DNA of 32,000 nt from Nitrosococcus oceani ATCC 19707 (GTDB taxonomy: Bacteria > Pseudomonadota > Gammaproteobacteria > Nitrosococcales > Nitrosococcaceae), in assembly GCF_000012805.1 (NCBI RefSeq), contig NC_007484.1, forward strand, positions 1,830,001 to 1,862,000. Direction: 5' to 3'. Each line of letters starts with the position of its first letter. Position 1 is the stretch's first letter. A program made the translations under genes and the position numbers. The notes beneath the pieces are model-generated. The model saw only the letters and a program-made list of their open reading frames with translations, was not told the origin of the DNA and made no database searches. This document shows, piece by piece, positions 1-32,000 of the stretch.

Positions 1-19
1 TCCGCTCTTAGGTGGTAGT

Positions 20-454
20 TTGATCCTTTATGTTTTATGTCGGCTATGGGTAGGAACCTTTGACTACTCGGCAGGGGCTGCGGGATTTTTGGGGGTATTC
101 GACGCCGTTTTACTGGTTTTAATGGCAAGCGTGCCTCTGCTATTGCTTAAACGCGGTGATCGAATAGTGCAAACCGTGACGGCATTGGTCTGTGTCGGTA
201 TTGCGGTGAGTCTCGCCGATTTATTCCTTTTATTTCTTTTAAGCGATTTACCACTTCCTGTTTCTGAAGAGCGTATGGACGGACTTCTCAGTTTTTTGAC
301 CTTTCCAGTTCTGCTGTGGAGATTGCTCATGAATACTACCTTACTGAGGTATGCTTTATCCTGGGGTTTTATGAGTGCTTTCGCTTTAGCGGTAGGGCAT
401 TTAGCGGTTGTAGGTTTTCTGGGGGGGAGGTTGGCCTCTAGCTTGATGGGATAA
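20..454 (+). CDS. hypothetical polytopic membrane protein (possibly 5'-truncated by the window edge)
   Basis: 144-codon ORF starting at TTG 20. The frame stays open back to nt 2, so the real start may lie upstream of the window. The translation is dominated by hydrophobic helices (LLVLMASVPLLLL, ALVCVGIAVSLADLFLLFLL, FALAVGHLAVVGFLGG). A hairpin plus T-tract follows at 470-498. No family recognised. Confidence 0.45.
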   Translation: MILYVLCRLWVGTFDYSAGAAGFLGVFDAVLLVLMASVPLLLLKRGDRIVQTVTALVCVGIAVSLADLFLLFLLSDLPLPVSEERMDGLLSFLTFPVLLWRLLMNTTLLRYALSWGFMSAFALAVGHLAVVGFLGGRLASSLMG

Positions 455-469
455 GATTAGGTATCCGTT

Positions 470-498
470 GTGGGACAGCCCACTTCTTTTTGGTTTTT
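470..498 (+). terminator. candidate intrinsic terminator after the first ORF
   Basis: GTGGG(470-474)-ACAG-CCCAC(479-483) followed directly by TTCTTTTTGGTTTTT. The stem is short (5 bp, GC-rich) but the T-tract is classical. It lies 16 nt after the stop at 454. Confidence 0.45.
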
Positions 499-623
499 AC
501 TCTGCTTCTATCAACGGTGTTTCTTGCAAAATAGAGGATGACTGTTGAGTAGGAGATATATCTCTGGATGAAGGAACTTCGGCCCTCAGCTATGCTGTCC
601 ATGGCCGTGTAGTTGCCAAGTAC

Positions 624-2051
624 TTGGGTCAGTTACTCGCTATGCTTGCGATTCTGACCTTAGCTCCTCTGGGAGCATCGATCATTTTTAATGAATATGC
701 GTTAAGCATTCGTTACCTTGCCATTGTCCTTGTTTTAAGTTTTTTGGCTATTCCTTTGGCGCGATTATCTGTACCTGTCCAAGTGCAGGTCAACGAAGCT
801 TTAGTAGTGGTGGTCCTTACTTTTATCCTAGCACCGTTAGTGATGAGCTTTGCCCTTATGGGCGAGGGCCTCTCCTTTTTGGATGCTTTTTTTGAAGCTG
901 TGTCCGCGATTACGACCACAGGGTTATCCACTTTAGCAAGCGTTGAGGATAAATCCCAAACTTTTCTGTTTGCCCGGGCTTGGATGCAGTGGTACGGTGG
1001 TCTAGGGATCGTTGTATTGTCTGTGGCCTTGTTAATGGGACAGCATATAGCAGCCCGGCGGCTCACTGAACCTATGGGAGGAGCTGATGATGGCTGGGTT
1101 ACTACGGCAAGAGCTCATGCCCGGCGGATGTTAGTCGTTTATGGCGTGTTAACCGGCTGGGGGCTATGGGTCCTGTGGATGGTTGAGGGGGATTTTTCAT
1201 GGGCTCTAAATTATGCGCTCTCTGCCGTTTCCACGGGCGGTTTTTCTCCTTCAGATAAAAGTTTGCTGGGGTTGGATACCAGTTTTGCTCGCTGGGCAAT
1301 TATCTTATTGGCTTTGGCTGGAGCCATTCCCTTACCGCTTTACTATCTTATTTACCACTTCGGCTGGCGCCAAGCCTTGGGGAAGCGAGGATTGCGTATT
1401 TTTGATATGGAATTACGGGCCTTGGTATTGATTGGTTTGGCAGGCAGCGGAGTTCTTGCATGGCTTCTTTGTTCCTCGCTAGGTTTACCGTGGATGGAGA
1501 GTGTTTTCCAGGGCTTGTTGTTGGGATTTTCTGCCCAGACCACGGCTGGTTTTAGTTCGCTGGAAGTTGCTGAACTTGATTCTGGTTCAAAATTACTGTT
1601 GATAGGCATGATGGGTATAGGCGGGGGAGTCGGTTCTACCGCTGGAGGTATCAAGATATTGCGGCTATTGATTTTTCTGCGTTTGGTGCAATTCCTTATA
1701 CAGGGCACCGCTCTCCCTCCTCAAGCCGTACATAAGCCCAAGCTAGCAGGAAGAATTTTGCAGGAAGAAGAAATTCGACAGGTGCTGTTACTGATTTTAT
1801 TGTTTGGGATGGTGGTTTGGTGTTCCTGGTTTCTGTTAGTGCTATTTGGCGCGCTTCCGCTGGATGCGTTTTTCGAGGTGGTATCGGCGACGGGAACCGT
1901 GGGTCTTTCCACTGGTATTACCGCACCCGATCTGCACCCTCTGTTGAAGCTCTTGCTTTGCCTGGATATGTTATTCGGCCGATTAGAGATTATTGCGCTG
2001 TTGGTGCTTTGCTATCCCCATACCTGGATAGGGCGGCGCACTGGATCCTAA
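624..2051 (+). CDS. trkH: Trk-type K+ uptake membrane subunit TrkH
   Basis: 475-aa polytopic protein with the repeated selectivity-filter-like motifs of the TrkH/KtrB family (AVSAITTTGLS, ALSAVSTGGFS, FSAQTTAGFSS, VVSATGTVGLSTG) and the C-terminal LFGRLEIIALLVL signature. A trkA-like gene follows immediately. The start is uncertain: TTG 624 or ATG 642, neither with a good SD. Confidence 0.88.
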   Translation: MGQLLAMLAILTLAPLGASIIFNEYALSIRYLAIVLVLSFLAIPLARLSVPVQVQVNEALVVVVLTFILAPLVMSFALMGEGLSFLDAFFEAVSAITTTGLSTLASVEDKSQTFLFARAWMQWYGGLGIVVLSVALLMGQHIAARRLTEPMGGADDGWVTTARAHARRMLVVYGVLTGWGLWVLWMVEGDFSWALNYALSAVSTGGFSPSDKSLLGLDTSFARWAIILLALAGAIPLPLYYLIYHFGWRQALGKRGLRIFDMELRALVLIGLAGSGVLAWLLCSSLGLPWMESVFQGLLLGFSAQTTAGFSSLEVAELDSGSKLLLIGMMGIGGGVGSTAGGIKILRLLIFLRLVQFLIQGTALPPQAVHKPKLAGRILQEEEIRQVLLLILLFGMVVWCSWFLLVLFGALPLDAFFEVVSATGTVGLSTGITAPDLHPLLKLLLCLDMLFGRLEIIALLVLCYPHTWIGRRTGS

Positions 2052-2106
2052 ATAAAATAAGCAGCCGTTTGAGCTATGGTTGTTGACAAAAGGAGTAACT
2101 AAAACG

Positions 2107-2772
2107 ATGCGCGCAGTTTTTGTTGGGGCAGGCTCCTTGGCCGTAATGACCGCCCGCTTGCTCTTGAAGAGAGGTCATGAGGTGGTTTTCATTGAGTGTG
2201 AAAAGGAGCGAGTGGATGCGTTAGCCGAAGAGCTGGATTGTGGTTTTTTGCACGGTGATGGTAGTAAGCCCGCTATTTTACGTCAAGCTGATCCAGCAGG
2301 TACCCATATTTTATATTGTCTCATGGATAATGATCAGGCCAATATTTTAGCTAGTTTGATGGGGCGGTCATTGGGTTTTCGCCGGGTAGTCACCAAGATA
2401 GAAGAGCCGGAGTTGGAGCACCTGTGCATTGAACTGGGATTAGATGATACTATTATTCCGGATCGGACTATTGGCCGCTATTTGGCAGATATGTTTGACG
2501 GCAGAGATCCCTTGGAACTTTCTACAATGATCCGGGATGTGGCTCGGGTATTCTCATTTGCCGTTGGGGAGAAGGATGAAGGTTCTATTGAAACACTTGA
2601 TTTGCCCGAAAGAAGTCGAATAATTTGTGTGTATCGAAACAATGAATTTCTTATTCCCGAATCTGAGACCCAATTGAAAGCTAAGGATGAAGTAGTGATT
2701 ATCACCCATCGGCAGAATTTAGCCAAATTGGAGGAGCGTTGGACTCTGCAGCGGCAGCAATCAATTTCTTAG
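2107..2772 (+). CDS. trkA: Trk/Ktr system NAD-binding regulatory subunit (single TrkA-N + TrkA-C, half-size TrkA)
   Basis: Rossmann motif VFVGAGSLAVMTARLLLKRGHEVVFIE at the N-terminus and a C-terminal RCK_C-like segment (IICVYRNNEFLIPESETQLKAKDEVVIIT). I prefer ATG 2107, with AGGAG at 2091-2095 located 11 nt upstream, over the track's TTG 2080. Confidence 0.82.
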   Translation: MRAVFVGAGSLAVMTARLLLKRGHEVVFIECEKERVDALAEELDCGFLHGDGSKPAILRQADPAGTHILYCLMDNDQANILASLMGRSLGFRRVVTKIEEPELEHLCIELGLDDTIIPDRTIGRYLADMFDGRDPLELSTMIRDVARVFSFAVGEKDEGSIETLDLPERSRIICVYRNNEFLIPESETQLKAKDEVVIITHRQNLAKLEERWTLQRQQSIS

Positions 2773-2783
2773 ATTTTCTTGAA

Positions 2784-3173
2784 TTAGGGAAGCCGCTGTT
2801 GAGCAACGATTTTATAGTTGTCCATATTTCTAACCAAAATTTCCCCATAGTAGTACTCTAACCGATAATTTTCACCGGCTACGGCAGTAAAAGCGATCGT
2901 GGTTTTTTGGGTGGGGTGATCGCCCGGATCTCGGTAGCGGTATCCCACCGTAAAACGATGGGAGCCCGGGGGGACGGCTACTTTATTTTGCCAGAATTTT
3001 AAGCGTTTGCCATCAACGGCAATGATAAAAACGTTACTGAATACCACATTTCGGAAGTCTAGGCTTCCAGCTACATAAGCGAGCTGTTCAGTGGGCTTAG
3101 GAGATACTTGGTAACTACAGGCAATGATTAGAATGTTGGTGCACACAATAGCGGCAATTGTTCTATGGTTCAA
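2784..3173 (-). CDS. hypothetical lipoprotein
   Basis: 129-aa ORF with a signal peptide ending in the lipobox-like I-I-A-C (NILIIACSYQ). The rest looks beta-rich. It is convergent with trkA, with stops 11 nt apart. No family recognised. Confidence 0.5.
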   Translation of the reverse strand: MNHRTIAAIVCTNILIIACSYQVSPKPTEQLAYVAGSLDFRNVVFSNVFIIAVDGKRLKFWQNKVAVPPGSHRFTVGYRYRDPGDHPTQKTTIAFTAVAGENYRLEYYYGEILVRNMDNYKIVAQQRLP

Positions 3174-3218
3174 CTAGAGAGAGTCTCGTTCAGTGGTTTC
3201 GGTAAAGCGTTTCAGTTT

Positions 3219-6200
3219 CTAGGCTGCTTTTTTCATGATCAGTATTTTTAGCAATTTTTCTAGGGTCTCTAAGCGTGCTTGGACCGTAGGAAGTTTTCGG
3301 GTAAAGCGCAGCTTTTCCTGGCCATCGAGTTTATAAACGCTAGGCTGTGTCTGAATTAAATCAATAATGGCCATAGGATCCACTTTAGGTTCCGATTGAA
3401 AGTGAATCCGACCGCCATGGGCACCTGCTTCGATCTTGCGAATACCGATTTCATTTGCTTTTAAGCGGAGTTCGTGGGTAGCAAATAGAGTCTTAGTGGC
3501 TTCTGGCAATAGACCGAAGCGATCAATCATCTCTACCTGAAGTTCTGTCAGTGCTTGGTGATTTTTGGCGGTGGCGATCCGTTTATAGAGCACTAATCGG
3601 GTATGCACATCCGGGAGGTAATCTTCTGGGATCAGGGCGGGAGCATGGAGGTCGACCTCTGAACCTTGTTCCGGTGGTTGCTCTAAATCCAAGGCTTGCC
3701 CGGACTTTAAGCTATTGACTGCCCGTTCTAGCAGATCATGGTAAAGATCAAAGCCGATTTCTTGCATTTGCCCGCTTTGGTCTTTACCCAGTAGTTCACC
3801 CGCCCCCCGGATTTCCATATCATGGCTAGCTAAGGTAAAACCAGCACCTAGTTCTTCCAGGGACTCAATGGCATCTAGGCGTTTGATCGCATCTGCGGTC
3901 ATGACCGAGCGAGGAGGGACAATCAGATAGGCATAGGCTCGGTGGTGAGAGCGTCCCACTCGTCCCCGGAGTTGATATAATTGGGCTAAGCCCAATTTAT
4001 CGGCCCGATGGATAATGATAGTATTGGCGCTAGGAATATCAATCCCAGTTTCAATAATAGTAGTGCAAATCAGGACATTAAAACGTCGGTGATAGAAATT
4101 TAGCATCACCTGTTCTAGCTCCCGCTCCCGCATCTGACCATGGGCAATGCCCACTTTGGCTTCAGGAAAAAGGGTTTGAACTCGCTGGGCCATTTTATTA
4201 ATGCTTTCTACTTCATTATGAAGAAAATAGACTTGTCCCCCTCGCTTGATTTCCCGCAATAATGCTTCCCGGAGAAGATTGTCATTCCATTGCCGCACAA
4301 AAGTTTTAATAGCTAGACGCCGCGCCGGTGGCGTGGCAATGATGGAGAGATCCCTGAGATTGGACAGAGACATATGGAGGGTTCGGGGAATGGGGGTTGC
4401 AGTTAGGGTGAGAATATCCACCTCGGTTCGTAGAGCCTTCATCCGTTCCTTCTGTCGGACTCCAAAGCGGTGTTCTTCATCGATAATTACCAATCCTAGA
4501 TTCTTAAAACGGATATTTTCCTGCAGCAATTTATGGGTGCCAATCACAATATCTGCTCGGCCATCAGCAATACCACTGATCACTGCTTCTTGTTCTTTGC
4601 GGGAACGGAACCGGGATATAACTTCTACCCGCGCTGGCCAATCGGCAAACCGGTCTTTAAAGCTTTGATAATGTTGCTGGGCCAGGAGCGTGGTAGGCAC
4701 CAGTACTGCCACCTGCTTGCCTGCTTGTGAGACAATGAAGGTCGCCCGCATCGCCACTTCAGTTTTACCAAAACCCACATCTCCACAGACGAGGCGATCC
4801 ATGGGTTGATCTGAAGTCAAATCGGCAATCACCGCTTGGATAGCATCCGCTTGGTCCGGGGTTTCCTCAAAGGGGAAGGCGCGAGCAAAGGCGGTATAGT
4901 GAGAATCTGGGGTAGGCAGGGGCAGTTTTTTTCGAGCCGCCCGCTGAGCATAGATAGCTAGCAGTTCGGCGGCTACATCTCGGACTCGTTCCCGGGCCTT
5001 ACGCTTGGCTCGTTCCCAATGGTTGGAACCGAGTTTATGCAGGGGCGCCGCCTCGGGAGTGGCGCCAGTATAGCGGTTAATCAGGTGGAGAGAAGAGACG
5101 GGGACATAGAGCTTATCTCCTCCTGCGTATTCCAACGCCATAAATTCGGTGCGGACTTTCCCAACTTCTAGGGTCTGCAGTCCTAAGTAGCGGCCCACAC
5201 CATGTTCCTCATGGACCACTGGGGCGCCGATGGAGAGTTCTACTAAATCCCGAACTACCGCATCCGCATCACGGGTACGCTCCTTACGACGGCGGTACTG
5301 CATGGCTTGTTGGCCAAATAATTGAGACTCCGCGACCACGGCGGTCCGTGGCTCGCTGAGCAGCAAGCCATGCTGTAGAGGCGCAACGGTAATACCAAGA
5401 CGTTCCTCAGCTTGCAGAAAAGTCTCCCAGTTTTCAAAGAAATGGGGCCGAATTCCACTGTCTTTGAATAAATCTCGCAAAGTTTCCCGGCGTCCTGCGG
5501 TTTCGGCGGCAAATAAGACCCGCCCCGTAAAGCTTTTTATAAATTGGTTGAGAGTTTTCAGCGGCTGGGAAATACGGGCATTGAGCATAAGCGAGGGCGG
5601 CGCCTCAGTAGAAAAATTTTGATAACCGGCTTTTTCCTCTACTTTTGAGGATTGTAGACTGATTCGAGGTAGGTGTTTAAGGGAGGAAAAGACCTCTCCG
5701 GCTTGCAGATAGAGTTTTGGGGGGGGTAGAAGAGGGCGCTCTATATCGTGGCGATATTGCTCGTAGCGAGCATTAATCTCTCTCCAAAAACTCTCAGCAG
5801 TGGTGTTGACTCCTTCCACAGTGACAGCCAGCGTATTGTTAGGGAGATAGTCGAATAGGGTATCAGTGTGGTCGAAAAAAAGCGACAGGTAATATTCTAT
5901 TCCTGGAAAAGGATGTCCTTCGCTTACCTCTCGGTAAATCAAGCTGCGCTGAGGATCACCGTTAAAGGCGCCCCGATAGTTCTTTCGGAATCGGGTAATC
6001 GTTTCTTCTACCAGGGGAAATTCCCGGGCAGGTAGCAGTTGGATCTGTGCTACCGATTGCAGAGAGCGCTGGGTTTCCGGATCGAAGCTGCGGAGACTAT
6101 CCACTTCATTATCAAAGAGATCGATTCGATAAGGCAGCGTGCTGCCCATGGGGAACAGGTCGATGAGGGAACCCCGAATGGCGAATTCGCCGTGCTCCAT

Positions 6201-6695
6201 TACCTGGGAGACACAACGATATCCTCCCTTTTCTAGTTGCTTGCGCCAATTCTCCAGGTGAAGGTGATCGCCAGTTGCCACCAGTAAACTATGGGTTTCT
6301 AGATATTCTTGGGGCGCCAGCCGCTGCATTAAGGTGGAGACTGGAACGATCAATATACCACGCTCTAAGCGAGGTAATTGGTAAAGGGTGGCAAGCCGTT
6401 CGGAGAGGATATCCTGATGGGGAGAAAAAGTGTCATAGGGTAAAGTTTCCCAATCAGGAAAATGGAGGATGGGGCTATCTTCCTGGCCGTTGCGATAAAA
6501 GCGGAGCTCATCTTCCAACCGGTTTGCCGTAATCGTATCTGGTGTTATGACCAAAATAGGGCCCGGATGATAATAGGCGGAGGCCGCTAATACCAGACCA
6601 AAACTGCTTCCGTAAAGTTGACCAAAACGATGATGGTCACCAGCCTGTCGGGGTAAGACTGGTGCTAGAGAGGCGAGATTTAAAGCAGGTGGCAT
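3219..6695 (-). CDS. mfd: transcription-repair coupling factor Mfd
   Basis: 1158 aa. Superfamily-2 helicase motifs LVCGDVGFGKTEVAMRA (Walker A), IIDEEHRFGV (DEEH) and LTLTATPIPRTL, plus the TRCF-type C-terminal domain. Length and architecture match E. coli Mfd. Confidence 0.97.
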   Translation of the reverse strand: MPPALNLASLAPVLPRQAGDHHRFGQLYGSSFGLVLAASAYYHPGPILVITPDTITANRLEDELRFYRNGQEDSPILHFPDWETLPYDTFSPHQDILSERLATLYQLPRLERGILIVPVSTLMQRLAPQEYLETHSLLVATGDHLHLENWRKQLEKGGYRCVSQVMEHGEFAIRGSLIDLFPMGSTLPYRIDLFDNEVDSLRSFDPETQRSLQSVAQIQLLPAREFPLVEETITRFRKNYRGAFNGDPQRSLIYREVSEGHPFPGIEYYLSLFFDHTDTLFDYLPNNTLAVTVEGVNTTAESFWREINARYEQYRHDIERPLLPPPKLYLQAGEVFSSLKHLPRISLQSSKVEEKAGYQNFSTEAPPSLMLNARISQPLKTLNQFIKSFTGRVLFAAETAGRRETLRDLFKDSGIRPHFFENWETFLQAEERLGITVAPLQHGLLLSEPRTAVVAESQLFGQQAMQYRRRKERTRDADAVVRDLVELSIGAPVVHEEHGVGRYLGLQTLEVGKVRTEFMALEYAGGDKLYVPVSSLHLINRYTGATPEAAPLHKLGSNHWERAKRKARERVRDVAAELLAIYAQRAARKKLPLPTPDSHYTAFARAFPFEETPDQADAIQAVIADLTSDQPMDRLVCGDVGFGKTEVAMRATFIVSQAGKQVAVLVPTTLLAQQHYQSFKDRFADWPARVEVISRFRSRKEQEAVISGIADGRADIVIGTHKLLQENIRFKNLGLVIIDEEHRFGVRQKERMKALRTEVDILTLTATPIPRTLHMSLSNLRDLSIIATPPARRLAIKTFVRQWNDNLLREALLREIKRGGQVYFLHNEVESINKMAQRVQTLFPEAKVGIAHGQMRERELEQVMLNFYHRRFNVLICTTIIETGIDIPSANTIIIHRADKLGLAQLYQLRGRVGRSHHRAYAYLIVPPRSVMTADAIKRLDAIESLEELGAGFTLASHDMEIRGAGELLGKDQSGQMQEIGFDLYHDLLERAVNSLKSGQALDLEQPPEQGSEVDLHAPALIPEDYLPDVHTRLVLYKRIATAKNHQALTELQVEMIDRFGLLPEATKTLFATHELRLKANEIGIRKIEAGAHGGRIHFQSEPKVDPMAIIDLIQTQPSVYKLDGQEKLRFTRKLPTVQARLETLEKLLKILIMKKAA

Positions 6696-6839
6696 AGGAG
6701 AGTTCTGGCAAATTTATAAAAATTGCTAGATTCTAAATATAGACTAAAAAGCATCATATTATATCTCTTTCAAACTTAACTAACCAGAATTAAAGAAAAT
6801 GATAGGCATTCTTTATTCCCTTCTTTGAAAGAATTCATA

Positions 6840-7170
6840 TGGTGCCCGGGGCCGGAATCGAACCGGCACGGGGTTACCCCCAAGGGATTTTCTTACCAGC
6901 TACAGCTTTCGCTGCTGCACTTGTCTAATAAAATACCAAATACATTTGTGGTCTGGACTTTATCTTTACCTTATCACTAATCAAATAATTAATGATTTAG
7001 GTAGGAGCCGTCAAGTCTCTACGCTTTCCTTTAAGGCTTAGCTCGGGATTGCCACCATCCTAAAACTTGCTGAGGTTTCCCCGAATTTGACTCCATTCAC
7101 ACTAGGGGTTTCCCACCTAGGTGCTCAAATTATTTAAGTCCCTTGCGTCTACCTATTTCGCCACCCGGGC
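6840..7170 (-). tRNA. leuZ: tRNA-Leu(UAA), split gene: 5' exon 7170-7136, group I intron 7135-6892, 3' exon 6891-6840 (CCA encoded)
   Basis: Minus-strand 5' exon: GCCCGGGTGGCGAAATAGGTAGACGCAAGGGACTT. 3' exon: AAAATCCCTTGGGGGTAACCCCGTGCCGGTTCGATTCCGGCCCCGGGCACCA. Joined, they give an 87-nt class II tRNA with acceptor GCCCGGG/CCCGGGC, anticodon stem AGGGA/TCCCT, loop CU-UAA-AA, variable arm GGGG-GTAA-CCCC and T arm GCCGG-TTCGATT-CCGGC. The D-arm is identical to that of the uninterrupted tRNA-Leu(CAA) at 10494-10580. Confidence 0.9.
6892..7135 (-). ncRNA. group I intron (subgroup IC3-like, no ORF) inserted between U34 and A35 of tRNA-Leu(UAA)
   Basis: 244 nt. P1 is CUU|AAA-UAA-UUUGAG, with exon U34 in a U.G wobble at the 5' splice site. 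P2 is CUAGGUGG-GAAA-CCCCUAG. Conserved core strings are GUCAAAUUCGGGGAAACC, GGCAAUCCCGAGCUAAGCC and GUAGAGACUUGACGGCUCCUACCUAA. P9 is CAGC-GAAA-GCUG. The terminal G (complement of C6892) directly precedes the 3' exon. These strings closely resemble the Azoarcus tRNA-Ile and Anabaena tRNA-Leu introns as I remember them. Confidence 0.87.
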
Positions 7171-7238
7171 TCTACTACAAAAATTTACACTCTTTAAGCA
7201 CCATATATAAAGAAGAAAAGGAATCGAAATGATCGAAA

Positions 7239-7312
7239 TGGAGGCTGGGGTCGGAATCGAACCGGCGTCCACGGCTTTGCAGGCCGCTGCATAACCACTC
7301 TGCCACCCAGCC
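7239..7312 (-). tRNA. cysT: tRNA-Cys(GCA)
   Basis: The reverse complement is GGCTGGGTGGCAGAGTGGTTATGCAGCGGCCTGCAAAGCCGTGGACGCCGGTTCGATTCCGACCCCAGCCTCCA. It forms a cloverleaf with anticodon loop CT-GCA-AA and an encoded CCA. There is one C-A mismatch in the T stem. Confidence 0.9.
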
Positions 7313-7366
7313 TGAAGCAAGTTAGCTAATATTACTAATATATGAGATAAATTTAATCGTACTATT

Positions 7367-7442
<76 letters not shown>

Positions 7443-7458
7443 CCATAAAGCGATAATT

Positions 7459-7486
7459 ATTGTAACAGCGAACTTTTCTATGTCAA
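7459..7486 (-). promoter_or_regulatory. candidate sigma70 promoter of the tRNA Gly-Cys-Leu operon
   Basis: On the minus strand: TTGACA (7486-7481), a 16-nt spacer, then TACAAT (7464-7459). The -10 ends 16 nt upstream of the tRNA-Gly 5' end at 7442. The -35 starts 2 nt after the pgsA stop codon. Confidence 0.5.
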
Positions 7487-7487
7487 G

Positions 7488-8063
7488 TTAAGCTTGATCT
7501 TCTATCCGCCCCATTAATGCCGGCCAAGCAGCATTGAGATAAACAATCATTGATCCTAGCGTTAAGGCAACCGCAATATAGAGAAGAATTAAACCGATAT
7601 CCCATACCGGAATAGGGCCGATAGGATTCTGATAAAGTAATAAAAAAACAGCAATCATCTGAAAAGTAGTCTTAAATTTTCCTAGCATAGAAACAGCAAC
7701 ACTAGCCCGCAGCCCTATCTCCGCCATCCATTCCCGCAACGCCGATATCGTAAGCTCCCGACCAACAATAACCGCTACTGAAAGAGCCATTGGCACAGAA
7801 GGGTGACTTTGCAAGAGTAATATCAAGGCGATGACGACCATTAGCTTATCGGCAACTGGATCTAAAAAGGCCCCGAACGGTGAAGTTTGCTGCCAACGTC
7901 TTGCTAAATAGCCGTCTAACCAATCAGTAACAGCGGCTATACCAAATAATATTGCGCAAATTTCACGGGCATTGGGTATAGGAAGGTAAAACACTGTCAC
8001 CAAAATGGGGATAGCTACAATACGCAAAATTGTCATTACGTTGGGGATCGTATAGATGGGCAT
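7488..8063 (-). CDS. pgsA: CDP-diacylglycerol--glycerol-3-phosphate 3-phosphatidyltransferase
   Basis: CDP-alcohol phosphatidyltransferase motif DWLDGYLARRWQQTSPFGAFLDPVADK. ATG 8063 (MPIYTIPNVMTILR...) gives 191 aa and aligns with the E. coli PgsA N-terminus. The track's longer ORF (start 8129, +22 aa) is the alternative. Confidence 0.9.
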   Translation of the reverse strand: MPIYTIPNVMTILRIVAIPILVTVFYLPIPNAREICAILFGIAAVTDWLDGYLARRWQQTSPFGAFLDPVADKLMVVIALILLLQSHPSVPMALSVAVIVGRELTISALREWMAEIGLRASVAVSMLGKFKTTFQMIAVFLLLYQNPIGPIPVWDIGLILLYIAVALTLGSMIVYLNAAWPALMGRIEDQA

Positions 8064-8147
8064 AAATTTGGCCCTTTCCCGCTTAAAAAACCACGGAATC
8101 CTTACCTTACCACAACCGCTATTCTCCATTAGACTTATTTTTAACTA

Positions 8148-9947
8148 TCATCTATGAAAAACGTCATAAATACGCTGAGCTAATTCCAAGCTAATTCCCT
8201 CTATTTGAGCTAGATCTTCAACTCCTGCCCGTGTTATCTCCTGCAATCCACCTAGTTGAATCAATAGCTTCCGACGACGTTTGGGACCTAATCCAGATAT
8301 TCCCTCTAAAAGGGAAAGCTTACCCCCCTTAGCACGGCGTTTACGATGGCTAACAATAGCAAAACGGTGAGCTTCGTCACGGATATGTTGCAATATATGT
8401 AAAGCTGGAGAATCAGATGTTACCATTACCGGATTCTCATATCCCGCCAAAAATAAGGTTTCATTCCCTGCCTTACGTTCAGGCCCTTTCGCTATACCCA
8501 ACACGGTGATTTCTGTAATGCCTATTTCTTTAAGAACTCTAAGCGACTGATTTATCTGACCTTTACCACCATCAATCACGAGCAAATCTGGAAATACTCC
8601 CTCTTTTTTTTTAAAACGCCGCATTAACGCTTGACGTAAGGCTCCATAATCATCCCCTGGAATGATCCCTGTGATATTAAAACGACGGTAATCAGCCTTA
8701 CGGGGACCCTCTCTATCAAATACTACGCAGGAAGCCACTGTAGCCGTTCCTTGAATATGACTAACATCAAAGCACTCAATCCGTTGTGGGAAGTTTGCTA
8801 AGCTTAGTAATTGCTGTAAGCTTTTAAATCGTGCGGTAATGTTCGATTTCTCTGCGAGATGTTGATTTAAATTAATCTTAGCATTGGCTAAAGCCATTTT
8901 TATCCACTGCACCTTGGGACCACGAACTGGCTTTATCAAAGCAATCTTTCTTCCCGCCTGCTTGCTTAGTACTTCAGTTAACAAACCCATATCTTTAGGC
9001 TGGTGGCTTAATATAAGGATGGGCGGAGTCTCTCGATTCAAATAATATTGTGCTATAAAGGTAGAAAGTAACTCTTCTGGTGTTAGATTTCCTTCAAGCT
9101 TAGGTAAGAAAGTCTTATTTCCTAAATTATGCCCACCACGAATAAAAAAAACCTCCACACAAGCCATTTTCTCCGTAAGAGCGACCCCAAGCACATCAAT
9201 GTCTTTTTTTTCACCGCTTATATACTGACGTGCCTGTATTTGGCGTAAGCTAGCAATTCGATCCCGGTAATAGGCTGCTTGTTCAAAAGCAAGTTGCCCG
9301 GAAGCTTCTTCCATACGTATTACCAACTCATTGATAACCTGTTGATCCCGCCCTTTTAAAAACATCACTACGTGTTGAATATCTTGACTATAATCTTTTT
9401 TACTGATTAAGCCCACGCAAGGAGCAGTGCAGCGTTTGATCTGATATTGTAGACAGGGACGAGAACGATTACGGTAAAAGTTATCTTCACACTGGCGTAC
9501 GGGAAAAACCCTCTGAAGTAGTTTCAGCGTTTGCCATACCGATCTAATATTTGGATAAGGGCCGAAATATTGGCCAGAAACTTGTTTCACCCCCCGATGA
9601 AATCCTAAACGGGGAAAATCGTCAGCAGAGAGAAAAATGTAAGGGTAACTCTTATCATCCCTTAATAATACATTATAGCGAGGTTGCAGAGCTTTAATAA
9701 GATTACTTTCTAGAATCAGTGCTTCATTTTCCGTATGAGTCACAGTAATTTTGATATCGCAAATTTGCTTTACTAGAACATGAATTTTAGGTGCTAATTT
9801 GGAATTTCTAAAATAACTCTTTATCCGCCTTTTTAGGTTTTTTGCCTTACCAACATAGAGCACTTTTCCTTTGGCGTCTAGCATACGATAAACACCTGGG
9901 CAAGGAGTTAAATTCCTCAGAAAATCATCAATATCGAAATTTGCCAT
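8148..9947 (-). CDS. uvrC: excinuclease ABC subunit C
   Basis: 599 aa. It has an N-terminal GIY-YIG module (GVYRMLDAKGKVLYVGKAKNLKRRIKSYF), a UVR domain, an endonuclease V-like domain and a C-terminal (HhH)2. It sits upstream of pgsA as in E. coli. Confidence 0.97.
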   Translation of the reverse strand: MANFDIDDFLRNLTPCPGVYRMLDAKGKVLYVGKAKNLKRRIKSYFRNSKLAPKIHVLVKQICDIKITVTHTENEALILESNLIKALQPRYNVLLRDDKSYPYIFLSADDFPRLGFHRGVKQVSGQYFGPYPNIRSVWQTLKLLQRVFPVRQCEDNFYRNRSRPCLQYQIKRCTAPCVGLISKKDYSQDIQHVVMFLKGRDQQVINELVIRMEEASGQLAFEQAAYYRDRIASLRQIQARQYISGEKKDIDVLGVALTEKMACVEVFFIRGGHNLGNKTFLPKLEGNLTPEELLSTFIAQYYLNRETPPILILSHQPKDMGLLTEVLSKQAGRKIALIKPVRGPKVQWIKMALANAKINLNQHLAEKSNITARFKSLQQLLSLANFPQRIECFDVSHIQGTATVASCVVFDREGPRKADYRRFNITGIIPGDDYGALRQALMRRFKKKEGVFPDLLVIDGGKGQINQSLRVLKEIGITEITVLGIAKGPERKAGNETLFLAGYENPVMVTSDSPALHILQHIRDEAHRFAIVSHRKRRAKGGKLSLLEGISGLGPKRRRKLLIQLGGLQEITRAGVEDLAQIEGISLELAQRIYDVFHR

Positions 9948-9989
9948 ATTTCCGGCGGTTATCTTATTTAAAATAGGAAGATAAAAATA

Positions 9990-10454
9990 ATGAAGTTTTC
10001 ATGGTTTAAGATCTTTTTAACTTTTACTGGGCTGTTGATGTTTATGAATTTTTTAAATGTACAGGCCGACGTAAGTTCCTTAAATGTAAATGTAAAGACC
10101 AAAGATTGCTCAGTAGCTCAATTAGCTGGAAGATGGGTTCTCTCAGAAAGTGGAACACATGTAGCTTTCGGAGCGGTACCTTTTAGCCAAATAGGTTGGT
10201 TTTTACTAAAAAAAGATGGAACAGGTAAAGGAGAGGCATTTCTTAGTGTTAATGGGCAGCCTCTCCCTCCCATCCCTCTAGAGATACACTCTATAAAAAT
10301 TAAACCGAAGACTTGCGTGGGTAAAATGGAGTTTTTTGCAGGAGGAGAACTTCGAACAATTACCTTTATTCTAAATGCTCATTTCCAGGAAATTCAGTAT
10401 ATTAGCACTACAGGAGATATTACTACACTAGGGAATGCTAGAAGAAATAAATAG
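9990..10454 (+). CDS. hypothetical secreted protein
   Basis: 154 aa with a clear Sec signal peptide (MKFSWFKIFLTFTGLLMFMNFLNVQA|DV). The mature part is beta-rich. It looks visibly more AT-rich than its neighbours by eye. No family recognised. Confidence 0.55.
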   Translation: MKFSWFKIFLTFTGLLMFMNFLNVQADVSSLNVNVKTKDCSVAQLAGRWVLSESGTHVAFGAVPFSQIGWFLLKKDGTGKGEAFLSVNGQPLPPIPLEIHSIKIKPKTCVGKMEFFAGGELRTITFILNAHFQEIQYISTTGDITTLGNARRNK

Positions 10455-10493
10455 CACTAAGAATATCACCTCGTGCAACTAGCTTTTAAAAAT

Positions 10494-10580
10494 GGTGCCG
10501 AGGGCGAGACTCGAACTCGCACGGTGTTACCACCACCAGATTTTGAGTCTAGCGCGTCTACCTATTTCGCCACCTCGGCA
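10494..10580 (-). tRNA. tRNA-Leu(CAA)
   Basis: The reverse complement is GCCGAGGTGGCGAAATAGGTAGACGCGCTAGACTCAAAATCTGGTGGTGGTAACACCGTGCGAGTTCGAGTCTCGCCCTCGGCACCA. It is a class II tRNA with a long variable arm, anticodon loop CT-CAA-AA and an encoded CCA. Confidence 0.95.
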
Positions 10581-10663
10581 CATAACATACTATTATATAC
10601 GAATTTTAATATCCGAAAAGAAATAAACCTGTAATTGTAGCTGATAATGCTAAATTATATGTT

Positions 10664-11698
10664 ATGCAGCTAAGCGATTTTACTTATAACCTCCCCAAAC
10701 AGTTAATTGCTCAATATCCACCCAAACGGCGTGGAGAGAGCCGTTTATTATCTTTAGAAGGCGCCTCTGGAATCGTTAAAGATCGGCAATTCATCGAGCT
10801 TCCTGAGTTATTATCAACGAAGGATTTATTAATATTTAATAACACTAAGGTAATACCAGCCCGGATTCAAGGAACTAAAGATAGTGGAGGTAAGATAGAA
10901 ATATTAATAGAACGATTCCTAGATCAACACCGAGCTTTAGCTCATATACGGGCAAACAACCCCCCGCGAGCAGGGCGGCGTCTGGTGATGGAGCAGTCAG
11001 TAGAAGTAGAAGTAAAGGGCCGAGTTAAGGAGTTATTTGAACTACGCTTTCTAGATCCCCGTCCCTTACCGCAGCTCCTTGAAGCAATAGGTCAAATGCC
11101 CTTACCTCCCTATATTCAACGGAAAACGGTACCTGTTGATAAGGAACGTTATCAAACCATTTATGCTTCTCGTCCAGGTGCCGTCGCCGCTCCAACGGCT
11201 GGCTTACATTTTGATAAGCCACTACTAAAACGGTTACAAGCCCAGGGAATACGATCAGGTTATATCACTCTCCACGTAGGAGCGGGAACTTTTCAGCCAG
11301 TACGGGTTAAAAACATCACCCAACATCAAATGCACTCGGAATACGTGGAGGTGTCAGAGCAAATTTGCGCTCAAATACGAGATACTCAACAGGCAGGAGG
11401 GAGAGTAGTGGCAGTAGGAACAACGACGGTGCGGGCACTAGAAGCTGCTTCTGCGAAAGGGGTTATCGCACCTTACCAAGGGGAAACGGAGATTTTTATC
11501 TTCCCTGGTCATCGATTCCATACTGTGAATGCTTTAATCACTAATTTTCATCTGCCGGAAACTACATTACTTATGTTGGTGTGCGCTTTTGCAGGCAGTG
11601 AGCACGTATTAGCTGCTTATCGCCATGCGATAAAAAAAGGTTACCGTTTTTTCAGTTATGGCGATGCCATGTTTATTACTGAAGCTAAAACAGGCTGA
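10664..11698 (+). CDS. queA: tRNA preQ1(34) S-adenosylmethionine ribosyltransferase-isomerase
   Basis: 344 aa. The N-terminus is MQLSDFTYNLPKQLIAQYP, and the family signatures PTAGLHF, VGTTTVRALE and LITNFHLPETTLLMLV are present. Confidence 0.95.
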   Translation: MQLSDFTYNLPKQLIAQYPPKRRGESRLLSLEGASGIVKDRQFIELPELLSTKDLLIFNNTKVIPARIQGTKDSGGKIEILIERFLDQHRALAHIRANNPPRAGRRLVMEQSVEVEVKGRVKELFELRFLDPRPLPQLLEAIGQMPLPPYIQRKTVPVDKERYQTIYASRPGAVAAPTAGLHFDKPLLKRLQAQGIRSGYITLHVGAGTFQPVRVKNITQHQMHSEYVEVSEQICAQIRDTQQAGGRVVAVGTTTVRALEAASAKGVIAPYQGETEIFIFPGHRFHTVNALITNFHLPETTLLMLVCAFAGSEHVLAAYRHAIKKGYRFFSYGDAMFITEAKTG

Positions 11699-11700
11699 CT

Positions 11701-12444
11701 ATGCCATTAGGAAAAGTACGCATCGTATTGGTAGAAACCACCCATCCCGGCAATATTGGAGCAGCGGCGCGAGCCATGCGTACCATGGGATTATGCCACT
11801 TATATTTAGTCAATCCAAAGCGCTTTCCCTGCGCTGAAGCTACAGCAATGGCTTCGGGCGCAGATAAATTACTAGCCCAAGCAAAGGTTTGCACCAGCTT
11901 GGCCCAAGCAATAACGGGTTGTCAAAAAGTATTTGGACTGAGTGCCAGGTCTAGAAGTATTTCCTGGCCAGTGCTAAATACACGGGACTCTGGCGTCCTC
12001 GTTGTCCAAGAGGCCCTAAGAGGAGGAGAGGTAGCAATAGTATTCGGCCGAGAGAATTCAGGGCTTTCTAACCTTGAGCTAGATCGTTGTAATTATTGGG
12101 TTCATATTCCAAGTAATCCAACGTACAGCTCCCTAAATTTAGCGGCGGCGGTACAGGTGATGGCCTATGAGGTCCGGATGGCTTCCATGATGGATGACTC
12201 CCGGCACTCCGCAGAATCGCCATCAGCCTCTATAGGGGAGATAGAAGGTTTTTTTAGACACCTAGAGCAAACCTTAATAAAGATCGATTTTCTTAACTCG
12301 AGTAATCCCAAGCTTTTAATGCGACGCTTACGCTGCCTGTTTTTTCGCGCTCATCTTAATGTACGTGAAATCAATATCTTACGGGGAATTTTAACCGCCG
12401 TCCAGAAAAAAGCGCAGATCCCCGAAGCTGCGATGAAAAAATAA
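11701..12444 (+). CDS. trmJ: tRNA (cytidine/uridine-2'-O-)-methyltransferase TrmJ (SpoU/TrmH class)
   Basis: 247 aa, collinear with E. coli TrmJ as I recall it ([65 protein letters not shown]). It lies upstream of the isc locus as in E. coli. Confidence 0.9.
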
Positions 12445-12527
12445 TAAATTTTTATGCAGCCGCAAGAAAGAATAGCAGGAGTCTGACCGGCATAGCTGGA
12501 TTAGTCAGGGGAAGAGGTACCCTTTTT

Positions 12528-13304
12528 ATGTTTAAACGCTTGCAAGAAGAAATAAAGTGCGTATTTGAGCGGGATCCCGCGGCACGTAATGCCTTTGAGG
12601 TAATTACTACCTATCCAGGATTCCATGCCATTGTATGGCATCGACTGAGTCATCGACTGTGGAATTTAGGAGCTAAATGGCTGGCACGGGCTATTTCTAC
12701 TTTAAGCCGCTGGTTAACCGGGATCGAAATTCATCCAGGGGCTCAGATTGGGCAGCGTTTTTTTATCGACCACGGAATGGGCGTAGTAATCGGCGAAACC
12801 GCGGAGATCGGGAACGATTGTACGCTTTATCATGGGGTAACCTTGGGAGGAACCAGTTGGCAAAAAGGAAAACGGCATCCTACTTTAGGAAATAATGTGG
12901 TAGTAGGAGCGGGCGCTAAAGTTCTTGGACCTATTCACATAGGTAGTGGAGTACGGATAGGTTCTAATTCAGTGGTAGTTAAGAGTGTTCCTGCAAACAC
13001 CACTGTTATTGGAGTTCCGGGGCGCATGGTTCAATCGAAAGATCAACGCAGAGAGGCCAAGCATCAAGCAATGGCCAAGCGTATTGGATTTGATGCCTAT
13101 GGCACCCCCCAAGATACGCCTGATCCAATTGAACGGGCTATTCATGGCCTGATTGAGCATATTCAGCGTTTAGATGAACGTATTGAGCAAATGACGGCCG
13201 AGATTAAGAATTTAGGAGGAGATCTTCCTGGGGAACACTTACCTAGTTTAGACGAGGAACAAGCACGGCAGGTTGCCGAGGATAAATCAGCAATAGCCAA
13301 ATAG
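12528..13304 (+). CDS. cysE: serine O-acetyltransferase (short N-terminal type with long C-terminal tail)
   Basis: Left-handed beta-helix hexapeptide region [44 protein letters not shown]...[31 protein letters not shown]. Confidence 0.92.
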
Positions 13305-13326
13305 TTGACTAATATAGTCAGTTATG
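13302..13326 (+). promoter_or_regulatory. IscR type-1 binding site overlapping a TTGACT -35-like hexamer upstream of iscR
   Basis: ATAGTTGACTAATATAGTCAGTTAT matches the remembered type-1 consensus ATASYYGACTRWWWYAGTCRRSTAT at 24 of 25 positions, with inverted half-sites TTGACT/AGTCAG. It overlaps the cysE stop codon and ends 39 nt before the iscR ATG. Confidence 0.6.
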
Positions 13327-13365
13327 TAACTCTTTGGCTAACAGAACTAGGGAACGCTTAATAAC

Positions 13366-13866
13366 ATGCGGCTAACAACCAAAGGTCGTTATGCGGTGAC
13401 CGCGATGCTGGACTTGGCTTTACATTATGAACAAGGTCCGATTAGCCTAGCTGATATTTCTCGCCGCCAAGGGATTTCTCTCTCTTACTTAGAACAACTC
13501 TTTGCTCGGCTACGCAAAAAAGGTTTAGTCGGCAGTGTTCGAGGTCCGGGGGGTGGTTATCGCCTAAGTCGTGAAGCGGGGAAAATCAGCATAATCGATG
13601 TTATCACTGCGGTTGATGAAAACATGGACGCCACGCGTTGTGGGGGATTAAAAAACTGCCAAGAGAACCAGCGCTGCCTTACCCATGATCTGTGGGAAGA
13701 TCTCAGCCGGCAGATCTATGAATTTCTTGCCCGCATTACTTTGGGTGAACTAGTTCAGCGTGATGACATCAAAAAAGTTGCGATGCGGCTGGAGGATGCT
13801 GTTTCGGTAAACAGTGTTGATCGTGCCGTACCCGTTGTTATTATAGGTACAAATCGTATTTCTTAA
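13366..13866 (+). CDS. iscR: Fe-S cluster assembly transcriptional regulator IscR (Rrf2 family)
   Basis: The N-terminus is [18 protein letters not shown], followed by a winged HTH. The cluster-ligand spacing [16 protein letters not shown] corresponds to C92/C98/C104/H107 of E. coli IscR. Confidence 0.92.
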
Positions 13867-13868
13867 AA

Positions 13869-15026
13869 ATGGCAATTTACCTCGATCATAATGCAGGCTC
13901 TCCGCTGGATGAACGGGTATTGGATACCATGCTCCCCTACCTTCGTGAACAACAGGGAAATCCTTCTAGCGTACACCGCTACGGTCGTATTGCTCGAGAG
14001 GCCATAGAGCAAGCTCGCATCCAGGTAGCCGCCTTAGTACAGGCAGCACCCTCCCAAGTTATTTTTACAAGCGGTGGTACTGAAGCCAATAATTTAGCCA
14101 TATTTGGAGCGATGGGTCCCCATCCTCAAGGTCACCTTGCAATCAGTGCAGTGGAACATCCCTCTCTTCGAGAGCCTGTATTAGCTTTACAAGCACAAGG
14201 AATTAAAATAACTGAAATTGAAGTGGATTCCGAAGGAAGAGTAAACCCCTTAGCTCTAGGGGCAGCGTTACGTCCCGATACTCGTTTGGTTTCTATCATG
14301 TGGGCGAACAATGAGACTGGGGTTTTACAAGATATTACTACTTTGAGTGAAGAAGTGCGCATCCAAGGAAGCTTATTTCATACCGATGCGGTCCAGGCAG
14401 TAGGAAAAGTGCCCCTAGATTTTCACCACAGCGGTGTTCACCTTATGAGCCTTTCTGCTCATAAAATGGGAGGCCCTAAGGGAGTAGGTGCGCTAATTGT
14501 GGATAGTAGCGTAGATATTTTTCCGCTTCTGCGAGGAGGTGGCCAAGAAAAAGGCCGCCGTAGCGGTACCGAAAACGTGGCTGCTATTGCAGGATTTGGC
14601 AAAGCCGCTGAACTTGCAAGTCTAGAGATGAATCAACGTGCTCGCGACTGGTCTCAATTGCGGGAATATCTAGAGCAATCCTTACAGCAGTTGCCGGGGA
14701 TTGTCGTCTTTGGAGAAAAAGCTGAACGCTTGCCTAATACTCTATTTTTTACTGTACCAGGAATAGAGGGAGAGACTTTGTTGATGGCTTTGGATAAGGC
14801 GGGAATAGGAGTCTCTAGCGGTTCCGCTTGCGATAGCAACCATCACCAACCCAGCCACGTATTGTTGGCTATGGGGATAGCACCAGAACTAGCGCAAGGG
14901 GCGATTCGTGTCAGCATCGGGGTGGATAATAATTTGTCCCAAATCAATGAACTGATTACGGTATTAAAAAGTCAAATAAGTAAACTTCAGCGGATGTTAT
15001 TGTGCGATGTTGGTTATGGCGTATAA
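13869..15026 (+). CDS. iscS: cysteine desulfurase, IscS/NifS-like (385 aa, short C-terminus)
   Basis: Class V PLP fold with the PLP lysine in SLSAHKMGGPKGVGAL and the catalytic-loop cysteine in SSGSACDS. It starts 2 nt after the iscR stop. Confidence 0.9.
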   Translation: MAIYLDHNAGSPLDERVLDTMLPYLREQQGNPSSVHRYGRIAREAIEQARIQVAALVQAAPSQVIFTSGGTEANNLAIFGAMGPHPQGHLAISAVEHPSLREPVLALQAQGIKITEIEVDSEGRVNPLALGAALRPDTRLVSIMWANNETGVLQDITTLSEEVRIQGSLFHTDAVQAVGKVPLDFHHSGVHLMSLSAHKMGGPKGVGALIVDSSVDIFPLLRGGGQEKGRRSGTENVAAIAGFGKAAELASLEMNQRARDWSQLREYLEQSLQQLPGIVVFGEKAERLPNTLFFTVPGIEGETLLMALDKAGIGVSSGSACDSNHHQPSHVLLAMGIAPELAQGAIRVSIGVDNNLSQINELITVLKSQISKLQRMLLCDVGYGV

Positions 15027-15041
15027 GGAGAGGGTAAAAAG

Positions 15042-15365
15042 ATGGCAATTACAGTTACAGCTTCTGCGTTAAAACAGATTAAGAAGGTTCTCTCACAGCA
15101 AGAAAATGTAGAAGGCCTGCGCATAGGCGTCAAAAAAAGCGGCTGCTCAGGATATGCCTATGTGCTTGATTTCGCAAAACAGGTAAAATCGGAAGATACT
15201 ATTTTTGATCATGACGGAGTTAAAATCCTAGTTGATAAAAAAAGTCTGAATTTTATTGACGGTACTGAATTGGATTACCGGCGCGAGGGTTTGAATGAGA
15301 GCTTTAAATTTCAAAACCCAAATGTGGCCGGAACTTGTGGTTGCGGAGAAAGTTTTAGCATTTAA
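15042..15365 (+). CDS. iscA: Fe-S cluster insertion/carrier protein IscA (A-type carrier)
   Basis: 107 aa, collinear with E. coli IscA as I recall it (SGCSGYAYVLDF ... FKFQNPNVAGTCGCGESFSI). The three conserved Cys are present. Confidence 0.9.
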   Translation: MAITVTASALKQIKKVLSQQENVEGLRIGVKKSGCSGYAYVLDFAKQVKSEDTIFDHDGVKILVDKKSLNFIDGTELDYRREGLNESFKFQNPNVAGTCGCGESFSI

Positions 15366-15649
15366 CTTTATTTGTAATGAAATATCACCCTTGATCAATG
15401 ATCAAATATCTAAATTAAATAACTTTCCTTTGTAAATCAAGGGGTTAATAAAAAGGTGCGGAACCCCAAAATTGTTTACGTAAATGCGCAAACGCTTGCA
15501 AAGGGAGCAAAAAGTTCCTCTCTTTTCCTTAAGCTATTTCACGTTATCACGGCCTCCCCTCCGAGTGAAATAGCCCCTATCTTATGTCAGCGATAAGCCC
15601 ACTCAGCTTGTCGAATCCTTTATCCCAACTAACTACTTTAATCTAACCT

Positions 15650-16654
15650 GTGAGACGTTATTGGATTTTAGCCCTGCTAGCCATGGGCCTAGGTTTGGCG
15701 ATCCCATTCAGCTATGGTGGGCTGGCAGTTTTTGAGCGTCTTGGCCAAGTGCCCCTTTGGCTCCCTCTGCTTACCCTGGCAATGATCGTGCTTGGTTGGA
15801 ATTTTAATGCTGCTAAACTGCGGATTTTAGTCTCTGCGGTAGATACTAAACTCTCACATCGAAGCGCGCTCGGAACGGTTATGGCATGGGAATTTGCTTT
15901 TTCCGCTACTCCTGCAGGGAGCGGCGGAATTGTTAGCTATATTTACCTTTTAAATAGATACGGTGTGAAAACTGCTCATGCAGCAGCCATCTTTACCATG
16001 GAGATGGGAATAGACTTATTGTTTTTTATTACCGCTTCAATCATCGTAGTGATAAAGTTGGCTACCAATGTGGCCTATGATATTCATCTCGGGTTTGTTT
16101 TGGTGGTGGTATTGCTCACCGGTGGGATGGGGGTAATGTGGATTCTGGCTCGGCAATATCAAAAATTGTTGCGAGTATTTGGCTATCTATTAAAATTATT
16201 CAAGGTCTCTACTCCCCGTCGCAAGCGAGCAGCGCGCTGGATGTTACGTCTTCGCCATGGTCTAATGCTCCTCTTAGGACTCCCTCGACGGCATTTATAC
16301 GCTGCTTATCTCTTCTGTGTCGCTCATTGGCTGTTACGCTTTAGTGTTCTTTATGTTCTCCTTTTAGGCCTAGGCGAAAATGTGCCCTGGCCTTATCTAT
16401 TTATTACCCAAGTATTAATACTGACCCTGGGACATTTCACCTTCTTGCCGGGGGGGAGCGGGGGAGTCGAATTGGGATTTGGGGTGATGCTAGGACCTTT
16501 TCTTGATAGCGCCACACTGGCAACTGCCCTTGTTCTCTGGCGTTTTGCTACCTTTTATTGGTATCTTATTGCTGGCGCACCGGTATTTGTCGCAGTAGCA
16601 GGGCCAGTGATATTTCAAACCTTAGCCCAAGCTACTACTAAAAAGTCCTTATAA
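15650..16654 (+). CDS. UPF0104 / lysyl-phosphatidylglycerol-synthase-TM-like (flippase-like) membrane protein
   Basis: 334 aa with a GTG start and about 8 TM helices. It has a basic cytoplasmic loop (STPRRKRAARWMLRLRHG) and the family-typical LPGGSGGVELGF motif. No adjacent aminoacyl-transferase or glycosyltransferase domain. Confidence 0.6.
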   Translation: MRRYWILALLAMGLGLAIPFSYGGLAVFERLGQVPLWLPLLTLAMIVLGWNFNAAKLRILVSAVDTKLSHRSALGTVMAWEFAFSATPAGSGGIVSYIYLLNRYGVKTAHAAAIFTMEMGIDLLFFITASIIVVIKLATNVAYDIHLGFVLVVVLLTGGMGVMWILARQYQKLLRVFGYLLKLFKVSTPRRKRAARWMLRLRHGLMLLLGLPRRHLYAAYLFCVAHWLLRFSVLYVLLLGLGENVPWPYLFITQVLILTLGHFTFLPGGSGGVELGFGVMLGPFLDSATLATALVLWRFATFYWYLIAGAPVFVAVAGPVIFQTLAQATTKKSL

Positions 16655-17032
16655 AAAAATTTTAGGGGCTGACACCTGATTTTAAATAAGTTAGGAGTTA
16701 GTCTGTGCGTAAGGCATTGTAAGTTAGGGTGTTACCAGCAATTATTCCTGTTGGCACAGTTTGTTGCAGGTACACCAATTAGAATAGCCACCGAACAGCA
16801 AAAGCGTGCCGCGCAATTTTGTGGCGGAGTCAAGAACGAGGTCGAGGCACAGCGGGTAAAATCTACACTGCATCTATTTCTAACGCGCAAAAAAAAATAA
16901 GTGCTGAGTTCGTGGATGAAGCTCTGGAGTAGGTCTATGAGCAGTGCAACGGCTGAAATACTTTTATCAACAGGAATATAATCCTCACTTCTTAGATTAA
17001 AGCAAAACACATCCATTCTGTGGGGTAGGATC

Positions 17033-17263
17033 ATGAGCGTAGGCAAGAATATCAAAGGATTACGTATAGCCGCTGGACTGACTCAAACCCAGTTAGCCAA
17101 AGAAGCTCGTATAAATCAAAGCGGCTTGAGTAAAATTGAGCGTGAAGAAAATGAGAGTATCACGTTACCTACGCTTAGAAAAATTGCCAAGGCGCTAGAT
17201 TGTAGCGTTGTTGCGCTTCTGGAAGATAAAGATAAAGGTAAGAAGCTAAGGGAGCTCACTTAA
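17033..17263 (+). CDS. XRE-family helix-turn-helix transcriptional regulator (76 aa, orphan)
   Basis: Canonical Cro/C1 HTH: NIKGLRIAAGLTQTQLAKEARINQSGLSKIEREENESITLPTLRKIAKALDCSVVALL. TATAAT lies at about 16975-16980 upstream. There is no partner ORF of 60 aa or more on either side. Confidence 0.8.
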   Translation: MSVGKNIKGLRIAAGLTQTQLAKEARINQSGLSKIEREENESITLPTLRKIAKALDCSVVALLEDKDKGKKLRELT

Positions 17264-17385
17264 TACTTCTTCCTTGATGAAATTGCCTTAATTGAAAATT
17301 TTCAACTTATGAGCCGCCATGCGTACATTCAAAATGAGGTAAGTAAGATCACACGCTGCCTCACAAGGCATTAAAGAGAAGTATT

Positions 17386-17432
17386 GGAGTCGGACGTCCG
17401 ACTCCAGGATAGAGCAGGGATAATTCTGCTCT
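17386..17432. repeat. perfect 20-bp palindrome plus adjacent 7-bp-stem hairpin
   Basis: GGAGTCGGACGTCCGACTCC (17386-17405) is a perfect palindrome centred on GACGTC. Five nt later comes AGAGCAG(17411-17417)-GGATAATT-CTGCTCT(17426-17432). Confidence 0.9.
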
Positions 17433-18000
17433 TCGAGCTTAAAAAGCTAATGTGTGACGATTATCATTTTATGTCCATATTATTCCTTTCCTGAATGATC
17501 GCAAGCTGCCCCCGTTCTTTGTGGTAACAGGGGTAGAGAAAATTTGCTAGCCGGTTTTTTCCTCTCCCTGCGTTTACTAGTTCGTTGCCGACTGGGCCGC
17601 TACACTACTTTTTCCTTGGACGATATTTGGTACCTTTGTAGACCCCTACGAATCTAACTCACGATAACTTAGCTTATCGTAGGTTTATTTTCATACGAAA
17701 TTCTTAGTGACATAGCATTATAATGTGTAATATTTTGTATTATGTAATAAAATACCTTATAACATGTGCTCCAGCGAATCTCCATGAAGGGGAGTGCTAA
17801 ACCTTAGCCCAGACCCATCAAGTAAAAAAGCAAAAGGCTAAGGATACAAGAGAAGATAGAAGCGTTGACGGCATCACACCAAAAAGCGGAGGGCAAAATA
17901 GAAGGGAGGCAAAGCGAAAACTGGACCTTGGCCCAGGAACTATAAGAGAAAATTCAAGACTAATTTTAAGCGGGGATTATTGCAAGAGATAACTTATAAG

Positions 18001-18492
18001 ATGAGAGTGAAAACACCGTTTAAAATACCTCACCATTTTTTTGTCATCTTGGTTATTTTTTCATTTATGGCAATACCTACCGCAATTGCTGACATTACTG
18101 GCTATGCGATGGTACAAAAGGATGGCTCACTGAGAATGAGCAGAGGAATAATTCGTCTCTATGGCATTTACATTCCCTTTACGGAAACAACCTGCCGCTC
18201 ATTTTTGCAACCAAGGCGTTGTATGCCACAGGCTGCCTTAGCTCTAGACTTCAAAATTCAGGGATTTATCCACTGCAAGGAACAGGGGATCAATCAAGAT
18301 GGTAGTATCAGCGCCATTTGCCACGCGAATTATACTTCCGTTTCCATGGGGGAAGATCTCGCATCTTACCTACTAAGGCAAGGTTGGGCGCTAGCCTTGC
18401 CTTATGCTCCCTTCGAGTATCACGCACTTGAAAGAATTGCACGGTATAAAGGCTTCGGGATATGGGGATTTCCTGATACGATTATCCGGTAA
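18001..18492 (+). CDS. exported SNase-like (thermonuclease-fold) protein with non-canonical active-site residues
   Basis: The signal/anchor segment is HHFFVILVIFSFMAIPTAIA. The C-terminal LLRQGWALALPY...ERIARYKGFGIWG resembles the ALVRQGLA...NIW end of staphylococcal nuclease. The core IRLYGIYIPFTE aligns to FRLLLVDTPETK. ATG 18001 is preferred over TTG 17980. Confidence 0.5.
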   Translation: MRVKTPFKIPHHFFVILVIFSFMAIPTAIADITGYAMVQKDGSLRMSRGIIRLYGIYIPFTETTCRSFLQPRRCMPQAALALDFKIQGFIHCKEQGINQDGSISAICHANYTSVSMGEDLASYLLRQGWALALPYAPFEYHALERIARYKGFGIWGFPDTIIR

Positions 18493-18515
18493 TTTTTCCT
18501 GAATAACTCTCTTCT

Positions 18516-18546
18516 GGAAAGACCCCGGAAAATACGAGGTCTTTCC
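18516..18546. terminator. hairpin between convergent genes (candidate bidirectional terminator)
   Basis: GGAAAGACC(18516-18524), a 13-nt loop, then GGTCTTTCC(18538-18546), forming a perfect 9-bp stem. It lies between the SNase-like stop (18492) and the yccA-like stop (18575). There is no strong U-tract on either side. Confidence 0.4.
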
Positions 18547-18574
18547 TTGAACTCGAAGTGGTTTAATTGAGAAA

Positions 18575-19243
18575 CTACTCATCACCACCAAAAATTCCTA
18601 AGAGATGTAACAGACTTAGGAATAAGTTATAAATCGCCACATACAGACCGACAGCGGCCATGATATAGTTAGTTTCGCCCCCATTAACAAGTAGGCTGGT
18701 CTGAAACAAAATAAAGCCTGACATTAACAGGATAAACATAGCAGAAACGGCCAAAGATAAAGCGGGAATTTGGAATAACATAGCAGCTAGTCCCGCAAGG
18801 AAGGCCACTAAAATACCTACCATCAGAAAACCGCCAATAAAGCTGAAGTCTTTACGGGTTGTTAGGGCATAGCCTGAAAGACCGAAGAAAATAACGCCAG
18901 TACCCCCTAGTGCGAGCATCACTGTTTCATGACCATTAGGTAGACCCAGATAAAAATTAAGAATGGGCCCTAATGTATAGCCCATAAATCCGGTAAGAGC
19001 AAAGATAGCCGCTAATCCCCATGCGCTATTGCGTAGCGCATTAGTCAGAAATAATAAACCGAAATAGCCTATCAATGTAATTACCCAATGCACAGGGGGG
19101 GCATTAACCGCCATGGCAACTCCTGCAGTGACAGCGCTAAAAAGCAGAGTTGCAGCAAGAAGGGTATAAGTATTACGCACCAATTTATTGGTTGTGGATA
19201 TCGAAGAGGTTTTCTGTAAAACTACTTGATTATTGTAACGCAT
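18575..19243 (-). CDS. Bax inhibitor-1/YccA family membrane protein
   Basis: 222 aa with 7 TM helices. The N-terminal polar segment is followed by NKLVRNTYTLLAATLLFSAV, and the C-terminus is charged (GGDE), typical of YccA/YbhL-type BI-1 proteins. Confidence 0.85.
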   Translation of the reverse strand: MRYNNQVVLQKTSSISTTNKLVRNTYTLLAATLLFSAVTAGVAMAVNAPPVHWVITLIGYFGLLFLTNALRNSAWGLAAIFALTGFMGYTLGPILNFYLGLPNGHETVMLALGGTGVIFFGLSGYALTTRKDFSFIGGFLMVGILVAFLAGLAAMLFQIPALSLAVSAMFILLMSGFILFQTSLLVNGGETNYIMAAVGLYVAIYNLFLSLLHLLGIFGGDE

Positions 19244-19375
19244 CGCATCATCCTTACTCTAAAATTAGGAGTTTCGCCAAGTGTGACAACCGCTTAGCGG
19301 TTTAGTTCTTAGCTTACTAGTTTTATTAAAAATAGCAATAGTTGAGTTTCTTTGTTATCTTTATGACGATTATTT

Positions 19376-19465
19376 GGAGGGCTGGCCGAGAGGTTGAAGG
19401 CGCTGGTCTTGAAAACCAGAAGGGGCGAAAGCCCCTCCAGGGTTCGAATCCCTGGCCCTCCGCCA
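19376..19465 (+). tRNA. tRNA-Ser(UGA)
   Basis: GGAGGGCTGGCCGAGAGGTTGAAGGCGCTGGTCTTGAAAACCAGAAGGGGCGAAAGCCCCTCCAGGGTTCGAATCCCTGGCCCTCCGCCA. It is a class II tRNA with anticodon arm CTGGT-CT-TGA-AA-ACCAG, variable arm GGGGC-GAAA-GCCCC and an encoded CCA. Confidence 0.95.
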
Positions 19466-19487
19466 TACGGAGGATAGTAAAATTTAA

Positions 19488-20375
19488 CTATGCAAAAGAC
19501 ATATAACGATGGGCCCGGATTGTTAAGAGAAAGGGAGTAGTTTCAATGGTGGCGTCATTACGCCGTAGCCGTGACCCTGGTAACGGTGGCTCCTCTGGAA
19601 GAGGCCGAAGACGAGGAAGGCGATCATAGCGAGTTGACGGATAAAAAATAGGTAATACCGCCCGTTTTTGTCCCCGTCGCGTTGTTTTCTTTTCTATAGT
19701 CCAGGCAATATTAGCGCGAGGATGAATATGAGGAGGGTTAACAATAGCTAGACGCTCATTAGAAACAAGTCGATCTAAGCGAGATAAATCAGCTTTAATT
19801 AATACAGGGTTACCCTGGACCTTTTCAAGACGTGCCTCTAAGCGTCGTCGAGCTTCTTCTATATCAATGCTCTCAATTTTTGGCAAACGGCTCCAAATAA
19901 AACTTACTGACTCAGGCGTTTGTTCTAAAATCACGAATTTTCGTGTCGCCTGCCGCCTATGTAAGCGTGCATGCCCCAAAGATGCGAGAGCAATTTTAAT
20001 TAGAGGTCGTAATAAGAAAGTACCCGTTTCTTGATTTTGTTCTTCGATTTTAATTCCATCTATACTTTTTAGAGCCTTTTGTAAATCAGCTTTAGCTTGA
20101 TTAGCATGGCGGATAGCCTCTAAAGTAGCACAAGAAACGCCAACTAAGGCAGGGCAAATACGGGTAGAAACTGGATCCTGGCCATCCCGATAATCAATTG
20201 CAGTAACTATTTGACGAACTTGTAGGCGGGCTTTAGAAGGATCTTTCTCATGCCAGACCCATAGAGGATAGCTTTCTTCTTCTTTTAATAGCCGATCAAG
20301 TACTCCTAATTGAGCCTCTAAGTGATGCATCGCAGTAGCAAGAGTAGCACGGAGCTGGCTATTTACATTGTTCAT
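19488..20375 (-). CDS. hypothetical basic protein; possible distant Tus-like (replication terminus site-binding) protein
   Basis: 295-aa ORF with an ATG start. It is rich in Arg/Lys and of similar length to E. coli Tus (309 aa). There are collinear weak matches to remembered Tus blocks (see findings). The confidence given is for a real CDS; for the Tus-like function I would put about 0.3. Confidence 0.65.
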   Translation of the reverse strand: MNNVNSQLRATLATAMHHLEAQLGVLDRLLKEEESYPLWVWHEKDPSKARLQVRQIVTAIDYRDGQDPVSTRICPALVGVSCATLEAIRHANQAKADLQKALKSIDGIKIEEQNQETGTFLLRPLIKIALASLGHARLHRRQATRKFVILEQTPESVSFIWSRLPKIESIDIEEARRRLEARLEKVQGNPVLIKADLSRLDRLVSNERLAIVNPPHIHPRANIAWTIEKKTTRRGQKRAVLPIFYPSTRYDRLPRLRPLPEEPPLPGSRLRRNDATIETTPFLLTIRAHRYMSFA

Positions 20376-20384
20376 AATAATATT

Positions 20385-20417
20385 ATAGTAATACTATTTA
20401 ACATAATATGTATTATG
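20385..20417. promoter_or_regulatory. two perfect palindromes in the divergent promoter region (candidate operators)
   Basis: ATAGTA-A-TACTAT (20385-20397) and CATAATA-TG-TATTATG (20402-20417). Both lie in the 83-nt AT-rich spacer between the 295-aa orphan (start 20375, minus) and the aminotransferase (start 20459, plus). Confidence 0.35.
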
Positions 20418-20458
20418 CGAACATTTATTAAAATAAAATTAAAGGACCTATTCAATCT

Positions 20459-21592
20459 ATGAAAAAAGATTACTCAGACCAGTTTCCCCAGAAAAAAGGG
20501 ATTATATATCTTAATCACGCGGCTGTTGCACCTTGGCCTCGCAGAACCGCTGCAGCGGTTAAAAACTTCGCTGAGGAAAATGTCATTATAGGGGCTTTGC
20601 GTTACCCTCAATGGCTGGAGACGGAAAAAAAACTACGGAAATTAGCCCGCCTCCTAATTAATGCCCCCTCAGCAGATGATATTGCCTTAATTAAAAATAC
20701 TTCAGAAGGCTTATCTATCGTTGCTAGCGGCTTAGACTGGCAAGCTGGCGATAATATCGTCACGAGCAATCAAGAATTTCCCTCTAATCTTATTCCTTGG
20801 CAAGCATTAGCAAAACGGGGCGTCAAACTACGTGAAACAAATTTATCAGTAGAACCCACACCCGAGGACTCATTGTTAGCTCAAATAGACGAACAGACTC
20901 GCCTGCTGACTATCAGTTCAGTCCAATACGCATCAGGACTAAAGATGGATCTGGAAAAAATAGGCCAATTTTGCCGACAACGAAATATATTATTTTGTGT
21001 CGATGCCATTCAAAGTTTAGGATCGCTAAATTTTGACTGTCAAACTATTCATGCTGATTTTGTAATTGCTGATGGCCACAAATGGATGCTAGGTCCAGAA
21101 GGCATGGGAATATTTTACTGTCGCCCCGAAATAAAAGACCAATTACAGCTTCATCAGTTCGGATGGCACATGGTAGAAGCAATTGGAGATTACGACAACA
21201 AAGATTGGAGTATCGCCCGCTCCGCACGACGATTTGAATGTGGTAGCCTAAATATGATAGGTATTTTCGCGCTCAAAGAAAGCTTAGATTTATTAATTAA
21301 TCAAGTTAGCATAGCCCAAGTAGAGCAGGCAGTTCTTGCAAACACGGCTTATCTCGTTGAAAGAATCCAAACTGAACCGAAACTCCAATTATTATCCTCC
21401 AGTTCTCCAGATCGGTATTCCGGCATTGTTACCTTCAAACACAAGAAAGTAGACTCATCTATTCTCTATCACCACCTAATAGAGCAAGGAGTAATATGCG
21501 CTCTACGTGGAGGTGGTATTCGCTTTTCTCCCCATTTTTATACGCCCAGGACGGGGCTTGTACAAGCCTTAAATTTATGCCTGAACGTTTAA
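20459..21592 (+). CDS. aminotransferase class V-fold PLP-dependent enzyme (cysteine desulfurase/selenocysteine lyase-like)
   Basis: 377 aa. N-terminal IYLNHAAVAPWP and the PLP-lysine motif ADGHKWMLGPEGMG are present. The C-terminal VICALRGGGIRFSPHFY is typical of this subgroup. Confidence 0.85.
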   Translation: MKKDYSDQFPQKKGIIYLNHAAVAPWPRRTAAAVKNFAEENVIIGALRYPQWLETEKKLRKLARLLINAPSADDIALIKNTSEGLSIVASGLDWQAGDNIVTSNQEFPSNLIPWQALAKRGVKLRETNLSVEPTPEDSLLAQIDEQTRLLTISSVQYASGLKMDLEKIGQFCRQRNILFCVDAIQSLGSLNFDCQTIHADFVIADGHKWMLGPEGMGIFYCRPEIKDQLQLHQFGWHMVEAIGDYDNKDWSIARSARRFECGSLNMIGIFALKESLDLLINQVSIAQVEQAVLANTAYLVERIQTEPKLQLLSSSSPDRYSGIVTFKHKKVDSSILYHHLIEQGVICALRGGGIRFSPHFYTPRTGLVQALNLCLNV

Positions 21593-21646
21593 AACGTCAA
21601 TATAAACCAAGAGTATATTCCCTAATAGTACTTTTGCCTAACTCAG

Positions 21647-21805
21647 CTAATCACCTTTTGCCTTATCAATCTCAAGTTTTAGCAACTCTGGATTAACGAT
21701 TTGAGGTTTACCTCCGCCTCCTGTTTCCATAAAACCTATGCCAACCATTAGAAGAATAAATGCAGCCACACCTACAGCGATATAAATTAACTGCTTATCC
21801 ATCAT
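21647..21805 (-). CDS. candidate small single-pass membrane protein (52 aa; below the ORF-track cutoff)
   Basis: Hand translation gives MMDKQLIYIAVGVAAFILLMVGIGFMETGGGGKPQIVNPELLKLEIDKAKGD*. GGAG lies 2 nt (first ATG) or 5 nt (second ATG) upstream of the start. The ORF begins 41 nt downstream of the tatD stop on the same strand. It has one clean TM helix and a polar tail. Confidence 0.35.
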   Translation of the reverse strand: MMDKQLIYIAVGVAAFILLMVGIGFMETGGGGKPQIVNPELLKLEIDKAKGD

Positions 21806-21846
21806 AACTCCTATTTATTTATCAAATATACTTGATTAATTAGCAC

Positions 21847-22632
21847 TCAAGCAGGCAATGCTGCCTCAGAGAATAAGGAAAAGAAATTTTCTGTTGTTAA
21901 ATCTTCAAGATCCGCTAAGGAAATTTTCCGCAGATCTGCCATACATTGAGCCACATAGCGAACATAAGCGGGTCGATTGGGCGTACCCCGATGGGGTACT
22001 GGTGCTAAGTAAGGAGAATCGGTCTCTATTAGTAAACGATTAGATGGGATTTGGGTAGCTACTTTCCGCAAGACTCCTGCATTACGAAAGGTAATAATTC
22101 CAGAAAAGGAAATGTAAAATCCCAAATCTAAACCTTCTTTTGCCGTTTCCCAATCTTCTGTAAAACAGTGAAGGACCCCTCCTACTTCATCTGCGCCCTC
22201 CTCTTTCAGGATACGCACAGTATCTCTCTTAGCTTGTCTAGTATGTATAATGAGTGGTTTTCCGCATTCTTTTGCTGCTGCGATATGAATCCGCAACCGT
22301 TCACGCTGCCATGCCAGGTCCCCTTCGCTACGAAAATAGTCCAAGCCAGTTTCTCCAATTGCCACCACCTTTGGAGTAGCCGCTAATTCCAATAATTGCT
22401 CTACAGTAATCTTAACATCTTTACTAGCATTAGGGTGTATTCCGACGGAAACCGATATCTCAGCATATTCCTGCGCTAATGCACGAATATCAGGAAAAGT
22501 TTCTAAGTCTACTGACACGCATAGCATGTGGCTAATGCCTGCTTTTCGAGATTCCTCCATCACAGAATGTACTGAACCATCAAACGGAGTCAAATCAAGC
22601 AAATTCAAATGGCAATGAGAATCGACCAACAT
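21847..22632 (-). CDS. TatD family metal-dependent hydrolase (YcfH-type)
   Basis: 261 aa with MLVDSHCHL at the N-terminus and the IGETGLDY, LIIHTR, HCF and ETDSPYL motifs. It occupies the position downstream of holB, as E. coli ycfH does. Confidence 0.92.
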   Translation of the reverse strand: MLVDSHCHLNLLDLTPFDGSVHSVMEESRKAGISHMLCVSVDLETFPDIRALAQEYAEISVSVGIHPNASKDVKITVEQLLELAATPKVVAIGETGLDYFRSEGDLAWQRERLRIHIAAAKECGKPLIIHTRQAKRDTVRILKEEGADEVGGVLHCFTEDWETAKEGLDLGFYISFSGIITFRNAGVLRKVATQIPSNRLLIETDSPYLAPVPHRGTPNRPAYVRYVAQCMADLRKISLADLEDLTTENFFSLFSEAALPA

Positions 22633-22684
22633 AAAAGGCTATACCATCAATTTTATAAGGATATAGCATATATACTACCATTTA

Positions 22685-23056
22685 CTACATCGTATGAGTC
22701 GATTTTTCAGATTTAAGCATGCCTGCTAAATAAGTCTCGATTTTATTCCGAGCTGCACTACCATTGATATCATTAAACTGAATACCGATCCCTGCGGCGC
22801 GATTACTCTGAGCTCCTCTCGGAGTAATCCAAACCACCTTGCCCGCAACGGGAACCTTCTCTACCTCTTCCATTAAAGTAAGCAGCATAAAAACTTCATC
22901 CCCTATACAATAATTTCTATTGGTAGGGATAAATAAGCCTCCATTTCTAGTAAAAGGGATATAAGCATGGTAGAGAGCATTAATATCTTTAATGCTCAAA
23001 GATAATATACCTTGCCGAGGAGGTAAAGAAGAACTGGACTGATTAGGTATGCTCAT
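22685..23056 (-). CDS. pilZ: type IV pilus assembly protein PilZ
   Basis: 123 aa, closely collinear with P. aeruginosa PilZ (PA2960) as I recall it (GILSLSIKD, NGGLFIPT, GDEVFMLLTL, PVAGKVVWITPRGAQSNRAAGIGIQF, RNKIETYLAGML...THTM). The holB-pilZ-tatD order is the same as in Pseudomonas. Confidence 0.9.
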   Translation of the reverse strand: MSIPNQSSSSLPPRQGILSLSIKDINALYHAYIPFTRNGGLFIPTNRNYCIGDEVFMLLTLMEEVEKVPVAGKVVWITPRGAQSNRAAGIGIQFNDINGSAARNKIETYLAGMLKSEKSTHTM

Positions 23057-24059
23057 GATTAACCTTGCTAAAACATATTAACCACTGAATGAGTATTTCT
23101 TCTAGTAAGAGCTGAGGATTAATATTAATTTGCCCTTTCCATATTTCCCGATTGCAACTAGCCTTCTTTAACAAAGCAAAGAGCATTTCAAAAGATGCCC
23201 TTCGCGCAAGCAGTTGAAGCGAATTAGCAACATCGTGATTTACCAAAAATCTCTTGGAGACTCCGCTTCTGAGACGAATTGTATCTTCTACTAACGTAGA
23301 TATCCAATATAGCGGCTCTCCCAGGTTATCCTTAAGGCAACTTCTTACCATCTCAAAAAGATCCAATTTACCTTGAGTCAAAGAAAAAAGATTATTGATG
23401 AACTCCTTACGGTAGAATAAGAAATTCTGTTCTACATACTCTAAAGCCCGCAAAGGCCCCCCTCCGGATAACCTTAGCAAAGTTACCGCATCCAGATTCA
23501 TAGAAGGAGGGAGACGTTGCTGTAGCCACATTTTCACCTCTTGCGATTTAGAAATCGTAAAAAATAACTGTTGACAACGACTACGAATAGTGATCGGTAA
23601 GCGTAAGGACGCAGAGGTAATAAGAAGCAAAACGGTTCTACCAGGAGGTTCTTCTAAAATCTTAAGTAAACTATTAGCAGCACTCAAGGTCATTTCTTCG
23701 GCAGGATAAATAATAACTGTCTTAAATAATGATTGCCGTGCCTTAAGTGCTAGGTGGGAATGGAGTTGCCGGATCTGATTGACTGAGATCGTTTGCTTTC
23801 CTTCTCTGGGAAAGAGAGTCAAATTGTCAGGATGACTGCCGGCAAGCTGCAAGCGACATCCAGCACAAGAACCACAACCGTGGCCTCCTTTTTGCGGATA
23901 TTCACAGGATAGAGCCTGAATCAAGTTAGATGCAAAAGAGCGTTTTCCCATACCCTCTGGACCCATTAACAATATGGCGTGGGGCATACGTTTTGCAATT
24001 TGGGATGCCATAAGACTATTCCAATGCGATTGATGCCAAGGGTAAAATTCAGGCATCAC
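23043..24059 (-). CDS. holB: DNA polymerase III subunit delta'
   Basis: 338 aa. It has a degenerate AAA+ P-loop (LLMGPEGMGK), a zinc module (CGSCAGCRL) and the SRC motif (IRSRCQ). The start is GTG 24059 or ATG 24056, overlapping the tmk stop. Its 3' end overlaps the pilZ start by 14 nt. Confidence 0.9.
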   Translation of the reverse strand: MMPEFYPWHQSHWNSLMASQIAKRMPHAILLMGPEGMGKRSFASNLIQALSCEYPQKGGHGCGSCAGCRLQLAGSHPDNLTLFPREGKQTISVNQIRQLHSHLALKARQSLFKTVIIYPAEEMTLSAANSLLKILEEPPGRTVLLLITSASLRLPITIRSRCQQLFFTISKSQEVKMWLQQRLPPSMNLDAVTLLRLSGGGPLRALEYVEQNFLFYRKEFINNLFSLTQGKLDLFEMVRSCLKDNLGEPLYWISTLVEDTIRLRSGVSKRFLVNHDVANSLQLLARRASFEMLFALLKKASCNREIWKGQININPQLLLEEILIQWLICFSKVNHEHT

Positions 24060-24690
24060 GATTTTCTTCCAAGAATGCCATAATTACTTTCTGAATAGCT
24101 TCCTGCACCCTTGTTAAAGGTAGCGAAGAATCGATTAGGCGATATTGATCCGGATATTTTTTAGCTAAGGAAAGATAGATCGTACGGGCACGATCAAAAA
24201 AATCAATTTTTTCCTGTTCAAAGCGATCTAGTTGCTGGCAGCGAGTCGTGGCCCTTTGCAACCCAAGCCTCACGGGAACATCGAATAAAAGGATTAAATC
24301 CGGGCGTAAACAATTAAGAGCCCAGCTCTCAAGTTTTGCAATACGCGACAAAGGAAGCTCCCGCCCTCCCCCTTGGTAAGCATAGCTGGCACTTGTAAAA
24401 CGATCACAGAGAACCCACTTTCCCGCTGCTAGAGCAGGGAAAATCACTTGTTGCACGTGTTCTACACGGGCCGCAAACATCAATAGGAGCTCCGTATCGG
24501 CAGACATACCTTCTAGTCTCGGCGACAATAATAATTCCCGAATCTGTTCTCCCAAGAAAGTACCACCAGGTTCACGAGTAACAATAACATTTTTCTCTGT
24601 GCTCTGAAGTAACTGCTGAATAAATTTAAGCTGAGTACTTTTCCCGGCTCCCTCAATACCCTCAAGCACTATAAAACGACCTCTTCCCAT
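24049..24690 (-). CDS. tmk: dTMP (thymidylate) kinase
   Basis: 213 aa with the P-loop FIVLEGIEGAGKSTQ, the TREPGGT motif and the DRF motif (LCDRFTSASYAYQG). Confidence 0.95.
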   Translation of the reverse strand: MGRGRFIVLEGIEGAGKSTQLKFIQQLLQSTEKNVIVTREPGGTFLGEQIRELLLSPRLEGMSADTELLLMFAARVEHVQQVIFPALAAGKWVLCDRFTSASYAYQGGGRELPLSRIAKLESWALNCLRPDLILLFDVPVRLGLQRATTRCQQLDRFEQEKIDFFDRARTIYLSLAKKYPDQYRLIDSSLPLTRVQEAIQKVIMAFLEENRDA

Positions 24691-24814
24691 GGCTTTTTAA
24701 TCTATTAGAATAGAGATTGAGTCCAGTGTATAGTTTTGGAGCATGAAAACGAGATGCCGCAAAATCCAATGCCCTCAACAGACAGGCGAAAAAGAGAAGA
24801 ACGTGTTATTATGG

Positions 24815-25840
24815 TCAATGATTATTTTTCCTGACCAATTGATAGTTTCGTACTGCTTCCTTATGTTCTTTAAAAGTAGCCGAAAAATGATGGCTGCCGT
24901 CACCACGAGAAACGAAATATAATGATTTCCCTTCTGCCGGGTGCAACGCTGCCCGTAATGCTCCTAGACTAGGCATACAAATAGGCGTTGGAGGAAGTCC
25001 CGAACGTGTATAAGTATTATAAAGCGTATCCTTTTTTAAATCCTGGCGCCGTAAATCTCCATCAAAGCGGTTCCCTAGACCATAGATAACTGTCGGATCG
25101 GTTTGCAAACGCATTCCCCTTTGAAGACGTCGCACGAACACACCAGCAATCAAAGGCCGTTCTTCGATTAATGCGCTCTCCCGTTCAATAATGGAAGCTA
25201 GTATCAAAGCATCGTAGGAGCTTCGGTAAGGAAGCTCAAGCTCACGGTTTTCCCATTCATGGGTTAGATGATTTACCATAAATTGATAAGCGCGCCGTAA
25301 GAAATCCACGTCGGAAGTACCAGCGGGAAAGAAGTAGGTATCAGGAAAAAACCGACCCTCTGGATGTTCATTAGGATAGCCCAGACGTTTCATAATCTCA
25401 GAAGCTGGTAATTGCCGATTCAATGTTTGTTGAAGATAAAGACTGTTTTGGATAGCCTTTCTTACCTGTGGAAAAGTCCATCCTTCCACTAAAGTCAAGC
25501 TATATTGTTTGACCTTACCTGCTACAATTTGGCGCAGCAATGCCGACGGTGTTGTGGCCGCCTGAATATGGTATTCGCCAGCCTTGATGTCCCTAGCTAT
25601 CCCCTGCCAACGGGCTAGTAATACTAAATACAGAGGGTGTTGCTCTAAAGCTTCCCGTTGATACAGTTCGGTAGCAACGGAATGTATTGTGGCACCACTA
25701 GGAATTACCAAATTCAAGCCTTCTTGGTCTATCTGAAGCGGGATATGAGTAAAGCGATCATATTCAAATTTTAACCATACTATTCCTAACCCTACCGCGA
25801 TTCCTGATAGCGCTAATAAAAAGAAAAAAGATTTGCGCAT
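24815..25840 (-). CDS. mltG: endolytic murein transglycosylase MltG (YceG-like)
   Basis: 341 aa with an N-terminal TM anchor. YceG signatures are present: LILASIIERES, RLQTDPTVIYG, YNTYTRSGLPPTPICMPS. It lies between pabC and tmk as in E. coli. Confidence 0.92.
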   Translation of the reverse strand: MRKSFFFLLALSGIAVGLGIVWLKFEYDRFTHIPLQIDQEGLNLVIPSGATIHSVATELYQREALEQHPLYLVLLARWQGIARDIKAGEYHIQAATTPSALLRQIVAGKVKQYSLTLVEGWTFPQVRKAIQNSLYLQQTLNRQLPASEIMKRLGYPNEHPEGRFFPDTYFFPAGTSDVDFLRRAYQFMVNHLTHEWENRELELPYRSSYDALILASIIERESALIEERPLIAGVFVRRLQRGMRLQTDPTVIYGLGNRFDGDLRRQDLKKDTLYNTYTRSGLPPTPICMPSLGALRAALHPAEGKSLYFVSRGDGSHHFSATFKEHKEAVRNYQLVRKNNH

Positions 25841-25857
25841 GATCGCCTAACTATTAT

Positions 25858-26679
25858 TTAATTAGAGTGGAGAAGTTGGATCTGGATTAGATGCTGTAAG
25901 TGTTGTGTTAACGGTCCTAACGGATATTGAGTCTCTCCAACACGGCGTACCGGCCATATCCCTATTAAACTGTTACACATAAAAATCTCTTCCGCGCTTC
26001 TGAGATCCGCTAATATTAATGGACGCACTATCGTTTTTAGCCCCGAATTAAAAGCCTGTTTTAGTATAAATTCTCGCATGACTCCAGCTACACCACAGCC
26101 GCTTAAATCAGGGGTTTCTAGGAGGCCGTTTTGAACAATAAACAGGTTACTCATAGTTCCTTCAACGACGTGCCCTTGGCTATCTAACATTAATCCTTCA
26201 GGGATCATTGGATTTTCCCATTCGCTTCTAGCTAGTACTTGTTCCAAACGATTAAGATGCTTTATGCCTGCTAAGCAGGGATTGTAGCCTAATGAAGTGC
26301 GGCAAACTCGAAGGGTAATCCCGTACTCCATAAAAATGGATGGATAATTTGGCCAAGGATGCAGCGAAAGAATGCGGGTAGGTTGAGGTTGCGATGGCGG
26401 TTGATAACCGCGTCCCCCGCTTCCTCGAGTTACTACGATTTTCAATACCCCTCGGGAAACTCCCTGACAAAGCTTGAATATCTCTTCGTCCAAAATTCTC
26501 CGCGCTATTAGCGGTATCGACAAACGGCGACAGCCGTCTTCTAATCGTTTTAAATGGGATAGATAAAGTATAGCCCGTTCATCACGGATAGCGATTGTCT
26601 CAAATAAGCCATCGCCATATTGCAAACCTCTATCGGCAACCTCAATGCTAGAAGCAACCTTGCCATTCACAAGGATCAT
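25858..26679 (-). CDS. pabC: aminodeoxychorismate lyase (class IV PLP fold)
   Basis: MILVNGK... aligns with the E. coli PabC N-terminus (MFLINGH), so ATG 26679 is preferred over the track's TTG 26694. Other evidence is DRGLQYGDGLFET and the PLP-lysine context GIKHLNRLEQVLA. It follows fabF as in E. coli. Confidence 0.82.
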   Translation of the reverse strand: MILVNGKVASSIEVADRGLQYGDGLFETIAIRDERAILYLSHLKRLEDGCRRLSIPLIARRILDEEIFKLCQGVSRGVLKIVVTRGSGGRGYQPPSQPQPTRILSLHPWPNYPSIFMEYGITLRVCRTSLGYNPCLAGIKHLNRLEQVLARSEWENPMIPEGLMLDSQGHVVEGTMSNLFIVQNGLLETPDLSGCGVAGVMREFILKQAFNSGLKTIVRPLILADLRSAEEIFMCNSLIGIWPVRRVGETQYPLGPLTQHLQHLIQIQLLHSN

Positions 26680-26718
26680 TAAAGGTAAAACCAAAGATCA
26701 GTACCACCAGGCAGAGGC

Positions 26719-27966
26719 TCACTCCAATTGGCGAAAAATCAAAGACCCATTGGTACCACCAAATCCGAAGGAGTTAGAAACAACAGTCTTAATTTTCATT
26801 TCTCGGGCAATATTTGGCACATAATCCAAGCCTTTACACTCTGGATCAAGATTAAAAATATTGATCGTAGGAGGAGCAATTTGATCGCGGATAGCTAATA
26901 CAGAAAATATAGCTTCTATTCCTCCCGCAGCACCTAGTAGATGTCCCGTCATAGACTTGGTAGAACTCACGGGAGTTTTTTGAGCATGGCTTCCCAAGAC
27001 TGCTTTAATCGCAAGAGTTTCTGCGCGATCACCGGCAGGTGTAGAAGTGCCATGAGCGTTGATATAATCAATTTCTTCCCCATTGATATGGGCATCTTTC
27101 AGGGCATTCATCATACAACGAGCGGCTCCTTCGCCATTCCTTGGCGGCTGGGTCATATGATAGGCGTCAGCACTCATTCCGAAACCTACTACTTCAGCAT
27201 AGATTTGAGCTCCACGCCGCTTAGCATGTTCTAGCTCTTCTAGGACTAAAACGCCGGCGCCATCGCTTAGAACAAAACCATCCCGATCTTTGTCCCAAGG
27301 CCGGCTTGCTGTTTCCGGTTCCTCATTACGAGTAGATAAAGCACGAGCGGATGCGAAACCACCTAGACCTGTGGGAGAAGTCGCCATTTCAGCACCACCA
27401 GCTATCATTACCTTTGCCTCGCCACGCTGGATGATACGTACTGCCTCACCGATATTATGGGTGCCAGTGGTGCAAGCTGTTACAATGGCGATATTAGGAC
27501 CCTTCATCCCATAAAGGATAGATAGATTTCCAGCAATCATATTGATAATGTTGCTCGGCACAAAGAAGGGAGAGATCCTACGTGGCCCCCCTTGGAGGTA
27601 TGCATTATGTCCAAGTTCAATCCCATGCAGCCCACCAATACCCGAGCCGATGGCAACACCCACTTGAGTCGCATTCGCTTCGTTAATTTCCAGTCCTGAA
27701 TCTTCAAGGGCTTGCCTGGCCGCAGCGATGCCATAATGAATAAAGGGATCCATTTTACGGGCATCTTTTAAGGGAAGATAATCCCCGATCTCAAATCCCT
27801 TTACTGCCCCCCCAAAACGAACAGGAAAATTCGTAACGTCAAAACCGGTAATAGGTCCAATACCACTCTTACCCGCTAATAAGTTGGCCCAAGATCCTTC
27901 AACATCTACTCCCACTGGGCAGACTATACCAAGGCCCGTAACGGCGACCCGTTTATCAGACAACAA
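26719..27966 (-). CDS. fabF: 3-oxoacyl-ACP synthase II
   Basis: 415 aa with the active-site Cys in [13 protein letters not shown], catalytic His residues in DAYHMTQP and NAHGTSTP, and GHLLGAAG. Confidence 0.97.
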
Positions 27967-28059
27967 TTCACTCCCTTTTTTAAATAAAGAAACGCGGCCG
28001 CATTACGGTATCTCCATGATACGGCCTGGCCTCTTGCCTTGGATCAATAAGCAATATGC

Positions 28060-28296
28060 TTATCCTTGGCGTTCTTTAATATAATTAATAGCTTCTTGAA
28101 CGGTAGAAATCTTTTCCGCTTCCTCATCAGGAATTTCGCACTCGAACGCTTCTTCCAGCGCCATAACAAGTTCTACAGTATCTAATGAATCAGCTCCCAG
28201 ATCATCTACAAAAGATGACTCATTAGCCACCTCTTCAGAATTTACGCCTAACTGTTCAACCACGATTTCTTTAACTCGGGTTTCTATATCACTCAT
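28060..28296 (-). CDS. acpP: acyl carrier protein
   Basis: 78 aa with the phosphopantetheine-attachment motif [18 protein letters not shown]. Confidence 0.98.
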
Positions 28297-28416
28297 AATA
28301 GTTTATTCCTCTAAAAAAACAGCCTCACAGATTTATCTGCGGATGCTAGTTTATCGGTAACCTCCTAAAGCAACAAGACGGTAAAAGTAATATGATTTTA
28401 AAACTCTTAATAATAA

Positions 28417-29160
28417 CTAAGCCATATAGAGTCCGCCATTAACATGTAAAGTCTCTCCCGTAATATAACTCGCCTCTAAACTTGCAAGAAAAGCTACCGC
28501 AGCAGCAACTTCCTGAGCTTTGCCTAGCCTGTTTAAGGGAATTTGTGCTAGCAACATTTCCCGCCGAGTATCCGCAAGATCGCGGGTCATATCAGTATCT
28601 ATAAAGCCTGGAGCCACAGCATTAACGGTAACCCCTCGGGTTCCTACTTCCCGTGCAAGCGCTTTGGTAAAGCCTATCATGCCCGCTTTTGCGGCAGCAT
28701 AATTGGTCTGTCCGGCATTTCCCATTACACCGGTCACCGAAGTAATGTTAATAATGCGTCCCCAACGGGTTTTCATCATACCTCGAAGACATCCTTTTGA
28801 GAGACGATAAATAGCCGTTAGATTGATGTTAAGAATAGTTTCCCATTCTTCATCCTTCATACGCATTAGCAGATTATCACGGGTAATACCCGCATTATTT
28901 ACTAAAATAGCGGGAACACCGAGCTGATCTGAGATAACTGCAAGCGCTGAATCGATTGAAGTAGGATCAGAGACATCCAATATTATCCCCATGCCTGGCC
29001 ATTCCCGCTCAGCAAGGAAAGCACTAATTCCTTCCGTACCTTCCTTTGAGGTGGCCGTTCCAACCACTGTTGCTCCTTGAAGAGCAAGCCCCTCGGCAAT
29101 GGCTCGACCGATTCCCCTACTCGCTCCGGTAATTAAGGCGACCTTACCTTCCAACCTCAT
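28417..29160 (-). CDS. fabG: 3-oxoacyl-ACP reductase
   Basis: 247-aa SDR with TGASRGIGRAIA, NNAG and the catalytic YAAAKAG motif. Confidence 0.97.
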   Translation of the reverse strand: MRLEGKVALITGASRGIGRAIAEGLALQGATVVGTATSKEGTEGISAFLAEREWPGMGIILDVSDPTSIDSALAVISDQLGVPAILVNNAGITRDNLLMRMKDEEWETILNINLTAIYRLSKGCLRGMMKTRWGRIINITSVTGVMGNAGQTNYAAAKAGMIGFTKALAREVGTRGVTVNAVAPGFIDTDMTRDLADTRREMLLAQIPLNRLGKAQEVAAAVAFLASLEASYITGETLHVNGGLYMA

Positions 29161-29163
29161 AGA

Positions 29164-30105
29164 TTAATCTCCTCCCGTGATACTTAGTGCCTTCTCAAGA
29201 CCAATCGGATCGGACATAGGAAGTACTGTCATACTCTTATCAATTCTCCTGATTAGTCCCGTCAACACTTTTCCGGGCCCGCATTCAACTAATACATCTA
29301 CTCCTTGGGATTTTAACCAGGCTATCGTTTCTACCCAACGTACGGGGTGATTCACCTGCCGGGCTAAGGCATCGCAAATAGCACCAGGATCCTCATTAAC
29401 AGCTACATCTACGTTATTTACTACCGGAATAGACGGAGCTTTAATCGAAAATTTCGATAGGCGCTGGCGAAGCCGCTTTGCTACTGGCGCCATAAGCTGG
29501 CAATGGGAAGGAACACTCACGGAAAGAAACACAGCCCGTTTTGCCCCCATTTCTTTAGCTTTACTCACCGCTCTGTGGATGGCATCAGCATGCCCGGCAA
29601 TCACCACTTGCCCTGGTGCGTTGAAATTGACTGCTTCCGCCACTTGCCCCTCGGAAGATTGCTCACAAACACCCTTGACGACATCATCAGAAAGACCAAG
29701 AATAGCGGCCATTGCACCTTCCTCCTCTGATACTGCCTCAAGCATATAGCGCCCTCGATCTGCAACTAAGCCTATCGCTGATACAAACTCTAGAGCTTCA
29801 GCGCAAGCCAATGCTGTATATTCCCCTAAACTGTGCCCAGCCATGAAATCCGGGCGTCGCCCTCCTGCGGTGCACCAAATTCGCCAAACAGCCATCCCCG
29901 CCGCTAACATAGCAGGTTGGGTATAATCGGTACGATTTAATTTCTCCTCTGGCCCTTTTTGCACTAATTGCCAGAGATCATACCCTACAGAGGTTGACGC
30001 CTGGGCAAAAACCTCTCGCACTTGGGGATAGAATTGGGAAAAATCGGCTAACATCCCTATAGTTTGAGAACCCTGCCCTGGAAACATGAATGCTAGTTTA
30101 TTCAT
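29164..30105 (-). CDS. fabD: malonyl-CoA:ACP transacylase
   Basis: 313 aa with FPGQGSQ and the active-site GHSLGEY. Confidence 0.97.
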   Translation of the reverse strand: MNKLAFMFPGQGSQTIGMLADFSQFYPQVREVFAQASTSVGYDLWQLVQKGPEEKLNRTDYTQPAMLAAGMAVWRIWCTAGGRRPDFMAGHSLGEYTALACAEALEFVSAIGLVADRGRYMLEAVSEEEGAMAAILGLSDDVVKGVCEQSSEGQVAEAVNFNAPGQVVIAGHADAIHRAVSKAKEMGAKRAVFLSVSVPSHCQLMAPVAKRLRQRLSKFSIKAPSIPVVNNVDVAVNEDPGAICDALARQVNHPVRWVETIAWLKSQGVDVLVECGPGKVLTGLIRRIDKSMTVLPMSDPIGLEKALSITGGD

Positions 30106-30109
30106 CGAA

Positions 30110-31102
30110 TCAGTATATTAACAGAGCGGAACCCCAGGTAAAGCCGCCGCCAAAGGCTTCAAGTAATAGAGTATCTCCCCGTTTGATTCGCCCATCACGG
30201 ACCGCTATATCGAGGGCTAGTGGGACTGAAGCAGCGGAAGTATTGCCATGGGTATCAACAGTAACGACGACCCGTTCCATAGGAAGATTCAATTTCTTAG
30301 CGGTAGCAGCAATGATCCGGATATTGGCTTGGTGGGGAATAAGCCAATCAATTTCCTGCTGACTCATATGGTTAGCTGCTAACGTCTCCTCAACCATGCG
30401 CTCTAGAGTACGAACCGCTATCTTGAAGACTTCATTTCCTTTCATCTGAATGAAAGCCTCTCCCTGCTTCACTCGTTCGTAAGCCTCGGAAATGCCCGCA
30501 GGCACTGTCAATAGCTGATGGTAGCTGCCATCAGCATGAAGATGGGTTGAAAGAATTCCTGGTTCCGGGCTAGCCTGAAGTACTACCGCCCCAGCCCCAT
30601 CACCAAACAGCACACAAGTGGTGCGATCATTCCAATCGATGATGCGAGATAAGGTTTCGGTACCCACAACTAAGGCGGTTCGGGCGCTACCAGTACGAAT
30701 AAATTTCTCGGCTACGCTCAAGGCATAAACAAAGCCGGTACAAACAGCTTGAATATCAAAAGCAGCAGAATCATGAATATCTAACCGCTGTTGAAGTAGA
30801 CAGGCCGTGCTGGGAAAAATTCGATCAGGCGTGGTAGTTGCCACGATAATAAGATCAATCTCTTGAGGTGCAATGGCTGCCGCTTCTATAGCTTTCCAAG
30901 CTGCTAATTCGGCAAGATCACAAGCGGTTTGATCAGGTTCTGCCACATGCCGCTCTTTAATTCCAGTTCGTTCCCAGATCCATCGATCAGAGGTATCCAC
31001 CAAGCGCTCTAAATCAGCGTTGGTGAGTACTCTTTCTGGAAGAAACCCTCCGGTTCCTATGATACGAGCATAGCTCAAACCACTTGTCCTTCCGATAACC
31101 AT
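30110..31102 (-). CDS. fabH: 3-oxoacyl-ACP synthase III
   Basis: Catalytic Cys in [14 protein letters not shown], plus HQANIRI and [12 protein letters not shown] 31102 overlaps plsX by 28 nt. An alternative TTG at 31078 (giving [11 protein letters not shown]..., about 322 aa) overlaps the plsX TGA in a TTTGA arrangement and fits typical FabH N-termini better. Confidence 0.93.
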
Positions 31103-32000
31103 GGCTCTAAATGGGCACTGATATGTTGGGGCACATCTTTACGTGCCTCAATCACAGCAATGCGAATGGCATGGGCAAAGGCCGTTATATCCGCTCCTCC
31201 ATGACTTTTAATAACCACCCCATTAAGTCCTAGTAAGTTAGCTCCATTATAACGCCGGGGGTCCATTCGCTGGTGGAAAGCTTTGAGCACCGGTAAAGCA
31301 AGAAAGCCTGCAAAGCGAGTAAGATAATTGCGTTGGAATGACTCCCGGAGATAATGGCGTACCATTCGAGCGACCCCTTCGCTGGATTTCAACGCCACGT
31401 TACCCACGAAACCATCGCAGACAACCACATCAACACAACCTTCGTAGACATCATTTCCTTCTACAAACCCCACATAGTTCAAATGACTCTGGGAAAGCAT
31501 GCGGCCTGCCTCCTTGATCCGCTCATTCCCTTTTATAATTTCCGAGCCGATATTTAGCAACCCTACCGAAGGTTCTTTAATATTATCAATAGCACTGGCC
31601 AATACCGATCCCATCAAGGCAAATTGGTACAAATTCTGAGCGCTTGAATCTACATTAGCGCCTAAGTCTAGCATATAGCAGTGTCCCCGGATGGTGGGCA
31701 AAGCTGAAACAATCGCTGGTCGATCAATCCCCGGTAAAGTCTTGAGCACAAAGCGAGCAATGGCCATCAAGGCACCAGTATTACCAGCACTTACGCAGGC
31801 ATCAGCCTTTCTGCTCTTAACCAAATTAATAGCTATTCGCATGGAGGAATCTTTTTTGGCCCGTAAAGCTTGCGAAGGTGCTTCATCCATTTCAACTTTC
31901 TGCGAGGCATGCTGGATAGTCAAACGTGTTCCCAATTCTCCCCGATGTATCGCCACTAAACCATTTAATAGATCTCGATCACCGATTAGAATTAACTTTA
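31075..32000 (-). CDS. plsX: phosphate acyltransferase PlsX (5' end outside the window)
   Basis: The frame is open to nt 32000 (...[18 protein letters not shown]...), so the track's start at 31956 is internal. The motifs [13 protein letters not shown] and [16 protein letters not shown] are present. It sits upstream of fabH as in E. coli. Confidence 0.93.

What the first reader, a model, noticed from the sequence alone, without database searches (positions are those of the whole stretch)
6840..7170. Group I (IC3-like) intron splitting the anticodon loop of tRNA-Leu(UAA)
Read on the minus strand, 7170-7136 and 6891-6840 are the two halves of a well-formed 87-nt tRNA-Leu with anticodon UAA. All four stems pair, and the D-arm is identical to that of the intact tRNA-Leu(CAA) at 10494-10580. 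The halves are separated by 244 nt inserted exactly between U34 and A35.

The insert has group I hallmarks. P1 (CUU|AAA-UAA-UUUGAG) puts the last exon U in a U.G wobble. P2 and P9 are both capped by GAAA tetraloops. The core strings GUCAAAUUCGGGGAAACC, GGCAAUCCCGAGCUAAGCC and GUAGAGACUUGACGGCUCCUACCUAA are present. There is a compensatory P3 pairing (UUCGGG/CCCGAG) where I remember Anabaena having CUCAGG/CCUGAG. A terminal G sits immediately before the 3' exon.

The insertion site and core match the ancient cyanobacterial/plastid tRNA-Leu(UAA) intron. The proteobacterial tRNA introns I know of (Azoarcus tRNA-Ile, Agrobacterium tRNA-Arg) sit in other tRNAs. A tRNA-Leu(UAA) intron in a gammaproteobacterial-type gene neighbourhood therefore bears on the debate over vertical versus horizontal spread. 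It may also be a compact natural ribozyme. The supplied ORF track covers this locus only with a spurious 97-aa ORF.
Basis: partly seen in the sequence, partly recalled or inferred. Interest (0 to 1): 0.75.

Follow-up and report, generated by a model that had tools for sequence, protein, structure and literature searches.

The report
Self-splicing intron inside a leucine tRNA
The gene for a leucine tRNA of the marine nitrifying bacterium Nitrosococcus oceani is split in its anticodon by a 244-base group I intron, a real and well-conserved example of a known kind of element that turns out to be far more widespread among bacteria than reviews say.

Summary
On the minus strand, 7170-7136 and 6891-6840 are the two halves of an 87-nt tRNA-Leu(UAA). 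A 244-nt insert (7135-6892) separates them exactly between U34 and A35. ARAGORN finds the split gene, and Rfam RF00028 scores the insert at 78.5 bits (E = 1.5e-18).

The window is Nitrosococcus oceani. The locus is the E. coli-like uvrC-pgsA-tRNAGly-tRNACys-tRNALeu(UAA) cluster.

The same intron sits at the same site in N. watsonii, N. wardiae, a metagenomic relative and Ca. Nitrosacidococcus tergens. In 13 related introns, 40 of 66 base pairs show compensatory changes, covering P2, P3, P4, P5, P6, P8 and P9.

A public assembly of Nitrosacidococcus reads is 100% identical to the genome over 5.3 kb, except that the intron is precisely missing. This is probably spliced RNA.

The intron is not new in kind. 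Gammaproteobacterial tRNA-Leu(UAA) introns were already reported in Beggiatoaceae. A capped genome scan returned 43 more at the same site, spread over at least eight non-cyanobacterial lineages.

The intron does not group with cyanobacterial-type tRNA-Leu introns.

Verdict: a new member of a known kind, of moderate interest.

The parts
7459..7486 (-). Promoter-like site (TTGACA, 16 nt, TG-TACAAT) just downstream of the pgsA stop and upstream of tRNA-Gly. It is the likely start of a tRNA-Gly/tRNA-Cys/tRNA-Leu precursor.
   Evidence: 11 of 12 consensus matches with an extended -10 TG. This is a consensus match only, and co-transcription is inferred.
7367..7442 (-). tRNA-Gly(GCC), the first gene of the tRNA cluster
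   Evidence: RF00005, 69.9 bits
7239..7312 (-). tRNA-Cys(GCA), the second gene of the cluster
   Evidence: RF00005, 60.4 bits
7136..7170 (-). 5' exon of tRNA-Leu(UAA): acceptor 5' strand, D-arm, 5' strand of the anticodon stem, and the loop up to U34
   Evidence: ARAGORN with introns allowed; sequence
6892..7135 (-). Group I intron, 244 nt, with no ORF
   Evidence: RF00028, 78.5 bits, E = 1.5e-18; boundaries; stop codons in all sense frames
6840..6891 (-). 3' exon of tRNA-Leu(UAA): A35 A36, 3' strand of the anticodon stem, long variable arm, T-arm, acceptor 3' strand and encoded CCA
7124..7138 (-). P1: exon CUU plus intron AA (7138-7134) paired with the internal guide UUGAG (7128-7124). The 5' splice-site U 7136 pairs with G 7126 as a U.G wobble.
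   Evidence: The U.G pair is present in 13 of 13 aligned introns.
7098..7123 (-). P2 hairpin capped by an invariant GAAA tetraloop (7112-7109)
   Evidence: 8 of 10 pairs show changes on both sides; the GAAA loop is invariant.
7089..7094 (-). P3 5' strand, GGAGUC
   Evidence: pairs with 7009-7004; 4 of 6 pairs are compensatory; 100% of cells are paired.
7028..7085 (-). P4-P5-P6 domain. P4 is UUCGGGG (7085-7079) with UCCCGAG (7048-7042). P5 is CC (7075-7074) with GG (7053-7052) plus a variable hairpin. P6 is a minimal hairpin, CCU-UAA-AGG within 7036-7028.
   Evidence: All 4 P6 pairs are compensatory, one P4 pair is, and one of the two P5 pairs is.
7015..7019 (-). P7 5' strand, G(A)GAC, with a bulged A; expected guanosine-binding helix
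   Evidence: It pairs with GUCC at 6958-6955. It is invariant in all sequences, so covariation says nothing here. The assignment follows the Rfam consensus and general knowledge of group I introns.
7004..7009 (-). P3 3' strand, GGCUCC. Together with P7 it forms the core pseudoknot.
6967..7003 (-). P8 hairpin, carrying a CCUAAA...UAAGG motif that resembles the 11-nt GAAA-tetraloop receptor
   Evidence: 7 of 8 P8 pairs are compensatory. Canonical CCUAAG and UAUGG strands both occur in L120 and L119, and single canonical strands occur in several other relatives. The receptor role is inferred from knowledge of the Azoarcus intron.
6955..6966 (-). J8/7 (AAGAUAAA) and the P7 3' strand (GUCC)
   Evidence: The segment is nearly invariant.
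6895..6952 (-). P9 three-way domain. P9.0 is ACC (6952-6950) with GGU (6897-6895). P9a is a hairpin at 6944-6916. P9b is a hairpin at 6915-6902 with a GAAA loop at 6910-6907. Most of this domain lies outside the Rfam match.
   Evidence: all 7 P9a pairs and 4 of 5 P9b pairs are compensatory, including changes among Nitrosococcus species.
6892..6892 (-). Terminal guanosine (omega-G) immediately before the 3' exon
   Evidence: A G occupies this position in all the tRNA-Leu(UAA) introns listed and in the four Nitrosococcaceae relatives aligned.

Best explanation
This is a functional, ORF-less group I intron of the small tRNA-intron type (IC3-like). It interrupts the only tRNA-Leu(UAA) gene seen in the window, the leuZ equivalent of the pgsA-glyW-cysT-leuZ cluster of Nitrosococcus oceani.

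Proposed mechanism:
1. The cluster is transcribed, probably from the promoter-like site at 7486-7459.
2. The intron folds into the P1-P9 core. P1 presents the last exon U (7136) in a U.G wobble with the internal guide.
3. A free guanosine bound in P7 attacks the 5' splice site.
4. The terminal G (6892) then replaces it in the P7 site.
5. The freed 3'-OH of U34 attacks the 3' splice site. This joins U34 to A35 and creates the UAA anticodon.
6. The exon-exon anticodon stem takes the place of a P10 helix.
7. RNase P and 3' trimming then finish the tRNA.

Shown here: the gene structure, the fold and its covariation, conservation of the intron at the same site across Nitrosococcaceae, and a precisely intron-less natural sequence in the sister genus.

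Inferred: catalysis itself, independence from protein cofactors, and co-transcription of the three tRNAs.

Within Nitrosococcaceae the intron has been inherited vertically.
For: Identity and boundaries:
- RF00028 scores 78.5 bits, E = 1.5e-18.
- ARAGORN finds the split tRNA and folds the spliced product.
- PgsA is 100% identical to the N. oceani protein.

Conservation:
- The orthologous locus carries the intron at the same site in N. watsonii (235 nt), N. wardiae (247 nt), a JGI relative (245 nt) and Ca. Nitrosacidococcus tergens (240 nt).
- All of these are RF00028 hits at 67-73 bits.

Structure:
- RNAalifold on a plain MAFFT alignment recovers P1-P6, P8 and P9, with 40 of 66 pairs compensatory.
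- With P7 added, 97.9% of cells are paired, against 33-44% when partners are slid by 1-3 columns. 40 pairs have changes on both sides, against 14-19. None of 500 shuffles reach the observed values.

Need for the tRNA:
- UUA is the most used leucine codon, 28.6% of Leu codons in ten ORFs of the window.
- The intron splits the anticodon, so the gene is useless without splicing.

Precise excision in nature:
- The Logan contig ERR15564483_10 is 100% identical to the Nitrosacidococcus genome over 5.3 kb, except that the 240-nt intron is exactly absent.
- Contigs in 16 further samples stop 2 nt past exon 1. That is the point where the spliced and unspliced paths diverge.
- The only study of this organism found in the library with many read sets produced 36 metatranscriptomes and 4 metagenomes (PMC13170337).

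Vertical descent:
- The Nitrosococcaceae introns form a clade with 97% bootstrap support, and their divergence roughly tracks PgsA identity.
Against: - No splicing experiment and no N. oceani transcript data were available. All N. oceani public contigs retrieved carry the intron or are uninformative.
- The link between the ERR155644xx runs and the metatranscriptome project could not be verified. The intron-less contig could therefore be a DNA variant rather than spliced RNA.
- P7 and the junction segments are invariant, so covariation is silent on them. Part of P7 was also fixed by my own search pattern.
- P6 in N. oceani is reduced to 3 bp with a triloop. Some relatives of this intron class, the plastid trnL introns (from memory), need proteins to splice.
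- Whether a second, intron-less tRNA-Leu(UAA) gene exists elsewhere in the genome could not be checked.
Confidence: 0.88

Rival explanations
1. The intron has the group I fold and is removed in vivo, but it is not autonomously self-splicing. It depends on a host protein, such as an RNA chaperone or an aminoacyl-tRNA synthetase acting as a cofactor, as plastid trnL introns and some mitochondrial group I introns do.
For: P6 is minimal in N. oceani, at 3 bp plus a triloop. P5 has only two firmly supported pairs. The review PMC3984707 stresses that many group I introns rely on host factors. Nothing tested here bears on catalysis.
Against: All core helices and both GAAA tetraloops are intact and conserved. 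P8 carries a receptor-like motif. From memory, small bacterial tRNA introns of this type (Azoarcus, Anabaena, Agrobacterium) self-splice in vitro.
Confidence: 0.2
2. The intron is a recent horizontally acquired mobile element, for example from cyanobacteria, rather than a long-resident vertically inherited one.
For: In the NJ tree an Acidobacteriota intron (Pyrinomonadaceae, L013, 75% identical over the whole intron) nests among the gammaproteobacterial ones. Halioglobus (gamma) sits with alpha and Acidobacteriota introns. Acidobacteriota are scattered over several clades. Support for a wider gamma clade is only 50%. Some transfer between phyla has therefore happened.
Against: There is no homing-endonuclease ORF. 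The intron is at the same site and in the same syntenic locus in five Nitrosococcaceae lineages whose PgsA identity goes down to 74%. These form a 97% clade. The next closest sequence, gammaproteobacterium L079, shares the Gly-Cys-Leu gene order. Cyanobacterial-type introns form a separate clade with 100% support and are only 58-62% identical.
Confidence: 0.1
3. The gene is a decaying pseudogene. The insert is an inactive relic, and UUA is read by another tRNA gene elsewhere in the genome.
For: A second gene could not be excluded because only 32 kb were available. ARAGORN in default mode does not call the gene.
Against: Compensatory changes occur even among Nitrosococcus species, in P2, P8 and P9a. 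97.9% of cells are paired. The exons are intact with perfect stems. UUA is the commonest Leu codon. A precisely intron-less form exists in the sister genus.
Confidence: 0.02

Closest known systems
[quoted passage not shown] Anabaena PCC 7120; Xu et al. 1990 and Kuhsel et al. 1990, listed as references in PMC3984707)
   Same: The host tRNA is the same and the insertion point is identical, between U34 and A35. Both are ORF-less and 200-300 nt long. [quoted passage not shown] Both share the generic core strings (GGGAAACC, GCAAUCC.GAGC.AAGCC, AGAGACU.GACGG). From my recollection of the Anabaena sequence, both have a P9 domain with a GAAA-capped hairpin.
   Different: Identity to seven cyanobacterial-type introns recovered here is only 58-62% over 201 alignable columns. 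That is no higher than to introns in other tRNAs. The cyanobacterial-type sequences form their own clade with 100% bootstrap support, away from the Nitrosococcus intron. The exons are gammaproteobacterial.
Gammaproteobacterial tRNA-Leu(UAA) introns already reported: Beggiatoaceae ('Ca. Maribeggiatoa' BOGUAY and Ca. Thiomargarita nelsonii Bud S10; PMC4853749, citing MacGregor et al. 2013), and from memory a deep-subsurface gammaproteobacterium (Vepritskiy et al. 2002, J Bacteriol 184:1481; the paper was not available)
   Same: The bacterial class is the same, the interrupted tRNA is the same, and the element is a putative group I intron.
   Different: Those sequences were not retrievable here, so similarity is untested. 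In Beggiatoaceae the introns are part of a genome rich in mobile elements. In Nitrosococcaceae it is a single element conserved across the whole family in a housekeeping tRNA cluster.
Azoarcus sp. BH72 tRNA-Ile(CAU) intron, the IC3 model ribozyme with crystal structures (PMC3984707)
   Same: It is small and ORF-less, sits in an anticodon loop, and has a GAAA loop on P2 and on P9. It has a P8 with a tetraloop-receptor motif. J3/4-P4 (AAAUUCGG.GAAACC) and the P7-P3 strand (GUAGAGACU.GACGGC.CC.ACCUAA) are nearly identical to my recollection of the Azoarcus sequence.
   Different: The host tRNA and the insertion site differ (after position 37, ARAGORN 38, against 34/35 here). The betaproteobacterial tRNA(CAU) introns recovered here are 58-67% identical and form a separate clade with 99.5% support. 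The Nitrosococcus intron has a larger three-way P9 domain.
Agrobacterium and other alphaproteobacterial tRNA-Arg(CCU) introns (Reinhold-Hurek and Shub 1992, cited in PMC4033280)
   Same: It has the same small group I architecture inside a bacterial anticodon loop.
   Different: The tRNA and the site differ. The four tRNA-Arg(CCU) introns recovered here are 58-62% identical to the window intron and cluster with alpha- and betaproteobacterial tRNA-Leu introns, not with the Nitrosococcus group.

Membership tests
Group I intron (Rfam RF00028) | Covariance-model score above the curated gathering threshold | tested here: met
   78.5 bits against a threshold of 50, E = 1.5e-18, full model 1-253. Orthologues score 67-73 bits.
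Group I intron (Rfam RF00028) | P1 formed by the end of the 5' exon and an internal guide sequence, with a U.G wobble at the splice site | tested here: met
   U 7136 pairs with G 7126. The U.G pair is present in 13 of 13 aligned introns.
Group I intron (Rfam RF00028) | Terminal guanosine at the 3' end of the intron | tested here: met
   G at 6892. A G ends every tRNA-Leu(UAA) intron listed and the four Nitrosococcaceae relatives.
Group I intron (Rfam RF00028) | Conserved core of P3-P8 and P4-P6 domains, supported by covariation | tested here: met
   Compensatory pairs: P3 4 of 6, P4 1 of 7, P5 1 of 2, P6 4 of 4, P8 7 of 8. Overall 97.9% of cells are paired, against 33-44% in the slid controls.
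Group I intron (Rfam RF00028) | P7 guanosine-binding helix forming a pseudoknot with P3 | tested here: inconclusive
   G(A)GAC/GUCC can pair in 13 of 13 sequences, but the helix never varies. Part of the 5' strand was fixed by my search pattern.
Group I intron (Rfam RF00028) | Guanosine- and Mg-dependent self-splicing by two transesterifications | not testable with these tools
   This needs in-vitro transcription and splicing assays. The only indirect support is the precisely intron-less Nitrosacidococcus contig.
IC3 subgroup (bacterial tRNA introns) | Subgroup-specific core and peripheral pattern: small size, no P5abc, no P2.1 or P7.1 extensions, located in a tRNA anticodon loop | tested here: inconclusive
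   The size (244 nt), the helix inventory and the host site fit. Identity to tRNA(CAU) and tRNA-Arg introns is 58-67%. No subgroup-specific model was available, so the label rests on resemblance and on my recollection of the Azoarcus and Anabaena sequences.
tRNA-Leu(UAA) intron lineage of cyanobacteria and plastids | Insertion between U34 and A35 of tRNA-Leu(UAA) | tested here: met
   The junction GACTT|...G|AAAATC is the same as in six of the seven cyanobacterial-type sequences; the seventh, L142, shares the exon ends but has a different intron terminus.
tRNA-Leu(UAA) intron lineage of cyanobacteria and plastids | Sequence groups with cyanobacterial or plastid tRNA-Leu introns rather than with introns of other tRNAs | tested here: not met
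   The cyanobacterial-type clade has 100% bootstrap support and excludes the Nitrosococcus intron. Identity is 58-62%, the same as to introns of other tRNAs. The tree is a rough NJ tree on 201 columns, and the two sets were retrieved with different patterns.
Mobile group I intron with homing endonuclease | An intron-encoded endonuclease ORF | tested here: not met
   The intron is 244 nt with stop codons in all three sense frames.

The most novel reading that the evidence does not exclude
The U34/A35 tRNA-Leu(UAA) intron is not a cyanobacterial speciality with occasional escapes. It may be an old, mostly vertically inherited resident of many bacterial lineages.

The lineages seen here are alpha-, beta- and gammaproteobacteria, Acidobacteriota, Eremiobacterota/Vulcanimicrobiota, Bacteroidota, Chloroflexota and Binatia. 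Nitrosococcaceae would be one family in which it has been fixed since before the genera diverged.

If true, this would push the origin of the intron back before the cyanobacterial radiation. Alternatively, it would point to an endonuclease-independent, site-specific route of spread such as reverse splicing.
Probability: 0.2. Interest if true: 0.65.

Novelty: new member of a known kind. Interest (0 to 1): 0.35.

Why it matters
For N. oceani the point is practical. Standard tRNA finders miss this gene, and the ORF track put a spurious 97-aa ORF over it. Yet it is the tRNA for the most used leucine codon, so translation appears to depend on a ribozyme.

[quoted passage not shown] One capped scan here returned 43 non-cyanobacterial tRNA-Leu(UAA) introns at the same site. 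It also returned introns that ARAGORN assigns to tRNA-Arg, Met/Ile, Ser, Phe, Thr and His.

The old debate on vertical versus horizontal spread could now be settled with genome-scale sampling. The Nitrosococcaceae set offers a clean case of vertical descent. It also offers a compact natural ribozyme with informative natural variants.

Tried and rejected
1. Literature. Vepritskiy et al. 2002, Rudi et al. 2002 and the N. oceani genome paper are not held in the library, and no citing paper was found. The 2002 precedent therefore rests on my memory. Searching 'Nitrosococcus' with 'group I intron' gave nothing relevant.

2. Metagenome scan. The pattern GCAGAGACTCGACGG was meant to fetch cyanobacterial references. 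111 of 121 hits were chance matches and only 7 were usable tRNA-Leu introns. Their cyanobacterial or plastid origin is inferred from their exons only.

3. Genome scan. The pattern also excludes the GCAGAGAC-type introns by design.

4. Relatives not reached. N. halophilus PgsA and one N. wardiae PgsA entry were not on record. One relative's contig ended before the tRNAs (L132).

5. Spliced N. oceani product. I looked for it through the spurious 97-aa ORF and through Mfd. All contigs carry the intron or begin inside it.

6. A rejected helix. RNAalifold proposed a small invariant helix at alignment columns 145-148 with 155-158. I rejected it in favour of the P7 pseudoknot.

7. An archaeal hit. 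The pattern match in a Methanomicrobiaceae MAG (L113) had no tRNA around it and was treated as chance.

8. No covariance model was built.
Full report
**Observation**

Read on the minus strand, 7170-7136 (35 nt) and 6891-6840 (52 nt) join into an 87-nt tRNA-Leu with anticodon UAA, a long variable arm and an encoded CCA. They are separated by 244 nt (7135-6892).

ARAGORN in default mode reports only tRNA-Gly(GCC), tRNA-Cys(GCA), tRNA-Leu(CAA) and tRNA-Ser(UGA) in the window. With introns allowed it reports tRNA-Leu(taa) with a 244-nt intron at its position 35/36, which is U34|A35. It folds the in-silico spliced sequence as a regular tRNA-Leu.

Rfam RF00028 (Intron_gpI) matches 7145-6934 at 78.5 bits (gathering score 50, E = 1.5e-18, full model).

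The D-arm is identical to that of tRNA-Leu(CAA), and the intron has no ORF.

**Organism and context**

The flanking genes are:
- mfd, 3219-6695 on the minus strand
- pgsA, 7488-8129 on the minus strand
- uvrC, 8148-9947 on the minus strand
- queA and trmJ on the plus strand

PgsA is 100% identical to the Nitrosococcus oceani protein. The locus is found base for base in N. oceani assemblies.

The order uvrC-pgsA-tRNAGly-tRNACys-tRNALeu(UAA) is, from my own knowledge, the order of E. coli uvrC-pgsA-glyW-cysT-leuZ. This is the housekeeping gene for this isoacceptor, not an extra copy on a mobile element.

A near-consensus promoter-like site (TTGACA, 16 nt, TG-TACAAT, 11 of 12 matches) lies at 7486-7459, directly upstream of tRNA-Gly. 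Co-transcription of the three tRNAs is inferred.

UUA is the most frequent leucine codon in ten ORFs of the window (158 of 552, 28.6%). The cell therefore needs this tRNA in quantity.

**Conservation in relatives**

PgsA homologues led me to the orthologous loci. The Gly-Cys-Leu(UAA) cluster carries an intron at the same position in:
- N. watsonii (235 nt)
- N. wardiae (247 nt)
- a JGI metagenomic relative (245 nt)
- Ca. Nitrosacidococcus tergens (240 nt; PgsA only 74% identical)

All are RF00028 hits at 67-73 bits.

**Structure**

I aligned 13 tRNA-Leu(UAA) introns with MAFFT, without fitting to any structure. They were five Nitrosococcaceae, five other Gammaproteobacteria, and one each from Acidobacteriota, Alphaproteobacteria and Bacteroidota.

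RNAalifold independently recovered the exon-exon anticodon stem, P1, P2, P3, P4, P5, P6, P8 and a three-way P9 domain (P9.0, P9a, P9b). 40 of 66 pairs have compensatory changes.

I then replaced one small invariant helix by the P7 pseudoknot. With that structure:
- 97.9% of cells are standard pairs, against 33-44% when the partners are slid by 1-3 columns.
- 40 pairs have changes on both sides, against 14-19.
- None of 500 shuffles reaches the observed values.

Covariation is visible even among Nitrosococcus species, in P2, P8 and P9a. P7 and the joining segments never vary, so they are uninformative.

Both GAAA tetraloops (L2 and L9b) are invariant. P8 carries a CCUAAA...UAAGG motif. The canonical 11-nt tetraloop-receptor strands CCUAAG and UAUGG occur in relatives, both together in L120 and L119. 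This suggests an L2-P8 contact as in the Azoarcus ribozyme, which is an inference from memory of that structure.

P3 is GGAGUC/GGCUCC.

The Rfam match stops at 6934. The last 42 nt are the 3' part of the P9 domain, which the covariation analysis supports.

**Evidence bearing on splicing**

No N. oceani transcript evidence could be obtained. In the sister genus the evidence is as follows:
- The Logan contig ERR15564483_10 is 100% identical to the Ca. N. tergens genome over 3349 + 1977 nt. The one difference is that the 240-nt intron is missing exactly at the predicted junction, leaving an intact tRNA-Leu(UAA). That tRNA scores 58.9 bits on RF00005.
- It matches the in-silico spliced N. oceani tRNA at 85 of 87 positions.
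- Contigs from ERR15564497 and 15 further samples end 2 nt after exon 1. These two bases, AA, are shared by the intron start and exon 2. That is where an assembly graph would fork if both forms were present in the reads.
- Other runs of the series keep the intron.

A 2026 study of this organism produced 36 metatranscriptomes and 4 metagenomes (PMC13170337). The number of samples and the contig sizes fit. I could not verify that these runs belong to that project. I put the odds at about 3:1 that this is spliced RNA rather than a DNA polymorphism. Either way, it shows that precise removal at the predicted junction occurs in nature.

**Distribution and relationships**

In 90 of the 121 matches in those loci, ARAGORN reports an intron-bearing tRNA around the match.

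43 of them are tRNA-Leu(UAA) with the junction GACTT|...G|AAAATC. The hosts include:
- Alpha-, Beta- and Gammaproteobacteria, including Burkholderia, Paraburkholderia and Steroidobacter
- Acidobacteriota
- Eremiobacterota/Vulcanimicrobiota
- Bacteroidota
- Chloroflexota
- Binatia

The others are assigned to tRNA-Arg(CCU/UCU), tRNA-Met/Ile(CAU), Ser, Phe, Thr and His. Some of those ARAGORN assignments may be wrong.

A metagenome scan for the GCAGAGAC variant gave seven cyanobacterial-type tRNA-Leu introns, judged by their exons only.

I built an NJ tree of 66 introns on 201 columns with 200 bootstraps:

| Grouping | Bootstrap support |
|---|---|
| Nitrosococcaceae introns | 97% |
| N. oceani + N. 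watsonii | 91% |
| Nitrosococcaceae + gammaproteobacterium L079 | 67.5% |
| Wider set of gammaproteobacterial introns | 50% |
| Cyanobacterial-type introns, separate from the above | 100% |

L079 is 79% identical over the whole intron and has the same Gly-Cys-Leu gene order. A Pyrinomonadaceae intron nests close to the gammaproteobacterial set.

The window intron is 58-62% identical to the cyanobacterial-type introns. That is no more than to tRNA(CAU) introns (58-67%) or tRNA-Arg(CCU) introns (58-62%).

My reading is vertical inheritance within Nitrosococcaceae, a loosely gammaproteobacterial lineage with some transfer between phyla, and no special affinity to the cyanobacterial intron beyond the shared site. 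The tree is rough and the sampling is biased by the search patterns.

**Comparison with what is known**

Group I introns in tRNA-Leu(UAA) are classic for cyanobacteria and plastids.

[quoted passage not shown] Maribeggiatoa' BOGUAY and Ca. Thiomargarita nelsonii. From memory, Vepritskiy et al. 2002 described one in a subsurface gammaproteobacterium. That paper was not available.

[quoted passage not shown] I found no paper mentioning the Nitrosococcus intron.

**Verdict**

This is a real, structurally intact group I intron that is almost certainly spliced. It is a new member of a known kind. Its interest lies less in its presence in one gammaproteobacterium than in two other things. One is its fixation across a whole family of nitrifiers. 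The other is the unexpectedly broad distribution of same-site tRNA-Leu introns that the scan revealed in passing.

Noticed in passing
L129/L134 (Logan ERR15564483_10) against L130/L135 (Ca. Nitrosacidococcus tergens LR778175.1); L138 (ERR15564497_35): A public assembly is 100% identical to the reference genome over 5.3 kb, except that the 240-nt tRNA-Leu intron is precisely absent. In 16 other samples the contig ends 2 nt after exon 1, at the point where the spliced and unspliced paths diverge. This is probably a metatranscriptome signature of splicing, but the library type was not verified.
   Followed up: partly
L008-L127 (genome-contig scan): Besides tRNA-Leu(UAA), ARAGORN reports intron-bearing tRNA-Arg(CCU/UCU), tRNA-Met/Ile(CAU), tRNA-Ser (several anticodons), tRNA-Phe, tRNA-Thr and tRNA-His around the same core motif, in many phyla. 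These include a Vibrio, an Akkermansia MAG, and Parcubacteria and Saccharibacteria MAGs. Some anticodon assignments look unreliable (for example Ser(AGA), Phe(AAA), His(AUG)) and need checking with a covariance model.
   Followed up: partly
L025:5657-5671 (+) and 6129-6143 (-): One proteobacterial MAG contig carries the intron core motif twice within 500 nt, on opposite strands. One copy is in tRNA-Leu(UAA). ARAGORN did not assign the other to a tRNA.
   Followed up: no
window 7153-7446 (-): The 97-aa ORF that overlaps tRNA-Gly, tRNA-Cys and exon 1 is spurious. It was nevertheless called as a gene in one public assembly (SRR9437463).
   Followed up: yes
window 7459-7486 (-): A near-consensus extended -10 promoter-like site lies between the pgsA stop and tRNA-Gly. 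No terminator-like site was found between the tRNA-Leu 3' end (6840) and the mfd start (6695).
   Followed up: partly
window 9990-10454 (+) and 2784-3173 (-): ORFs of 154 aa and 129 aa have no NCBIfam match. The 154-aa ORF is conserved next to uvrC in the N. oceani contigs, and N. wardiae has a 152-aa ORF in the same position.
   Followed up: no
L113 (Methanomicrobiaceae MAG): The core 15-mer also occurs in an archaeal MAG, but no tRNA or intron-like context was detected. It was treated as a chance match, since about 4,000 chance matches are expected in the whole collection.
   Followed up: partly
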